A stretch of 64,000 bases of DNA from Candidatus Omnitrophota bacterium (GCA_042577285.1 JBHPDM010000002.1:6917-70916); one strand, 5' to 3'. Numbered from the stretch's first letter, positions 1 to 64,000 are shown. A program made the numbers and translations. Notes: generated by a model not told the origin, from the sequence alone.

Positions 1-69
1 ATAAACGGTGCTGACTTCAACGCCGAGGTATACAGCCGCCTCCTTTACTCCGATTAACCGTTTCTGCAT
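1..69 (-). CDS. Excisionase-family helix-turn-helix DNA-binding protein (N-terminal fragment; continues past the window edge)
   Basis: The reverse strand from 69 reads MQKRLIGVKEAAVYLGVEVSTVY. This is the typical AlpA/Xis-type HTH N-terminus (KEAA-YLGVS--T-Y pattern). Confidence 0.55.
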   Translation of the reverse strand, partial: MQKRLIGVKEAAVYLGVEVSTVY

Positions 70-207
70 AATCCTGTCGCCTTTTGTTGCCTATTACCGC
101 TCATTTCGGGTAGTTTCAGGCACTATTTGAAGCTAGAAAAAAATCTGGCCGATCCGTGTTATGGCATTAAAACATGAAGTCTACTTCAATGAAGGCACAT
201 TTAACCA

Positions 208-414
208 TTATTCATCTGCGGACTCTAATTCAAGTCTCTTTGGGGGAACTGCGCCATAGTTGCCTATACCTTTCCTTCTTGGGTTGTGGCCAAACCTATA
301 CTCATGCAACGGGCATGCGCTGCCACACTCCTTCACTTTCTTGTATGATCCGCCGTCGGGACACATAAATAGGCAGACGGAGCGAATAGCTTGCATTGCT
401 GTTAGTCGTCTCAT
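208..414 (-). CDS. Small Cys-rich (zinc-finger-like) protein of unknown function, of a kind common in phage and integrative elements
   Basis: Motif: CLFMCPDGGSYKKVKECGSACPLHEYRFGHNP (C-x3-C ... C-x3-CPL-x2-YRFG). An internal ATG at 414 has a GGGAGA RBS. The ORF-track version extends to a TTG at 459. Confidence 0.5.
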   Translation of the reverse strand: MRRLTAMQAIRSVCLFMCPDGGSYKKVKECGSACPLHEYRFGHNPRRKGIGNYGAVPPKRLELESADE

Positions 415-516
415 AATTTTCTCCCACTTACCTATCTTGGTGATACCACCTTTCACCAAGATGTACTTATAGAAACTCTTGAATGATGAAGTATGTTGAA
501 AATAAAAGAGTTACGC

Positions 517-626
517 CATTCATTCATATTTAACTATCGCTTTCTAAACTATATATTAACTCTTTGATTATCAATGGGTTATATCATTCATTCATTGCCA
601 TCTTTCACGTGACGGATGAATGAATG
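517..626. repeat. Three copies of the 11-mer CATTCATTCAT (517-527 direct, 585-595 direct, 616-626 inverted)
   Basis: Read directly from the sequence. Copies 2 and 3 form an 11-bp inverted repeat that spans the stop codon of the ATPase gene. Confidence 0.7.
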
Positions 627-1598
627 ATCCCTTGAAAGATCCCCCAGTGGTTGGGACCACGCATATGGCTTCCTATTGTTATACAAGAACAACTTCTTCT
701 CTGCCTCTGCTTTCTTAATCGCACGGAATGCCGTCGCCTCAGAAACCTTAGCTTTACCCGCCAATGATTTGACTGCTATCAACCTATCAGGCATCTTCCC
801 TGTGATCCTAATCACCTCTTCGGTTGAAAGCTTGACCATCTTGCCTTTTTCAGCTGAACCCTTAACCTCAAGCCATAGCTGGTCATTTATAGCGATTATG
901 ATTGACTCGGGCTGCTCTCCGTTCCTCACTTTGTCGAAGTCCATCTTAATGACTTTACCTTTTTTGCTCAGATTGATAGCCGTATCAACCCAGGCCGGTA
1001 TAACCGTTGAACCCCTCATCCGCTGGGTACCCCTGCGATCGCCTTTGTTATGGTGGTGTATCAACACTACTGATATGCCAAATTCCTGGATCAACAGATC
1101 TAGCCTATCGAGGACTCTCTTCGTTTCCTGCTCTGAATTCTCGTCTCCTGAATGCACCTTATACATGCAGTCGATGATTAAGACGTCGTATTTTCCGCCC
1201 CCCAATGCTTCCCTGAGCCTTTCAAAGCTATCATTATTGTTAATGTCGAACCAAAAAATAGTATCCAGGAATAGCTCTCCTGCTTCCAACCCCCTATATT
1301 CCAGAATTCTCTTGAGGCGCTTCTGCAGGTTCCGCGGGCTTATCTCGAAATTTAAATATAAGACCTTCTTCTTCTCCGGAATCTCAAAGCCCAAATAAGG
1401 CAAGCCGGAAGCCAACGAAACGGCCAAGTTAAGCGCTATCAAGCTCTTTCCGATCCCCTCTGGTCCGGATATGATGGCTTTAGATCTCGGACAGAGTATA
1501 CCTTGACCCCACCAGTTATCTGTCTCGGGGAATTTATGCTCTAAGAACTCAAGTGCGTCTTTAGGTTCAAACTCAATATGGAATGTTGCAACGCTCAT
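588..1598 (-). CDS. RepA/AAA_25-like RecA-fold ATPase with a C-terminal HTH-like tail (replication/mobilisation module of the island)
   Basis: Walker A is SGPEGIGKS, Walker B is VLIIDC, and there is an LIHHHNK motif typical of RepA-like ATPases. An AAGGAG RBS lies upstream of the ATG at 1598. Confidence 0.7.
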   Translation of the reverse strand: MSVATFHIEFEPKDALEFLEHKFPETDNWWGQGILCPRSKAIISGPEGIGKSLIALNLAVSLASGLPYLGFEIPEKKKVLYLNFEISPRNLQKRLKRILEYRGLEAGELFLDTIFWFDINNNDSFERLREALGGGKYDVLIIDCMYKVHSGDENSEQETKRVLDRLDLLIQEFGISVVLIHHHNKGDRRGTQRMRGSTVIPAWVDTAINLSKKGKVIKMDFDKVRNGEQPESIIIAINDQLWLEVKGSAEKGKMVKLSTEEVIRITGKMPDRLIAVKSLAGKAKVSEATAFRAIKKAEAEKKLFLYNNRKPYAWSQPLGDLSRDHSFIRHVKDGNE

Positions 1599-1863
1599 CT
1601 CTATCTCCTTTTCTATCTCTATTTGTGCTGAATATGATGCTCTTTAGGTCATCTAATGACTTGACGTAGGATGAGACTTCAACTGCGCCGTTGTTCCAGT
1701 ACGACTGGATGAGGCCTTCTATTTCGGGAGCCGGCTCGAAAATAAAGTATACCTTTCTTTCTTCGCGCTCGTGGTCTATGAGTTTTACGTTCTTTGAACG
1801 GAGAAAAGCACAGAGGTATAAGTCTGAAGACCTGAAGCCAATTTTACCCTTACCCTTATCCAT
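1573..1863 (-). CDS. Small hypothetical protein (resembles DUF5659-type small proteins)
   Basis: 96-aa ORF with a GGAGGT RBS. The FRSSDLYLCAFLRSKNVKL...VYFIFE pattern is similar to DUF5659. It overlaps the downstream ATPase start by 26 nt. Confidence 0.5.
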   Translation of the reverse strand: MDKGKGKIGFRSSDLYLCAFLRSKNVKLIDHEREERKVYFIFEPAPEIEGLIQSYWNNGAVEVSSYVKSLDDLKSIIFSTNRDRKGDRDERCNIPY

Positions 1864-2005
1864 CTTTATCTTACCTCCTAAGGCAAATAAAAAACCCCGA
1901 CCAATAGTTTTCTGTGCTATTGATCAGGGCTCTAGTGCAGCGAACCTCTGATTTATCTTAGCTTAACGACATTGCATCGTTAAGGCTATTCTCAATTATA
2001 GAGTA

Positions 2006-2034
2006 AGTATAACACGGGCGAATGGGCTTGTCAA
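2006..2034 (-). promoter_or_regulatory. Sigma70-type promoter for the 1863->1 module
   Basis: The minus strand reads TTGACA-17 nt-TATACT. Confidence 0.5.
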
Positions 2035-2066
2035 GGCCTCCTCAGCCGGGGCAAGTGACTTGACGA

Positions 2067-2621
2067 TTAATATTTCGATAACTCCTGATTTATCTTATTT
2101 AGTAACCGCTGAAGGCGAGTCGCGTAAAGTCTGGCCTTTGGAAAATATGGCATCATTTTATTTGTAGCGAAACGAGCGGGGTAATCGGTCAGAATCAATT
2201 CAACGACATCAATCTGCTTTTGCAGGGTTTTTATATATCCTGGGATCATTTTAACTGTTTCTGGGCTAAACTGATTCTCTTGCCCATGCGAAAACTCTAA
2301 GACCAATATAACGAAAACTGAAGTAACACAACTTTCGAGTATTTTCGCTTGGGGAAACACGACATTAAAATCCGTCGCTTCCTTCGAAGTGAAACTGCTC
2401 GTATCCAGCCCTTTCATTTCGCCTGTAAAAACAGATAACTCTTCTCCAAAGCGCTTCAGTTCTATCATAGCGTCACCATTAATTGGATAATTGATTTTGT
2501 CGAACTTCACGGAGGATCCCCTATCCTCAGGCTGAAACCTTGATTTTATAGCCCTAACATTAATTATGCTTACTGCGATAATAATGCATATTACAACAAG
2601 CGTTACATTGGTCTTCTTCAT
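2067..2621 (-). CDS. Hypothetical membrane-anchored protein (last gene of the island cargo operon)
   Basis: N-terminal hydrophobic anchor VTLVVICIIIAVSII. A GGAGTGAGGTGA RBS precedes it, and it starts 8 nt after the upstream stop. Confidence 0.6.
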   Translation of the reverse strand: MKKTNVTLVVICIIIAVSIINVRAIKSRFQPEDRGSSVKFDKINYPINGDAMIELKRFGEELSVFTGEMKGLDTSSFTSKEATDFNVVFPQAKILESCVTSVFVILVLEFSHGQENQFSPETVKMIPGYIKTLQKQIDVVELILTDYPARFATNKMMPYFPKARLYATRLQRLLNKINQELSKY

Positions 2622-2629
2622 ATCTCACC

Positions 2630-3670
2630 TCACTCCCTTGGCTCATCTTCCTTGCTCAAGTCCAAGTAAATAATCCCCCAGTGCATCAGGTTGCTGTTCC
2701 CGTACGTATCCCCGCGCGTAATGTTCTCCAGCGCCAAGAGGTTCATCCATTGGTCCTTTGCCAGCTTATCGTCAGGATTCTCAGCCAGATGCTTCTTCAC
2801 CACCTGCACCATCTCCCAGCGCTTCTTGTTATACTCCTTGTTAGGTATGGTACCCATGTTGCTCATGCCGTAGTGGAACATCTGCTCGACAGTCCTCCAC
2901 TTGTAGAATGTCTCGTAAAGGACAGGGGAATATCTTTTCTTCTCGAGTATCGATGAAAGAATCTTCAGCCCTTCCTCTGTTGGGCTCCCTTCGAAGTCAT
3001 CGGGGGCACCGAAGCTGTCGCTGATAAGGTAGCAGTCAGAAATCCTCAACTCAATACAATCTTCAGCTGGGCTGCCATTGTATTTCTCCCTGAGGGGCTT
3101 CAAAAGCTCATAGGCCTTTTCGCCAACGCCATCCTTCTTGCTCTCCAAGAGTTCCAAGGCCTTGAGATAATCCTTCCTGTCACCTTTGTCGCTTATCAGG
3201 CTTACCTCTGCATCCTTGGACTCGGCTAAATACTTGCCCTTACCGTAGACCTCCACCAGGAGCCTTGCGCCCTCTTCCGTCAACTCGGCGAATGGCTTGC
3301 CAACTTCCGCCCATTCGCGCTTGTGCACATCCTCTTCCTTCTCTTCGATGCCCCCGTAGAAAACCTGAAGCTTTTCCGCGACCAAATCCTCCAGACCCTT
3401 GAACTTTTCTAGCTTGGCAGGCACTTCCATCGCACCGAGCCTATCCCTTATCTCCTGCAGGTCAGCCACAGCCTGCCCTGAGGCTTCCTTGATATGCTCT
3501 GTATCCTTCTCAGGATCTCCCCAACCGAGCCATAGAAGCATATCTGTGGTTACTGCCTCGATCTGCTGCATTGCGTAGACTAGCTCATCAAAAGCGTCTT
3601 CAGTCTCAGAAGCCAAAATGACGCCAGCAAATAATAACAGGGCTAACGTGATAATAATTACCTTACCCAT
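2630..3670 (-). CDS. Hypothetical secreted helical protein
   Basis: The start was moved to the internal ATG at 3670 (MGKVIIITLALLLFAGVILASE is signal-peptide-like). That ATG lies within the last 8 nt of the upstream gene (ATGGGTAA). Confidence 0.6.
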   Translation of the reverse strand: MGKVIIITLALLLFAGVILASETEDAFDELVYAMQQIEAVTTDMLLWLGWGDPEKDTEHIKEASGQAVADLQEIRDRLGAMEVPAKLEKFKGLEDLVAEKLQVFYGGIEEKEEDVHKREWAEVGKPFAELTEEGARLLVEVYGKGKYLAESKDAEVSLISDKGDRKDYLKALELLESKKDGVGEKAYELLKPLREKYNGSPAEDCIELRISDCYLISDSFGAPDDFEGSPTEEGLKILSSILEKKRYSPVLYETFYKWRTVEQMFHYGMSNMGTIPNKEYNKKRWEMVQVVKKHLAENPDDKLAKDQWMNLLALENITRGDTYGNSNLMHWGIIYLDLSKEDEPRE

Positions 3671-4283
3671 CAATCTCTTCCTCGCTGTATCCTTCAGAAG
3701 CAAAATAATACGGGTTGTATTCTTCTTCCTCGATATCCCTACCAAGTACATAATCAGCCGTATTCCTGAAAACACTTGAAACGATAGGCGTAAGAAACTC
3801 TACGTCATCTTCGTGTTGCTCTGCCTTGCGACGCCTAAACACAGTTGTAAAAATCCAGCGCAGCAACATGGGAATCCTCGACTCATCCCCGTCCCGTAAG
3901 AGACTATTGGCATAGAATTCAATTTTAGGTGGGCTTGGTTCGAATGTGCGCCTGTAAACTAGATATAAATCCTCATCCTTGATGCTAGGTCCCATTTTCC
4001 ATAAGTAATCCCTGTCGTCAAGCAGAGAAAGGTAGCAAAAAATATACAGCTTCCCCAGGATACCCAGAACCCTTTTCTTGAACAAGCCCTCTTCGAGGTA
4101 ATCTTCCAATAAGCCTATGCGCCTGAATATGAACCCGAAAGCGGTAATTGAACTTGCCAGAAGACACCTGGACAACTCAGCCAGGATATCCAAATCAACC
4201 GAAGGGATTTCTATCAGGGAATCCATCAATTTTACCTCTAACTCTATATATAGCAAGATTAGCTTCTCTTGGGGTTTATCCAT
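3663..4283 (-). CDS. Hypothetical cytoplasmic protein with an acidic C-terminus
   Basis: 206-aa ORF in an operon context. No recognisable motif. Confidence 0.55.
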   Translation of the reverse strand: MDKPQEKLILLYIELEVKLMDSLIEIPSVDLDILAELSRCLLASSITAFGFIFRRIGLLEDYLEEGLFKKRVLGILGKLYIFCYLSLLDDRDYLWKMGPSIKDEDLYLVYRRTFEPSPPKIEFYANSLLRDGDESRIPMLLRWIFTTVFRRRKAEQHEDDVEFLTPIVSSVFRNTADYVLGRDIEEEEYNPYYFASEGYSEEEIDG

Positions 4284-4301
4284 ACATTCAACATCCTATC
4301 T

Positions 4302-4793
4302 TTATAGTAGCTTTATCAGCTTCCCTTTACCCCAAGAACTCTTAGCTTCCCCCTGAGCCTGTTGCATAAGCGAATAGGCCTTCTTCTTCCGAGTCTCTAC
4401 TTCTTTTAACAAAACAGCTAGAACTCTCTTGTAACCTTTATTTCTACTGCTTACCTTCTTGAATTGACTACGCGTCATCGGAATAGAAGAACCATAGAGG
4501 CACTTCACTTTCGCATATTCCTTGCTGGGTATAAACCGAGCCAAGTTGACATACGCATTCCTATAAGCTTCGGCCTTCTTCCTATCCTTGATCAGCGCGC
4601 AGTAAAGAATCCAGAATTCAAGAGCCTCTCCTATGTCTTTCTTGGGGTGGGGGAGTAGCTTATCTGGTATCCCGTAGGCCATGAACTCGAAATCAGTGGC
4701 CACATTAACAAAATCTCTCACGATATCACTGAACCTCTGCAGTTTTCTCCCTAATTCATCACCTTTTCTTTTCATGTCCTTACCCGCTCTCAT
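4302..4793 (-). CDS. Hypothetical basic protein
   Basis: The start at 4793 forms an ATGA overlap with the stop of the upstream gene. No recognisable motif. Confidence 0.55.
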   Translation of the reverse strand: MRAGKDMKRKGDELGRKLQRFSDIVRDFVNVATDFEFMAYGIPDKLLPHPKKDIGEALEFWILYCALIKDRKKAEAYRNAYVNLARFIPSKEYAKVKCLYGSSIPMTRSQFKKVSSRNKGYKRVLAVLLKEVETRKKKAYSLMQQAQGEAKSSWGKGKLIKLL

Positions 4794-5596
4794 TCTATTT
4801 TGCTGAATTTCTCTCCATCCCACCGGTAGATTTCCTCATATCTCTTGCCAGTGTTATAGTTCGGCTTATAGTCAGACTCCTCGAAAACGAAAGCAGCTTT
4901 TCCGTCTATAGTCTCTAAGCGGGTATTCGGAGTCCCGGAACCGTGTTCGAATATGACCTCATGACTATCCTTAAACTTGATCACTTTAGCTCCGCTCGAA
5001 TGTACCCCCGCCGCGTAAGTTATCGCCACCTCCGATGCGCCGTCCCCGTCTAAGTCGAGCTCTCTCGCCTCATAGCTCCTAAGGTCATCCTCTACTATGA
5101 TCCTGTTGACTATCTCCTGCTGCGCATCAGTAAGAGACGGAAGCCTGATAAACGTATAATTACACTTGTACTCACCAAATTCCCAGCAGTACACCAGATC
5201 GGTCTCAGGATATTCTTCCGTACCTTCCATCTTTATGACGACCTCCCTGAAGCCGTCACCATTTATATCTTCCACATCTACTGTTTCGACATTCTGAAAA
5301 TTTGGGAGCGCATCCCAGTAGATCTCTTTTCCCTGACTATCGAATATCTTGACCACCGCCCCCGTATCATCACCCCAATCATCTTCTATGTTAGTACTGA
5401 ACCTGCAGTAATCTATTACCTTAACGCTCTCAGGCTTGCCATCATTGTTAAGGTCTATATCCTTGAAGTATGCTACTAAGGTGCGCCCGTAGTCTCCCTC
5501 GCCTATAGGACAGCCCCCTTGGTAGGCGGAAGCAGGTGTTAAAAATAAGTAGGTTGCCAAGACCATCAAAGCCACTATTAACTGTTTTTTATTCAC
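4790..5596 (-). CDS. Exported protein with three D-x-[ND]-x-D-G Ca-binding-like (FG-GAP/EF-hand-like) motifs
   Basis: Signal peptide ends LTPASA. Motifs are DLNNDGKPE, DINGDGFRE and DLDGDGASE. The GTG start overlaps the HNH gene stop by 8 nt. Confidence 0.6.
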   Translation of the reverse strand: MNKKQLIVALMVLATYLFLTPASAYQGGCPIGEGDYGRTLVAYFKDIDLNNDGKPESVKVIDYCRFSTNIEDDWGDDTGAVVKIFDSQGKEIYWDALPNFQNVETVDVEDINGDGFREVVIKMEGTEEYPETDLVYCWEFGEYKCNYTFIRLPSLTDAQQEIVNRIIVEDDLRSYEARELDLDGDGASEVAITYAAGVHSSGAKVIKFKDSHEVIFEHGSGTPNTRLETIDGKAAFVFEESDYKPNYNTGKRYEEIYRWDGEKFSKIE

Positions 5597-6596
5597 TTGC
5601 TTTCTGTTTTAGTTTATTCTTATCTTCTACTAACCCCAAATGATGCATCTTCCTGTGACAATTAGGACATAAGGCTACCGCGTTGTTAATGGTATCCGTT
5701 CCGCCTTCTGCACGCTCCTTGATATGATGACACTCTAAAAATGGTTTGCCGTGGCGAGATAAGAAAGGTGCCGGCTGATCGCACAATTCGCACTTTCCTT
5801 TGGCTCTATTTTTTGCATTTGCGGATACATAAGGATTTCTAGGATAGTAAATTGATGTGGCTTTACGTGGAGGCTTAGTTTCTGCCTGAGAAGCAAGTTG
5901 CTTAACCTGCTTAGGATCTTTACCAGCGGCTTTATATTCTTCCCCTGCTTCCTCTTGCTGAAACTCTTCTCTGGTGAGTAATATTTTAGTGGCCGGCTGC
6001 TTCTCTGTTATGGAGGACCCTGATAATTCACCCTTTAACTCTCTGTAAACACCTATTAGATTACTTAGATCGTGGGCTAATGTATCCGTATCAGGAATGC
6101 TGTCTTTTGAATAATACTTGCCACATATAGTCCCCAGTTCATAACCTTTACCAAGCGTATGCTTGGCGTGCAGGTTTATCTTATAGGCCGGAAAGTCACC
6201 CAATGCAGACTTTATTATGCCCCTATAGTGTACTGCTGTGCTCTTTATCTCCTCTCGCGCCTTCTTAAGTGGATGGTACTTATCCTCAAACTGAGTCCAG
6301 CCTATGCCTAGCGTTAAATATACGCCCTCCATATTGGCATCAAAGAGGTAGACAATATAGTATCCCTTCTGAGCAGAAGTAGTAATACTTTTATCAAATA
6401 TGCCTACCCACGGAATCTCTGCCCAATTGCCTTGGCCGGGAGCGCCTTCAATAAGATATTGTTTTGGGATATGTGCCGTGGCTTTGATTACTGCTGGTAG
6501 GTCACGCCTGATATAATTTGCGAGGCTATTGCCGGCTAATGCGCCTCTAGTATTAGCCTTATATTCATTTAATACTTTGAGTAATGCCTGCTTCAT
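5589..6596 (-). CDS. McrB N-terminal-like (DUF3578) DNA-reader domain fused to an HNH nuclease; putative modification-dependent (type IV) restriction endonuclease
   Basis: The N-terminal half has GAPGQGNWAEIPWVGIFDKSITTSAQKGYYIVYLF (DUF3578/MrcB_N signature). The C-terminus has CELC...ECHHIKERAEGG...NAVALCPNCHRKMH (HNH). Confidence 0.75.
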   Translation of the reverse strand: MKQALLKVLNEYKANTRGALAGNSLANYIRRDLPAVIKATAHIPKQYLIEGAPGQGNWAEIPWVGIFDKSITTSAQKGYYIVYLFDANMEGVYLTLGIGWTQFEDKYHPLKKAREEIKSTAVHYRGIIKSALGDFPAYKINLHAKHTLGKGYELGTICGKYYSKDSIPDTDTLAHDLSNLIGVYRELKGELSGSSITEKQPATKILLTREEFQQEEAGEEYKAAGKDPKQVKQLASQAETKPPRKATSIYYPRNPYVSANAKNRAKGKCELCDQPAPFLSRHGKPFLECHHIKERAEGGTDTINNAVALCPNCHRKMHHLGLVEDKNKLKQKASE

Positions 6597-6646
6597 ACGA
6601 TTCCTTACATACGCTACTGCATCGCAACTATATGCTAATTATACCA

Positions 6647-6817
6647 CTACTTAGGTATCATTTGAGCCTTTTTCTTGATCTCTAGAGAAATAAGTATCTG
6701 TCTTAGTTCCCTAGAGGAAAGATTATCGGTACGCCTCAGGCCGCAGTCATACCGTAAGAATAGTTGTAGCCGGATCAGCGCCTTTGTTTCTTGGATTATC
6801 TTATTGGTAGGCTTCAT
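6647..6817 (-). CDS. Small 56-aa ORF leading the cargo operon (not in the ORF track)
   Basis: My own translation is MKPTNKIIQETKALIRLQLFLRYDCGLRRTDNLSSRELRQILISLEIKKKAQMIPK. It is preceded by a strong GGAGGTGGGAG RBS. Confidence 0.35.
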   Translation of the reverse strand: MKPTNKIIQETKALIRLQLFLRYDCGLRRTDNLSSRELRQILISLEIKKKAQMIPK

Positions 6818-6877
6818 ATCTCCCACCTCCTACCACAATAGACGCAGGAAGTGGGGGAATCTAACTAACTATTTTTC

Positions 6878-6907
6878 TTGGCATAAGCCTCTTTTGGGGA
6901 GTATAAT
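6878..6907 (+). promoter_or_regulatory. Promoter TTGGCA-18 nt-TATAAT, placed 7 nt before the ATG at 6915 (implies a leaderless mRNA)
   Basis: Read directly. There is no SD between the -10 box and the ATG. Confidence 0.4.
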
Positions 6908-6914
6908 TGGAATT

Positions 6915-7154
6915 ATGGATAAACTCTATTGCCCAGAATGTAAAAGTGAATTAAAAATTACAGAGCTGGATATGGCGGGGATTAAAACTACCCCTATTAG
7001 CTTATTCAACTACCAAAAACAATGTGAGAAATGCAATAGTTTCTTAATCTTTAATCCCAAAACCAAAACCTTTAGAAAGCTATCTCCCTTGAAACGATGG
7101 TTTAATAATAGATTCGGTATTACAATGGAGATGAGAAAAACTAAGGAGGAATAA
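6915..7154 (+). CDS. Small zinc-ribbon protein (CPEC...CEKC)
   Basis: Sequence: MDKLYCPECKSELKITELD...QKQCEKCNSFLIF. The upstream 80 codons of track ORF 6675-7154 are antisense to the 56-aa ORF and its RBS, so they were discarded. Confidence 0.5.
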   Translation: MDKLYCPECKSELKITELDMAGIKTTPISLFNYQKQCEKCNSFLIFNPKTKTFRKLSPLKRWFNNRFGITMEMRKTKEE

Positions 7155-7303
7155 TGGAAAATTGGTATTTGTATAGGCTCTTGGAAGACTATCTTTCAAC
7201 ACACCCTGTGCGACAAGGTATATTCGCTGGTCTCGTCAGCGGAACCGTAGTAGTAGTGTTAACGGAGTTCATTAAATACTTAGTAAACTTAGTAAGACGA
7301 TAG
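7154..7303 (+). CDS. 49-aa single-pass membrane microprotein, translationally coupled to the zinc-ribbon gene
   Basis: TAATG stop/start overlap. An AAGGAGGA RBS sits at 7143-7150. The hydrophobic core is GIFAGLVSGTVVVVLTEFI. Confidence 0.45.
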   Translation: MENWYLYRLLEDYLSTHPVRQGIFAGLVSGTVVVVLTEFIKYLVNLVRR

Positions 7304-7476
7304 CCCCTAAATCTGCCCTACAATCAACGAATTCTCCCATTAAAATTAATCAACCACTACCATCCCAAACCTAAAAATGGGTCACGTAAATTTCTCTGGC
7401 TTTGCATAAGCATCCTACCCCCTTGGGGGGGGGAAGCGGGTTTTATTCACGAACGGGGGCACAGTAAGAACGCCGC

Positions 7477-7505
7477 TTGACAATGTCATTACATGATGAT
7501 ACACT
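7477..7505 (+). promoter_or_regulatory. Sigma70-type promoter for the RHH gene
   Basis: TTGACA-17 nt-TACACT. Confidence 0.45.
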
Positions 7506-7514
7506 CAGCTCATC

Positions 7515-7655
7515 ATGAGCAAGAAGAAAGGCAGTTTCATCCAGATAAGGATCAGCGAGGAAGAGAAGAGGAAGATCAAGCAAGAGGCTGGGAAGAAAGG
7601 ATTTGACTCCATCTCCGCCTTCCTGCTCTGGCTTTTCAGGAAATCCTGCAGGTAA
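7515..7655 (+). CDS. Ribbon-helix-helix (CopG/MobC-like) small protein, 46 aa
   Basis: My own translation is MSKKKGSFIQIRISEEEKRKIKQEAGKKGFDSISAFLLWLFRKSCR. The pattern (beta strand, then EE--K-IK--A---G-S-S-FL) is typical of RHH/MobC accessory proteins. Confidence 0.5.
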   Translation: MSKKKGSFIQIRISEEEKRKIKQEAGKKGFDSISAFLLWLFRKSCR

Positions 7656-7747
7656 TCATACCCACCGAATCACCCCTCGTGACCAAATTGTGACTATAAT
7701 TGGTCAAAATCAACCAAAAGTGATCTAAGTTGGTATAAAATGAAAAT

Positions 7748-7767
7748 CCCCGTAAGTGGCTACGGGG
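7748..7767. terminator. Hairpin CCCCGTA-6 nt-TACGGGG, 11 nt past the tRNA-Asp 3' end, T-rich on both sides
   Basis: 7-bp GC-rich stem. On the minus strand it is followed by ATTTTCATTTT. Confidence 0.45.
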
Positions 7768-7778
7768 ACTTCATTTAT

Positions 7779-7857
7779 TGGCGGGCCCGACGAGATTTGA
7801 ACTCGCGGTCTTCAGATCGACAATCTGACGTGCTGAACCAGGCTGCACCACGGGCCC
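7779..7857 (-). tRNA. tRNA-Asp (anticodon GTC), CCA encoded
   Basis: Hand-folded cloverleaf. Acceptor GGGCCCG/CGGGCCC, anticodon loop TTGTCGA, T-loop TTCAAAT. Confidence 0.9.
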
Positions 7858-7870
7858 ACTAACTTGTATC

Positions 7871-8614
7871 CTAAAATTTGTATACGAAAGAGCCTTGCAA
7901 CAATAGACCGTTTATATCTAAATCCAAGAGATCGTCGCTATGGGAGAAATCCACCTTGATGCCCTTATAGCCTATGTCGATATTCACAAATTTATGCGGC
8001 TTCAACCGGGCAACCGCCCTATATTCGATATAAGTATCTCCTGCATAGCCGATCCCGTTTATCTGGGCTAAAAGACTAAGATACTTAGTACAATCAAGCT
8101 CGGCTGCCACCCCGGCGCTGGGCAAGGGCAGAATCTCTGAATAGGTCTCATTATTGCCTCCCCCCTGCAGGTTCAGGCTGGCATCGTAAACCGTTAACTT
8201 TAGGAGTGGCGCTAAAGAAACACCCAGCTCATCATCACCTAAATGCAGGAGGTCGTACTGATACTGCGCCTCAAACAGGTTGTATTCCAGTTTAGTCTCT
8301 ACGGCGACGCTGATACTATAGGTCTTATTCTGGAAATCTATGGATCTAGTAAGAATCTTGGAGCCTGAGAATTCGAAGCTTGCGTAATCAAAACTAAAAT
8401 GGTGCTTCTTGCCGTCTAATCTTACATTGACCCCTACTGCCTTATCATCGCCAAGCCCCAAGTCATCCTCCAGGTCGAGCCTTGTCCCTGCGGATTGAGC
8501 ATTTCCTGAGATATCCAGATCCTGATAGCTTGGTCCTGCGGAGATCTCCAATGCCCAGGCAGTACTCCCGCAGAATAAAGCCATAACCACTACTGCGATA
8601 ATCTTCTTCATCAT
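7871..8614 (-). CDS. Outer-membrane beta-barrel protein
   Basis: Signal peptide ends STAWA. The sequence has an alternating beta-strand pattern, and the C-terminus ...GSFVYKF ends in an aromatic residue, as is typical of OMPs. Confidence 0.6.
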   Translation of the reverse strand: MMKKIIAVVVMALFCGSTAWALEISAGPSYQDLDISGNAQSAGTRLDLEDDLGLGDDKAVGVNVRLDGKKHHFSFDYASFEFSGSKILTRSIDFQNKTYSISVAVETKLEYNLFEAQYQYDLLHLGDDELGVSLAPLLKLTVYDASLNLQGGGNNETYSEILPLPSAGVAAELDCTKYLSLLAQINGIGYAGDTYIEYRAVARLKPHKFVNIDIGYKGIKVDFSHSDDLLDLDINGLLLQGSFVYKF

Positions 8615-8628
8615 CTTTCCTTCTTAAA

Positions 8629-8705
8629 TGGTGGGCGATAGAGGACTTGAACCCCTGACCTTCTGAATGTAAATCAGACGCTCTAACCAACTGAGCCAAT
8701 CGCCC
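8629..8705 (-). tRNA. tRNA-Val (anticodon TAC), CCA encoded
   Basis: Hand-folded cloverleaf. Acceptor GGGCGAT/ATCGCCC, anticodon loop TTTACAT. Confidence 0.9.
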
Positions 8706-8714
8706 AAAGCCTTC

Positions 8715-9155
8715 TTAAAATTTACCCAGGAGGCCCATGGCAAAAGCCATCACAAAGAGCGCAACCGTCTCGATAATTCCTAAGACTACGATGTAGTTTC
8801 CGAATCCCTTTCCGGTCTCACCCATGGCATCGGCAGCGACTGCTCCGGCCTTACCCTGCATCATCGCTGAAGCGCCGATGGCTATACCGCTGATCACTCC
8901 CACGGCTGCAACCTCAACTCCTCTGGCGGCAAGTTCTGCGATCTTATTCATCACGATCATACCATAGATAGTCTGGGTAAGCGGTGCCCCGACAAAGGCG
9001 AGCATGATAAAAGAAGCAGGCTTATTATGGGCAAAGGCCTTCTTCCAGGCTCCGATCGCAGCCATACCTGCGATACCGGTTCCCAACGCTGAGCCGATAG
9101 CAGCAAAGTCAAGCACCGCACTTATACCAAAATCATGAAATTGCAGTATAGTCAT
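8715..9155 (-). CDS. ntpK: V-type ATPase proteolipid subunit K (4 TM helices)
   Basis: Gly/Ala-rich TM hairpins, with motifs PLTQTIYG, MMQGKAG and IIETVALF. Operon context supports the call. Confidence 0.85.
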   Translation of the reverse strand: MTILQFHDFGISAVLDFAAIGSALGTGIAGMAAIGAWKKAFAHNKPASFIMLAFVGAPLTQTIYGMIVMNKIAELAARGVEVAAVGVISGIAIGASAMMQGKAGAVAADAMGETGKGFGNYIVVLGIIETVALFVMAFAMGLLGKF

Positions 9156-9172
9156 TGTATCCTCCGTGACGG

Positions 9173-10945
9173 TTAAGCCGCTTCCCGAAGCGGATTATAT
9201 CTGAAACCACTCCATTTTACATCAATATGGTTGCAAAATTCAAGTACATTCAATCGTACCCCATGCACTAAAACTCCCATCGGCCCGAGCAATATATTAA
9301 GAGAATGCCCTAACAATAATATCAAGGCAGTGGCAGCCCCTGAGATAACGCTATTAAAGCCGATACTCAGCGCCAATTTATTGAAAGAATCAGCGATGGC
9401 AACCGTAGCCAATCCGACGGCAAAAAGACGGATATAGGAGACCACATCAGTAAAGGTGTTAACAAAATTCAAAAGCAGGCTTCCTAACCCTGCGCCGATA
9501 CCTTTAAAGATGTTCTTACGGAAACTTGTAAAGAATACCACCAAAACCGGCCCGACGATAAAGAACCACTTACCGAAAGCCGGAAAATTATCCCCGATGA
9601 TCAGGGTCTTTGCCAAGAAGAATGCGCCCCAAAGGACTGATATCCAACCCGCTTCGGAGAGAGCAGTCAATGATGGCGCCTTTACAATCAGCCGCCAGAG
9701 GTGGGCAATGCTTAGATGCGCAGCACCCAGGAAGAAACAGAGCACCTGGATGTTTCTGCTGTTGCGTAAGGCCGGCAGCAGGGGTTGAACTGTCTGGGGA
9801 AGCCACTCCTGACCGAAAAACGTTCCGGTCAACACCCCCCAGGCTACGGCACAGAGGCTGAATAGGTAAAAGAGGATAAAAACTGATTTATCGCTGAGCT
9901 TCGAACCCCATTTTAACTGCGCCAGAAGCGTAAGCGCAAAGAAAATCGCGCCATATGCCGCATCTCCGATCAGCATCCCGAAAAAGATAGATAAAAATAC
10001 CAGCACCCAAAGGCTGATATCAAACTCGTGGTATCCCGGCACTACTTCGATCATCTTAAATATCGGGCTGATTATCGATACCCAGCGCGGATTACGGATC
10101 AAGGTAGGCACCCTCTCATCATCTGCCGGGTCATCTACAACTATCCCCCACCTCTGCTGCCTGGCAGCCTCCTGTAAGGATTCTACCATATCATGCGGCA
10201 CAAACCCGGTAAGATACGCGATCTCACCGGTAAGTCCCATCCCCCTTAACGCCTGGTGAAACTCTAGCCGGCTACGTAGAGAGTCCCCGATGTGTAGAAA
10301 CTCCTTGTGGAAAGAGCTGAACCTGGAGATCTCTTCTTTGATCGCCTTCATCGTCTGGGTATCTTCGGCTAGCCGTGCGCGCATATCCTTAAGGCTGATC
10401 TTCGGCGGAATAACCTCCTTAAAGGGGATCTCCACCATCTTTCGTGATACCACTGCGCAATTGATTATACCCCTGACCGCGGAGATCTTTTTTACGATCA
10501 CATCCTTAGGAAGGTTGTTGATCTCTTTGGCCGGGAGAGAATAAAGCCTGATATAAACCCCTTTTCCTGCCATCTCCTGCAAGTCCTGTGGGTTGAAATC
10601 TCCCCAGGCCTGCCAGCGGCTGATCATATTATTCATCATGCGGGAGTATTCATCAAGCCGCTCCAGGCGCTTTTGCGCATCAATGATGTGTTGGCAGGCG
10701 AACTTCCAGTCGCCTAAATCCTGATCAGTCTTTGCGCGCGGGTCTTTTGAATATTCTGCTGAGGATAAGATCCCCGATGCCTGAGCCAGAAGCGCAAGTT
10801 CATCATGCAGGCTGTTTATATCCGCCCCTTTTGGAGGCTGCTGATGTTTGACGTGTACAACGCCCAGCTTACGCAAAGAGCTGACTGCCGAGTCAGCATC
10901 CTTTGCCTGCATCAAAAGCGCTACTTTTTTCATCTGTACGATCAT
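9173..10945 (-). CDS. ntpI: V-type ATPase subunit I
   Basis: 590 aa. The N-terminal half is soluble and the C-terminal half is polytopic, and the gene sits in the V-ATPase operon. Confidence 0.85.
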   Translation of the reverse strand: MIVQMKKVALLMQAKDADSAVSSLRKLGVVHVKHQQPPKGADINSLHDELALLAQASGILSSAEYSKDPRAKTDQDLGDWKFACQHIIDAQKRLERLDEYSRMMNNMISRWQAWGDFNPQDLQEMAGKGVYIRLYSLPAKEINNLPKDVIVKKISAVRGIINCAVVSRKMVEIPFKEVIPPKISLKDMRARLAEDTQTMKAIKEEISRFSSFHKEFLHIGDSLRSRLEFHQALRGMGLTGEIAYLTGFVPHDMVESLQEAARQQRWGIVVDDPADDERVPTLIRNPRWVSIISPIFKMIEVVPGYHEFDISLWVLVFLSIFFGMLIGDAAYGAIFFALTLLAQLKWGSKLSDKSVFILFYLFSLCAVAWGVLTGTFFGQEWLPQTVQPLLPALRNSRNIQVLCFFLGAAHLSIAHLWRLIVKAPSLTALSEAGWISVLWGAFFLAKTLIIGDNFPAFGKWFFIVGPVLVVFFTSFRKNIFKGIGAGLGSLLLNFVNTFTDVVSYIRLFAVGLATVAIADSFNKLALSIGFNSVISGAATALILLLGHSLNILLGPMGVLVHGVRLNVLEFCNHIDVKWSGFRYNPLREAA

Positions 10946-11008
10946 CGATTTTTCTCTCTCTAAATTTCCGGAAAATCAATTCCGCCTCGGCGCGAGGCAA
11001 ACAACCAG

Positions 11009-11635
11009 CTATGAATTGGCGGTTGCGAGGGATGCTTCTTGATATGCCTCGATCTTCCTCTTGGCGATCTTGCTGCGTCCAACGGCATTAGTCATCTGAT
11101 CCCCAAGATAGATCTTGATCAGGCGTATCGCTTCTCTCGCCTCGGGGATCTTTATCTTTTCAAAGAGATTCACCCTCTGTGTCGTGATACGCAGCTCATG
11201 TCTTAAGAGCTCGATCCCCTTTTTTATCACTCTGACCTCCTGAATCAACGCAGCTAAATTTTTCAACTCCTCAACTGCCGCATCCACCCAAAGAGGAGTG
11301 ATAAAAAGATCATAATCCGCAGGTTTAAATTCCGCGCGAACAAAAACGGGTATATCTGTGCCGGCGATATTCCTTGTACCGGTAATCGTCTCTTGTGGAC
11401 TGGCCCATCTTTTGATATCTATGCCCGGCTCAGCAAGTAATCCTGCCCAGCCGCTGGCCGCATTTCTCATCTTAGCCTCAAGCGCCATCTTCTCATGCAG
11501 TGCGGTTAACTGATGCAGGATCTCAAGCTGCAGCTGTTGCTTCTTAAGCAGCAAAGTCGGCAGATAACGCTCAAACTGCTTTAATGCATCGCGCTGCCTC
11601 TTTAATTCTCCTTTTGTAAGTTTGATTTTTAACAT
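11009..11635 (-). CDS. ntpD: V-type ATPase subunit D
   Basis: Coiled-coil protein beginning [28 protein letters not shown]. The start at 11635 overlaps the subunit B stop (TGATG). Confidence 0.8.
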   Translation of the reverse strand: MLKIKLTKGELKRQRDALKQFERYLPTLLLKKQQLQLEILHQLTALHEKMALEAKMRNAASGWAGLLAEPGIDIKRWASPQETITGTRNIAGTDIPVFVRAEFKPADYDLFITPLWVDAAVEELKNLAALIQEVRVIKKGIELLRHELRITTQRVNLFEKIKIPEAREAIRLIKIYLGDQMTNAVGRSKIAKRKIEAYQEASLATANS

Positions 11636-12930
11636 CAGCGCTTTGGCCAGTATTTCTCGATTATCGAAGGCTCGATCCCTGTCTCCTCGGGAGTAAAACA
11701 ATCAGCCATGATCTGCCAGCCGCGGTCTAAGGCCTGCTCAAGCGGGATATTGACCTTAAGGGACATCATCCCCTGTTCAAACTTCCTGCCATATTGAAGA
11801 AGTTTTCCATCCCAGCTGCTCATCTGAAATCCCATTGCCTGCTTTTCTAAGCTGGAGCGGTAATCAGCAAATAGCTGAATCATCGTATTCATGATCGTAC
11901 GATGGTCAGGGCGGGTCTTTCCGTTGACCTGCTGTTTAAGACGGCTGAGCGATCCAAATGGTTCAATAACGCCACCCTTTAGATAGAATTGTCCTTCTGT
12001 GATATAACCGGTATTATCCGGCACCGGATGGGTTACATCGTCTCCGGGCATAGTGGTTGCCGCGAGTATTGTAATCGATCCGGCAGTATCAAAATCAACT
12101 GCCTTCTCATAGCGGGCTGCTAACTGACTGTATAGATCCCCGGGATACCCGCGGTTTGAGGGAACCTGCTCCATGGTAATCGAGATCTCCTTTAAGGCAT
12201 CGGAGAAATTAGTCATGTCCGTCAGAAGCACCAGCACCCGTTTGCCGGCTAAAGCAAACTGCTCAGCCACTGCCAGGCTGATATCAGGCACCAAAAGACA
12301 CTCTACCGTGGGATCTGATGCGGTGTGGATAAAAAATATCGAACGCGAGATGGAATCATGCTCCTGCAGTGTATCCCTGAAGAACAGATAATCGTCATGC
12401 TTCAGGCCCATCCCGCCCAGAATAATGATATCTACCTCCGCCTGGGTAGCGATGCGCGCTAAGAGTTCATTATAAGGCTCACCGGCAATGGAAAATATCG
12501 GCAACTTCTGTGATTCTACCAGTGAATTAAAGATGTCGATCATCGGGATACCGGTGCGCACCATCTTATTGGGGATGATCCTTTTTATCGGGTTTACCGG
12601 CGGACCTCCGATATCGATCAGGTTCTGCGATAGTGCCGGACCCTTATCAAGCGGTGTGCCGCTTCCGTTAAAGATGCGCCCCAAAAGATCGTCTCCGCTT
12701 GCGATGCGCATGGGATGGCGTAGGAAACGTACCTTATCCCCGGTTGAGATCCCGCGGCTGCCGGCAAAAACCTGTAGGGCGACATTTTTTCCGTCAAGGC
12801 GGATCACCTGAGCCAGGGATCTCCCGCGCCGAGTAGAAACTTCAGCGATCTCTGAATAACCCACGCCGGATGCCTCCACGGTAATCACGTCTCCGGCGAT
12901 CTGACTGATATTTGTATAGACTTTATGCAC
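11635..12930 (-). CDS. ntpB: V-type ATPase subunit B
   Basis: Sequence typical of the non-catalytic A/B family ([20 protein letters not shown]). Confidence 0.9.
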
Positions 12931-14671
12931 CTGCCTCTTCCTTCTTTAGGGCTTCTTTGACTATGCCTGAAATCTCATCTTCAAATCTCTTAAACTCAGC
13001 GCTTTTGCGTCCGGAAGAATTCAAGCCGCGGAAGAGCTGCCTTAGCTTCTGGAATGACTTCAGTGCCTGCTCCTTATCCTTAAAATCAAACTTTGCCTCT
13101 AGGATCTTATAGATAAAATCAAAGATATATTTTTGCCTATCGGCGCTAGTCGCCTCATCGACTTTATCGTAGGCGTTCTGCTGCAGATAGACAAAATCAA
13201 AGAACTCCCCCTTAAGATAGTCTATGTAATCCTCTAAAGAAGTCCCCTCTTCTCCTACCACCTTCATCATCTGCGCTACATCGCTGCTCTTACGCAGTAT
13301 GGAGTGGCCCGCGCGCATCTGTTTTTCATCGATGAAACTCTTATATTTACTCCAGCTGATCAACGGATCGATCGCAGGATAGCGCCTGGCATCAGAGCGG
13401 TCTCGGGAAAGGCCATGGAATGCGCCTACGACTTTCAGTGTCGCCTGGGTAACCGGTTCTTCAAAATTTCCGCCGGCAGGACTCACTGTCCCGCCGATAG
13501 TCACTGAGCCGATGCTTCCGTCGCGCAGCCTGACAATACCTGCCCTTTCATAAAATGAAGCGATGCGCGACTCAAGATATGCAGGAAATGCCTCTTCTCC
13601 GGGGATCTCCTCTAACCTTCCGGACATCTCACGCATTGCCTGCGCCCACCTTGAGGTGGAATCAGCCAAAAGTAAAACATTCAGGCCCATCTGGCGGTAA
13701 TACTCGGCAATCGTGACTGCAGTATAAACGCTAGATTCTCTCGCTGCCACCGGCATGGAACTTGTGTTGCAGATGATCACCGTGCGGTCACTTAAGGGCT
13801 TTCCTGTCCTGGGGTCGGTTATTTCAGGAAAAGTCTTTAAGGTCTCAACTACTTCGCCGGCACGCTCTCCGCAGGCGGCAATAATAACGATATCCACCTC
13901 GGCGTGACGGCTGGTCAGCTGCTGCAGGACGGTCTTTCCCGAACCGAATGGCCCGGGGATGCAATAGGTACCGCCGCGGGCAACCGGAAAGAGAGAATCT
14001 ATCAGGCGCATCTTAGTGACCAGGGGCTCGCCCGGCTTTAATCTTTCGGAATAGGCGCGGATCGGGATCTTCACCGGCCAGATCTGCTGCAGGAATACAT
14101 TGTGCTGCTTGCCGGATTCATCCTTTACCTTAGCGATCGGTTCTTTAAGATTGTATTCGCCTTTTTCTTTTATCTCGGCAAGTTCAAGACTACCCTGAAG
14201 GTTAAAGGGGACCATGATGTAATGCTTAAAGAGCTTCTCCGGTACAAAGCCTAACTTATCGCCGCTGCGTACTATATCACCTTTATTTGCCGTCGGGGTA
14301 AACTCCCATCTTGCCTCGTCAGGGAGAGCTTCAAAATAGACGCCGCGCTTTAAAAAGAAACCGCACTCCTGGGCGACATGCGGGAGCGGGTTTTGCAGGC
14401 CGTCAAAGATCTGGCCTAAAAGCCCCGGTCCAAGCTCAACTGAAAGCAACTCGTCGGTAAACTCGACCTTTTCCCCGACCTTAAGCCCGCCGGTGTTCTC
14501 ATAGACCTGCATCTCGGCGAGATTACCCCTGACGCGGATCACTTCTGACTTAAGCCGTTCTGTTCCGTGGATAATGTAGGCGACCTCATTCTGGATCACG
14601 AAGTCATCTATCTCCACGGCGACCATATTGCCGTTGATCCTGGTTATGCGTCCGATTCTATTCTTCGCCAT
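12923..14671 (-). CDS. ntpA: V-type ATPase catalytic subunit A
   Basis: Walker A is GPFGSGKT. It has an ...AEYYR.. region, and its length of 582 aa is typical of A subunits. Confidence 0.9.
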
Positions 14672-14672
14672 C

Positions 14673-15197
14673 TTATGCCAGTGCCTCTTCTAATAAACCG
14701 GATTTATCTGCCGAGTCAATCCTCTCCCAGCGCTCGAGGATAAGTAATTTAAGCGCATAAACTATCAAGGCATCTATGTCAAAGTAGTGCCCTGCGCTCA
14801 GTTCATCTAAAACACGCCACCTCTGCTGATCTAAATAATTCTCCCCTTCAATGATCGAAGGATTTTTCAGCGCGTTCATCGCTACGCGGCTTGTCTGCGG
14901 CTCTGCGTAATCCTCTTCACGCAGGTATTTGTCCGGATTGACCCGCTTGCGCTGCGCGCGGATCTTGACCAGTTCATTTCTTAGCGTCTTCTCAAAGGCG
15001 CTCCACTTCTTCAGGGTAGGCTGTCTTTCCTTATAGAGAGAAACTCCTGCATGGGTAAGACCCTTGAGCATCTCAAGTTCTCCTTGAGGGATCAGGCCGG
15101 TGCAGGTACGGATAAATTTATCAAATGATAGGGGTGGCTTTATCCCGAAATGAAGCATCGGCAAGCTGGATAAGAGATATGTGTAGTGCGCGCTCAT
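14673..15197 (-). CDS. DUF2764-like V-ATPase accessory subunit (occupies the C/d-subunit slot in Bacteroidetes-type operons)
   Basis: N-terminus is YTYLLSSLPMLHFGIKPPLSF. It lies between the E and A subunit genes. Confidence 0.6.
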   Translation of the reverse strand: MSAHYTYLLSSLPMLHFGIKPPLSFDKFIRTCTGLIPQGELEMLKGLTHAGVSLYKERQPTLKKWSAFEKTLRNELVKIRAQRKRVNPDKYLREEDYAEPQTSRVAMNALKNPSIIEGENYLDQQRWRVLDELSAGHYFDIDALIVYALKLLILERWERIDSADKSGLLEEALA

Positions 15198-15198
15198 C

Positions 15199-15834
15199 CT
15201 ATCTTTTTCTCTTCTTCTTTTTTACTTCCGGGGTTGTACCCTTTAAGATCTCAGCCAGCTTGGGCTTCATGTAGGAACCGATATATTCGGCAAGGCCCTG
15301 GTCAGTAAAATCAAAGTGTGATTTGTTGCCGTCATAGCTGATGATAAAACCGGCACGTATATCCTCAGAGCCCCTGAGAGTTATCCCGCTTTTGGCTGCC
15401 TGCTTTAGCTCGCCTAAAAGGCCCTTCTCCAGCGCTGCCAGGTCGCTCTTCTTAAGCGATACAACTATATCGGATTTTTCTTTTTTACCGTGACTCCTGA
15501 TCAGGCTGGCGATGATCCTGGCCATCTCCTGGGGGCTCAACGCCTCGCGCAGACGCGCGGTGACCAGACGGTCAAGCATAGCATTGACCTCTTTCTTCAG
15601 GGCAAGCAGCATATCCCTTCCGGACTGCTCAAGCTCAAGTCCCGTCCCCTCCTGCATCTTAGCCACTTTTTGCCTGGCTTCGGCGATGATCTTCTCGGCC
15701 TGGCGGCCGGCATCATCAACGATCCGCTCGGCCTTGCGCTTGGCATCCGCCTCTATCTCAATGGCCTTGCCTTGAGCAGCCTTTATGCCTTCCCGGTTGA
15801 TCTTCTCTATTAACCCTTTTAGCTCTTCTGCCAT
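15199..15834 (-). CDS. ntpE: V-type ATPase subunit E
   Basis: Charged coiled-coil N-terminus (IEADAKRKAERIVDDAGRQAEKIIAEARQK). First gene of the operon. Confidence 0.8.
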   Translation of the reverse strand: MAEELKGLIEKINREGIKAAQGKAIEIEADAKRKAERIVDDAGRQAEKIIAEARQKVAKMQEGTGLELEQSGRDMLLALKKEVNAMLDRLVTARLREALSPQEMARIIASLIRSHGKKEKSDIVVSLKKSDLAALEKGLLGELKQAAKSGITLRGSEDIRAGFIISYDGNKSHFDFTDQGLAEYIGSYMKPKLAEILKGTTPEVKKKKRKR

Positions 15835-15883
15835 GGCCTTCTCCTCTATAATAGACCTGTAAGAATAGGCCTATAAGACCCTT

Positions 15884-15912
15884 ATTATAAGGGATTTACC
15901 CCCCTAATTCAA
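15884..15912 (-). promoter_or_regulatory. Sigma70-type promoter of the V-ATPase operon
   Basis: The minus strand reads TTGAAT-17 nt-TATAAT, 49 nt upstream of the ntpE ATG. Confidence 0.55.
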
Positions 15913-15923
15913 CCCCAAATGTA

Positions 15924-16017
15924 GGGACGCTCTTTTTGCTAATCGGGAGAGTGTCCCCTTATTTACAAATCCTGTAGAAAAAAGGGACAGTTTCCGCTTT
16001 AGCAAAAAGAGCGTCCC
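15924..16017. repeat. 94-bp palindromic MITE/REP-like element, copy 1
   Basis: Perfect 19-bp terminal inverted repeats GGGACGCTCTTTTTGCTAA / TTAGCAAAAAGAGCGTCCC. Apart from the central 19 nt, where 12 of 19 positions match, it is identical to the copy at 26041-26134. Confidence 0.85.
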
Positions 16018-16691
16018 TAAAGATTTCTTAAGGCTTTGAGGGGATCTCTGGCTTTCAGGATCGGGCGGCCAACTACCATATAATCCACCCCTGCCCTACG
16101 CGCCTCTTCAGGCGTTGCAGCCCGGGCCTGGTCACCCTTAGAAGAACCGGCCGGCCTTATACCCGGTGAGCAAATGAGGAAATTCCTACCCAGGCTCCTC
16201 CTGATCATCTTCGCCTCATGCACAGAGCAGACTATGCCATCCAGACCGCACCTTTTAGCCATCCTGGCCAGATAAAGCACCTCCTGAGACAGCGATCTTT
16301 TGACATTTAAATCTTTCAGAAAGCTCGGACAGATACTTGTCAGGATCGTTACGCCCAGAACTTTGACCTTGCGTTTCTTACAGGTGCGTGCGACTCCTTT
16401 AAGCGCTGTCGGACCGGAGAGTGTATGTACCGTAAACATCGCTACCCTCTGCTTTAAGAGCTCTTTGGTAGCATTTACCATAGTATTAGGTATATCGCTG
16501 AGTTTTAAATCCAAAAACACCTGCGCGCCTGTCTTGCGGATATCACGGATGATCTTTGGCCCACAGGCAGTATAAAGCTGCAATCCCACCTTAAATATCT
16601 TTACCTTAGGATACATGTGCCTTACCCAGCGCATCGCCTGAGCGTAACTATCCACATCTAAAGCTAAGATCAATTTCGGCGCCCGCTTCAT
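16017..16691 (-). CDS. pyrF: Orotidine-5'-phosphate decarboxylase
   Basis: Motifs LILALDV, FLDLKLSDIPNT and VVGRPI. Confidence 0.9.
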   Translation of the reverse strand: MKRAPKLILALDVDSYAQAMRWVRHMYPKVKIFKVGLQLYTACGPKIIRDIRKTGAQVFLDLKLSDIPNTMVNATKELLKQRVAMFTVHTLSGPTALKGVARTCKKRKVKVLGVTILTSICPSFLKDLNVKRSLSQEVLYLARMAKRCGLDGIVCSVHEAKMIRRSLGRNFLICSPGIRPAGSSKGDQARAATPEEARRAGVDYMVVGRPILKARDPLKALRNL

Positions 16692-17602
16692 ACCCTCAAC
16701 CTTCCTGTAAGAGCCTTAATATCTCTTAATTTATTCTTCCTCATGTATTTCTTGATCCCCTCGATTATCTCAACGCTTGAGCGCGGATTAATAAAATTAG
16801 CTGTCCCCACTGCCACAACACTTGCTCCGGCAAACATAAACTCCAGGGCGCTCTCGGCATCAACTATACCACCCATCCCGATGATCGGGATGATTACCTT
16901 ATTGTACGCCTCCCAGACCATCCTCACTGCTATCGGGCGGATCGCCGGCCCGCTTAAGCCGGCGACGAATGAAGAGATCTTCGGTTTTCGTGAATTTACG
17001 TTTATGCTCATCCCGGTGAGCGTATTGATCATCGCCAGCGCATCAGAACCGCCCCGTTCGGCTGCGATGGCAACCTCGACAATATCAGTTACGTTTGGAG
17101 AAAGCTTGGTGATCAAAGTTTTCTTTGTCACCCGACGCACACTGCTTACCAGACTATAGGTCGCCCTTGGATCCTGCGAAATCAACTTTGTCTTGCTCAG
17201 GTTCGGGCAGGAGATGTTTAATTCCAGAGCAGCCACTTCCCTGACCTTATCCAGGCGGCGGGCAAGCCTGACGAATTCATCCGGGTTTTTTTGCGATGCG
17301 ATGCTGACGATTACCGGGACGCCGATTTTTCTTAAGGCAGGAAACTTTTCCTTCAGAAAGACTTCCACTCCGGGATTCTCAAGGCCTATGGAATTAAGCA
17401 TCCCGGCCGGAGTCTCGCAGGTACGCGGAGGTGGATTGCCCTTACGCGGCTTTAAAGTGATCGTCTTGGTGGTGACCGCGCCTAATTTTTTTAAATCCAT
17501 AAACCCGGAGAACTCTTCGGCGTAACCAAAGGTACCGGAGGCGACCGTCAGCGGATTCTTCAACTGTAATTTGCCGATATTAACAGAGAGTTTATTTTGC
17601 AT
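16688..17602 (-). CDS. pyrD: Dihydroorotate dehydrogenase (class 1B catalytic subunit)
   Basis: Motifs NPLTVASGTFG, NSIGLENPG, ELNISCPN and IGMGGI. A pyrK partner gene is present in the cluster. Confidence 0.9.
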   Translation of the reverse strand: MQNKLSVNIGKLQLKNPLTVASGTFGYAEEFSGFMDLKKLGAVTTKTITLKPRKGNPPPRTCETPAGMLNSIGLENPGVEVFLKEKFPALRKIGVPVIVSIASQKNPDEFVRLARRLDKVREVAALELNISCPNLSKTKLISQDPRATYSLVSSVRRVTKKTLITKLSPNVTDIVEVAIAAERGGSDALAMINTLTGMSINVNSRKPKISSFVAGLSGPAIRPIAVRMVWEAYNKVIIPIIGMGGIVDAESALEFMFAGASVVAVGTANFINPRSSVEIIEGIKKYMRKNKLRDIKALTGRLRV

Positions 17603-17603
17603 C

Positions 17604-17963
17604 TTATTTTATAATAATCATCCTCAAGGCGATAACAAGTAATAGTACGCCGAATGCCCTCTTCAGGAGCGGATCAGGAATCCCCTGGACAAAATGTGCC
17701 CCGATCAGGCCGCCGATGAAGAACCCTAAGCAGACGAACGCCGCGATGCCCAGCTTGACGTGGCCGCTGTAATAGTAACGCAACGCTGCCAACAGCCCGA
17801 TGGGAGGGATCATGATCGCCAGGGTCGTCCCCTGCGCCTGATGCTGACTAAGGCCGAGAAGAAACACGAACGCCGGGATCAATATCGTTGCGCCACCGAT
17901 ACCAAAGAGACCGCTTGCTATGCCTGCTACTAAACCTAATGCTACGTAGAGAACATGATTCAT
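17604..17963 (-). CDS. Half-size TauE/SafE-family membrane protein (119 aa, about 4 TM helices)
   Basis: Motifs GIASGLFGIGGATILIPAFVFLLG and a C-terminal ...LLLVIALRMII. Confidence 0.6.
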   Translation of the reverse strand: MNHVLYVALGLVAGIASGLFGIGGATILIPAFVFLLGLSQHQAQGTTLAIMIPPIGLLAALRYYYSGHVKLGIAAFVCLGFFIGGLIGAHFVQGIPDPLLKRAFGVLLLVIALRMIIIK

Positions 17964-17974
17964 GGCCCCGCCTC

Positions 17975-19123
17975 CTAAAAACTAGGTTCAATACACAAAA
18001 CCTTGTATTTTTTAAAATCCTTTAATCCGCCCTCGATAAAGCTTAAGTTCGTTAGATATTTCATCTTGCACCAGATAAAAAATTTAGAGTGCGGTTTCAT
18101 AGCAAAATTCCATTTCACGAAGTGAAAGAGAAAATAAAGCATTAGGACAAGCGAAATCCAGGCAAAAACAGGCCAAAAGAAACCTGCCTGAGAGAGCGCC
18201 AATAGAAAACTTGAGAATGTAAGGCCAGCGAAGAGGTGCAGCAGATGAAAGTGCCCCAGATAAATAAATCCCCGCAATGGCAACGGCAGAGTAAAGCAGG
18301 GTGCGCCTTTCAAGAACTGTAATATCACTACCACCCCGTTCTTCTTGACGTACTTATCGATCAAGGGCAGGTGCGCCTGGCCGTAGGTCACCCAGACCCT
18401 TCTTAATGCCCTAAGGTCAGCCCGGTGCATATGGTCGACTTTTGCTTTGGGCGCAAAGTAGAATTTCCAGCCGCGGCTTCGATGCTGGTAACTCAAGTCC
18501 ATATCCTCGCCCGTAGGCCTATCCCAAAACTTCGCCCCGATCTCCTTCATCGCGCTCCTGCGGTAAGCGACATTGCAGGTACCGAAGAAATAAGCCTTAT
18601 GCCCGCCGATATCTAAGGGCAACGGCTCCTTCGGGAAGCCGGGGAAATATCCCTCCCCGATCCATCCATAGCGCGGAGAGACCATATTAAAACGGAAATG
18701 CTGACACCACTCCTCGACTGAATTATCCGGGTCTACTTTCATGGTAAATACCTCGCCACCCACTGCTGCGATCTTAGGATCTTTCTCAAAATGCAGGAGC
18801 ATCTCGCTGACCCACTCCTTATTCGGCGCGCAATCCGCGTCGGTAAAGAATAAAAAGTCTCCCTTGACCACCTCTAGCGCCTTATTACGGGCAAATCCGG
18901 GCGAAGGACAGTTAGGGATCTCTACTAATCTGATAAAGGAATATTTTGCCTGCCAACTCTTGATGATCTCAACGGTCTTATCGCTTGAGCCGCCATCTGC
19001 GATCACCCACTCCCAGCGCTCGTGGGGATAATCGACTTTGAGCAGGTACTCAAAGGTCTTCTCGATCGTACGTTCGAAGTTCCGCACCGGTATGATTATC
19101 GAAATAAAAGGTCTCTGGGACAT
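17975..19123 (-). CDS. Family 2 glycosyltransferase with a C-terminal membrane domain
   Basis: Motifs ISIIIPVRN, ADGGSSDKT and FTDADC (DxD). Confidence 0.75.
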   Translation of the reverse strand: MSQRPFISIIIPVRNFERTIEKTFEYLLKVDYPHERWEWVIADGGSSDKTVEIIKSWQAKYSFIRLVEIPNCPSPGFARNKALEVVKGDFLFFTDADCAPNKEWVSEMLLHFEKDPKIAAVGGEVFTMKVDPDNSVEEWCQHFRFNMVSPRYGWIGEGYFPGFPKEPLPLDIGGHKAYFFGTCNVAYRRSAMKEIGAKFWDRPTGEDMDLSYQHRSRGWKFYFAPKAKVDHMHRADLRALRRVWVTYGQAHLPLIDKYVKKNGVVVILQFLKGAPCFTLPLPLRGFIYLGHFHLLHLFAGLTFSSFLLALSQAGFFWPVFAWISLVLMLYFLFHFVKWNFAMKPHSKFFIWCKMKYLTNLSFIEGGLKDFKKYKVLCIEPSF

Positions 19124-19133
19124 CTCTCTTCTC

Positions 19134-19970
19134 CTATCTCCAGATTATCTGTCTGGCATCAAATACCGGCCCTTCCTTACAGGCCCTTTTGAATCCATCT
19201 TTAGTATTAACCGCGCAACCCAGACATGCCCCGATACCACAGGCCATATGCTCCTCCAGAGAGACCTGGGCGGGAACCCTGTGCAAGGCGCTCAAGCGCG
19301 AAACCTCTTCCAGCATCATGCGGGGACCGCAGGCAAATATTACCGCTGGTCTTACCGGCCGGCGCGGATCAGACTTACTGCATAAAACATTCCTTAAAAG
19401 ACCGGTAACCCTGCCTTTAAATCCCCTTGTTCCATCGTCAGTAGATATTTTAACACTACAACCCAAAAGATTAAACTCTTTTTCGCAGAATACTTCTTGT
19501 TTACTCCTTGCCCCGATCAAAACTGTGATCTCAGCCCGGGGGTAACCGCGCCTGAGCTTTTCTGCCAAAAATAGTAACGGTGCCACCCCCATGCCGCCGG
19601 CGACTAATATCGGCGTGCGGCGTGCGGCGTGCGGCGTGCGGTAAATGAAGCCATTTCCCAAAGGACCGATGATATTGACTTGAGCGCCCTTTTTCCTCTT
19701 TGATAGTATCTTTGTTGCCTGCCCCACTACCTCATAAAGTATCTCTACACTTGAATCGGTGATGTTATGGATGCTAAACGGCCTGCGCAGCAGCGGCTGG
19801 CATCCATTGTTAACGCGCAGATTAATAAACTGCCCCGGCCTGCCGAGACGGGAAATCTGCGGGGCTTTAAGGATAAGCTTATAGTAATCCTGCTTAATCT
19901 TGAGGTTTTTTACTATCCTTACATCCCGGATCAAGCTCTTGCTTTCAGATTTTGGCATTATTTCTGGCAT
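19134..19970 (-). CDS. pyrK: Dihydroorotate dehydrogenase electron-transfer subunit (FAD/[2Fe-2S])
   Basis: RPFSI FAD-binding motif, VAGGMGVAPL, and a C-terminal cysteine cluster (CGIGACLGCAV...C) consistent with a [2Fe-2S] site. Confidence 0.85.
   Translation of the reverse strand: MPEIMPKSESKSLIRDVRIVKNLKIKQDYYKLILKAPQISRLGRPGQFINLRVNNGCQPLLRRPFSIHNITDSSVEILYEVVGQATKILSKRKKGAQVNIIGPLGNGFIYRTPHAARRTPILVAGGMGVAPLLFLAEKLRRGYPRAEITVLIGARSKQEVFCEKEFNLLGCSVKISTDDGTRGFKGRVTGLLRNVLCSKSDPRRPVRPAVIFACGPRMMLEEVSRLSALHRVPAQVSLEEHMACGIGACLGCAVNTKDGFKRACKEGPVFDARQIIWR
19612..19641. repeat. Tandem heptanucleotide repeat (GGCGTGC)x4 inside pyrK
   Basis: Read directly. It encodes PHAARRTP immediately before the ILVAGG strand. 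Confidence 0.9.
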
Positions 19971-20758
19971 TTAGGGCAAAAATAGGTACCCCTTCCCCCT
20001 AAGGCTATTCTCTTTATTAAGGCCTTGCATCTCTTGCAGGGTTTACCTTTACGGTCATAGACCTTATGAAAACGCTGATAATCTCCGGTGGTCCCTGAAA
20101 CCTGCACGTATTGATCTACCGATGAGCCCTTGTAACGGATCGCTTCCCTCAGAGTCTTTTGGACCTCTTTAAGAAGAGATTCCCTCTCTTTATCCGATAG
20201 AGTATTAACCCGTCGCGCAGGATGAATCCCTGCCCTGAATAATGCCTCTGCGGCGTAGAGGTTGCCGACCCCTGAGATAAATGTCTGATCTAAGAGCAAC
20301 GGCTTTATCTTAGTCTTCCTGTTGTCGAGCATCTTCGTAAATCTAGATGCATTTAAAGCAAATGGTTCCGGGCCGAGCCCCTTGACGAACTTCAAAGAGT
20401 TCCAGTCGTCTACAAGGCGAAGTTCTCCGAAGAGCCTCTGGTCCCGGAAATCCAGATCCTTGCCGCCGGTAAGATGAAAGCTCACCCGGGAGCTGTTTCC
20501 TTCCCCCGGATAGACCAATTGGCCGGTCATCTTCAGGTGAATGGTCAAGCATTTGCCATTTGATAGCTTTAGGATCAAGAGCTTTCCCTTGCGCAATATC
20601 GTCTTGATCCGCGCACCCTTGACCCCTCTCTTGAATTTATCAACTGAGGGCTGACGGATCACCTTTGGGTGGTGGACGCAAACCCCGGTGATCTTTTTAC
20701 CCAAGACCGCTCTTTCTAATTCCCGCCTGATTGTTTCTACCTCCGGTAGCTCTGGCAT
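19958..20758 (-). CDS. mutM: Formamidopyrimidine-DNA glycosylase
   Basis: N-terminal MPELPEVE and a C-terminal zinc finger, CKRC...CPKC. Confidence 0.9.
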   Translation of the reverse strand: MPELPEVETIRRELERAVLGKKITGVCVHHPKVIRQPSVDKFKRGVKGARIKTILRKGKLLILKLSNGKCLTIHLKMTGQLVYPGEGNSSRVSFHLTGGKDLDFRDQRLFGELRLVDDWNSLKFVKGLGPEPFALNASRFTKMLDNRKTKIKPLLLDQTFISGVGNLYAAEALFRAGIHPARRVNTLSDKERESLLKEVQKTLREAIRYKGSSVDQYVQVSGTTGDYQRFHKVYDRKGKPCKRCKALIKRIALGGRGTYFCPKCQK

Positions 20759-20759
20759 C

Positions 20760-21212
20760 TTATTTACTTAATAGTTCCTTTACCTTCTTAACCGCATCCT
20801 CAACTGAATTTACCTTGATCACCCCAGGGATATCCCAAGAATTAAGACTGATCACAGGGATCCCAAACTGGAGACAGTAGGAGAGCTCAGAGAGCGTACC
20901 AGCTTCGCCGGGTAAGGCAACTACCGCATCCGCGCTCTTTACCACCAGCACATTTCTAGCCAATCCTAACCCCGTAGGAATCGGGATATCCACATAGGGA
21001 TTAGCATCATTTTTATCGTAACCAGGTAATATACCTATAGTTAGCCCATTTCCGGCCTTAAACCCCCTGCAAACTGCCTCCATCACTCCACTTAAGCCAC
21101 CTGAAATTAGTATATCAGCCACTTTAGCCAGTTTTTCCCCTAATTCCTGGGTAATCTGCTCCACTTCTTTCGTACACTTATGCCCACCTATAACCGATAT
21201 AGTCTTTTTCAT
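20760..21212 (-). CDS. TIGR00725/LOG-like Rossmann-fold protein
   Basis: Motifs ISVIGG, SGGLSGVMEA and PGEAGTLSE. Confidence 0.6.
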   Translation of the reverse strand: MKKTISVIGGHKCTKEVEQITQELGEKLAKVADILISGGLSGVMEAVCRGFKAGNGLTIGILPGYDKNDANPYVDIPIPTGLGLARNVLVVKSADAVVALPGEAGTLSELSYCLQFGIPVISLNSWDIPGVIKVNSVEDAVKKVKELLSK

Positions 21213-21246
21213 TTTCTCATCTCCCGCACATTACCTATCTTGTTGC

Positions 21247-21271
21247 GGGACAGTCCCATAGGGACAGTCCC
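21247..21271. repeat. Two tandem copies of the palindrome GGGACAGTCCC separated by ATA (forms a 10-bp hairpin)
   Basis: Read directly. It lies about 35 nt past the tRNA-Arg 3' end. Confidence 0.8.
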
Positions 21272-21305
21272 TGGCTGCCTAACTTAGGCTCGCGCTCTTC
21301 ATAAT

Positions 21306-21381
21306 TGGTGCCCCTGACAGGATTCGAACCTGTACACCTAGCGCCGGAGGCTAGTGCTCTATCCAATTGAACTACAGGGGC
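21306..21381 (-). tRNA. tRNA-Arg (anticodon CCG), CCA encoded
   Basis: Hand-folded cloverleaf. Acceptor GCCCCTG/CAGGGGC, anticodon loop CTCCGGC. Confidence 0.9.
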
Positions 21382-21842
21382 ATCTTGGAAAGAACAAACT
21401 CCTTGTCGTCAACCTTAGACTGCTGAACAGAAAACCTCTTGAAATTGCCAACGCCCTTCTTAGTTAAAATCTGCTGCATATAATCTGCGCAGCGCTCCTT
21501 CCCTGTGCCGCTTCCGTAGGTTGTGAAGAGAACTGCTGGTTTAGCGCCTACACCACTGCATTCATCGAGAAAGGTATTCACCGCCGGCGCAGGGGCGAAG
21601 GCCCAGACAGGGGTCCCCAGACAGATCAAATCATAACCTGAAAGGTCCGGGTTTACCGGCGCGATCTGCGCCCTCTTATGCCTGATCGCCCTAGCGCACT
21701 GACTAAAGAATTTATTTGATTCATCCAGCGCCGTTAATTCTATAATATCGACTTCCCCTTTTTCCTTCAGGCGTCCGATTAAAACTTTAGCCACTTTCTT
21801 GGTGTTGCCGCTGTAAGAATAATAAATAACCGCGCTTCTCAT
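21372..21842 (-). CDS. Flavodoxin-like protein
   Basis: N-terminus is AVIYYSYSGNTKKVA. The last 10 nt, including the stop, overlap the 5' end of tRNA-Arg. Confidence 0.7.
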   Translation of the reverse strand: MRSAVIYYSYSGNTKKVAKVLIGRLKEKGEVDIIELTALDESNKFFSQCARAIRHKRAQIAPVNPDLSGYDLICLGTPVWAFAPAPAVNTFLDECSGVGAKPAVLFTTYGSGTGKERCADYMQQILTKKGVGNFKRFSVQQSKVDDKEFVLSKMPL

Positions 21843-21852
21843 GGTTCTCTCC

Positions 21853-23094
21853 TCAAAAAAGACTTAATTGTTTTTCGCCTTCGTTGTCGGCTTCTTCCTT
21901 TGGATCAAAGATCGAGACCTTACCATATTCTCCGTCGAAGCCGGCCTTGATATCGACCTGCCCCCCGCGCACCCGCAGGATACCTTCGGCAACACGCTTT
22001 GGCAGGCCCTTAAACAAGTCATCTTTAGGAATTTTATTTAAAATATCAAACTCTGTGCCAAACTTGGCGATGTAGCCGCGGTAATCATTAGCCACTGCCT
22101 TTGAGGCTCTACCTACGCCTCTTACTTCAGCAATGATCTCATCCAGGGGGATCAGGTTTTTAAAAGGGATCGCGTTCTCCGGCTTAAAACCCTCCGGACG
22201 ATCAGATAATTGTTCTACGCGGTTCATCACCCCGACGGTAACGCCCTTACCGCACTTAGGACATTTCCCGCCATGCTCCTTTGTTTCCTTCGGTGAAAAA
22301 CGCACTCCGCACTGGCGGTGCCCGTCAAAATGGTATTTCCCCTCTTCAGGGAAAAACTCTACTGTGTATAAAAATCTTTTTCTGTCCTTTGTCTTTAATA
22401 CATCCCTGATAGTCATAAAGTCTAAGTTACAATCAAAGACATTCGCCTCCCGGCCGATCTTTGAAGGAGAGTGTGAGTCTGAATTGGAGACTAAAGTAAA
22501 CCTGTCTATAGCGCTTAAGCGCCAGTTCATCGCCGGGTCGCTGGAGAGCCCGGTCTCAAGGGCGAATATCTTGGGCGTCTGCTCCTCAAAACAGGCCTCA
22601 ACCTTATTAAATCCGGACATTGAGCCAAAAAGGGAGAACCAGGGGGTCCAGATATGCCCGGGGATCAGTATACAATTCTCGTCGATATCAAAGACGATCC
22701 GCGCCAGCCCAGCTGCATCCAGTCCTAATATCGGCCGCCCGTCAGAGGCAATATTGCCAAGACCTGCGAGGCGGTGGTTGATCTTATCCACGGTTTTAAA
22801 GGAGGGAGCCAAAATAACATTATGGATCCGGTAACCCCTCCCGCCCTTTGAATAAATACTGCTGATCTCACAGCTGAGGATAAAATGTATCTCTTTATGC
22901 TTAAAAAGTCCGTTGCCTAAATCCTCTAAATTGTGCTTCAGCTCCTCAAGCCAGAGATGGTGCGTGAAATCCCCCGTGCCCATCAGGGTGATCCCCTTGA
23001 TCTTCGCCCACTCCGCGATATGCTGGATATCCATATCCTTACTGGTGGCGCGGGAGTACTTTGAATGAATGTGAAAATCGGCGATAAATTCCAT
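21853..23094 (-). CDS. PHP-domain endonuclease Q-like protein (TIGR00375 family)
   Basis: N-terminus is ADFHIHSKYSRATSKDM...GTGDFTHHLW. An internal zinc finger reads CPKCGKGVTVGV. Confidence 0.55.
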   Translation of the reverse strand: MEFIADFHIHSKYSRATSKDMDIQHIAEWAKIKGITLMGTGDFTHHLWLEELKHNLEDLGNGLFKHKEIHFILSCEISSIYSKGGRGYRIHNVILAPSFKTVDKINHRLAGLGNIASDGRPILGLDAAGLARIVFDIDENCILIPGHIWTPWFSLFGSMSGFNKVEACFEEQTPKIFALETGLSSDPAMNWRLSAIDRFTLVSNSDSHSPSKIGREANVFDCNLDFMTIRDVLKTKDRKRFLYTVEFFPEEGKYHFDGHRQCGVRFSPKETKEHGGKCPKCGKGVTVGVMNRVEQLSDRPEGFKPENAIPFKNLIPLDEIIAEVRGVGRASKAVANDYRGYIAKFGTEFDILNKIPKDDLFKGLPKRVAEGILRVRGGQVDIKAGFDGEYGKVSIFDPKEEADNEGEKQLSLF

Positions 23095-23097
23095 CTT

Positions 23098-24381
23098 TTA
23101 AGCCTTGTAGACGACCTCGCCTTTGCGGATCGTATATTCTACTATACCCTTTAATCTCCTGCCAAGGAAGGCACAATTTTTTGATTTAGAGAGAAATGTG
23201 TGTTTCTCGACGGTCCACTCCTTCTCGGCAGAGACGATGATCAGGTCTGCATCGCTACTCTTACCGAGCGTCCCCTTATTAATCCTTAAGATCTTTGCCG
23301 GATTTAAGCATAATTTCCTTACCAGCTGCGGCCAATCAAGTATCCCCGGATCAATAAGCCCGGTGATGCTTGCGGCAAGCTCGGTCTCAAGGCCGGTGAC
23401 GCCGAATGCCGAGCGCTCGAACTCTATATCCTTTTCATTCTCGGTGTGCGGGGCATGATCTGAGGCGATCGCATCAATAGTCCCATCTTTTAACCCCTTC
23501 TTTATCGCTTCGACATCGGCCCTGCCGCGCAAGGGAGGATTCATCTTCATATTCGTATCAAACCTGAGCACATCCTCTTCGGATAAACAAAAATAGTGCG
23601 GGGCAGTCTCGGCGGTTACCTTTATTCCCTTTTTCTTGGCGTGGGCAATACTCTCAACTGACTCTCTACAGCTGAGGTGGGCGATGTGTAGAGGGGTTTT
23701 TGTTTCTTTAGCCAGCTTTATATCCCGCTTTACCCTCTTATACTCCGATTCCTTTGATATCCCGCGCAGGCCCATGCGCGTAGAGGTCAGTCCAAGGTTA
23801 ACCAGCCCGCCGTTAGAGAGAGCCTTGTCTTCAGAGTGACAGATCACTAAACTTTTCTCTTTCGCTGCGCTCTCAAGCGCCTCCGACATCAGCTCTGCTT
23901 TATCAACTGAATTTCCGTCGTCGGAGAAGGCCAGTGCACCCTCTTTCTTTATGCCGGGGATATCGACCAATTCTTCACCTGCGCGGCCTCTGGTGATAGC
24001 AGCGCAGATCAGAACATCTGCCTGGGCGCTCTTGGCGAGCATCTTCTTTAATAGTTTCACATTCTCTACGCTATCGATTGCGGGATTAGTGTTAGACATG
24101 GCAAGGAGTGTAGTGATGCCGCCCCTTAACGCTGCCTGGGTACCGCTCTTAATCGTCTCCTTGTCCTCCCTGCCCGGCTCCCTCAGATGCACGTGCATAT
24201 CCACGATCCCGGGCATTACGATCTTGCCGGTGGCATCGATTACTTTGGCAGAATTAGCGCGGATATCCTTAGCGACCTTGCTGATCTGGCCGTTCTCAAG
24301 CAAAATATCCGCGACCCCGTCACGCTTGTTAGCGGGATCAACTAGACGGCCGTTTTTAATAAGGATCTTAGCGCTTTTCAT
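23098..24381 (-). CDS. pyrC: Dihydroorotase
   Basis: Motifs DMHVHLREPG and ASDHAPH. Confidence 0.9.
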   Translation of the reverse strand: MKSAKILIKNGRLVDPANKRDGVADILLENGQISKVAKDIRANSAKVIDATGKIVMPGIVDMHVHLREPGREDKETIKSGTQAALRGGITTLLAMSNTNPAIDSVENVKLLKKMLAKSAQADVLICAAITRGRAGEELVDIPGIKKEGALAFSDDGNSVDKAELMSEALESAAKEKSLVICHSEDKALSNGGLVNLGLTSTRMGLRGISKESEYKRVKRDIKLAKETKTPLHIAHLSCRESVESIAHAKKKGIKVTAETAPHYFCLSEEDVLRFDTNMKMNPPLRGRADVEAIKKGLKDGTIDAIASDHAPHTENEKDIEFERSAFGVTGLETELAASITGLIDPGILDWPQLVRKLCLNPAKILRINKGTLGKSSDADLIIVSAEKEWTVEKHTFLSKSKNCAFLGRRLKGIVEYTIRKGEVVYKA

Positions 24382-25297
24382 TTGCCTGAGAGACTAAGAA
24401 CAGGACCGCCATCCGCACGGCGATACCGTTGGTAACCTGTTCCATTATGACTGAATTTTCTCCGTCAGCGACTTCGCTTGACATCTCTATCCCGCGGTTG
24501 ATCGGACCGGGATGCATCACCAGGATCTCTTTTTTCGCTCTCTTCAAGCGCTCCTCTGTGATACCGAAGGTCCGAAAATATTCTATCTGCGATGGGAAAG
24601 CAGCCTTATCGTCCCGCTCAAACTGCATACGCAGGACATTCACCGCGTCCGCATCACGCAGCGCTTCATCTATGTCATGACTTACCCGCGCCCCCATCTG
24701 GTCTATCCCGGGGGGGATCAGCATTTTCGGCGCGCAGACCGTGACATTGGCGCCCAGTTTTGTCAGGCCCCAGATATTTGAACGCGCCACCCGGGAGTGC
24801 GCGATATCCCCTACAATCGTCACATTTAAGCCCTCGATCTTACCTAACCTTTCCTTTATGGTAAACATATCCAGTAATGCCTGGGTGGGGTGTTCGTGCC
24901 AGCCGTCGCCGGCATTGATCACGCTGACATTTACATGGCGGGCCAGCATCGCTGCGGCACCCGAGGCATTATGGCGCACGACTATAATATCGGCTCTTAA
25001 GGCTTCGAGGTTGCGTCCGGTATCAATAAGCGTCTCGCCTTTTTTAACGCTTGAGGTCTCAACCGCGATATTAATCACATCCGCGGATAATCTCTTGGCT
25101 GCGACTTCAAATGAGACCCGGGTACGCGTGGATGGTTCATAGAAAAGGTTCAAAACTGTTTTTCCACGGAGAGCCGGAACCTTCTTAACCTCCCTGCCGG
25201 AGACCTCCTTAAAGGACTCGGCAGTAGCAAGGATCAGTTCTATTTCTTCCTTACTCAATTCTTCTAATCCTAAGAGATCTTTTTTAGTCCAATTCAT
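24368..25297 (-). CDS. pyrB: Aspartate carbamoyltransferase catalytic subunit
   Basis: Motifs FYEPSTRTR, HEHPTQ and HPGP. Confidence 0.9.
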   Translation of the reverse strand: MNWTKKDLLGLEELSKEEIELILATAESFKEVSGREVKKVPALRGKTVLNLFYEPSTRTRVSFEVAAKRLSADVINIAVETSSVKKGETLIDTGRNLEALRADIIVVRHNASGAAAMLARHVNVSVINAGDGWHEHPTQALLDMFTIKERLGKIEGLNVTIVGDIAHSRVARSNIWGLTKLGANVTVCAPKMLIPPGIDQMGARVSHDIDEALRDADAVNVLRMQFERDDKAAFPSQIEYFRTFGITEERLKRAKKEILVMHPGPINRGIEMSSEVADGENSVIMEQVTNGIAVRMAVLFLVSQANEKR

Positions 25298-25318
25298 AGT
25301 TTTACTATCCGCTATACG

Positions 25319-25867
<549 letters not shown>

Positions 25868-25876
25868 CTAGCTGAC

Positions 25877-25975
25877 AAAAAAAATCCCAACCTCTTTATT
25901 TACAGATAGTTGGGTAAATCTTACTTGCAGAATCATCTCGATCATCTCCACCTTGCCAGCCTCTCATGGGCTGAG
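25877..25975 (-). promoter_or_regulatory. PyrR-binding leader with an intrinsic terminator (transcription attenuator)
   Basis: The minus strand contains CUUUAAGCUCAGCCCAUGAGAGGCUGGCAAGGUGG, which resembles the PyrR binding-loop core GAGAGGCU..CAAGG. This is followed by CCCAAC-17 nt-GUUGGG plus AU8. Confidence 0.7.
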
Positions 25976-26001
25976 CTTAAAGGTCCTCTTTGATTTTGTT
26001 A

Positions 26002-26030
26002 AATATACCACCTAAAACCCCTTTTGTCAA
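26002..26030 (-). promoter_or_regulatory. Sigma70-type promoter of pyrR-pyrB-pyrC
   Basis: The minus strand reads TTGACA-17 nt-TATATT. Confidence 0.55.
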
Positions 26031-26040
26031 GTCAAAAGTT

Positions 26041-26134
26041 GGGACGCTCTTTTTGCTAATCGGGAGAGTGTCCCCTTATCCACAGACCATGTGTAAAAAA
26101 GGGACAGTTTCCGCTTTAGCAAAAAGAGCGTCCC
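26041..26134. repeat. 94-bp palindromic MITE/REP-like element, copy 2
   Basis: Same 19-bp terminal inverted repeats as copy 1. It supplies the last 5 full codons (part of a sixth) and the stop codon of the upstream gene. Confidence 0.85.
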
Positions 26135-27345
26135 TTTTGTTTAATGAGGAGGAGGGCGGCGATCAGGGGAATCGTTGCCAGGGTCACCCAACCGTAGAGA
26201 TCCGCCATGCTCACCGGCCGCTGAGCATAACCGGCCAGATACAGGCCCTTCCCAAAGATACCCTCCAAGACTGAGCTGGATGTAAAGCTGTGAAAGATAA
26301 AAGCTACCGACAATAATATAAGTACTACCCGGTCCTTGAAATTTACTTTGATCAGATAATATATACAAGACATGTAGGCCAAGATGAGAAATATGTAGCC
26401 GTGCAGCCAGCCATTAGGATTCAGGAAGGCGATGTAAGAGACCAAAAGGGAAAGATTCAAGGTATCCTTGCTGCGCAAAGGGACCAACATAAAGGCATAT
26501 AAGACAAATACGATCAAGGCAATGAACGCAGTAACCAGCCCCCGGCTGAACTTGAAGAACTCTATCCCGTATGTCGTGGAGGAAAAGAAGACATATATAT
26601 ATCTTAAGAGCGACTGATTCTTATAATCCATAATCAGGGTCTCCGGATTTAAGCAGCTTCTCTTTAAATATGATATCTGCTCCGTAAGCTTTAACGAAGT
26701 CACATTAGGATCAAGCGCTCGCAACAACGCTCCTGAGGCGAATGAAAACAAAACCACTGAAAGCAAGATCAGCAACGCCAACCTGATCCGCTTCTTATAC
26801 AGGAAATACGGGATTATAAGCAGCGGCGTATATTTTACCATCACCGCCAGGCCGATCAGCAGGCCGCAGGCAAGATCATCCTTGCGAAGATAATATCTAA
26901 AACCCAAAAGCAAAAGCGCCAACATCAGGATATTGGGCTGACCCAGGTCAAGGTTAAGAAAGATAAACCTGGCCATGACCAGGAATGATAAAGCGTAAAA
27001 CAGGTAGAGCTTCTTTCCGACGAGACTGTTGCTACAGACCAGCTCCTTTGCTGAGGCAAAGATAAAAAAGAGCAAAGAAAACTGTAGCAGGTACCAGAGG
27101 GCATCAGCTGCTCTCTCCGGAAAGAGCGCAAATGGCACCATAAAGAGGGCAAAGAGCGAAGAGTATTTAAACTCCGCATGCTCCTGGTCTTCGGGTATGT
27201 AGATATCCTGCTTGTTCAGGATCCTCCGGCCGGTGACATAATAGATGTGAAAATCGCTGAAGTTCCTCTTTGGGGCGCGCCTCTGGTGGCGGACAAAAGA
27301 GAATATCGAAAGTATTACCAGGATTATGATTAGTGCCTTCTTCAT
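26116..27345 (-). CDS. Polytopic membrane protein, DUF2029/GT87-like glycosyltransferase
   Basis: About 11 TM segments. The N-terminus has SDFHIYYVTGRRIL, which is typical of DUF2029. Confidence 0.45.
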   Translation of the reverse strand: MKKALIIILVILSIFSFVRHQRRAPKRNFSDFHIYYVTGRRILNKQDIYIPEDQEHAEFKYSSLFALFMVPFALFPERAADALWYLLQFSLLFFIFASAKELVCSNSLVGKKLYLFYALSFLVMARFIFLNLDLGQPNILMLALLLLGFRYYLRKDDLACGLLIGLAVMVKYTPLLIIPYFLYKKRIRLALLILLSVVLFSFASGALLRALDPNVTSLKLTEQISYLKRSCLNPETLIMDYKNQSLLRYIYVFFSSTTYGIEFFKFSRGLVTAFIALIVFVLYAFMLVPLRSKDTLNLSLLVSYIAFLNPNGWLHGYIFLILAYMSCIYYLIKVNFKDRVVLILLSVAFIFHSFTSSSVLEGIFGKGLYLAGYAQRPVSMADLYGWVTLATIPLIAALLLIKQKGRSFC

Positions 27346-28334
27346 CAGCCGGGGATAAGCTTATTTGCCTTTAGGACCTTGAGTATACGGCTGGCTGCCA
27401 CACCAAGCGCAGAAGCGTTCTTATGGCTTTCGCCGGCGATATAATCAATTGATACATCCTGCGGCCCCATCCCTAAACGATCAAACTCATCTATCAGGTC
27501 AATAAAGATTATTCTTTTAGATTCTATGCTCTTTATGAGCTTATGCAGCGGCCGATAAGGGTAATTCTCCTTAAAATCTTTCACCCTAAGCCCGGATTCG
27601 CTGAATATGACTACGACTAGCTTTCCTCCGAGGCTAGCGGCGATATCGGCGGTCTCAAGTATCGCGCTCCTTACCGGCCCAAAGAACTTCTCCTGATGCA
27701 GATAGTAAAGATTATCCAGCTCTGTACCCACGCCCAGGCGCTTCCTCTCTCTCCTGATCGATGCCTTCTTAATGCGGTAGGTAAAATATCGCACCAGGGC
27801 GCTGTGACGCATAAGCAAGGTCTTATTGAAATAATACTCGCCGGGCTCCGGATCATTAAAGACATAGTTCAAGATCAAGAGATCCGGTGAATACTTTAGG
27901 CCCTTGTCTTTAAGCTGCTCCAGTTCCTGGAAGGTGTTGTAGCCCTCTACGCCGAAATTGAGCACCTGGTAATCCCAAGCGCCGGGCTGTTGATCTAATA
28001 ACGCTTCAAGCTGCCCGGCGAGGGAATCTTTCTCTTTGAGCTTCAGGGAGAGGGTTTCGGAATCCCCCAGCATGATGATGCGGAAAGTTCCGGCGGGTTT
28101 CTCTATTCGGTATTCCTGGCCCCGGAAGCCGTCAGAGTTTACAGATACAACTCCCAACTCTGTATCCGGCACCAATTCATAACGAAGGTAGGGATTTGCG
28201 CTTCTTTGATAAATCGGCCGTTCGACCCAGCCTGACATCCTCCAGGCAAGGCGCATAACCGCTTCGGCAATACCCAGCACAAGGCAGACCGATAGAGCCG
28301 AGATCAAAATATTAGTAACGGAGCGTTTTTGCAA
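27345..28334 (-). CDS. Membrane-anchored SGNH/GDSL-like hydrolase
   Basis: N-terminal TM segment, with IIMLGDSETLS as a block-I-like motif. Confidence 0.5.
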   Translation of the reverse strand: MQKRSVTNILISALSVCLVLGIAEAVMRLAWRMSGWVERPIYQRSANPYLRYELVPDTELGVVSVNSDGFRGQEYRIEKPAGTFRIIMLGDSETLSLKLKEKDSLAGQLEALLDQQPGAWDYQVLNFGVEGYNTFQELEQLKDKGLKYSPDLLILNYVFNDPEPGEYYFNKTLLMRHSALVRYFTYRIKKASIRRERKRLGVGTELDNLYYLHQEKFFGPVRSAILETADIAASLGGKLVVVIFSESGLRVKDFKENYPYRPLHKLIKSIESKRIIFIDLIDEFDRLGMGPQDVSIDYIAGESHKNASALGVAASRILKVLKANKLIPG

Positions 28335-28338
28335 AAAA

Positions 28339-28662
28339 TCAGCTGTTTTTCTGCGCTATATCTCCGACGATCGGAAGCTTGAACTTCTCGCCCTGGTAGG
28401 CCTTGATCATCAAAAGCACCCAGAGGATCAGCCCTATGATCCCCATAAATGGGGCCAGGAACCATCCGACTACCGGAATGATCACGATGACATTCAAAGC
28501 TGCAAATACCACGATCGACTGCAGAGCATGAAAACGCACGAACTTATTATCCTTTTCGAGCAGATAAAATATCAGCCCGGTGATCCATCCCCCCAGGTAA
28601 CATAATAGCCCGGCCACATTGGCCTGGAGCCCTGAGGAGGTCTTGCCTAGATCTTTTGCCAT
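28339..28662 (-). CDS. DUF4870-like small membrane protein
   Basis: Motifs ANVAGLLCYLGGWITGLIFYLLEKDNKFVRFHALQS. An AGGAGG RBS precedes it. Confidence 0.6.
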   Translation of the reverse strand: MAKDLGKTSSGLQANVAGLLCYLGGWITGLIFYLLEKDNKFVRFHALQSIVVFAALNVIVIIPVVGWFLAPFMGIIGLILWVLLMIKAYQGEKFKLPIVGDIAQKNS

Positions 28663-28681
28663 CTTGGCCTCCTTTTAATGA

Positions 28682-28792
28682 GCACATAACTTACGAGCAC
28701 GACAGTGCGAGTAAGTTATTGTGCGAATTAACACCGACAGCTGCAAGTAGATTTCGTAAGAAATCTACGCAGCGTATAGCTGACGGTGTTAA
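28682..28792. other. Two adjacent long hairpins (43 nt and 65 nt) that fill the intergenic region
   Basis: Hairpin A: 28682-28694 pairs with 28711-28724, with an internal tandem GA/GA and inner GCAC-GACA-GTGC. Hairpin B: 28728-28742 pairs with 28778-28792, with inner GTAGATTTC-GTAA-GAAATCTAC. Confidence 0.7.
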
Positions 28793-28806
28793 TAGGTCCT
28801 TCCTTA

Positions 28807-29007
28807 TCACCAAAGATTCTCCCTGATCCATCCGTCGGTATTCTCGACCAGCTTTACTATACCGCGCGAGCCGTGCTTGACGCCCTGCGCGGCAACCTCT
28901 ACGCCCTTAGAAAAATCCTCACTCATCCCTCTTAGGGTCGCGCAGCCTGTTATCAGAGACGCGCTCAATAATACAAAAAGGATTATGCATCTTCTCTTGA
29001 GACTCAT
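28807..29007 (-). CDS. Small lipoprotein (66 aa)
   Basis: Lipobox LITGC. Confidence 0.55.
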   Translation of the reverse strand: MSLKRRCIILFVLLSASLITGCATLRGMSEDFSKGVEVAAQGVKHGSRGIVKLVENTDGWIRENLW

Positions 29008-30308
29008 TATTTCCCTCCTCCGACGAATTTCGCTAAACGCTCTCTGGTCCTGTCTCTGCCCAGATGATATATGAGATCAAATAATCCCGGGCCGACGGTT
29101 TTTCCGGTAAGCGCCACCCTGATCGGGTGGATCAACGCCTTGGAGGGGATATTCAGTTCTTTGATCATCTCCCTGAAGGAGCTTTCGATAGTATCAACCT
29201 CAAACTTATCCAGGTTTTCCAGGCGCTCGATGAAAAGCTTAAATTCCCGTGAGAGATCTCCAGATAGATGTTTGGCACGCGCCTCGGGATCCATGCGTAC
29301 CTCCTTGAGAAAGAAGAAATCAGCCCAATCCGGAAAATCCGATAACTTAGACAACCTGCCCTGAAATAGCTTTACCAGAGAAACGAGCTCTTTACGGTTA
29401 AAATCATCCTTTTTGATATAGCCCTTCTCGATCAATAAGGGGATTAGCTCGTCTGTTAAATCCGAGGTATCCGCCTTCTTCAAGTACTGGTTATTCATCC
29501 AGTTAAGCTTATCCAGGTCAAATGCAGCAGAGGTCTTATTCACATTCTTAAGGTCAAATAACTCAACCGCCTCCCGGAGGCCGATGATCTCCCGGTTGCC
29601 ACCCGGAGACCAACTTAAAAGCAGAAGATAGTTGACCAGGGCCTGCGGCAGGTAACCGGCCAAACGATACTCGCTGATCGCGGTAGCCCCTGTCCGCTTA
29701 GAGAGCCTTCCTCCGTCTTTGCCTAATATGAGAGGCAGGTGCGCGAATTCCGGGACGGCCAACTTCAACGCTTCATAGAGCAGGACCTGTTTTGGGGTAT
29801 TGGATATATGGTCATCTCCTCTAAGCACCTGGGTGATCTTCATTTCCGCATCGTCTATAACACAGGCAAAATTGTAGGTGGGAGTCCCGTCTGATTTGAT
29901 CAGCACCTGGTCCTTGATCACCCCGGTATCAAATTCAATATCGCCGCGGATCAGATCCTTTACCTTGAGTTGCTTTTTAGGCACCTTAAAGATGACCGCC
30001 TCGGCGCCACTCTCTGATTTTTCTGTATAGGCCCCGCCTTCCTTTAACAGCTTCTGGGCCTGGTCCCGGTAAAGATCAAACCTTTTGCTTTGATAAAAGA
30101 CTTCATCCCAATCAAGCCCCAGCCATTTAAGGCTATCCAGTATCTCGTCAAGATATTCCTTCTTTGAGCGTGCCTGGTCCGTATCTTCTATTCTAAGAAT
30201 AAACTCTGCGCCCTTTGACTTGGCATAAAGCCAGTTAAACAGCGCTGTGCGCGCGCCGCCGATGTGCAGGCTTCCGGTCGGCGAAGGAGCAAAACGAACC
30301 CTAGTCAT
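29007..30308 (-). CDS. gltX: Glutamate--tRNA ligase
   Basis: Motifs RFAPSPTGSLHIGGART (HIGH) and LSKR (KMSKS-like). Confidence 0.9.
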   Translation of the reverse strand: MTRVRFAPSPTGSLHIGGARTALFNWLYAKSKGAEFILRIEDTDQARSKKEYLDEILDSLKWLGLDWDEVFYQSKRFDLYRDQAQKLLKEGGAYTEKSESGAEAVIFKVPKKQLKVKDLIRGDIEFDTGVIKDQVLIKSDGTPTYNFACVIDDAEMKITQVLRGDDHISNTPKQVLLYEALKLAVPEFAHLPLILGKDGGRLSKRTGATAISEYRLAGYLPQALVNYLLLLSWSPGGNREIIGLREAVELFDLKNVNKTSAAFDLDKLNWMNNQYLKKADTSDLTDELIPLLIEKGYIKKDDFNRKELVSLVKLFQGRLSKLSDFPDWADFFFLKEVRMDPEARAKHLSGDLSREFKLFIERLENLDKFEVDTIESSFREMIKELNIPSKALIHPIRVALTGKTVGPGLFDLIYHLGRDRTRERLAKFVGGGK

Positions 30309-30829
30309 ATGACTTTATTCCCCTCCTCGATCGCCCTCTTATTGATCCCGATCAGTTCTTTTTTCGGAGCCATAGCCTCAAAGACCTCAAAGACCGTCTC
30401 GGTCTTTACCAGCTGTTTACGCGCCAGATACGCCCCTACTGCGACCATGTTGGCGACTTTGATGTTGCCTAACTTAGAAGCGATATCGGTAAAAGGCGCT
30501 TGCACGATAGCGGGCTCTTTATCCGCGCAATCTGCGACTAAAGAGCTGTTGATCACGATCAGGCCGTTGTCTTTTAATCTTCCTTTAAACCGCTGCAGCG
30601 AAGGCTGATTCATAATGATCAGGGAATCTGCCTTCTCGATATACGGCGAGCTGATCTTGGTGTCGGAGACGATGACCATACAGTGGGCAGTTCCGCCGCG
30701 CACTTCAGCCCCGTAAGAAGGAAACCAGGTCACGAATTTGTCTTCCCTCATCGCTGCATCGGCCAGGACTTTACCCAAGAGCATGATCCCCTGTCCGCCG
30801 GCGCCGGCGGCAATGATTGTCTCCCGCAT
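30305..30829 (-). CDS. 2-oxoacid:ferredoxin oxidoreductase gamma subunit
   Basis: Motif AGAGGQGIMLLGKVLA. Operon context supports the call. Confidence 0.8.
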   Translation of the reverse strand: MRETIIAAGAGGQGIMLLGKVLADAAMREDKFVTWFPSYGAEVRGGTAHCMVIVSDTKISSPYIEKADSLIIMNQPSLQRFKGRLKDNGLIVINSSLVADCADKEPAIVQAPFTDIASKLGNIKVANMVAVGAYLARKQLVKTETVFEVFEAMAPKKELIGINKRAIEEGNKVI

Positions 30830-31558
30830 CTATTTTAGCCTCCCCAACGGAAATTCCTTAGACATTATATCCTTTATCCAATCATTCGCCTGAAGCGGCG
30901 ATTTACCCCAATAAGTCGGGCAGGCAGAAAGCACCTCCACCAGAGAGAATCCTACGCCATCGACCTGGTTCTTAAAAGCCTGCTTCACCGCTTGTCTGGC
31001 CTTTCTGATCTCCTGCGGAGAATGCAGGGATACCCGCTCCACGTATTTTACTGCCGGCAACTGCGCTAACATCTCAGATATCTTTAAGGGCGGGCCCGCA
31101 GAAGCCATCTCCCTGCCCTTAGGGCTGGTGGCAGTCTTCTGCCCTAGCAGGGTAGTGGGAGCCATCTGCCCGCCGGTCATGCCGTAAATAGCGTTGTTAA
31201 TGAATATAGCGGTCAAGTTTTCTCCCCGGTTAGCTGCATGGATCGTCTCGCTCGTGCCGATCGCTGCCAGGTCTCCATCGCCCTGATAGGTAAAGATTAT
31301 TCCTTCCGGCCTGACCCTCTTCATACCGGTTGCAACCGCCAGCGCCCTTCCGTGCGCTGCCTCAGAGCAATCAAAATCCCAGTAATCATATGCGATCACA
31401 GCGCATCCAACCGGAGCGATGGCAATCGTCTTCTCCCTGATGCCCAGCTCATCCACTACTTCAGCGATGATCCGGTGCGCAGTGCCGTGTCCGCACCCTG
31501 CGCAGTAGTGGGTCGCAATATCCCTTAGCGATCTTGGACGGCTGAATATCTTCTCCAT
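30830..31558 (-). CDS. 2-oxoacid:ferredoxin oxidoreductase beta (TPP-binding) subunit
   Basis: Motifs YCAGCGHG and GDGD...NN.IYGMTGGQ. Confidence 0.85.
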   Translation of the reverse strand: MEKIFSRPRSLRDIATHYCAGCGHGTAHRIIAEVVDELGIREKTIAIAPVGCAVIAYDYWDFDCSEAAHGRALAVATGMKRVRPEGIIFTYQGDGDLAAIGTSETIHAANRGENLTAIFINNAIYGMTGGQMAPTTLLGQKTATSPKGREMASAGPPLKISEMLAQLPAVKYVERVSLHSPQEIRKARQAVKQAFKNQVDGVGFSLVEVLSACPTYWGKSPLQANDWIKDIMSKEFPLGRLK

Positions 31559-32608
31559 CTAAAGAGACTCGACTTTCTTTAGGATCTGGCCCCCATTCGG
31601 GATACCGCCTCCGGCTCTTCCTAAAAACTCTACGGGAAATCTGCCGTCTAGCGCCAGCCTTACATCCTCGACCATCTGGCCGCAGGACATCTCGACAACT
31701 AAAAATTTTAGCTTCTTTTTCCCGGCAGCGAGTTTCCGGAACTCCCCCTCAGGAAACGGCCAGAGAGTGACTGGCCGGATCAGGCCTATTCTTTTACCCT
31801 TCTTCCTGAGATCGTTCACTACCCCTTCAGAGATCCTGGCCATTGCGCCATATGCTACAATAATGATCTCGGCATCCTGCAAAAACGCTGTTTCGGCACG
31901 CTGCTGGCTATTCTGAATCGTCTTATATTTCTCCTGCAGCTTAAGATTGAGATCTTCCAGGGCGCCATCTTTAAGATAAAGCGACCTGATAATATTAGCA
32001 TTTCTGCCCTTGCATCCGGTAAGCGCCCATGGTTTAGCCAAAGGCTTTGGCTTATATTCCTTAAGCTCCAGGGGTTCCATCATCTGCCCTAACATCCCGT
32101 CGCCCAGGATGATCACCGGACTGCGATACTTATCCGCCAGATCAAAGGCGAGCGGCATAAAATCATACGCCTCCTGCACGCAGGCAGGGGCCAGCACGAT
32201 CGTACGATAATCACCATGCCCGCCGCCGCGGGTAGCCTGGAAGTAATCAGCTTGAGAAGGAGATATATTGCCCAGGCCGGGCCCTCCGCGCATTATATTG
32301 ACGATCACGCAGGGTAATTCTGTTCCGGCCATATAGGAGATACCCTCCTGCTTCAGGCTGATCCCCGGGCTGGAAGATGAGGTCATTGCCCGCGCACCGG
32401 CTGCGGCAGCGCCGAAGACCATATTGATCGCGGCTAATTCCGATTCAGCCTGGATGAATACCCGGCCGGCTTTCGGCATATGTTTAGCCATATAGGCGAT
32501 CAGCTCATTCTGAGGAGTGATCGGATATCCGGCATAGAGATCGCAGCCGGCCTGGATCGCCCCCTCGGCGATCGCCTCATTCCCGCTGATCAATATTTTT
32601 TTTAACAT
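31559..32608 (-). CDS. 2-oxoacid:ferredoxin oxidoreductase alpha subunit
   Basis: Motifs GNEAIAEGAIQAGC..YAGYPITP. Confidence 0.85.
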   Translation of the reverse strand: MLKKILISGNEAIAEGAIQAGCDLYAGYPITPQNELIAYMAKHMPKAGRVFIQAESELAAINMVFGAAAAGARAMTSSSSPGISLKQEGISYMAGTELPCVIVNIMRGGPGLGNISPSQADYFQATRGGGHGDYRTIVLAPACVQEAYDFMPLAFDLADKYRSPVIILGDGMLGQMMEPLELKEYKPKPLAKPWALTGCKGRNANIIRSLYLKDGALEDLNLKLQEKYKTIQNSQQRAETAFLQDAEIIIVAYGAMARISEGVVNDLRKKGKRIGLIRPVTLWPFPEGEFRKLAAGKKKLKFLVVEMSCGQMVEDVRLALDGRFPVEFLGRAGGGIPNGGQILKKVESL

Positions 32609-32609
32609 C

Positions 32610-32813
32610 TTATTTATAGACCTCTATACAACAATCCGGACAGATCAGGGCACAGATCATGCAGCCCGTACACTCCTGTGGCCCATTGAATTCAACGGCA
32701 TTAACGCCGAGCTTATTCAGCTCCTTGCATTTTCCGATCAAGCCCTTAGGGCAAAAACTGACGCAAAGCAGGCACCCCTTACATTTATCTTTATCAACGG
32801 TTATCTTTGGCAT
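32610..32813 (-). CDS. 2-oxoacid:ferredoxin oxidoreductase delta subunit (2x[4Fe-4S] ferredoxin)
   Basis: Motifs CKGCLLCVSFCP and CTGCMICALICP. Confidence 0.85.
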   Translation of the reverse strand: MPKITVDKDKCKGCLLCVSFCPKGLIGKCKELNKLGVNAVEFNGPQECTGCMICALICPDCCIEVYK

Positions 32814-34657
32814 AGAGATTTTACTTTAGCAGCTATACCTGAAGCGTCCAGGCCAAACTTCTCCAATAAGATTTCTCGCTTACCAAAGGGGATAAATTCG
32901 TCAGGGATCCCGATACTGGCTACCGGCTTGCCGATCGATTCACTGACGGCGCTGCCGAATCCGCCGCACAAAACGCCCTCCTCTACGGTAATAATATATT
33001 TTACCTCATCAGCCAGCCTTTTCAATAGATCAGTATCCAGGGGTTTTGCAAAGCGCGCATTGATCACCGCCCCTGAGAGGCCGTCCTTGCGCAGGCGCCT
33101 CGCCGCTTCAATCGATGGAGCTACCATACTCCCCAGAGCGATGATCGCAAAATCACGCCCCTCCTCTAAAACCTGGGCCCTGCCTAATTTCAACTTTGCG
33201 CATGGTATCTCCTGCTCAGGAGAGGCGGCTTTTGGATAGCGCAGTAACGCAGGCTTCCCCAGCTCAATGGCAAACTCCAGCATCGCCCCTAATTCCGCAG
33301 CAGCAGCCGGCGCCATGATCACCAGATTCGGCAACCCCCGCAAATAAGCGATATCAAAAACCCCGTTATGCGTAGGCCCGTCCGGCCCGACGATTCCGGA
33401 GCGGTCAAGCGCCAGAGTAACCGGCAGGTCCTGTAAGGCGACCTCCTCAAAGACCTGATCATAGGCCCTCTGCAAGAATGTTGAGTATATAGCTACTACT
33501 GGTTTTAGCCCCGCCTTGGCCAGGCCTGCGGCAAAACACACTGCATGCTGCTCGGCAATGCCTACATCAAAAAATCTATTCGGGTAGGCGTCGCGGAACT
33601 TATCTAATCCGGTACCCTCCGGCATGGCAGCAGTGACCGTGATCACCCGCTTATCCCGGCCCCCTAACTCCACCAGCTTCTCCGAAAATGCCCGGGTAAA
33701 AGTCTTAGGACCTATAGCCCCTTTAGCCTGCGGCCTGCCGGTTGCTACGTCGAATGGAGCGGCGCTGTGGAACCTGACCGGTTCATCCTCTGCCGGTTTA
33801 TAGCCCTTACCCTTTTTAGTGACTAGATGAAGCAATAAAGGGCCCTTGATATTAAGGATGTTCTTAAGCGTCGGAACCAGGACTTCAAAATTGTGCCCGT
33901 CTAAAGGGCCGAAATAACGGAAGCCTAGCTCCTCAAAGAACATCCCCGGAACAAATAATCCCTTGAGCCCCTCTTCAAACCTGTTGGCGAGCTTTATCAG
34001 CTTGCTTTCTTTGGGCAGGCGCGACTTGACGAAATTATCCAGAGACCCCCGGAAACGGTTGTATATAGGTAAAGAGATGATCTTATTTATATAGGTGCTC
34101 AGTGCCCCGGCATTGGCAGCGATACTCAACTCATTAGTATTTAGGACCACCAGAAGGTCTTTTTTGACGTGCCCGGCATTATTCAGGCCCTCAAAACATA
34201 AACCCCCGCTTAAAGAACCATCCCCGACCACTGCCACGACTTTATAGTCCTGCTTCCCGGGTAGATAATCTCTGGCGCAGGCAAGGCCGACTGCCAGTGA
34301 TACCGCGGTAGAACTGTGGCCGGAGGTAAAGATATCATAAACCGACTCGTCCTTATTTGGAAAGCCGCTTAAACCCTGATATTGCCTAAGCCCTGAGAAC
34401 TCCCTACTCCTTCCGGTTAAGATCTTATGGGCGTAGGCCTGATGCCCGACATCAAAGAGGATCTTGTCTTGCGGCGCGTCTAAACAGTAATGCAAGGCAA
34501 GGATCAACTCCACTGCGCCCAGGCTTGAGGCGAGGTGGCCGCCGGTATCCGAGACTACCTCGATAATGCGCTGGCGTAACTCCGCGGCAAGCGCAGGCAA
34601 CTCGTCCAGCTTAAGCCTCTTTAGGTCCTGCGGCTCTTTAATCCTCTCTAACAACAT
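32801..34657 (-). CDS. dxs: 1-deoxy-D-xylulose-5-phosphate synthase
   Basis: Motifs GGHLASSLG, DVGHQAY and GDGSLSGG. Confidence 0.9.
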   Translation of the reverse strand: MLLERIKEPQDLKRLKLDELPALAAELRQRIIEVVSDTGGHLASSLGAVELILALHYCLDAPQDKILFDVGHQAYAHKILTGRSREFSGLRQYQGLSGFPNKDESVYDIFTSGHSSTAVSLAVGLACARDYLPGKQDYKVVAVVGDGSLSGGLCFEGLNNAGHVKKDLLVVLNTNELSIAANAGALSTYINKIISLPIYNRFRGSLDNFVKSRLPKESKLIKLANRFEEGLKGLFVPGMFFEELGFRYFGPLDGHNFEVLVPTLKNILNIKGPLLLHLVTKKGKGYKPAEDEPVRFHSAAPFDVATGRPQAKGAIGPKTFTRAFSEKLVELGGRDKRVITVTAAMPEGTGLDKFRDAYPNRFFDVGIAEQHAVCFAAGLAKAGLKPVVAIYSTFLQRAYDQVFEEVALQDLPVTLALDRSGIVGPDGPTHNGVFDIAYLRGLPNLVIMAPAAAAELGAMLEFAIELGKPALLRYPKAASPEQEIPCAKLKLGRAQVLEEGRDFAIIALGSMVAPSIEAARRLRKDGLSGAVINARFAKPLDTDLLKRLADEVKYIITVEEGVLCGGFGSAVSESIGKPVASIGIPDEFIPFGKREILLEKFGLDASGIAAKVKSLCQR

Positions 34658-34894
34658 CTACCCCCCGGCATCCTTACCCTCAAGCGGCTTTAAACCGAGC
34701 TGTCCCTTTTTATCCTTGATCAATATGTCGATCTTCTTCTTGGCATTATCCAGTCTCTGCGAACAGCTGCGCGAGAGCTCGATTCCATCCTGATACTTCT
34801 TCAGCGCCTGATCCAGAGAAAGGTCACCCTTCTCCAGATCCTCGACTATCTTCTCTAACTTCTTTAAAGACTCCTCGAATTTTAATTCTGCCAT
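34658..34894 (-). CDS. xseB: Exodeoxyribonuclease VII small subunit
   Basis: Starts FEESLKKLEKIVEDLE.GDLSLD. It lies adjacent to xseA. Confidence 0.85.
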   Translation of the reverse strand: MAELKFEESLKKLEKIVEDLEKGDLSLDQALKKYQDGIELSRSCSQRLDNAKKKIDILIKDKKGQLGLKPLEGKDAGG

Positions 34895-36144
34895 TTTAAT
34901 CCTCCCTTAAAATTATCTTTTTGCTGCACTGCCGTAACTCTACTTAAAAATTCACCCCTGTGGAGCCTGGTCTTAACCGTATCACCCCTCTTTAATAAAC
35001 TGGTATCTTTAAGCGCAATATCCTTAAGGGGCAAAAAGGTAATGCTGTATCCCCGCGACAAAATATTTAAAGGGCTTAAAGATGCTAATTTTCCCGCGCA
35101 GTTTGCAAGCTGCGTACTCTTAAGCCTGACCAGATGCGAGGCGCGCACGTATATCTGCCTGGCGAGATCTGCAATCTGCCTCTGATGCTGCTGTAGCAAT
35201 AGGGCCGGATTACCTAAATTCAGACGGTGCGTCAGATGAGCCAATCTCTCCTGAAGGCGGCCGGCCAGATCAAGGCAAGAGCGCTTAAGCATCCGGCTTA
35301 AATCGCTAAGCTTTGCCTTTAGCTCCTCTTTTCTGGGGATCACCAGCTCTGCAGCAGCCGAAGGGGTCGGCGCGCGCAGGTCTGATACAAGGTCGGCGAT
35401 CGTCCAATCCCTCTCATGCCCCACGCTTGAGATCACCGGTATCGCGGAATCATAAATCGCGCGGGCAACTACCTCTTCATTAAAAGCCCAGAGGTCCTCT
35501 ATGCTCCCACCGCCCCTGCCGACGATCATCACCTCTATACGCTCTTTAACCGGTAATCCTTGGTTAAGGCGATTCAGGTCATGAATCGCTGAGGCGATCT
35601 CCTCCTTCGCTCCCTCGCCCTGCACCCGGGCCGGAGCGAGGATTACATGGACCTGGGCGAATCTTCGATCCAGGACATTCAGTATATCTTTGAGTGCCGC
35701 GCCGCGCTGGGAAGTCACCACGCCGATCCTGGAGGGAAGATAGGATATCGGCCGTTTATGCTTTAAAGAAAAGAGGCCCTCCTTCTCCAGCCTCTGCTTT
35801 AATTGCTCAAGGGCCAGCTGCAGGCTGCCGATGCCCTTGGGCTCCAACGTCTCTGCATAAAACTGATAATTACCCTGCTTCTCATAGACGCTGATCCTGC
35901 CAGAGAGAATCATCTGCAAGCCCTCTTTCATCTGGAATTTTATGCGTGACGCAGCTGTTGCAAAGATCACGCATTTAAGCAGGCTCTCTTTATCCTTAAG
36001 GCTGAAGAATACCGTACCGCTGGGGATCCTGCTCACCCCCGAGATCTCGCCCTCCACCCAGATATCAGCGAAAGTATTATCAAGGATCAGCTTTATATCC
36101 CGGGTGATCTCTGAGACGGTATAAATATGTTTAGTCCTTTTCAT
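34882..36144 (-). CDS. xseA: Exodeoxyribonuclease VII large subunit
   Basis: OB-fold N-terminus (VWVEGEISG) and motif GRGGGS.EDLW.FNEE. Confidence 0.9.
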   Translation of the reverse strand: MKRTKHIYTVSEITRDIKLILDNTFADIWVEGEISGVSRIPSGTVFFSLKDKESLLKCVIFATAASRIKFQMKEGLQMILSGRISVYEKQGNYQFYAETLEPKGIGSLQLALEQLKQRLEKEGLFSLKHKRPISYLPSRIGVVTSQRGAALKDILNVLDRRFAQVHVILAPARVQGEGAKEEIASAIHDLNRLNQGLPVKERIEVMIVGRGGGSIEDLWAFNEEVVARAIYDSAIPVISSVGHERDWTIADLVSDLRAPTPSAAAELVIPRKEELKAKLSDLSRMLKRSCLDLAGRLQERLAHLTHRLNLGNPALLLQQHQRQIADLARQIYVRASHLVRLKSTQLANCAGKLASLSPLNILSRGYSITFLPLKDIALKDTSLLKRGDTVKTRLHRGEFLSRVTAVQQKDNFKGGLKWQN

Positions 36145-37819
36145 CTTCCTCCAGGATCAACATCTGGACCGAATAGGGCTTAAGGACCATAGTCTCCTGA
36201 TACAGGCCATCAACTTGTATCTTCTTCTCATCTACGGGAGAGAACTCGCACTCCTTTACGCAGGAGGAATCCATGCTATATCTCTTGTATAGATAATCGC
36301 CGTTTAGATTCTTAAGCGCAATCTTGAGTGTGCGCGGGGAATCCATTAACTGCCTGGCGCGCTGATCAAGGGCAAGGGCCTTCTTAAGCATGACCTTCAT
36401 CCTCTTGGTCAGGCGAAGCGATGAGATCTGCAACTCTGCCTTCAGAAGCTTATCAAACCTGCCGGACTTGATCAGCCTGAGCATAATCTTCCTTTCCCCG
36501 CCGCTTAACAATGCGATATTCCTTGAGATGTAATTCTTGGCGATCTCCGGATCGATGTAATTATAGATCATACATACATAACGCTGATCATCTTTTGTGG
36601 CGATCACTCCGACAAATTCATCATCGGGCTTCTGATCAACAAACATCTCTCTGCCCAGCACATTCAGCATCTGAAAGACCTGGTATATTGACTTAGCTCC
36701 CCCCTTATACGCCAGGGGATTGGCGGAATAGAATATCCCCACATTCCTGTTGATCCCCTCTTCATTGTTCTGAAAATCCTCCAGGCAGTAATAGAACTGG
36801 CGATCGACCCCGGCCTGATACATCCTTTGTATCCGCGCTGGGATGTAGCTTGATGCGATATGGGCATCTTTGCCGCGCTCCGGCACAGAGTTAACCTGCC
36901 GGTCATAGTTCCATTCTCCTACGATCAACGGAGTATCATTCTTGAGGCGCTTAAAGTAGGTGAGCCAGCGCCTGACCAGAGCCAGGGAAGTCATCTTATA
37001 ACGGGTGATCTCCCCTTCGGCGCGGGGATCTGTAGAATAGGCATGCCAGCTGATAAAATCCAACGGCAGCCTGCGCGCGTTACAGAACTTCATCAGGTCA
37101 TAGATCAGGCTATTCCCAGGGGTAAGTATAGAGTTGCCGTCGACATTCTGAAACCACCAGCTGACTGCAGGACCTCCCACCGGTATATAGACCTTATATT
37201 CCTTCTTTAGTTCCCTTACCGCCTCGGCTACGGCGCGGTATAAAAAGAGGTAATCTTTTCTCCTGCCAAGAAAGAACTCCTCAAGGTCCGGGGCGTTCCA
37301 TACCTCATACCAGATATTAAATTTTTTCTCGCAACTTAACCTGCGGATAACCGCCTTGATCGCTTCTTTGAAAGTGCGCAGGTGACGCAGAGGACTCTTC
37401 TTATCGCGTATCCTGCCAAGCCCGGCCGGCATCCCAAAGAGGTTCAATACCACTATTCCGCCGGCATCAGAGATCTTCTTGATCATCTCTTCGTAGTTGG
37501 CCAGGAGCTGATCCTGCGCTTCCGTGTCTTCGATCAGCTCCTTTACTTCCCAAAGATTATATTGCAGGCGGAATATCCCTTGCAGGCCGATATCCCTCTC
37601 CCACCGCTCTAGCGACTCCTTAGAGCTGAAGACGCGCGGCCGGTTTTCTTTATGGATTTCTCCGCGTCCGCTCAAATCTATATTGGGGTGATAAACTCCA
37701 GGCAGGGGGATAGTCTTGCCCTTAGTATCAAGGGTATATTCCAGATCCGTACTTGCGCAGGCAGGACAGATTATTAATAATAGAAGAATGCAGAGTGGGA
37801 TTATAAAGACCTTACGCAT
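36131..37819 (-). CDS. Secreted TIM-barrel glycoside-hydrolase-like protein
   Basis: Has a signal peptide. Motifs WYEVWNAPD and VGEWNYD resemble the GH39/GH5-type catalytic Glu motifs. Confidence 0.45.
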   Translation of the reverse strand: MRKVFIIPLCILLLLIICPACASTDLEYTLDTKGKTIPLPGVYHPNIDLSGRGEIHKENRPRVFSSKESLERWERDIGLQGIFRLQYNLWEVKELIEDTEAQDQLLANYEEMIKKISDAGGIVVLNLFGMPAGLGRIRDKKSPLRHLRTFKEAIKAVIRRLSCEKKFNIWYEVWNAPDLEEFFLGRRKDYLFLYRAVAEAVRELKKEYKVYIPVGGPAVSWWFQNVDGNSILTPGNSLIYDLMKFCNARRLPLDFISWHAYSTDPRAEGEITRYKMTSLALVRRWLTYFKRLKNDTPLIVGEWNYDRQVNSVPERGKDAHIASSYIPARIQRMYQAGVDRQFYYCLEDFQNNEEGINRNVGIFYSANPLAYKGGAKSIYQVFQMLNVLGREMFVDQKPDDEFVGVIATKDDQRYVCMIYNYIDPEIAKNYISRNIALLSGGERKIMLRLIKSGRFDKLLKAELQISSLRLTKRMKVMLKKALALDQRARQLMDSPRTLKIALKNLNGDYLYKRYSMDSSCVKECEFSPVDEKKIQVDGLYQETMVLKPYSVQMLILEEDEKD

Positions 37820-37822
37820 CTC

Positions 37823-38602
37823 TTAGAGTTTCTTCTGGATCCTGGTAATCGACCTTGACTTGCCGGTAGCCTGATCTACGTCAAGGAGTACACCCTGCAG
37901 CCAGATATTCTCCTTGGCCACTTCAAATTTTACCGGAACGCAGGTGAGGAACCTCTCCAGGACATCCTCCACCCTTCTGCCGATCACCGAATCCAATGGC
38001 CCGGTCATACCCGCATCGGTAATATAGGCGCTGCCTGAGGGAAGGATCCTTTCATCGGCGGTCTGGACGTGCGTATGCGTCCCTAAAACAGCTGATACCT
38101 TGCCGTCCAGATACCAACCTAAGGCCATCTTCTCCGAAGTTGCCTCAGCGTGCATATCCACGATGATCACCTGCGCCTCTTTTGAGAGCTCTTCCTGCGC
38201 TGCCTGCGCTGCTTTAAAGGGGTTCTCAAGCGCTTCCATAAAGACCCGGCCGTTGACGTTGATCACGCCCACCCTGACGCCGTTTGCGGCCTTAAAATGA
38301 TTCCAGCCGCTCCCGGGAGCGCCGGCGGGAAAATTAGCCGGCCTTAAGATCCTGGCCTCCTCTTTTATGAGCTCAAAGATCTCCCTCTTCCTCCATATAT
38401 GGTCCCCTGAAGTAAGCACGTCAACGCCTGCGGCAAACAACTCCTGCGCCACGCGCGCCGTGATCCCGGAGCCGCCTGCGGCATTCTCGGCGTTGGCGAT
38501 CACAAAATCTAAAGCCTGCTCATCCCTTAACGCGGGGAGCAGGATCTTTACCGCTTCCCGGCCGGGGCTTCCGACTATATCTCCGATAAACAGGATCTTC
38601 AT
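37823..38602 (-). CDS. ymdB: YmdB-family metallophosphoesterase (TIGR00282)
   Basis: Motifs ILFIGDIVG and ANAENAAGG.GIT. It lies downstream of rny, as in Bacillus. Confidence 0.8.
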   Translation of the reverse strand: MKILFIGDIVGSPGREAVKILLPALRDEQALDFVIANAENAAGGSGITARVAQELFAAGVDVLTSGDHIWRKREIFELIKEEARILRPANFPAGAPGSGWNHFKAANGVRVGVINVNGRVFMEALENPFKAAQAAQEELSKEAQVIIVDMHAEATSEKMALGWYLDGKVSAVLGTHTHVQTADERILPSGSAYITDAGMTGPLDSVIGRRVEDVLERFLTCVPVKFEVAKENIWLQGVLLDVDQATGKSRSITRIQKKL

Positions 38603-38603
38603 C

Positions 38604-40157
38604 TTATTTTGCGTATTCGATCGCCCGCGTCTCGCGGATGACCGTCACCTTGATCTGACCGGGGTACTCCATCCCCTCTTCGATCTTCTTGCGGATATCC
38701 CTGGAGAGATTTATCGCCTCGTTGTCGGAGATCTTCTCCGGCTGAACAATCACGCGGATCTCGCGGCCGGCCTGGATCGCGTAAGACTTCTCTACGCCCT
38801 TGCAGGTATTGGCGATCGACTCCAGCTTCTCTAACCTCTTGATATAAGTCTCTAAGGTCTCGCGTCTTGCCCCTGGACGGGTGGCGCTGATCGCATCCGC
38901 GGCTACCGTAAGCACCGCATAAAGGCTCTTTGGATCGACCTCTTCATGGTGCGCCTCGATCGCATGCAGTACCTCCGGAGACTCGTTATACTTTCTGGCC
39001 AGGTCCGTTCCGATCTTAGCGTGCGTGCCTTCGATCTGATGATCCATCGCCTTGCCGATATCATGCAAGAGCCCGATGCGCCGGCCGAGTTTAAAATCAA
39101 GGCCCAGCTCAGAGGCTATCGCCCCCAAAAGAAAAGAGACTTCTTTGGAATGCTGCAAGGCGTTCTGCCCGAAGCTGGTGCGGTATTTCAGGCGGCCTAA
39201 AAGTTTAAGCGTCTCCGGATGCAGGCCGTTCACCTGCGCCTCAAAGGCAGCGTGCTCCCCCTCTTCACGGACCTTCTCATTCATGTCCTTCTTGGCCTTC
39301 TCGACGATCTCCTCGATCCTTCCCGGGTGGATCCTCCCGTCGCTGATCAACTTCTGAAGGCTGAGGCGTGCGATCTCTCTGCGCACCGGGTCAAAACAGG
39401 AGATGGTTACGGCCTCCGGCGTATCATCGATGATCACGTCGACTCCGGTGGCCATCTCCAGGGCGCGGATATTCCTGCCCTCCCTGCCGATCACCCTGCC
39501 CTTCATCTCATCGTTGGGCAGGTTTACAACGCTCACTGTAGATTCTACCGTATGCTCGGCAGAGCAACGCTGTATAGCTAAGGTGACGATCTCCCGCGCC
39601 TTCTTTTCGGCGATAGTGCGCGTCTCCTCCTCATGTTTCTTGATCAACCCTGCCTTTTCATTAGTCAGCTCCCCGCTGAGGCGATTAAGCAGGATCTGCT
39701 TTGCCTCCTGGGCAGAGAGGGAAGCGATCTTCTGCAGGCGTTGTTTCTCCTCCGAGATCAACTGCTGCAGCTGGGCGTCTTTGGCTTTAATCGCATCTTC
39801 CTGTTTCTTGGCATTGAGAAGCCTGGCTTCGATCTCCCCCTCCTTCTTCTCCAGGAGACCCAGCCTGCGGTCGATATTCTCCTCCTTCTGCGCTAAGCGT
39901 TTCTCTAAGTTTAATATCTCCTGCCGCCGGTCCTGGGTCTGCCGCTCAAAATCCTGGCGCAGCCGGTACAAAAGATCCTTTGACTCAAGTTCTGCCTCTC
40001 TGCGCTTTGCCTGAGCCTCTTTATCAGCCTGCTCAAGGATATATTTAGCCCTTGACTCTGCATCCTGGGTCTTCTTCTCGGCAAGGTACCTCCTTAAAAA
40101 ATACCCCGCCAGGCCAAAGCCCAGAGCGATACCAAAAAATATGATTATATTCAACAT
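38604..40157 (-). CDS. rny: Ribonuclease Y
   Basis: N-terminal TM segment, a coiled coil, a KH domain (GRVIGREGRNIR) and an HD domain (LLHDIGKA). Confidence 0.9.
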   Translation of the reverse strand: MLNIIIFFGIALGFGLAGYFLRRYLAEKKTQDAESRAKYILEQADKEAQAKRREAELESKDLLYRLRQDFERQTQDRRQEILNLEKRLAQKEENIDRRLGLLEKKEGEIEARLLNAKKQEDAIKAKDAQLQQLISEEKQRLQKIASLSAQEAKQILLNRLSGELTNEKAGLIKKHEEETRTIAEKKAREIVTLAIQRCSAEHTVESTVSVVNLPNDEMKGRVIGREGRNIRALEMATGVDVIIDDTPEAVTISCFDPVRREIARLSLQKLISDGRIHPGRIEEIVEKAKKDMNEKVREEGEHAAFEAQVNGLHPETLKLLGRLKYRTSFGQNALQHSKEVSFLLGAIASELGLDFKLGRRIGLLHDIGKAMDHQIEGTHAKIGTDLARKYNESPEVLHAIEAHHEEVDPKSLYAVLTVAADAISATRPGARRETLETYIKRLEKLESIANTCKGVEKSYAIQAGREIRVIVQPEKISDNEAINLSRDIRKKIEEGMEYPGQIKVTVIRETRAIEYAK

Positions 40158-40202
40158 GATCGGGTCGACACCTCCGTTCTTGTAACTTTTTTAGGTAGGA
40201 AG

Positions 40203-40751
40203 TCAGGCGAAGATGACCTTTGTGACGCTTACGTCGTGATCAGCGGCGGGGAGGATAGGTAAGATCTGAAAATCAAATGCCAGGCCGATGGTCGGCTTGA
40301 GCCTTGGGAGTTTGCTCAAGAACCGGTCGTAATATCCTTTGCCGCGGCCCAGGCGCCTGCCCTTCTTATCAAAGGCGACTCCCGGAACAACTACCAGGTC
40401 CAGGTCCTGCGGACTCACAGCTTTGGATTTCACGGGTTCTTTGGTCCCATAAGGGCCCGATTTTAGTCGCGTACGGGCACCTAATATATAAGGTTTAAGC
40501 GTTCTATCTTGGCCGCAAACCGGCACTGTAACTGTCTTACCTTGTTTTTGCGCAACCTTAATCATATCCTCAGTGTTTACCTCGCCATCAAACGAGACGT
40601 AAAACATCACGCTCTTAGCTTTGCGAAAACTCGCATTCTCCGACAACTTCCTTTTTATATCTCTACTTTTTCTATCCTGCTCATCCTCCTTTTGTGTTTT
40701 TAGTCTTAAGAGGATTTTACTACGTATTTGCTGTTTTGTCAACATCGCCAC
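40203..40751 (-). CDS. 5-formyltetrahydrofolate cyclo-ligase
   Basis: Motifs VVPGVAFDKKGRRLGRGKGYYDR. Confidence 0.85.
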   Translation of the reverse strand: MAMLTKQQIRSKILLRLKTQKEDEQDRKSRDIKRKLSENASFRKAKSVMFYVSFDGEVNTEDMIKVAQKQGKTVTVPVCGQDRTLKPYILGARTRLKSGPYGTKEPVKSKAVSPQDLDLVVVPGVAFDKKGRRLGRGKGYYDRFLSKLPRLKPTIGLAFDFQILPILPAADHDVSVTKVIFA

Positions 40752-41400
40752 ACCTTAAACTTAACTTACGCGGCTTCTGGGTCAACTTATAATTCTTAGG
40801 GCTCTGGGCTTTTCTGATCTTCTCCAGCTGTTTTCGATTATCGAGCTCCTTATAGATCAGCACCCAGGCGCAATCCTTATCTTTGTCCACCTCACACTTT
40901 CCCTGATCGGTTCCGCCGCAGGGGCCGTTCAGCAGCCCCTTTGAACAGAGCGTGATCGGGCAGATCCCGCCGGTGATATCCAACACGCACTCGGCACACA
41001 TCGAGCACTTTTCCAGGAAATCCCCTTTGGCATCGACGGTAGCTCCGAAAAGAGTATCGCAACCCGGCAACACTACCTTGTCCAACCGGTTATTCTCCTT
41101 GACCGACTGCGTGCCGAGGCCGCAGGCAAAGACCAAAACTGCCTCTGCCTCACGCAGCGCCAACATGTTCTTAGCCAGCCCGGTCTTTATCTGAGCTGCA
41201 ACACATGGCGCATCGGGTATGCAACTACCGACAACGCTCTTGCCGTGCTTTTTGAGCTCCTCCTGCATAAGGGCGAGCTCCTCTTCACCGCCGCTCTTGC
41301 AGGTGGTTGCACACTCGCCGCAACCGACGAGAAAGATCTTATTATACCCTTCAAGGCTCTTAAGAATATTCTCGACCGCCTTTTGTTTTGAAATAATCAT
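40720..41400 (-). CDS. Methylenetetrahydrofolate reductase C-terminal-domain (MetV-like) Cys-rich protein
   Basis: Motifs CSMCAECVL...GICP...LLNGPCGG...GKCEVDKDKDCAW. Confidence 0.65.
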   Translation of the reverse strand: MIISKQKAVENILKSLEGYNKIFLVGCGECATTCKSGGEEELALMQEELKKHGKSVVGSCIPDAPCVAAQIKTGLAKNMLALREAEAVLVFACGLGTQSVKENNRLDKVVLPGCDTLFGATVDAKGDFLEKCSMCAECVLDITGGICPITLCSKGLLNGPCGGTDQGKCEVDKDKDCAWVLIYKELDNRKQLEKIRKAQSPKNYKLTQKPRKLSLRCGDVDKTANT

Positions 41401-41440
41401 TCTTCCTCCGCTTCAGCCACTTCAGAACCGCCCCTTTAGA

Positions 41441-41887
41441 CTATTGCATTTCGTTGATCACCTTCTGGGAAACACCCTCCTGCTGCAGATAGCTGATATC
41501 GGATGCCGAAAGCGTAAAGCTTGAATTTGACATGCGGATCCTGTCAATGATCACATCTTCATGCGCCCCCTGTTTGCTCAGATCCACGACCTGCTGCAGG
41601 GACATCTGATCGGCGCTGACTGCCTGTTGGCTGGACGTAGAAGCTGACTCCTGACCCGGTTTCTCTATCTGGCTGCCGACGAGCGCGCCGCCCAAAGCGC
41701 CTGTTGCCGCACCGATCGCTGCTCCCTCTCCGCCGTGGCCGCTCTGATGCCCGATGATCCCGCCTGCTGCCGCACCCAAAATGCCTCCGATCACGGTTCC
41801 TTCGCCAACTCGCGTCTTATTTGTCTGGCATCCCAGGACTGCCAAGGCCAGGACTAAACACAATACGGTCACAACCATTCTCTTCAT
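41441..41887 (-). CDS. Glycine-zipper lipoprotein
   Basis: Lipobox LGC, followed by GGILGAAAGGIIGH...GAATGALGGALVGS. Confidence 0.6.
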   Translation of the reverse strand: MKRMVVTVLCLVLALAVLGCQTNKTRVGEGTVIGGILGAAAGGIIGHQSGHGGEGAAIGAATGALGGALVGSQIEKPGQESASTSSQQAVSADQMSLQQVVDLSKQGAHEDVIIDRIRMSNSSFTLSASDISYLQQEGVSQKVINEMQ

Positions 41888-41905
41888 CTAACTCCTCCTT
41901 CTTTT

Positions 41906-43231
41906 TTAAGTTTTTGTCTTACGTAATCTCTTAAGGCGCTCTTTGATCTTTGCCTCGTGTCCGATATCCGTCGGTTCATAATATCTTACCTTGCGAGCGG
42001 TGTAGTCCTGCTTGACAAAATGCCCTTCATAGCTGTGGGCGTACTTATACCCCTGGCCGTGACCGAGTGCCTCTGCGCCCCGGTAAGAAGCATCTTTTAG
42101 GTGGTCCGGGACCTCCTGCGTCTTTTCCTTCTCGATATCTGCAGAAGCCTTGTCGATGGCCAGATACGCGGCATTAGACTTCGGCGCGCAGGCAACATAG
42201 ATCGCAGCGTGGGCCAGCGGGATCCTCGCCTCGGGCATGCCGACGAACTCCGAGATCTGCAGCGCGGCGTTAGCAAGGACCAGCGCTAAGGGATCGGCAT
42301 TGCCGACATCCTCTGCGGCGGCGATACAGATCCGTCGGGCGATAAAACGCGGGTCCTCCCCGGCATAAAACATCTTCGCCATCCAGTAAAGCGCAGCATC
42401 CGGATCTGAGCCGCGCATGGACTTTATAAATGCTGAGGCAGTATCGTAATGACCGTCGCCATCCCGGTCATAAAGCACTGCCTTCTTCTGGGTGGACTGC
42501 TGAGCAACCCCCAGGTCAAAATTAACTGATCCATCCTTAGCCTTAGCGGTAGTCAATACTCCGATTTCCAGGGCATTTAATGCTCTGCGCGCATCGCCTT
42601 CGCAGGATTTAGCGAGGAAGTCAAGCGCCTGCTGATCAACCTTTACCCTGCGCCTGCCAAACCCTTTGAGCTTATCCTTCAGGGCGCGGTTCAGGATGCG
42701 TAAGATCTCATCCTGCGAGAGGCTCTTTAACTCAAAGACCATCGAGCGGGAGATCAGGGGTGATACCAGGGAAAAGAAGGGGTTGTTCACCGTAGCGCCG
42801 ATCAGGACGGGGTTCCCATCCTCTACATCAGGCATCAGCACATCCTGCTGCGCCTTGTTAAAGCGATGTATCTCATCGATAAAAAGAATCGTCTTCTTAC
42901 CCGTATTAGAAAGGCGCACCTTTGCCGTAGCGATCAGGCGTCTTAACTCTTCGGTGTTAGAGGTGGTGGCGTTTACCGGGGCATAATATGACTTAGTGGT
43001 ATTGGCGATACACCGGGCAAGCGAAGTCTTTCCGGTGCCGGGCGGTCCGTAAAGGATCAAGGAACTTACCCGGTCCGCCTCTATCGCCCGGCGCAGGAGC
43101 GTATCCTTTCCTAACATATGCTCCTGCCCGACGAATTCTTCCAGGGTGCCGGGGCGCATACGCACCGCAAGGGGAAGATTTTTGTTAACGGGGAGTTTAT
43201 CCGCAAATAAATCTGTAGATTGTTTAGTCAT
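41906..43231 (-). CDS. rarA: Replication-associated recombination protein A (AAA+)
   Basis: Motifs PLAVRMRP, GPPGTGKTS and FIDEIHRFNK. Confidence 0.9.
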   Translation of the reverse strand: MTKQSTDLFADKLPVNKNLPLAVRMRPGTLEEFVGQEHMLGKDTLLRRAIEADRVSSLILYGPPGTGKTSLARCIANTTKSYYAPVNATTSNTEELRRLIATAKVRLSNTGKKTILFIDEIHRFNKAQQDVLMPDVEDGNPVLIGATVNNPFFSLVSPLISRSMVFELKSLSQDEILRILNRALKDKLKGFGRRRVKVDQQALDFLAKSCEGDARRALNALEIGVLTTAKAKDGSVNFDLGVAQQSTQKKAVLYDRDGDGHYDTASAFIKSMRGSDPDAALYWMAKMFYAGEDPRFIARRICIAAAEDVGNADPLALVLANAALQISEFVGMPEARIPLAHAAIYVACAPKSNAAYLAIDKASADIEKEKTQEVPDHLKDASYRGAEALGHGQGYKYAHSYEGHFVKQDYTARKVRYYEPTDIGHEAKIKERLKRLRKTKT

Positions 43232-43260
43232 TTTAACTATTGACTGTCCGGCACTAATTC

Positions 43261-43445
43261 AAAAAAATCCCCACCTGTGCCGTTGGGCTCTATAGGTTGA
43301 ATCGACTTGTTTACAAGTGGGCGCCTCCTTCGCGTGCCTTAGCAAGCGAAGAGTCAGCTCCCCTGAGATAGCTGTTGATTCACCTCTTAGTCAGCTCCCA
43401 ACGGGCACGGCAGGGATATGTAAAATGAGCAAAGTTTAACTTCGT
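43261..43445 (-). ncRNA. Candidate structured RNA of about 185 nt (sRNA or rarA leader), family not recognised
   Basis: It has its own near-consensus promoter. Two nested long-range helices are present, plus an 11-nt direct repeat that occurs twice. The closing helix is followed by U7. There is no ORF. Confidence 0.45.
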
Positions 43446-43451
43446 GTAAAA

Positions 43452-43480
43452 AGTATAACACATCTTTTTATGCAAGTCAA
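43452..43480 (-). promoter_or_regulatory. Sigma70-type promoter starting 2 nt after the pheT stop
   Basis: The minus strand reads TTGACT-17 nt-TATACT. Confidence 0.55.
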
Positions 43481-43481
43481 C

Positions 43482-45443
43482 TTATCGCGTCCGTGCCCCG
43501 AATTTATCCGCTAAAACCCTGGCAATAGCTTCGTGAACCGGCTGGATCTCGCCCTCGGTCAAGGTACGCTCGTCGCAGCGGTAGATACAAGAGACGGTCA
43601 GTCCCTTACAGTCAGAGGGGATCTGTTCGCCGGTGTAATAATCGACTACCTCAGCCTTGCGCAGCAATGGGACGCCCTCTTCCTTTACGCTCTCAAGCAG
43701 GCCGGAGACGGAAACATCCTTCTTGACCACAAGGCTGATATCCCTGGATATCTGCGGATATACAGGGAGCGCTTTAAAGCGCTTTTTTATCCTTGCGCCG
43801 GTGATGATCTTATCAAGCTTCACCTCAGCGGTAGAGATCCCCCTCTCCAAAGCCTTCATTACGCCGATCTGCTCTTTATTAATATTGATCTTTATCAACG
43901 AAAGGTCCTTGCTATTGCTAAAAGTATAACCTTCTACGCCTAGCCGGGAAAAAAGGACTTCTAGGATCCCCTTTATGCGCAGGAAACCTGCCTCGCCCTT
44001 ATCCTTGCGCAGGGCGGCATTCGGCTTCTCGCCGCAGAGGGCCAGGCCTAAGGTTAATTCTTCACGGATGGATCTGTCTTCGCTGGAGAATACATTGGCG
44101 ATCTCAAAAATATTGACGTATCCCTGCCTCTGGTTTAAGTTATAAGTCACCCGGGATACAAGGCTGGGGATCAGGCTCGACCGCAAAACTGCCTGCTCCT
44201 TGCTTAAGGGATTTAGGATTCTGATAAGTCCCTCATCGACGAGGCTATGGGTGATCACCTCGTTCAGCCCCAGGCCGACCAGCATATCCTTGATGCGCGT
44301 GACCATCTCTCCTTTGGCATCGCTGGCTGCACGCAGCCTGACCCGCGGCGAGGTCTTAGGAATATTTTCATAACCAAAGATGCGGGCTACCTCTTCGATC
44401 AGATCGACATCCAGGCGCAGGTCCTGCCGGCGCGATGGCACTTCAACGCTCAAGGTATCTCTGCCAGAAGATCTTGTCTTTAACCCCAGGCTGTTTAAGA
44501 TCCCCTTGACCCGGGCCAGACCGATATCAACTCCCAGGGTATTGACGACTGAGGCTATCTTTAAGGTTATTTTACGCTTTTTATCTGTGGATGCTCCTGC
44601 GCTTTTGACCGATTCCAGATCCCCTCCGGCGAGCTCACCTATCAAAGCAGCTGCCCGATGCGCAGCAAGAGCGATCCCTTGAGGATCTACCCCCCTCTCA
44701 AACCTGTAAGATGATTCGCTTTGCATCCCTGCCCTCTGCCTGCCCCGGCGCACCACTGCCGGCTGAAAGAGCGCAGACTCAAGCAATATATCCTTTGTGC
44801 TCCCTGAAACTTCGCTTTCCTCGCCGCCGATGATCCCGGCGAGGGCAACCGGTTTTTTGCCGTCTGCGATCACCAGGATATCAGGATCCAGCTCCCTCTT
44901 GACCCCGTCGATGGTCGTCAGGCGCTCCCCCTTCTTTGCCCGGCGTACACAGATCAGATCGGTTCCCAGTTTTTCCAAGTCAAAAGCGTGCAATGGTTGG
45001 CCCAGTTCAAACAACACATAATTGGTAATATCCACTACATTATTCACGCTGCGGCAACCCACCAGCTCCAACCTCTTCTTAAGCCAGGCAGGAGATTCCT
45101 CCACCCTGACGCCCTTGATTATCGTAGCGCTATAATTAGGGCAATCCTTCTTATCCTGGACGCTGATCTTGAAATTAGTTTTTGATTTTGGATTTTTAGT
45201 TTTGCCTTTAACTTTAGGGATTTTAAGCCTGGAATGGGTAATTGCCGCTGCTTCGCGCGCAACGCCGATCAGACTCAAAAGATCCGGCCGGTTAGGGGTG
45301 ATCTCGACCTCAAAGATAAAATCACCATCCTTCTCCTCTAAGGCGGTCACTTCGATCCCTGCCATAGTCAATTTATCGGCGAGTTGGCGCGCCGGCAACT
45401 TTATATCTAGGAAATCTTTTAACCAATTATAAGTTAATCTCAT
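43482..45443 (-). CDS. pheT: Phenylalanine--tRNA ligase beta subunit (short form, 653 aa)
   Basis: N-terminus is MRLTYNWLKDFLD. B3/4, B5 and FDX-ACB-like regions are present. The usual OB-fold tRNA-binding insert after the N-terminal domain appears to be absent. Confidence 0.85.
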   Translation of the reverse strand: MRLTYNWLKDFLDIKLPARQLADKLTMAGIEVTALEEKDGDFIFEVEITPNRPDLLSLIGVAREAAAITHSRLKIPKVKGKTKNPKSKTNFKISVQDKKDCPNYSATIIKGVRVEESPAWLKKRLELVGCRSVNNVVDITNYVLFELGQPLHAFDLEKLGTDLICVRRAKKGERLTTIDGVKRELDPDILVIADGKKPVALAGIIGGEESEVSGSTKDILLESALFQPAVVRRGRQRAGMQSESSYRFERGVDPQGIALAAHRAAALIGELAGGDLESVKSAGASTDKKRKITLKIASVVNTLGVDIGLARVKGILNSLGLKTRSSGRDTLSVEVPSRRQDLRLDVDLIEEVARIFGYENIPKTSPRVRLRAASDAKGEMVTRIKDMLVGLGLNEVITHSLVDEGLIRILNPLSKEQAVLRSSLIPSLVSRVTYNLNQRQGYVNIFEIANVFSSEDRSIREELTLGLALCGEKPNAALRKDKGEAGFLRIKGILEVLFSRLGVEGYTFSNSKDLSLIKININKEQIGVMKALERGISTAEVKLDKIITGARIKKRFKALPVYPQISRDISLVVKKDVSVSGLLESVKEEGVPLLRKAEVVDYYTGEQIPSDCKGLTVSCIYRCDERTLTEGEIQPVHEAIARVLADKFGARTR

Positions 45444-45451
45444 ATCGCGCC

Positions 45452-46510
45452 CTAAAACTGATTCAGAAACCTTAAGTCGTTTTCAAAAAACATCCTGATA
45501 TCGTCGATGCCGTATTTAAGCATCGCGATACGCTCAATGCCCATGCCAAAGGCAAAGCCGCTATACTTCTTAGGATCATAACCGACATTCTTAAAGACAT
45601 TGGGATGGATCATCCCGGAGCCTAATATCTCAAGCCACCCCTTACCCCCGCATACCGAACATCTGCTCTCTGCTCTGTGCTCTGTGCTCTGTACTCTCTT
45701 GCATATAATGCAAGAAATATCTACCTCTGCTGACGGCTCGGTAAAGGGAAAGAAGTGCGGCCTAAAGCGCATCTTGATATCCCGGCCAAAGACCTTCTTG
45801 GCAAATATCTCCAGGACCCCCTTTAGATCCGAAAATCTGACATCCTGATCGACCAGAAAACCCTCGACCTGATGAAACATAAATGAATGGCTGGCGTCCA
45901 CAGCATCCGGACGGTAGACCCTACCCGGCACAACTACCGCCAGAGGCGGCTTTTGCGCCTTCATCATCCGGATCTGTACGGGGGAGGTATGGCTGCGTAA
46001 TAATAATTTATTCTTGGCCTGCGGTAGGTCGACGTAGAAAGTATCAAAGACGTCTCTTGAGGGGTGGTCCAGAGGGATATTCAGCCCGGTGAAATTATTA
46101 TACTCAGTCTCTACCTCCGGCCCCTCAACGACTGAAAAACCCATCTGTTTAAAGATCGTACAGATCTCATCGATCACCTGTGTGATCGGATGAAGATGGC
46201 CCAGATCCTGGGCGATACCGGGTAATCCGATATCTACAGCAAAATCCGTAACACCCGGCTGCGCAGCGCCAAGCACTTTCTGTTTCTCCTCGATCACGGC
46301 AGAGAGCCGCTGCTTGATAGTATTGGCTTTCTGGCCGAAAGCCGCCCGCTCCTCTTTAGGCAGAGTAGGGATCAAGGCGGTCAGCTGGGCAAGGAGGCCC
46401 TTCCTGCCCAGATACTTTACCCGGAACTCCTCCAGCCTGGCCGGAGAATCAAGCTCCTTGGCCTCAAATTCTATTTCAGCTTTAAGAATCTCAATATCAA
46501 CACTGCGCAT
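45452..46510 (-). CDS. pheS: Phenylalanine--tRNA ligase alpha subunit
   Basis: Motifs HPITQV, FRPHFFPFTEPS and GFAFGMGIERI. Confidence 0.9.
   Translation of the reverse strand: MRSVDIEILKAEIEFEAKELDSPARLEEFRVKYLGRKGLLAQLTALIPTLPKEERAAFGQKANTIKQRLSAVIEEKQKVLGAAQPGVTDFAVDIGLPGIAQDLGHLHPITQVIDEICTIFKQMGFSVVEGPEVETEYNNFTGLNIPLDHPSRDVFDTFYVDLPQAKNKLLLRSHTSPVQIRMMKAQKPPLAVVVPGRVYRPDAVDASHSFMFHQVEGFLVDQDVRFSDLKGVLEIFAKKVFGRDIKMRFRPHFFPFTEPSAEVDISCIICKRVQSTEHRAESRCSVCGGKGWLEILGSGMIHPNVFKNVGYDPKKYSGFAFGMGIERIAMLKYGIDDIRMFFENDLRFLNQF
45664..45698. repeat. Tandem heptanucleotide repeat (TGCTCTC, TGCTCTG x3, TACTCTC) inside pheS
   Basis: Read directly. It encodes the linker QSTEHRAESR between the two Cys pairs CIIC and CSVC. 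Confidence 0.85.
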
Positions 46511-46965
46511 AACACTCCTAATAATATAAAGACAAACCTTCTCTTTGAAGAATTAACCTTCTCCTGCAGCAGTCTCCCCGGACTTACCTTGCGCAGCATC
46601 TTTGCATGAATATCCAGATCCCCGCCATGTTCAGGACAGGCGCGATGAAACTCGCCCCTGACCTCTACCCGGTCTCCTTTGGCTTTATAACCTCCTGCAA
46701 AACGCACGTCCTTTAATAGATGTCTGGCAACCCAGATACCGATCGAGGCCTGGCCGTCACGTACGTTCACCCAGGCGTGATCCCCGCGCTTCATTATATC
46801 CCCGATCACCTCGCCTTCATAGACTACCTCTTTACCATCGAAGGCGGCAGCATCTCCTATCAATTCGACGGAAGAGACTGATTGGGCATGGCAATTAGTA
46901 GAAACTAAAAACACAGCGCAAGAGATTATAGTCGGCAGAATCAGTAAACTCTGTACTCTCTTCAT
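46471..46965 (-). CDS. Hypothetical exported protein with a C-terminal TM anchor
   Basis: Has a signal peptide and a C-terminal FVFILLGVLCAVLIL segment. It overlaps the pheS start by 40 nt. Confidence 0.5.
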   Translation of the reverse strand: MKRVQSLLILPTIISCAVFLVSTNCHAQSVSSVELIGDAAAFDGKEVVYEGEVIGDIMKRGDHAWVNVRDGQASIGIWVARHLLKDVRFAGGYKAKGDRVEVRGEFHRACPEHGGDLDIHAKMLRKVSPGRLLQEKVNSSKRRFVFILLGVLCAVLILRFLKLK

Positions 46966-48512
46966 TACTTTCCCCTTATTGCCGCAATGAAAAATCCCAA
47001 AAGCGTGAATACCGCGATAAACTCAAGCCTCCCCGCCCACATCTGAATAATATAGGTCAGTTTTAAAACCGCCGGCATCCCGGCATTTGTGATTCCGCAG
47101 GAAAGCCCCACATTGGCAGCCGCAGAGGTGGATTCAAATAGGGCCCTTAAGAAAGGATGGCCATAGAGCATCCCCACGATCGCCCCTGCGCCGTATAGGA
47201 CAAGATATGCCAGCGTGATCAGAAGCGCAAAGCGCACCTGCTTATCCTCGAGAAACGCCTCTTTGATGTGGTGGTACCGCTGCACCACCACTGCCTTCTG
47301 GGGAAGCATGATCTTCTTGATCTCCTGCTGCAGGGCCTTAAAGATGATCCCGATGCGCAGCATCTTTATGCCGCCGGTAGTAGAACAGCTGCTGCCGCCT
47401 AATGCCATGGCGCAGATCACTCCGACCAGGGCCAGGTCCGGCCATTCCCTGGCAAACTGTGCGGCATATATGGTCATATAACCGGTGCCGGTGTGCGCCG
47501 AGATCAGCTGATAAAACCCCTTCCTAAAGAGCATCAGGGGCCCCGGGTAAAGCCCTCCCCTTTCCAGGCCGACCGCGACTATGGCAAAGATAATCATCGC
47601 GCTGATGAAGAAAGTGATCATCTCGATGTTCCTACGGATCTCTCTGCGGTTACCGGTCCAAAGATTATAGTGCAGCTTAAAGTTGATCGCTCCCAGGAAC
47701 ATAAACATCATCGTTATGATCTCGAAAGGAAAACTATGGTAATAAAGGATATTCTGCGACTGCGGGGCAAATCCGCCGGTGTCAAAGGCGGCCATAAAAA
47801 CGCAGGCTCCGTGGAAGAATGCGCGCAGCGGCTTCATCCCGTTTATGATCCCGACCCCCCCTAAGACTACTGTGCCCAGGACCAGGTATACTACGCTGAC
47901 CAGCCAGATGAAGCGCGCGGTGTGCACCACGTTAGGCAACACCCTCTCTTCCCGCGCCTCCCCGACATACATCTTCAGCGCCCCTGAGACCCCCCTGACA
48001 AAGAATGAGAGCGCGATGATCACGATTCCCTGGCCGCCGATAAACATGATAAAGTGGCGCCAGAAGTTATGCGTAAAGGAAAGATGATCCAGGTCCTGGA
48101 CTAGGACCAGACCCGTCGTGGCAAATCCGGACATAGCATCAAAGCAGGCATCAAGATATGAACCCCAGTGGCCGCTTAAATACAGGGGTATTGCGCCCAG
48201 GATCATCGCCACGATCCAGGAGAGAGCCACCACTACCATCCCCTGCATCCAGTCCAGGTCCTTATCGGTAAAACAAAGCTTAGTCAGGATCAGGCCGAAG
48301 ATAAAGGTTATCTCTACCGCGATCAGGAAATCAAAGAGCGGGTTTATCTCACCGAAGAGAAACCCGGCCCCTAATGGCACCAGCATCACCAGGCCCAGCC
48401 CCATGATAATCTTGCCCAGGTAATAACCGATCGCTCTTACGTCATCTATGGTGGGGTGAATGATCATAGCGATATCAAAAAGCAGATCAGGAATGCCGCC
48501 AGCATGATGCAC
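46965..48512 (-). CDS. trkH: TrkH/KtrB-family potassium transporter membrane subunit
   Basis: Polytopic protein with repeated TGG/TGF selectivity-like motifs (ATTGLV, FDTGGF, HTGTGY, STTGGIK). The start codon is uncertain: GTG at 48512 or ATG at 48467. Confidence 0.8.
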   Translation of the reverse strand: MHHAGGIPDLLFDIAMIIHPTIDDVRAIGYYLGKIIMGLGLVMLVPLGAGFLFGEINPLFDFLIAVEITFIFGLILTKLCFTDKDLDWMQGMVVVALSWIVAMILGAIPLYLSGHWGSYLDACFDAMSGFATTGLVLVQDLDHLSFTHNFWRHFIMFIGGQGIVIIALSFFVRGVSGALKMYVGEAREERVLPNVVHTARFIWLVSVVYLVLGTVVLGGVGIINGMKPLRAFFHGACVFMAAFDTGGFAPQSQNILYYHSFPFEIITMMFMFLGAINFKLHYNLWTGNRREIRRNIEMITFFISAMIIFAIVAVGLERGGLYPGPLMLFRKGFYQLISAHTGTGYMTIYAAQFAREWPDLALVGVICAMALGGSSCSTTGGIKMLRIGIIFKALQQEIKKIMLPQKAVVVQRYHHIKEAFLEDKQVRFALLITLAYLVLYGAGAIVGMLYGHPFLRALFESTSAAANVGLSCGITNAGMPAVLKLTYIIQMWAGRLEFIAVFTLLGFFIAAIRGK

Positions 48513-48587
48513 AAAGCGTATGCAAGCTCAGTGGCAATGCCTAAAGTTATATTTACTAATTTTGCGATCATCTCGCTCTACCTTATA

Positions 48588-49265
48588 TCAGGTCTTTCCT
48601 ACCAGCACATCCATAAGCTGCGGCTCATTGCCGATCTGGGTCAGTGCGACGATGTCATCGCCCAGCATAAGCTTGGTATCCCCCTTGGGGACGATCACCA
48701 GGTTCTTGCGCACGATCGAGACCAGGACCGAATCCGGCGGGAGCTTGATATCCTTCACCTCTTTATCGATCACCGGAGATTCTTTCGGCAGGTCGATGCG
48801 TACAATGGCCAGCTTCCCGCGCTTAAAACTCATCAGGTTGACGAAGTCAGAGAAAGATACCTCCTCTTCGATGATCTTAGCGATGATCTCCGTAGTATCG
48901 ACTGGGACATCTACACCGAGCTCTGAGAATGTGTGTTCGTTATCCGGCTCATTTACCCTGCCGACGGTACGCTGGACCTTGAACATCTCCTTACCCAGCT
49001 GGCATACGATCAGGTTATCCTCGTCTTCGCTGGTCACCGCGGCCAGGACTTCAGCGCGCTTAATACCGGCCTCCTCCAGGATGTGCGGATCGCAGCCGTC
49101 GCCGTTGATCACCAAGACCTCTAGATCCTTGGCTACCCTTTCACAGGTCTCCCTGTTTTTGTCTACTATGCAGACGGTGTGATTATCAGCCAACAGTCTC
49201 TTGGCCAAAAAATATCCTACATTACCTGCGCCTACGATTACAATATACATCTTTTGTGCCCCCAT
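48588..49265 (-). CDS. trkA: TrkA/KtrA-family regulatory subunit (RCK N+C)
   Basis: Rossmann motif IVGAGNVG. Confidence 0.8.
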   Translation of the reverse strand: MGAQKMYIVIVGAGNVGYFLAKRLLADNHTVCIVDKNRETCERVAKDLEVLVINGDGCDPHILEEAGIKRAEVLAAVTSEDEDNLIVCQLGKEMFKVQRTVGRVNEPDNEHTFSELGVDVPVDTTEIIAKIIEEEVSFSDFVNLMSFKRGKLAIVRIDLPKESPVIDKEVKDIKLPPDSVLVSIVRKNLVIVPKGDTKLMLGDDIVALTQIGNEPQLMDVLVGKT

Positions 49266-49266
49266 C

Positions 49267-49911
49267 TTATAGCCCGAACTTTTGCTTTATTTTTTTCAGG
49301 CTTGACACCTTGACTACGGCCATCATCATATCCTTTGCCTGAAGCGGAGTAGACGGCTCCGGGATGATCGCCCCCTCCAGCCTCTTGATCGCGGCGACCA
49401 TAAACTCTCCCGGCATATTGAGCTCCTGGACCATCTTGCCTACAAGGCTATTCTTCGCCTCTACCTCGATTACCCCCAACTCCTTGCTCTCGATAAGATA
49501 GCTTGAAAAGCGGCTCTCAATGATCTGGTCGCGTAATTTAGAGGCGACAAGCACCGTGCCACTGATCACGTCCAGGCCTAACGCCGAATAGATGTGTGCG
49601 CGCTGTGGATCATAAACCCGCACTACGACCTTAGGGACCTTAAAGATCTTCTTGGCTACCTGCGCCGATACGAGATTGGTATTATCGCCGTTGGTCAGCG
49701 CGCAGAAGACATTCGCCTTTTCGATCCCCACCTGCTTTAAGAGGTCCAAGTTGAAACCATTGCCCACTGAAGTAAGCCCGTTAAAGCTGTCTCCCAGCCG
49801 CTCAAAGGCGTCTGGGCTCTTATCGATCACTACGATATTGTGCCCTTCGCCGGACAAAAGTTTTGCCAGCTCCGAGCCTACCCTGCCGCAACCTACGATT
49901 ATCACATACAT
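49267..49911 (-). CDS. trkA: TrkA/KtrA-family regulatory subunit (second copy)
   Basis: Rossmann motif IVGCGRVG. Confidence 0.8.
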   Translation of the reverse strand: MYVIIVGCGRVGSELAKLLSGEGHNIVVIDKSPDAFERLGDSFNGLTSVGNGFNLDLLKQVGIEKANVFCALTNGDNTNLVSAQVAKKIFKVPKVVVRVYDPQRAHIYSALGLDVISGTVLVASKLRDQIIESRFSSYLIESKELGVIEVEAKNSLVGKMVQELNMPGEFMVAAIKRLEGAIIPEPSTPLQAKDMMMAVVKVSSLKKIKQKFGL

Positions 49912-49947
49912 CTTAGCGACACCCCTTTGTTTATCCTGGTAATGGTC

Positions 49948-50295
49948 CTACTTCTTGGTTAATTCTACTAATTTCTTAAATGCCTTACTGTCCTTGACTG
50001 CCAGGTCGGCCAGGATCTTCCTGTCCAGGGTGATCTTGCATGTTTTTAGCCCCTTCATAAATGAGCTATAGTTAGTACCGGCCTGCTTGCAGGCTGCGCT
50101 GATACGCGTGATCCAGAGCCGGCGGAAGGTCCTCTTCTTTACCCGCCTGTCCCGATAGGCATAGACGAGCGCGTGCATCAGGGCCCTGCGAGCCTGCTGA
50201 TAGTGCTTGCTCCTCTGCCCCCAATAACCCTTTGATCTCTTTAGTAGTCTTTTCTTGCGCCGCCTTGTAGCAACGCTGTGTCTTGCTTTAGCCAT
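49948..50295 (-). CDS. rplT: 50S ribosomal protein L20
   Basis: Starts MAKARHSVATRRRKKRLLKRSKGYWG. Confidence 0.95.
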   Translation of the reverse strand: MAKARHSVATRRRKKRLLKRSKGYWGQRSKHYQQARRALMHALVYAYRDRRVKKRTFRRLWITRISAACKQAGTNYSSFMKGLKTCKITLDRKILADLAVKDSKAFKKLVELTKK

Positions 50296-50488
50296 ATGGT
50301 AACATCCTCCTTAAATGTTTTTTGTATTTTTTAGTATCGATACCCTTGCGCCTGCGTAGCCTGCGCAGCCTTTTTGCGCTCTTGCTGGATAAAAGGTGGC
50401 TCTTACCTCCCGATGAACAGCGCACCTTCTTGTTTCTACTCAACTTAAACCTCTTGGCTACTCCCTTTTTTGTCTTTAATTTACCCAT
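50288..50488 (-). CDS. rpmI: 50S ribosomal protein L35
   Basis: Starts MGKLKTKKGVAKRFKLS. Confidence 0.9.
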   Translation of the reverse strand: MGKLKTKKGVAKRFKLSRNKKVRCSSGGKSHLLSSKSAKRLRRLRRRKGIDTKKYKKHLRRMLPYG

Positions 50489-50502
50489 TCTTTACACCTC
50501 GC

Positions 50503-51009
50503 TTATTTCGGGGCTATTACGAAGGACATGATCCTGCCTTCCATCGATGGCCCTCTCTCCAACTGCCCTTTATTCTGCATATCGCTGATAAATCTATCCA
50601 GGATCTTCCTGCCCAGGTCTATATGCTCCATCTGCCTGCCCCGGAAGAACAGATTTACTTTTACTTTGTCCCTTTTGCCCAGGAAAGTGACCGCCTGCTT
50701 TAATTTTGTTTGGTAGTCGTGGTCATCGATATTGGGCTTGACCCGGATCTCTTTAAGTTTGCCGTGCCTCTGATGTTTCTTGGCTTCGCGCTCCTTGCGC
50801 TCCTGGTCGTATTTGAACTTGCTGAAATCGATGATCCGGCAGACCGGGGGGCTTGCAGAAGGAGCGACCTCTACCAGGTCTAGTTCCTGCTGGACTGCGC
50901 TCTGCAAAGCTTTATCTGTCGGCATGACACCTAACTGATCTCCCTTAGGCCCGATCACGCGCACCTGGGGAACGCGGATCCTTTCGTTGATGCGGATGTA
51001 CTTTTTAAT
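50503..51009 (-). CDS. infC: Translation initiation factor IF-3 (ATT start codon)
   Basis: Extending the track ORF upstream gives IKKYIRINERIRVPQVRVIG, the conserved IF-3 N-terminus. The first codon is ATT at 51009-51007, 5 nt after GGAGGTG. Confidence 0.85.
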   Translation of the reverse strand: MKKYIRINERIRVPQVRVIGPKGDQLGVMPTDKALQSAVQQELDLVEVAPSASPPVCRIIDFSKFKYDQERKEREAKKHQRHGKLKEIRVKPNIDDHDYQTKLKQAVTFLGKRDKVKVNLFFRGRQMEHIDLGRKILDRFISDMQNKGQLERGPSMEGRIMSFVIAPK

Positions 51010-51010
51010 C

Positions 51011-52753
51011 TTAGCACCTCCTGTTTTCTACTTCCTCTTTGATCTCTTTGATAAATTCCTCCAGTCTTCTGCTACCGGTATCCCCCTTGCCCCTTTTTCT
51101 TACGGCGACTGTCTCCTCTTTACGCTCCCGCTCGCCGACGATCAGGGCGTAAGGTACCTTGGCGACTTCAGCCTGGCGGATCCTCTTCTGCAGGGTTTGG
51201 CTGCGAGCATCTATTTCGGCCCTGATCGAATTCTCTTGGAGTGTTTTCCTGACCTCCTCGGCATAGTCTTGCAAAGAATCCTTTATCGGTATGACCACTG
51301 CCTGAACCGGAGCAAGCCATGCGGGGAAGGCGCCGTTGTAATGCTCAACTAATGCTCCGATAAACCGCTCAAGGCTGCCCAGGATCACCCGGTGCACCAT
51401 GATCGGCTGCTTCTCCTTACCTGCACTATCTATATAGGTAAGTTTAAACCTCTTGGGGATGGAGAAATCACACTGGATCGTAGCGCACTGCCAGTCTCTG
51501 CCTAGCGCATCCTTTAACTTGATATCTATCTTAGGGCCGTAAAAGGCGCCTTCGCCGGCATTGACCTTATAGGAGAGGCCCTTCTCCTTTAGGGAGCCCT
51601 CCAGCGCCTCTGTAGCTCTTTGCCAATCCTCTTCGCTGCCGATAGACTTCTGCGGGCGGGTGCTCAACTCTATGCCTAGATCGCTGAAGCCGAATACCTT
51701 CATCAGATTAAAGACAAAATCAATCACCGCCTTGATCTCATCCTTGAGCTGCTCCGGCAGGCAGAAGATGTGCGCATCATCCTGGGTGAAACCCCGCACG
51801 CGCAGCAGCCCGTGCAAGACACCTGTCTTCTCGTGGCGGTAGACTGTGCCCAGCTCAAATAATCTCAAAGGCAACTCCCGGTAACTTCTGATCTTTGATT
51901 TATAGATCAGGATGTGGCCGGGGCAGTTCATCGGCTTCAATACATACTCCGCGCCGATCTTGGCGGATTTCTCAGCCGGAAGGTTAAAACTGTACATATT
52001 ATCTTTATAATATTCGTAGTGTCCGGAGGTGTGCCAGAGCTTAGAATGCATGATCTGCGGGGTGATCACCATCTGATAGCCGCGCCTTAGATGCTCTTCT
52101 TTCTCGTAATCCTCGATGATCTTGCGCAGCAGCGCTCCGCGGGGGTGGTAAAAAACTAAGCCTGCTCCTGCCTCCTCGTGGTAGATGTCAAAGAGCTCTA
52201 AAGAGGGCCCAAGCTTTCTGTGGTCACGCTTCCTGGCTTCTTCGAGGTTCTTTAAATGCGCAGCCAGCTCGTCCTGCGAATCAAAGCAGGTGCCGTAGAT
52301 CCTCTGCAGCATCGGGTTCGTCTCGATCCCGTGCCAGTAAGCGCCGGCGACCGATAAAAGCTTAAAGGCCTTGATTTCACCCGTAGATTTTAGGTGCGGG
52401 CCGCGGCAGAGATCCAAAAACTTCTTCCCGGTTTTATAAATAGAGACCTTCTCTTCGGTAAGCTGTTCGATCAATTCTACCTTGTAATCCTCTTTTAATG
52501 GCTTAAAGAGCTTAAGCGCATCTTTTTTAGAGAGCTCCTCCCGGATGAAGGATTCGTCTTTAGCGATGATCTCGCGCATCCTCTTCTCGATCTTCTGCAG
52601 ATCATCGTCGGTAAATGGTTCCTTTTTATCAAAGTCATAGTAAAACCCGTTCTCGATAGCAGGCCCGATGCCAAGCTTTACGTTCGGCCAAAGCTCCTTC
52701 ACCGCCTGGGCCATCACGTGGGAACAAGAATGTCGTAGTGTGTGTATATCCAT
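51011..52753 (-). CDS. thrS: Threonine--tRNA ligase (580 aa; lacks the N-terminal TGS domain)
   Basis: It starts at the editing-domain motif HSCSHVMAQAV. The class II core and anticodon-binding domain are present. Confidence 0.9.
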   Translation of the reverse strand: MDIHTLRHSCSHVMAQAVKELWPNVKLGIGPAIENGFYYDFDKKEPFTDDDLQKIEKRMREIIAKDESFIREELSKKDALKLFKPLKEDYKVELIEQLTEEKVSIYKTGKKFLDLCRGPHLKSTGEIKAFKLLSVAGAYWHGIETNPMLQRIYGTCFDSQDELAAHLKNLEEARKRDHRKLGPSLELFDIYHEEAGAGLVFYHPRGALLRKIIEDYEKEEHLRRGYQMVITPQIMHSKLWHTSGHYEYYKDNMYSFNLPAEKSAKIGAEYVLKPMNCPGHILIYKSKIRSYRELPLRLFELGTVYRHEKTGVLHGLLRVRGFTQDDAHIFCLPEQLKDEIKAVIDFVFNLMKVFGFSDLGIELSTRPQKSIGSEEDWQRATEALEGSLKEKGLSYKVNAGEGAFYGPKIDIKLKDALGRDWQCATIQCDFSIPKRFKLTYIDSAGKEKQPIMVHRVILGSLERFIGALVEHYNGAFPAWLAPVQAVVIPIKDSLQDYAEEVRKTLQENSIRAEIDARSQTLQKRIRQAEVAKVPYALIVGERERKEETVAVRKRGKGDTGSRRLEEFIKEIKEEVENRRC

Positions 52754-52764
52754 ATCTTTTGAAA

Positions 52765-52829
52765 TGGTCCCTCGCGATCAGCACATTACTTATAGTCGCT
52801 CGGGACTGCGCTTTTGCTTACGCAAAAGC
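52765..52829. repeat. tRNA-trailer module A: conserved minihelix plus an 8-bp hairpin abutting tRNA-Val
   Basis: TGGTCCCTCGCG-19 nt-TCGCTCGGGA, followed by GCTTTTGC-TTAC-GCAAAAGC. It shares both conserved blocks and the 19-nt spacing with 53071-53133. Confidence 0.75.
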
Positions 52830-52906
52830 TGGTGGGCCCAAGAGGACTTGAACCTCTGACCTTTTGCATGTCAAGCAAACGCTCTAACCAACTGAGCTAT
52901 GAGCCC
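52830..52906 (-). tRNA. tRNA-Val (anticodon GAC), CCA encoded
   Basis: Hand-folded cloverleaf. Anticodon loop TTGACAT. Confidence 0.9.
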
Positions 52907-52972
52907 ACATCTATTAATTTCTGCTGGGCCATGGTGCGCTATCTATTTAACCCATGAGCCCCCGCGTCTTTA

Positions 52973-53055
52973 TGGGCAAGGAGGGAGTCGAACCCTCACG
53001 ACCTTGCGGCCAAAGGATTTTAAATCCTTCGTGTATGCCATTCCACCACTTGCCC
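52973..53055 (-). tRNA. tRNA-Leu (anticodon TAA), long variable arm, no encoded CCA
   Basis: Hand-folded. Acceptor GGGCAAG/CTTGCCC, anticodon loop TTTAAAA, variable-arm hairpin GGCC-GCAA-GGTC. Confidence 0.85.
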
Positions 53056-53070
53056 GCTTATACCGGCCTT

Positions 53071-53133
53071 TGGTCCCTCGCGCCTATGCGCAGCACTGAT
53101 TTCGCTCGGGATGAATTTTGCTGCGCAAAATTC
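53071..53133. repeat. tRNA-trailer module B: conserved minihelix plus a 9-bp hairpin abutting tRNA-Cys
   Basis: TGGTCCCTCGCG-19 nt-TCGCTCGGGA, followed by GAATTTTGC-TGC-GCAAAATTC. Confidence 0.75.
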
Positions 53134-53134
53134 A

Positions 53135-53206
53135 AGGCGACGAGCGGATTCGAACCGCTGGATAGCTCTTTTGCAGAGAGCTGCCTTACCACTTGGCTAC
53201 GTCGCC
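53135..53206 (-). tRNA. tRNA-Cys (anticodon GCA), no encoded CCA
   Basis: Hand-folded. Acceptor GGCGACG/CGTCGCC, anticodon loop CTGCAAA. Confidence 0.9.
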
Positions 53207-53211
53207 GTCTA

Positions 53212-53751
53212 TCAAAGAATCTTTTTTACCGCTTTAATGATCGTATCGACTTCTGCCAGGCAGCCAATACCCAGATCGCCGCAGGCAAGCCGCCCTTTGC
53301 GCGGCTCAACAAACCTGATCCCTAGCCCCTGCAGCTTCTTGATGTTGCTCTGCACGATCTTATTGCTATACATCCCGTCATTCATCGCCGGACAGACCAA
53401 GACCGGCGCCTTTGTCGCGCAGACAACACAGCCAAGCAGGTTATCGCAAATTCCTCCGGCGATCTTTGCGATGATATTGGCTGTGGCCGGAGCGATCAGG
53501 ACCAGGCCTGCCCGTTTTGCCAGAGAGATATGCCCGATCTCCCACTCCCCTGCCTGCTTAAACATCTCGCAGAAGACCTTATTGCCGGAAAGCGCCTCAA
53601 AGACGACCGGACGGATCAACTCTTTCGCCTCCGGGGTCATCACAACGCTGACCCTAAAGCCCTCGCCTGTCAGCCTGCGTACGATCTCACAAGACTTATA
53701 AATAGCGATCCCGGCAGTTACGCCAAGGACCACCTCTTTCTTTGCGGCCAT
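53212..53751 (-). CDS. coaC: Phosphopantothenoylcysteine decarboxylase-type flavoprotein (stand-alone CoaC-like)
   Basis: Motifs VVLGVTAGIAIYK and PAMN..M. The start was trimmed to the ATG at 53751, 4 nt after the rpoZ stop. Confidence 0.7.
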   Translation of the reverse strand: MAAKKEVVLGVTAGIAIYKSCEIVRRLTGEGFRVSVVMTPEAKELIRPVVFEALSGNKVFCEMFKQAGEWEIGHISLAKRAGLVLIAPATANIIAKIAGGICDNLLGCVVCATKAPVLVCPAMNDGMYSNKIVQSNIKKLQGLGIRFVEPRKGRLACGDLGIGCLAEVDTIIKAVKKIL

Positions 53752-53755
53752 CCGC

Positions 53756-53962
53756 CTATCCTGCCTTTGCCTTCTTATATCGCAGCTTATCCTGGATGAT
53801 CTCATGCAGGGCAATGGTCGATGGTTTTATTGCCGAGCTCATATCGATCAGCTTCGGCTTGCCCTCAGAGATCTCAAGCGCCCTCTTTGAGGCCATCACC
53901 ACAAGCTTATAGATCGAATTACCGCTCTTCTCCAGAAGCTGCTCCAAAGGTACGTATAACAA
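53756..53962 (-). CDS. rpoZ: DNA-directed RNA polymerase subunit omega
   Basis: Motif SIYKLVVMASKRA. It lies in the gmk-rpoZ context. Confidence 0.85.
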   Translation of the reverse strand: MLYVPLEQLLEKSGNSIYKLVVMASKRALEISEGKPKLIDMSSAIKPSTIALHEIIQDKLRYKKAKAG

Positions 53963-53972
53963 TTCTGCTCCT

Positions 53973-54563
53973 TTAACGCTTGCCGTTGATTTCGCAGGAA
54001 ACGATCTCCTGCAGTTGCTTTACCGCACGCTTCAATACCCTGTTTACCAGACGATAGTCGTAACGCCGCGACGCAGAGAGCTCGGAGTGCGCCCGCCTGA
54101 TCCTGCGCGCGACCTCCTTGCCGTCCGTCTTAGGACAGCGCCTTTTCACCCTGGCGCGCAGCGCTGCAAGAGACGGCGGAAGGATGAAAATAGTGACCGC
54201 ATCCTCAGGATACAAGCGCTTGATCACGCGCGCGCCCTTTAAGTCCAGGCATAAGACGATGCTGCGGCCACTCTTTAGCTGCCGGTCTATACGCTCCCTG
54301 GGCGTTCCGTAATAATATCCCAGGAAGTTGGTCCATTCAAGGATTTTCTGCTTCTCACGAAGTTTTAGAAACTGCTGCCTGCTGATGAAAAAATAATCCC
54401 TGCCCTCTCTCTCCTTCGACCTCTTCGGCCGGGTAGTAAAAGACACAGACCCTGACAGGCGGCCCTTAATTGCCCGGGACCTTAGGAGCTGTTTTGCCAG
54501 CGTTGTCTTACCCGAACCCGATGGGCCGGAGATAACGAATATTAGTCCGGATCTTCGCTTCAC
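53973..54563 (-). CDS. gmk: Guanylate kinase
   Basis: Motifs GPSGSGKTT and TTRPKR..E..G.DYFF. Confidence 0.9.
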   Translation of the reverse strand: MKRRSGLIFVISGPSGSGKTTLAKQLLRSRAIKGRLSGSVSFTTRPKRSKEREGRDYFFISRQQFLKLREKQKILEWTNFLGYYYGTPRERIDRQLKSGRSIVLCLDLKGARVIKRLYPEDAVTIFILPPSLAALRARVKRRCPKTDGKEVARRIRRAHSELSASRRYDYRLVNRVLKRAVKQLQEIVSCEINGKR

Positions 54564-54566
54564 GTA

Positions 54567-55394
54567 TTATTCTATATTCTGTAACTGTTCGCGAATCTTC
54601 TCGATCTGGCTCTTTATATAAATGACTTTCCCCGAGATGCCCGACGCGCAGCTCTTTGCGCCGATGGTATTGGCCTCGCGCTGCATCTCCTGGGCGATAA
54701 AATCCAACTCTTTACCTATCGGCCCCACGGCGTAGAGCCGCTTGGTCAGGTTTTTGATGTGGTAACTCAGCCGCTCGATCTCCTCGCTGATATCGGAATA
54801 CTTCAGAAAGCTGGCGCGCTCTTCATCCGCCTTGATCCTGGCTAATTTCCTGCGCACCGCCTGCTTGAAGCGCTGCCTGATCACTTCCAGGGAACGCTTT
54901 AGCGTTTTTGCCCTGTTTAACAAAAAGGCATGCGTAGCGCGCCCCTCATTCTGCCTTGCCCTGATCAGGTCATCCAAGGCCCCGGTTAGGGTCTTACTTA
55001 ACTGCTGCCAGATCTTGCCTTTGGAGAATTCCCCCTCCTTCAGCGATAATACCCCGGGCAGGTGTATCAGGGCGCTTAAATTTATATCATTGGCGACCCT
55101 GAACTTCTTCTCTACGCCTTTCAGCGATGAGATGTAACGCCTCAACAGCTTCTTATTAATAGATACCTGGGAGGCTGCGCCGCCGGTGATGCGGATTATA
55201 CAAAGTACCCTCCCCCTTTTAATCCTGGACTCGATGATCCTCTTTAGCCTATCTTCAAGTGAAATCAGCCCCTCCGGCAGATGAAAAACCGTCTCTAAGA
55301 ACTTGTGATTTGAGCTCCTCAACTCGACGAGGACCTTACCGATCCCCTTAAACTCCGCCTCTCTGCTTCCAAATCCGGTCATGCTTCTTAACAT
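54567..55394 (-). CDS. yicC: YicC-family protein
   Basis: Starts MLRSMTGFG... The C-terminus has REANTIGAKS. Confidence 0.85.
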   Translation of the reverse strand: MLRSMTGFGSREAEFKGIGKVLVELRSSNHKFLETVFHLPEGLISLEDRLKRIIESRIKRGRVLCIIRITGGAASQVSINKKLLRRYISSLKGVEKKFRVANDINLSALIHLPGVLSLKEGEFSKGKIWQQLSKTLTGALDDLIRARQNEGRATHAFLLNRAKTLKRSLEVIRQRFKQAVRRKLARIKADEERASFLKYSDISEEIERLSYHIKNLTKRLYAVGPIGKELDFIAQEMQREANTIGAKSCASGISGKVIYIKSQIEKIREQLQNIE

Positions 55395-55410
55395 ATTCTA
55401 CCTCAATAGG

Positions 55411-55914
55411 TTACGCCCAGCCATTGACCTTACGTTCCTTTTCAGTAACCGCCTTGGTGGGGTACAGATCAACGATGATCTCCTGTGGTTTAAACCACAG
55501 CTTGATCTCGCGTTCAGATTCCTTGGCATCGGAGGAGACGTGGATCACATTTTCGTAAACCCCCAGAGTGGTTATCCTTCCGTATGAGCCGCGGATAGTC
55601 GTTGCTTCCGCCTTCTCCGGGTTCGTCGCTCCGGCAAGCTGGCGGCACTTCGCGATCGCATCTTTTCCCCAATACACCAACGCCATCACCTTGCGCCGGT
55701 TGTGTAACTCGCCGCGGATATATTTGACCAGCTCCCCGAAGAAAGGTTCCTCTTGCAGATGTTTGTAATGTTCTTCGGCAAGCTCCTTTGAGACGCGCAC
55801 CATCTTGGCCGCAACGATCTCCAGTTTACTCTCCGAGAGCCGGGTCAGGACATTGCCGGTCAGAGATTTTTTCAGTCCGTCGGGCTTGACCAATATTAAC
55901 GCTGCCTCATTCAT
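55411..55914 (-). CDS. ndk: Nucleoside-diphosphate kinase-like protein (with a C-terminal extension)
   Basis: Motifs LILVKPDG and NVIHVSSD (variant of NxxHGSD). Confidence 0.7.
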   Translation of the reverse strand: MNEAALILVKPDGLKKSLTGNVLTRLSESKLEIVAAKMVRVSKELAEEHYKHLQEEPFFGELVKYIRGELHNRRKVMALVYWGKDAIAKCRQLAGATNPEKAEATTIRGSYGRITTLGVYENVIHVSSDAKESEREIKLWFKPQEIIVDLYPTKAVTEKERKVNGWA

Positions 55915-55918
55915 CTAA

Positions 55919-56773
55919 TCATCCCTTTCTGATCTTATTGACTACCCTTTCAAGGTCCTCCTGCGAATAAAATTCTATAGTGATCTGCCCGCGCTTCTTG
56001 CGCCGGCTGATACGCACCTTAGTCGCCAGGGCGTGCTGTAGCTCATCTTCTAAAACTACTAGGTAAGGATCTTGCTTGCGTATCGAGTGCTTTGGCCTTT
56101 TGACGCTGGGACGGTGAGTCTTTATCAAGCTTTCCAGCTCCCTTACGGATAATCCCTTTGAGATCACCTCCTGCGTAAGGCGACGCTGCTTATTCCCATC
56201 ATCTATCTCCAAAAGAGCTCTTCCGTGGCCGAAAGAAATTCGCCCCTTCTTCATCTCATCCTGGATCTCTTTAGGCAATTTCAACAGGCGCAGGGTATTA
56301 GTAACAGAGACGCGCGCCTTTCCCAGGACCTCGCTGATCCGCTCCTGCGTCAACTTAAACTTATTCATCAGGTACTGATAAGCCCGCGCCTCTTCAATCG
56401 GATTAAGCTCCTCCCGCTGAAGGTTTTCGATCAGCGCTAACTCTAATGAGTCTTCGTCATTGATCTCCCTGATTATTGCTGGTATCTCCTTTAATTGCAA
56501 TAGGTTAGCTGCGCGCAGCCTTCTTTCTCCGGCGATTAACTCATAGTTCTCCCCCCGCCTGCGTACCAGAATCGGCTGGATCACTCCCTTCTCTCTAATC
56601 GATTGGGCTAAATCTTCCAGCGCCTGATTATCAAAATCCTCCCGGGGCTGAAATTGGCTCGGGCGTATCGCTCCCAATCTAAGGAATGATATCTTCTCCT
56701 CCTTGCCGGTAGATTCCCGCTCCGGGATCAATGCGCTGATACCTTTCCCTAATGCTTTCTTCTCCATAGTCAC
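55919..56773 (-). CDS. parB: Chromosome partitioning protein ParB
   Basis: Motifs QPILVRR....YELIAGERRLRA. Confidence 0.9.
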   Translation of the reverse strand: MTMEKKALGKGISALIPERESTGKEEKISFLRLGAIRPSQFQPREDFDNQALEDLAQSIREKGVIQPILVRRRGENYELIAGERRLRAANLLQLKEIPAIIREINDEDSLELALIENLQREELNPIEEARAYQYLMNKFKLTQERISEVLGKARVSVTNTLRLLKLPKEIQDEMKKGRISFGHGRALLEIDDGNKQRRLTQEVISKGLSVRELESLIKTHRPSVKRPKHSIRKQDPYLVVLEDELQHALATKVRISRRKKRGQITIEFYSQEDLERVVNKIRKG

Positions 56774-57597
56774 TCTCCTGATTTAATTTCCTCTTTGCTC
56801 TCTTCCTGCGTAGAATTGTCCAATCTGACTTCCGGAACCTTAAGCCCGGATAATTCACCGGCTAATGCAGCATAGCGCTGCGCGCCAACAGAATCCTTAT
56901 CATACAAAGCAATCGGCTTGCCAAAGCTCGGCGCCTCGCTAAGGCGGATATTCCTGGGAATCACGGTCTTATACACCTTCTCATGGAAGAAATTCCTCGC
57001 CTCCTGGATTACCTCTTTAGTAAGGTTAGTGCGATAATCCGCCATGGTCAAAAGTACGCCCTCGATCTTGAGGCCTGGGTTAAGATTGTCCTTCACAAGA
57101 TTAATAGTGCTAACTAGTTGCGTTAAGCCTTCCAGGGCGTAAAATTCGCACTGCACTGGAATGATCGCAGAATCTGCAGCGCATAGCGCATTCACGGTAA
57201 GCAAGCCCAACGACGGTGGACAATCTATTAAGATAAAATCAAATTCAGTCCTTGCTCTTTCGAGCGCTTTCTTCAATCTATATTCCCGACCCAAAACACT
57301 GACTAATTCCACTTCTGCTCCGGTAAGATCAAGGTTGGAGGGGGCAAGGGAAAGATTCGCCACTCCCGTCGGCTGCATGGTCTCTTGAATGTCCAATTCG
57401 TCAAGGAGGATATGATAGGTGCTCTTCTGGATATTGTGCTTATTGACGCCTAAGCCGCTGGTGGCGTTCGCCTGCGGGTCAAGGTCGATCAGCAAGACCT
57501 TCTTTCCTGCCAGGGCTAAATATGAGGAGAGATTGATTGCAGATGTAGTTTTGCCAGTCCCGCCCTTTTGGTTACAAAGTGCTATTACCTTACTCAT
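56770..57597 (-). CDS. parA: Chromosome partitioning ATPase ParA/Soj
   Basis: Deviant Walker A: NQKGGTGKTT. Confidence 0.9.
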   Translation of the reverse strand: MSKVIALCNQKGGTGKTTSAINLSSYLALAGKKVLLIDLDPQANATSGLGVNKHNIQKSTYHILLDELDIQETMQPTGVANLSLAPSNLDLTGAEVELVSVLGREYRLKKALERARTEFDFILIDCPPSLGLLTVNALCAADSAIIPVQCEFYALEGLTQLVSTINLVKDNLNPGLKIEGVLLTMADYRTNLTKEVIQEARNFFHEKVYKTVIPRNIRLSEAPSFGKPIALYDKDSVGAQRYAALAGELSGLKVPEVRLDNSTQEESKEEIKSGE

Positions 57598-57619
57598 TGA
57601 TATTTATACATTTAGGAGA

Positions 57620-57635
57620 TGTTTCACGTGGAACT
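57620..57635. promoter_or_regulatory. parS-like site TGTTTCACGTGGAACT
   Basis: 14 of 16 positions match the TGTTTCACGTGAAACA consensus. It lies 23 nt upstream of the parA start. Confidence 0.6.
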
Positions 57636-57700
57636 ATGCGCTGCTACAACTGCTATTTATCCCTATTATCCGTGAAATCAAATCCTTGTCAAGTATTTTC

Positions 57701-57889
57701 TTAGCGAGTTTTTATGCTTACACGAACTTTGGCAGGCCTGGCTCCCTCCATCCCGAAAAGTCCCTTTTCCTCCTCGGAGAGAACCGTAATCATAACTCTA
57801 CTACGCGGCACCTTCAACTCCTTAAGCGCCTTTTCAACCGCTTCTTCAACGCTCTTACCCTCTATCTCTATGCTCGAATTAGCTGTCAT
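57701..57889 (-). CDS. Jag N-terminal-domain-only protein (62 aa)
   Basis: Starts MTANSSIEIEGKSVEEAVEKALKELKV. The ATG at 57889 forms an ATGA overlap with the yidC stop. No KH/R3H part is present. Confidence 0.6.
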   Translation of the reverse strand: MTANSSIEIEGKSVEEAVEKALKELKVPRSRVMITVLSEEEKGLFGMEGARPAKVRVSIKTR

Positions 57890-59436
57890 TTTGCCCTGGC
57901 AATCCTCAGCTGATTGATCAGCATGAATGTGCTGTTCGTAAACCAATACAAAACTAACCCGGATGGCATCCGGTAAAAGATGAATCCGAAGAGGAGCGGG
58001 AATAGGATCATCATCATCTTCTGCTGCTCCTTGGAGCCGCCTGCAGAAGTCGCCATGGTAATCTTCTGCTGGAAGAACATGCCCAGCGCCATCAGGATCG
58101 GCAGAATATTTATCTCGTCACCCAGAACCGGCAACGCCGTCGGCAATGTGAACAATCTATCCGGCTCAGAGAGATCCTTGATCCAAAGAAAATGAGCGCC
58201 CTTCAGGGCTACGGAGCGCATCAAAACCTGGTAGAGTGTGAAGAATACCGGGATCTGAAAGAGAAGCGGAAGACAGCCCCCTAAAGGATTTACCTTGTGC
58301 TCCCTGTAAAGCTCCATGGTAGCTTTGTTGAGTTTCTGTGGATTATCCTTATAAGTATTGCGCAGCTCCGCGATCTTAGGTTGCAGCGCCTGCATCGCCT
58401 TCATAGAGCGCATCTGCTTAAGTGTAAGCGGATAGAGGAGGAAGTAAATTAGGACGCTCAGGATCAGGATCACTACGCCCCAATTATGCACTATCCCATA
58501 GAGAAATCCCAGCAGCTGCAGGAGGATTTGGGCGATAAAATCGAGCCGGCCAAAATAAATCACATCGGTCCACTCCTGGTTGACGCTAGAAATAACCTGC
58601 AACTCCTGTGGCCCCAAGTAGATATGAAAATTAAGCGTTCTTTCAGCTCCGGGAGCAAGGGTCAGCTCCGGGAGGAGAAGGCTAGCTATTGCACTAGAGC
58701 CATGTTTTCTGATCCTTGCAGCCGCGCCCCTATCAAGATCTTCAGGTTGGACAATTACACAGAAATATCTATCCCTGGCAGCGAGAAATTTAGCTGACTG
58801 GAAATCCTTATCAACAGGCTTGCCAAAGTGCAGCGTGGCCTCCGGCGTATTGACCGCGATGTGCTTGAAGCTCATCCGCTGCCTACCCCTGGAGAAATCC
58901 AGTTCCGCGAGAGTCAAAGGAAGATCTACGATGATCGAGCCGGAAGAAAGGTTTTCTACCGTTAACTCTAACTCTATGGCATATTTAGACTTAGAAAAAA
59001 TGAAGCGCTTAGTTATGCGCTTGACCGGATCGCTAAAGCTAAAAGAGGCCTCGCGAGAGGAGACTGCGCCGGATTGGAAAACCACCCCGTCAAGACCCAG
59101 CTGAAAACCACGCTGAAGATCAAACTTATGCGAAAGGTAATCTTTAAAGATCACTTCTTTAATCGCGGCACGCCCCTGGTCAAAAACCAGGATCATCCCG
59201 TCACGCTCTAGCTCTATGAGCTGAGGATCCGCCAGAGGTTCTGCCTCAACGGGCGATTCCTGTATAGCATCCCTGGAAGGAAAATTTCCGCCAGCTCGCT
59301 CAACAGTGCGCCCGGACTCAACTATATTCCCTGTAAGTGGTTGCTCAGCAACAGGATACAACTTTGGAGCGATCCTAGACCAGCTTAACAGGATCAACAT
59401 TGATAATGCTATCGCGAAGATCAGTCGTTTATCCAT
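57886..59436 (-). CDS. yidC: Membrane protein insertase YidC
   Basis: N-terminal anchor, a large periplasmic domain, and a C-terminal core with GGCLP.L.Q.P. Confidence 0.9.
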   Translation of the reverse strand: MDKRLIFAIALSMLILLSWSRIAPKLYPVAEQPLTGNIVESGRTVERAGGNFPSRDAIQESPVEAEPLADPQLIELERDGMILVFDQGRAAIKEVIFKDYLSHKFDLQRGFQLGLDGVVFQSGAVSSREASFSFSDPVKRITKRFIFSKSKYAIELELTVENLSSGSIIVDLPLTLAELDFSRGRQRMSFKHIAVNTPEATLHFGKPVDKDFQSAKFLAARDRYFCVIVQPEDLDRGAAARIRKHGSSAIASLLLPELTLAPGAERTLNFHIYLGPQELQVISSVNQEWTDVIYFGRLDFIAQILLQLLGFLYGIVHNWGVVILILSVLIYFLLYPLTLKQMRSMKAMQALQPKIAELRNTYKDNPQKLNKATMELYREHKVNPLGGCLPLLFQIPVFFTLYQVLMRSVALKGAHFLWIKDLSEPDRLFTLPTALPVLGDEINILPILMALGMFFQQKITMATSAGGSKEQQKMMMILFPLLFGFIFYRMPSGLVLYWFTNSTFMLINQLRIARAK

Positions 59437-59467
59437 AAATCCTTTCTCTGTTTATAAAATCTACTGC

Positions 59468-59683
59468 TTAGCGCAACGGATCATACCCGCACCTGCCGGA
59501 AAAGGGATGACAGGAGATTATCCTGGCTGATGCCTTGAGCGCTCCACGGCAAAACCCATACTTTAGGATCGCCTGTTTCGTATATTCAGAGCATGATGGC
59601 TCAAAACGACAGGAAACAGGCAGGATCCTCCTGATGTGCTGCTGGTAAAAGTCTAGTAGGGTGAGGGCGGCCCGCCGCAACAT
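59468..59683 (-). CDS. yidD: Membrane protein insertion efficiency factor YidD
   Basis: Motif CRFEPSCSEY. Confidence 0.9.
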   Translation of the reverse strand: MLRRAALTLLDFYQQHIRRILPVSCRFEPSCSEYTKQAILKYGFCRGALKASARIISCHPFSGRCGYDPLR

Positions 59684-59689
59684 AGGCGC

Positions 59690-59827
59690 TTAGACCGCCA
59701 GCCGCCTACGGCCCTTCAGACGGCGACGGGCGATCAGCTTGCGGCCCGTCCTGGCCTTCATCCTCCGTCGGAAACCGTGCCGGCGCTTTTTTACGATCTT
59801 TGTGGGTGTTTTTAGGTTTTTTTTCAT
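59690..59827 (-). CDS. rpmH: 50S ribosomal protein L34 (45 aa; not in the ORF track)
   Basis: My own translation is MKKNLKTPTKIVKKRRHGFRRRMKARTGRKLIARRRLKGRRRLAV. Confidence 0.9.
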   Translation of the reverse strand: MKKNLKTPTKIVKKRRHGFRRRMKARTGRKLIARRRLKGRRRLAV

Positions 59828-59919
59828 AGTTCTCCGTCCATATTATAATAGGTTGATAATTATAACATAAAGTGAAAGCAAGTCAACCAGATATTCATGA
59901 AATTTATTTTTATTTTCTG

Positions 59920-59947
59920 TTGACTGGCTAAAATTTTATTGTATAAT
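59920..59947 (+). promoter_or_regulatory. dnaA promoter candidate
   Basis: TTGACT-16 nt-TATAAT, inside an AT-rich block. Confidence 0.45.
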
Positions 59948-59981
59948 AATGCACGCTCTTGTATAATATCCCCGAAGTTGG

Positions 59982-60022
59982 ATTTCCACAGAGTTTTCCA
60001 AGCTGTGTATAAACTGTGAATT
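59982..60022. promoter_or_regulatory. Cluster of four DnaA-box-like 9-mers just upstream of the dnaA ATG
   Basis: The 9-mers are ATTTCCACA (7/9), TTTTCCAAG (6/9), TGTGTATAA (8/9) and TGTGAATTG (6/9), scored against TTATCCACA/TGTGGATAA. Confidence 0.45.
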
Positions 60023-60025
60023 GAC

Positions 60026-61366
60026 ATGCCGCAGAACCAAAACATCTGGCCAAGCGCCTTAGAGCGTCTTAAGGAGAGCCTGGGCAAGACTACCTTTGAA
60101 ACCTGGATCCTGCCGCTCAAGCTTAAGCAGGCCGAAAACGGCACGCTCACCCTGGAGGTGCCTGATAGCTTCTTTAAGGAGTGGGTGGAGAAGCATTATC
60201 TTAATGATATAAAAAAGGCGGTAGGTTCGGTCTCTAAAAAAGCACTCTCTGTAGTCTTAGAGGTCGGGGCGCCCGCGCAAAGCATAGTCGACAGGGCCCA
60301 GATGCAGTCGGCCGGGGCCAGGCAGCCGCTGGCACAACGCACTTCGAATCTGAACCAGCGTTATACATTCGAGAATTTCGTTATCGGCCCTTCCAACCGT
60401 CATGCCCACGCATACTCATTGGCAGTTGCAGATTCGCCGGCTAAAGCCTATAATCCGCTTTTTATTTACGGCGGCGTCGGCCTGGGCAAAACTCACCTGA
60501 TCCAGGCGGTCTGCCATCACGTAAAGGATAAAGCTAAAGATAAAGGCGTAAAAATCCACTACATGTCCTCCGAGCGCTTTACCAATGAACTGATCGCTGC
60601 CATCCAGCACCATTCCACCCCCGCTTTCCGCCAGAAATACAGGAATGTAGACGTGCTGGTGATCGACGACATAAACTTTATCGCCGGGAAGGAATCGACG
60701 CAGGAGGAGTTCTTCCACACCTTTAATACTCTATACGACTCACACAAACAGATCATCCTCTCCTCTGACCGTCCGCCGAAGGAGATCGCTAATCTCCAGG
60801 AACGGCTGGTCTCGCGTTTCGGTTGGGGCCTGACAACCGATATCCAGCCGCCGGACCTAGAGACCAGAGTGGCGATTTTGAAGAAGAAGATAGAGAGAGA
60901 GCCGATCTCTGTGCCGGACGACGTGATCTTCTTCATCGCCTCCCTGATCAAAACAAATATCCGTGAGTTGGAGGGCGCCCTGATCCGGATCGTCGCCTAT
61001 TCATTATTGGAGGAGAAGCCGATCACCCTGGATATGGCCAAACAGGTCCTCAAGGACCTCCTGAAAGAAACAAGGAAGCTGATCACGGTAGACTTCATAC
61101 AGCGCTGCGTGGCAGAGGAATTCGGTACATCGATGCAGGAACTTAAGATGCGCAGGCGCAATAAGAATATAGTGCGACCAAGGCAGGTAGCGATGTATTT
61201 GAGTAGAGAATTGACTGATTCGTCGCTCCCGGAGATCGGGGATTTTTTCGGGGGAAAAGATCATACTACGGTCCTGCATTCATGCAACAAGATTAAAGGA
61301 GAGATAGTTTCCAACGAGTTACTCAAAGAGCGCATCGAAAAGTTGATCCAGGTGATTAAACAGTGA
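60026..61366 (+). CDS. dnaA: Chromosomal replication initiator protein DnaA
   Basis: Motifs GGVGLGKTHL, VLVIDDINF, and a C-terminal DNA-binding domain with DHTTVLH. Confidence 0.95.
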   Translation: MPQNQNIWPSALERLKESLGKTTFETWILPLKLKQAENGTLTLEVPDSFFKEWVEKHYLNDIKKAVGSVSKKALSVVLEVGAPAQSIVDRAQMQSAGARQPLAQRTSNLNQRYTFENFVIGPSNRHAHAYSLAVADSPAKAYNPLFIYGGVGLGKTHLIQAVCHHVKDKAKDKGVKIHYMSSERFTNELIAAIQHHSTPAFRQKYRNVDVLVIDDINFIAGKESTQEEFFHTFNTLYDSHKQIILSSDRPPKEIANLQERLVSRFGWGLTTDIQPPDLETRVAILKKKIEREPISVPDDVIFFIASLIKTNIRELEGALIRIVAYSLLEEKPITLDMAKQVLKDLLKETRKLITVDFIQRCVAEEFGTSMQELKMRRRNKNIVRPRQVAMYLSRELTDSSLPEIGDFFGGKDHTTVLHSCNKIKGEIVSNELLKERIEKLIQVIKQ

Positions 61367-61506
61367 ATTCAAGTGTTATTAAGTGGTTCTTATCCGTATA
61401 AGATAGAGTGAAGTAAGGGGTTGGGGGATTTTAAACAGGGATGTAACCGGCTTACTACTAAGACTATATCAATATATACTAATAAATACTAATAGGAGCG
61501 TACGAA
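61367..61506. other. dnaA-dnaN intergenic region with one DnaA-box-like site and an AT-rich direct repeat (possible DUE or second oriC segment)
   Basis: TTATCCGTA (7/9) lies near 61389. ATACTAATA occurs twice within 61470-61496. Confidence 0.35.
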
Positions 61507-62598
61507 ATGAAGTTTAAAACAAATAAAGCAGACCTATTAAGCGGCATACAAACTACCCAGGGGGTGATTACATCTAAGGCGGCTTTACCTATACTTTCCA
61601 ACATACTTATCGAGTCTATCCAGGATGGGGTCAAGCTTACAGCAACCGATTTAGATATAGGTATAAGTTGTGAAATACCTGTGGAGATCCAGGAGCGGGG
61701 TTCGATCACTGTCCCGGCCAAGAGATTCGGGGAGATCATCAGGGACCTGCCGGGTGAAGATATAAATATCCATATTAAGAAGAATAACCTGGTCTTGATC
61801 GAAACTCAAAAATGCCAGTTTAAGATCATGGGTCTTCCCGGCGATGAGTTTCCTAAACTGCCCGAGTTTAAAGATAAACAGGTGATCAAGATCGAGCAGG
61901 AAACCCTCAAGAGCATGTTGGGGTTGACATCTTTTGCGGTTTCATATGACGAGTCGCGCTATATTTTGAACGGCATACTCTTTAAGATCAGTAAAGATAA
62001 ACTGACCCTGGTCGCTACAGACGGCAAGAGGTTGGCGATAATAGAGAAGAAACTCAAGCAACCGGCTGATAAAGAGCTAAAATTTATCGTTCCCATCAAG
62101 ACGATCCAGGAGCTTAACCGTAACCTTGGGGGGCCGGGGGAGTTATCGTTGACGCTTGGGGATAACCAGGCATTGTTTGACCTGGGCGCGGTGATCGTAG
62201 TCTCCCGTCTTATCGAGGGGGAATTCCCGGATTATCAGCAGGTGGTGCCGCCGGCCTCAGATAATAAGATCGGGGTATCCCGCGAGGACTTTTTGTTGGG
62301 TGTAAAGCGGGCGGCGTTGCTCTCTACCCCGGATTATCAGGCAGTCAAATTAGAATCCTTTAAAGACAGGATGGTGATCTCCAAAACTACTCCCGATGTC
62401 GGGGAATCCCGCGAGGAGATCCGTGCAGAGTATAAGGGTAAGGAGATCGCAGCAGGCTTTAATCCGCAGTACCTGGTAGATGTGCTGAAAAACCTGACGG
62501 ATGAGAGCATAGATTTTGAACTGGCAGACAGCGAGAAACCCGGGGTTATCCGCAGAGAGGGCTATACCTATATCGTGCTGCCGATGCGCCTAAGTTAA
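61507..62598 (+). CDS. dnaN: DNA polymerase III beta sliding clamp
   Basis: 363 aa with a three-domain clamp pattern (LTATDLDI..., LVATDGKRLA). Confidence 0.9.
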   Translation: MKFKTNKADLLSGIQTTQGVITSKAALPILSNILIESIQDGVKLTATDLDIGISCEIPVEIQERGSITVPAKRFGEIIRDLPGEDINIHIKKNNLVLIETQKCQFKIMGLPGDEFPKLPEFKDKQVIKIEQETLKSMLGLTSFAVSYDESRYILNGILFKISKDKLTLVATDGKRLAIIEKKLKQPADKELKFIVPIKTIQELNRNLGGPGELSLTLGDNQALFDLGAVIVVSRLIEGEFPDYQQVVPPASDNKIGVSREDFLLGVKRAALLSTPDYQAVKLESFKDRMVISKTTPDVGESREEIRAEYKGKEIAAGFNPQYLVDVLKNLTDESIDFELADSEKPGVIRREGYTYIVLPMRLS

Positions 62599-62599
62599 A

Positions 62600-62887
62600 A
62601 TGGAGGAGATAAAACACACCATCCGGGGCGTATTTAGGGAGATGGAGAAGCGCAGTATACGGGCAGCCGGGGAGGACCCGCAGCGGATATTTAAGGACGT
62701 TCTGGCCCCGAAGGAGCGCAAACACGCCAGGATCAGCTCATTTAAAAACGGAGTAGTACATATTAGGGTGGATTCTTCCGGGTGGCTTTACCAGATGAAC
62801 CTGGGCAGGGATGTTTTGTTAGCAAAATTGCGCCGCAGATCCAGTAAAGTCAAAGATGTGCGTTTACGCTTAGGACAGATAAAATGA
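62600..62887 (+). CDS. DUF721 (DciA-like) protein
   Basis: 95 aa, located between dnaN and gyrB. Contains [15 protein letters not shown]. Confidence 0.6.
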
Positions 62888-64000
62888 AAAAGAAGATAAA
62901 GAAAGGTCGGGCTAAGGCAGCGTCGAAAGTAAGGGCCGCGCCGCCTGTCAAGGCCAGACAGCCCGGCGGGACGTCCGTAAGGCCTGACAAGGAGAAGGCC
63001 TATGATGCCACCACGATCCAGGTATTAGAGGGGATTGAGGCGGTAAGGCTCAGGCCTGCGATGTACATCGGTGATACCTCTAACCGCGGCCTGCACCATC
63101 TGGTTTATGAGGTTGTAGATAATTCCATTGATGAGGCGCTTGCCGGCCACTGCGATAAGATCAGCGTAGTCGTGCACAACAACAACAGTGTCAGCGTGGC
63201 CGATAACGGCCGCGGGATCCCGGTAGATATTCACAAGACCGAGAAGAAGCCCGCGGTCGAGGTAGTCCTGACCACCCTGCATGCCGGAGGAAAGTTCGAT
63301 CATAAGGTCTACCGCGTCTCCGGCGGCCTGCACGGCGTGGGGGTGAGCGTAGTCAATGCGCTCTCCGACAGGCTGGAGGTGGAGGTAAAGCGCGAAGGCA
63401 AGACCTACCACCAGCGTTTTGAGCGCGGCAAGACCGTCTCAAAGCTTACCGTTGTCGGCAAGTCAGCCGCTACCGGCACCAAGATCACCTTTAAGCCTGA
63501 TAAGGAGATATTTAACAACATAAATTTTTCATACGATACTCTCTCCCAGCGCCTGAGGGAACTCGCCTTCCTGAACAAGGGGCTTGAGATCAACCTGCAG
63601 GATGAGAGGCAGGATAAGGAGGTAAAATTTCAGTTTTCCGGCGGGATCGTCTCTTTTGTAGAGTACCTGAATAAGGGCAAGAACACCCTGCATAAGAAGA
63701 TCATCCACTTTGAAAAGGAAAAAGAGAAGATCCAGATAGAGGCTGCGTTGCAATACAGCGATGCCTACGCTGAGAACATCTTCTCCTTTGCCAACAATAT
63801 AAATACCACCGAAGGGGGCACGCACCTTTCCGGCTTTAAGTCTGCGCTTACCCGCGCGATCAATCAGTACGCAAAGAGTAAGAATCTGCTCAAAAACGCC
63901 GGTAACATCACCGGCGATGATACGCGCGAGGGTATGACTGCGGTGATCTCGGTAAAAATTCCCAACCCGCAGTTTGAGGGCCAGACAAAGACAAAGCTTG
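62884..64000 (+). CDS. gyrB: DNA gyrase subunit B (5' part; continues past the window)
   Basis: My own translation contains [43 protein letters not shown] and GGLHGVG. The ATG at 62884 overlaps the DUF721 stop (ATGA). The protein has a Lys/Arg/Ala-rich N-terminal extension of about 40 aa. Confidence 0.9.

Follow-up and report, generated by a model that had tools for sequence, protein, structure and literature searches.

A predicted type IV restriction endonuclease in a probable mosaic cargo operon of a 9.1-kb tRNA-Asp-integrated element from an uncultured Omnitrophota bacterium

Small tRNA-integrated islands, phage satellites of the PICI/P4-like kind and prophage "morons" carry defence or other accessory genes as cargo. 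Among restriction functions, DUF3578 appears in Loenen & Raleigh as McrB-N, a module for binding an extrahelical modified base, and a table in the same source gives reader-HNH enzymes such as EcoKMcrA as single-chain (PMC3874153). The cargo classes named in a preprint on mobile elements from a cohort featuring Omnitrophota prominently include restriction-modification, with a 5-methylcytosine-specific enzyme, as well as surface genes; the same source mentions an Omnitrophota element with an 8.7-kb integrase module similar in make-up to the one described here (bioRxiv 10.64898/2026.05.20.726742).

In this study, we analyzed a seven-gene array (g1 to g7) in a 64,000-nucleotide stretch of a Candidatus Omnitrophota genome (GCA_042577285.1, JBHPDM010000002.1:6917-70916), here called the window. 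The array probably represents a mosaic accessory (cargo) operon of a 9.1-kb integrative element and no dedicated multi-component defence system. The features of the island within the window are as follows.

1..69, minus strand: 5' part of an AlpA/Xis-like HTH gene (62 aa, remainder left of the window); a 45%-identical homolog with HTH_17 is found on viral contig L037
208..459, minus strand: 83-aa backbone ORF (s83) with Cys pairs; a 54%-identical homolog lies beside xis and int on L037
588..1598, minus strand: AAA_25 (RepA/DnaB-like) helicase, PF13481, E 8.4e-32
1573..1863, minus strand: DUF5659 protein of the island backbone, PF18903, E 4.6e-11
2006..2034, minus strand: strong promoter-like site at the boundary between g7 and the replication-integration module, TTGACA-17-TATACT, 11/12 matches, with TG
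2067..2621, minus strand: g7, 184-aa ORFan with N-terminal membrane anchor and helical body, hydrophobic segments 1-29 and 92-112
2630..3670, minus strand: g6, 346 aa, exported, all-helical, with N-terminal hydrophobic segment, AF2 pLDDT 89.7
3663..4283, minus strand: g5, 206 aa, acidic ORFan lacking hydrophobic segments, from ORF and coding score
4302..4793, minus strand: g4, basic cytoplasmic helical protein of a sparse uncharacterised family, 163 aa (157 aa from ATG 4775)
4790..5596, minus strand: g3, 268 aa, exported, acidic, two FG-GAP-like halves, from Pfam, motifs and a signal-like N terminus
5589..6596, minus strand: g2, 335 aa, McrB-N (DUF3578) reader fused to HNH, from Pfam, PADLOC, 6ghc and residue motifs
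6647..6817, minus strand: g1, 56-aa basic helical protein, 22-member alignment A4
6837..6865, minus strand: promoter-like motif GTTAGATT-N4-CA-N5-T-N-CGTCTATT, immediately 5' of the Shine-Dalgarno sequence and g1
6878-6907: promoter-like TTGGCA-18-TATAAT near the 79-aa ORF
6915..7154, plus strand: 79-aa zinc-ribbon-like ORF with CxxC pairs, divergent from g1; Pfam zinc-ribbon matches sub-threshold only
7154-7303: 49-aa ORF following the 79-aa ORF
7515..7655, plus strand: 46-aa ribbon-helix-helix-like ORF; weak matches, NikA-like E 3.1e-4 and MobA E 1.1e-3, both under curated cut-offs
7779..7857, minus strand: tRNA-Asp(GTC), ARAGORN, Rfam tRNA 65.7 bits; attR is its 3' 50 nt (7779-7828)

The island is edged by an exact 50-bp direct repeat of the 3' half of the tRNA-Asp gene, with copies at C2:5596-5645 (attL) and C2:14695-14744 in contig coordinates. 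A tyrosine integrase ORF (C2:5650-6747) lies left of the window and ends 5 nt from attL; its family is inferred from a homolog on L037 that is 50% identical and has Phage_integrase and Int_N domains. In the related genomes G011 and G022, tRNA-Val and tRNA-Asp stand about 55 nt apart, and the ORFs that come after them are unrelated, with no island. V-ATPase genes adjoin the tRNA pair in G011, as they do here, and the neighbouring ORFs in G022 received no identification. With a direct repeat of the tRNA end, an integrase at one copy and an empty site in relatives, the locus is a site-specific integrative element at the 3' end of tRNA-Asp.

Homologs of the integrase, Xis-like, s83, g1 and ribbon-helix-helix-like genes were found on L037 at 45-57% identity (57% for the last), together with different cargo, and these comparisons relate the backbone to contigs of temperate phages from the same phylum. 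The AAA_25 protein is likely the replication protein of the element. It matches PHROG "DNA primase" and "primase/helicase" families with its helicase part (E down to 1.1e-27), and no primase domain was recognised in it by Pfam or PHROG; s83 had no family match in Pfam, PHROG or NCBIfam. Like tRNA islands, PICI/P4-like satellites and morons, the element combines an integrase at one end, an AlpA-like HTH gene, a replication helicase and a tRNA att site with direct repeat, holds a restriction gene and surface proteins in the cargo slot, and has backbone homologs on phage-like contigs. As for PICI/P4-like hallmarks, the integrase and HTH_17-like gene are present via homologs and the primase match is confined to the helicase part. 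Genes for capsid remodelling, capsid hijacking or packaging were not recognised among the island ORFs in PHROG and Pfam searches, which left several of these ORFs with no annotation.

Re-reading of the array reproduced the seven-gene run of the original prediction, with all ORFs on the minus strand from 6817 to 2067 and the junctions as first described. The seven ORFs look coding, because their in-frame codon scores are far above those of both shifted frames, which disfavours chance ORFs. Translational coupling, which had been proposed throughout, held in part. The GTG start of g3 lies 8 nt inside g2, g5 and g6 overlap by 8 nt (ATGGGTAA at 3663-3670), and the gaps g4/g5 and g6/g7 measure 18 nt and 8 nt. 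In contrast, g1 and g2 are spaced by 50 nt and therefore not coupled, and the g3/g4 junction depends on an ambiguous start: the longer form of g4 gives ATGA at 4790-4793, whereas the public gene call (P0034, 157 aa) begins at ATG 4775 and leaves a 14-nt gap with no ATGA overlap. A search for strong internal promoters or terminators between g2 and g7 found none. Beyond g7, the same-strand array runs on through the DUF5659, AAA_25, small-ORF, Xis-like and integrase genes. The g2/g3 and g5/g6 overlaps and the short gaps would also be expected of a functional unit, which together with the negative search for internal promoters and terminators is a counter-point to a mosaic reading.

The small ORF predicted at the head, with its ribosome-binding site, was recovered as g1, whose ATG is preceded by GGAGGTGG. 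No match to g1 was found in Pfam or PDB, and PADLOC returned AbiZ only (E 0.0064 over 43 residues). Its promoter-like motif is conserved in relatives; 15 viral and at least 124 metagenome stretches contain it, in most cases with GGAGGTGG and a start codon after it. Homologs of g1 in G022 and in G001, a genome of the same genus, share 55-57% identity with it. In Omnitrophota, both phage contigs and islands have g1-family genes at the head of gene arrays whose content varies: the cargo behind g1 consists of an HTH gene and type III R-M in G022, of lipoprotein, secreted and transmembrane orphans in G001, and of phage genes or mixed orphans elsewhere. That envelope-type orphans follow g1 in G001 as well is a further counter-point to a mosaic reading.

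The g2 product joins an almost complete MrcB_N reader (PF12102, E 6.3e-57, profile positions 1-182 of 183) to an HNH nuclease (PF01844, E 2.7e-11). Residues 229-320 align to the HNH domain of EcoKMcrA (6ghc, E 1.1e-18), g2 matches 5zmm with E 3.7e-7, and the Cys/His set is complete (CxxC at 269 and 310, HH at 290-291, N at 304-305, H at 314 and 318). PADLOC assigned it to mREase_IV (E 3.9e-19). The expectation of a stand-alone reader-HNH enzyme was thus borne out, and g2 is a predicted single-chain type IV (modification-dependent) restriction endonuclease. Pfam and NCBIfam scans of 13 ORFs, namely 12 island ORFs in the window and one beyond tRNA-Asp (Xis-like gene and integrase apart), detected no methyltransferase family. 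Likewise, g2 has no NTPase domain, no McrC or AAA+ McrB match was found among the scanned island ORFs (again apart from the Xis-like gene and integrase), and the AAA_25 helicase is their sole ATPase. With EcoKMcrA/ScoMcrA-type enzymes, g2 shares a C-terminal HNH with CxxC...HH...N...CxxCH, a predicted N-terminal reader of modified DNA and the lack of a methyltransferase or NTPase partner, but its reader has the McrB-N/DUF3578 fold and not the McrA N-terminal domain or SBD/SRA. With E. coli McrBC it has the DUF3578 DNA-binding domain in common, whereas its nuclease is a fused HNH and the scanned ORFs hold neither a McrB AAA+ GTPase nor McrC. Of 300 other Omnitrophota genomes, 1 has a g2-like gene; among the full-length homologs, one belongs to a defence island on a Priestia plasmid, another stands by itself on a Paenibacillus plasmid, and a third follows an SLFN-type helicase in genome G256.

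Of the three exported or anchored products that had been proposed, all were recovered. The one with three D-x-N/D-x-D-G motifs is g3, which carries these Ca-binding-type loops at residues 48, 110 and 181 and has a hydrophobic N-terminal segment followed by ASA. It matches Pfam FG-GAP (PF01839, E 1.7e-7, 31.4 bits versus a cut-off of 22.1), so the statement that five genes lack a recognisable motif fails for g3. The match and loops resemble FG-GAP/integrin-alpha Ca-binding repeats, but g3 is only 268 aa long, and its two halves of ~110-130 aa are found apart elsewhere: 6 of 300 other Omnitrophota genomes encode small exported proteins that match residues 5-140 and 155-265 separately. A seven-bladed propeller is therefore ruled out for g3.

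The secreted helical protein is g6, for which AF2 gave a four-helix bundle at the N terminus and a TPR-like domain at the C terminus. Structure searches returned generic helical or TPR matches only (Z <= 9.7); the C-terminal half aligns with TPR domains of the kind found in TPR-like periplasmic proteins at Z about 9, within the chance range for helical repeats. In PADLOC, only JetB was returned (E 0.019, no passing stretch). We found 30 relatives of g6 at 34-50% identity, and the family occurs in 11 of 400 other Omnitrophota genomes and in 0 of 60 from its own family. Judged by homology, both g3 and g6 are members of exported-protein families with a patchy distribution in Omnitrophota. The membrane-anchored protein is g7, which found itself alone among 5.8 billion proteins; its structural neighbours in the Atlas, a viral hypothetical cluster (TM 0.59-0.62), are leads only. 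That the orphans might belong to well-known housekeeping envelope families was not upheld, as no such family emerged.

The two remaining orphans are cytoplasmic or have no hydrophobic segment. For g4, 10 weak relatives (E 2.5e-9 to 8.1e-4) share the conserved motifs FG-PD-LLPYPK and FIP-EKY; it has no Pfam match, and its AF2 model (pLDDT 86.6) has no PDB match at E <= 0.001. g5 was alone among 5.8 billion clustered proteins, had no family match in Pfam, PADLOC, PHROG or NCBIfam, and all its Atlas structure rows have TM < 0.4.

A search for the gene order in other genomes revealed no second locus with two of g2 to g7 among 17 g6 loci, 6 g3 loci, 1 Omnitrophota g2, 2 plasmid g2 and 93 promoter-motif loci; any other gene of g2 to g7 was found at 0/17 of the g6, 0/6 of the g3 and 0/93 of the promoter-motif loci. 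g5 and g7 are untraceable ORFans, and the missing co-occurrence is therefore uninformative for these two. Codon usage within the operon is heterogeneous, with host-like scores for g3 (0.25) and g6 (0.30; genome 0.26 ± 0.07) versus 0.10-0.14 for g2, g4, g5 and g7, whose GC3 is 0.39-0.50 versus 0.57. Within the operon only g2 has a model match in PADLOC-DB 2.0, with 0 families at E <= 0.1 for g3, g4, g5 and g7. Of the two readings offered by the original prediction, a novel multi-component defence module is contradicted by the lack of co-occurrence outside this genome and of PADLOC models for g3 to g7, whereas unrelated cargo in one transcription unit is supported by the mobile element, the differing distributions and codon usage, and the absence of paired recurrence.

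Since three products are exported or membrane-anchored, g2 might serve as a DNA barrier while g3, g6 and g7 mask receptors or block DNA entry, the two layers being co-selected and acting independently, as in prophage superinfection exclusion. In phage contigs, g1 sits at the integrase end of the prophage, the usual place for accessory genes, and small lipoprotein genes are found near the integrase; an element with serine recombinases in G001 carries g1 followed by lipoprotein and secreted orphans. Moreover, at 7-8 of 17 loci of g6 relatives, a prophage terminase or a gene of the restriction, nuclease or defence type is present within ~6 kb, versus 1 of 10 control windows taken from these contigs, a hint that the family is linked to defence islands. 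This enrichment, however, is not significant (Fisher one-sided p 0.099 or 0.057) and comes from loci related to each other, and about half of the g6 loci and 6/6 g3-related loci have housekeeping-type surroundings. No PADLOC model matched, and searches of Pfam, PHROGs and NCBIfam identified no known exclusion family. Overall, we regard such two-layer protection as unlikely.

A single machine in which g2 depends on g3 to g7, for example with envelope sensors signalling to or gating the nuclease, is very improbable. Tight packing behind one promoter-like site at the head would fit it, as would an HNH_2 protein and a PLD-SNF2 helicase directly upstream of one g6 relative (L009). Yet g2 homologs occur with no such partners, the table cited above (PMC3874153) gives reader-HNH enzymes such as EcoKMcrA as single-chain, no two of g2 to g7 recur together at the loci examined, codon usage differs inside the operon, and no relatives of g5 or g7 were found. 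The last of these points, together with codon scores about 2 SD under the genome mean and only a weak Shine-Dalgarno-like AGGA before g5, could also mean that one or both of the ORFs g5 and g7 are spurious or in decay and travel with the island. To this we assign the least weight: both frames are intact (206 and 184 codons) and score clearly above their shifted frames (g5, 0.137 versus -0.48 and -0.82), g7 has a GAGGTGA ribosome-binding site 8 nt past the g6 stop, g5 overlaps g6, and the Atlas models reach pTM 0.74 (g5) and 0.67 (g7).

In the mosaic cargo operon that we favour, transcription would start at the lineage-typical promoter-like motif and pass through the conserved small leader g1, a pair that precedes quite different genes in other phages and islands. 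The McrB-N domain of g2 would bind modified cytosine in incoming DNA and the HNH domain would cut, with no need for a methyltransferase, NTPase or partner protein. The genes g3 to g7 would have been acquired independently, comprising the exported g3 and g6, the sparse cytoplasmic family of g4 and the ORFans g5 and g7, and the envelope proteins among them may change the cell surface in the manner of lysogenic conversion, independently of g2. Co-transcription and partial coupling of g2 to g7 would arise because compact mobile-element cargo is packed in this way, and not because the genes form one machine. One recognisable anti-phage nuclease next to unrelated, mostly unique genes on an island is an ordinary kind of arrangement.

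We confirmed seven co-directional ORFs, g1 to g7, on the minus strand from 6817 to 2067. Their junctions are exactly as originally predicted, save for two details. g1 and g2 are separated by 50 nt, which differs from the earlier account, and g4 may start at the proposed ATGA overlap (4793) or at an alternative ATG 18 nt further in (4775), the start used by P0034, a database protein identical to g4. The features of the region are:

7779-7857: tRNA-Asp(GTC)
6837-6865, minus strand: promoter-like motif, which with the ensuing GGAGGTGG and g1 start makes up the conserved head of the operon
6647-6817, minus strand: g1, 56 aa
5589-6596, minus strand: g2, McrB-N/HNH protein
4790-5596, minus strand: g3
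4302-4793, minus strand: g4
3663-4283, minus strand: g5
2630-3670, minus strand: g6
2067-2621, minus strand: g7
Between g7 and the backbone module: strong promoter-like site, TTGACA-17-TATACT

The seven ORFs look like real genes, because a codon model built from 477 long ORFs of this genome gives them in-frame scores far above those of both shifted frames (assembly of 1.25 Mb in 62 contigs, 78% complete). Codon usage within the array is split, with g3 and g6 host-like and g2, g4, g5 and g7 about 2 SD lower and of lower GC3. No strong promoter-like or terminator-like site was found on the coding strand in the interior of g2 to g7.

The array is not part of the chromosomal core and sits in a classical tRNA-integrated integrative element. 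The window covers C2:6917-70916 of the source contig. The 3' 50 nt of tRNA-Asp are repeated exactly 9.1 kb leftward, at C2:5596-5645, and a 365-aa ORF directly adjoining this left copy shares 50% identity with a protein carrying Phage_integrase and Int_N domains. On the minus strand, the repeats enclose g1 to g7, a DUF5659 gene, an AAA_25 helicase, an 83-aa ORF, a 62-aa AlpA/Xis-like HTH protein and the integrase; three small plus-strand ORFs (ribbon-helix-helix, 49-aa and zinc-ribbon) lie beside the tRNA. In two genomes of the same family, G011 and G022, tRNA-Val and tRNA-Asp are adjacent without the island, and the V-ATPase neighborhood is common to G011 and the window. The left flank of the island had no DNA match in G001, G002, G011 or G022, and an Rfam scan of 6500-7900 matched only the tRNA. 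Between tRNA-Val and tRNA-Asp lies a 247-aa ORF (7871-8614, minus strand) with a signal-like N terminus and no Pfam match, which looks like a second, older insertion, since the two tRNAs are only ~55 nt apart in G011 and G022.

The proposal that g2 is a stand-alone type IV restriction enzyme is supported by a full-length MrcB_N/DUF3578 domain (E = 6.3e-57), an HNH domain (E = 2.7e-11), a match to the PADLOC type IV restriction models (E = 3.9e-19) and a complete Cys/His residue set. Its matches also include EcoKMcrA, ScoMcrA and TagI, over their HNH part. In a table by Loenen and Raleigh (PMC3874153), DUF3578 appears as the McrB domain for binding a modified, extrahelical base and HNH as the McrA nuclease; g2, which fuses the two, is a variant on the modular plan of known type IV enzymes. 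Neither a methyltransferase nor a McrB-type NTPase or McrC was found among the 12 island ORFs within the window that were scanned. g2 would plausibly defend the host and the element from phages whose cytosine is modified. Genes of this type are rare in Omnitrophota (1 of 300 other genomes at E ≤ 1e-10). Full-length relatives occur inside a defense island on a Priestia plasmid, on a Paenibacillus plasmid with no related neighbors, and in the Omnitrophota genome G256 beside an SLFN-type helicase with an S24 domain.

The five downstream genes had been described as lacking any recognizable motif. This did not hold for g3, which gave an FG-GAP match above threshold and carries a signal-like N terminus and three DxDxDG loops; for the others, scans of Pfam, PADLOC, PHROGs and NCBIfam returned no match. 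The two halves of g3 have their counterparts in separate small exported proteins, found in 6 of 300 other genomes and never beside other island genes. g4 is basic and helical (AlphaFold2 pLDDT, 86.6), with 10 weak relatives sharing two conserved motifs. g5 and g7 each found only themselves among 5.8 billion clustered proteins, and the ESM Atlas held no usable match for g5 and low-score leads only for g7. For g6, a confident all-helical model combines a four-helix bundle with a TPR-like domain. Foldseek matched neither this model nor that of g4 to the PDB at E ≤ 0.001, and a wide VIA-align comparison of g6 gave only generic four-helix-bundle/TPR rows (Z ≤ 9.7).

g6 has 30 relatives (34 to 50% identity). 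Its family is present in 11 of 400 other genomes of Omnitrophota and absent from all 60 examined in the window's own family; a profile search of viral contigs found no relative. At 7 of 17 loci, the g6 relative has restriction, nuclease or other defense-type genes, or a prophage terminase, within ~6 kb:

L006: methylase and DpnII
L007 and L008: MBL/RMMBL, HSDR_N_2
L009: nuclease, HNH_2, PLD-SNF2
L203: methylase and terminase
L204: PD-(D/E)XK and type III restriction-modification
L205: OLD-type ATPase, Eco57I methylase

The count rises to 8 of 17 if a Schlafen AlbA_2 protein at L199 is included. Such genes were present in 1 of 10 control windows (13 kb each, placed at fixed offsets along five of the contigs that hold the g6 loci), giving a one-sided Fisher p of 0.099 for seven loci or 0.057 for eight, in a comparison in which the loci are not independent, neighbors were picked by eye and E-value cut-offs were unequal across scans. 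The association, drawn from gene neighborhoods, is a lead, not a result. One control window, L208 (G350:C7:38000-51000), is itself a defense island with an MTES_1575-type nuclease/helicase, a DarT and Macro pair, a ThsB-like TIR protein, a TIR_2 protein and a serine recombinase.

At five loci, a secreted protein of ~314 to 332 aa directly adjoins more distant g6 relatives (L007:9043-9987, L202:1469-2464, L203:7048-8037, L205:8893-9891 and L206:6896-7864), one of the five having a weak CsgG match; these proteins may represent a conserved partner that is absent from the window. Two similar proteins of 101 to 104 aa, both starting MLKRYQV.LNDW and without Pfam match, are encoded at L003:9034-9348 and L030:1905-2210 (both minus strand); one adjoins a g6 relative and the other lies directly upstream of a g3 relative, in different genomes.

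A DNA search of 40 relatives with a 4.76-kb query matched only two small parts, the first 45 to 130 nt (in G001, G022 and G011) and ~40 nt of the HNH core (in three other genomes). The promoter-like motif consists of GTTAGATT, 13 nt and CGTCTATT, then GGAGGTGG and the start codon. As a pattern of 19 specified bases, it matches 15 IMG/VR contigs and at least 124 metagenome stretches (raw counts); copies occur at G000:C32:35-69 in the source genome and at loci L036 to L128. In nearly all matches, an identical Shine-Dalgarno sequence and a start codon come next, at a constant spacing. The motif precedes 21 distinct g1-family ORFs besides the window's own (alignment A4), and also ORF6N-, SpoVG- and ComEA-like genes, among others. 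Given the diverse genes behind it, it is best read as a putative lineage-typical promoter and not as a recombination site; an att-site reading was rejected on these grounds and because of its promoter distance from the Shine-Dalgarno sequence. The motif may be the consensus of a promoter specific to the Omnitrophota lineage and its phages. In the source genome's second copy of the motif (G000:C32:60-230), motif and Shine-Dalgarno sequence are ~150 nt apart, with an ORF6N-like gene downstream; the spacer contains a long hairpin-like inverted repeat and looks like a small MITE-like insertion.

The viral contigs with the motif resemble temperate phages (integrase, cI/Cro-type HTH, RecT, YqaJ, AAA_24 with DUF669, cell-wall hydrolase), and in four of them g1 is convergent with the integrase at a prophage end. 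For g1 itself there was no match to a Pfam family or a solved structure, and a search with its family profile yielded neither a PDB chain at E ≤ 1 nor a consistent Pfam family. The genes that follow g1 vary by locus:

G022: HTH and a type III restriction-modification pair
G001 (same genus): run of lipoprotein, secreted and membrane orphans
L037 (related viral contig): ribbon-helix-helix, resolvase, second recombinase
Elsewhere: mixed orphans, a P63C-domain protein, metallo-beta-lactamase or phage replication genes

The G001 run (L018:10205-14840) comprises about nine small lipoprotein, secreted or membrane ORFs, none with a Pfam match, and ends at two serine recombinases; it is a second island with envelope-type orphan cargo.

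The original prediction of a novel multi-component defense system fails its own test of co-occurrence, as g2 to g7 do not recur together at any locus examined. The 17 g6 loci (9 from the first retrieval and 8 new) contain no homolog of any other island gene, and none of the 93 promoter-motif loci encodes a relative of g2 to g7. The evidence best supports a phage-related integrative element whose cargo operon is a mosaic, joining the stand-alone enzyme g2 to envelope and cytoplasmic proteins that would have been acquired independently. Less probably, g3, g6 and g7 may act independently in envelope-level exclusion. We consider it improbable that the motif and g1 mark a conserved slot for accessory genes in temperate phages of Omnitrophota and in the small integrative elements derived from them and that exported g6-type helical/TPR proteins form a new envelope-level anti-phage or exclusion class; if so, the operon would pair a DNA-level with an envelope-level barrier. 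Omnitrophota feature prominently in the cohort of a preprint (10.64898/2026.05.20.726742) that treats restriction genes and surface genes as common cargo of mobile elements and also reports, on an element from Omnitrophota, an 8.7-kb integrase module similarly made up; the mosaic cargo operon is therefore of a kind already known. Literature searches on DUF3578 with HNH, on Omnitrophota prophages and on Omnitrophota restriction-modification with integrases brought up no account of the operon, the g1 family or the motif.

What the analysis chiefly clarifies is that genes on a mobile island can be tightly coupled in translation without this being evidence for a multi-protein system. The exported g6 family is flagged as one whose neighborhoods merit a proper guilt-by-association test. 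In Omnitrophota, a phylum known almost only from metagenomes, the island is a documented case of a small phage-related element that is integrated at a tRNA gene and carries a type IV restriction gene. The analysis also delimits a conserved promoter-like motif and a family of small leader proteins common to phage contigs and islands of Omnitrophota.
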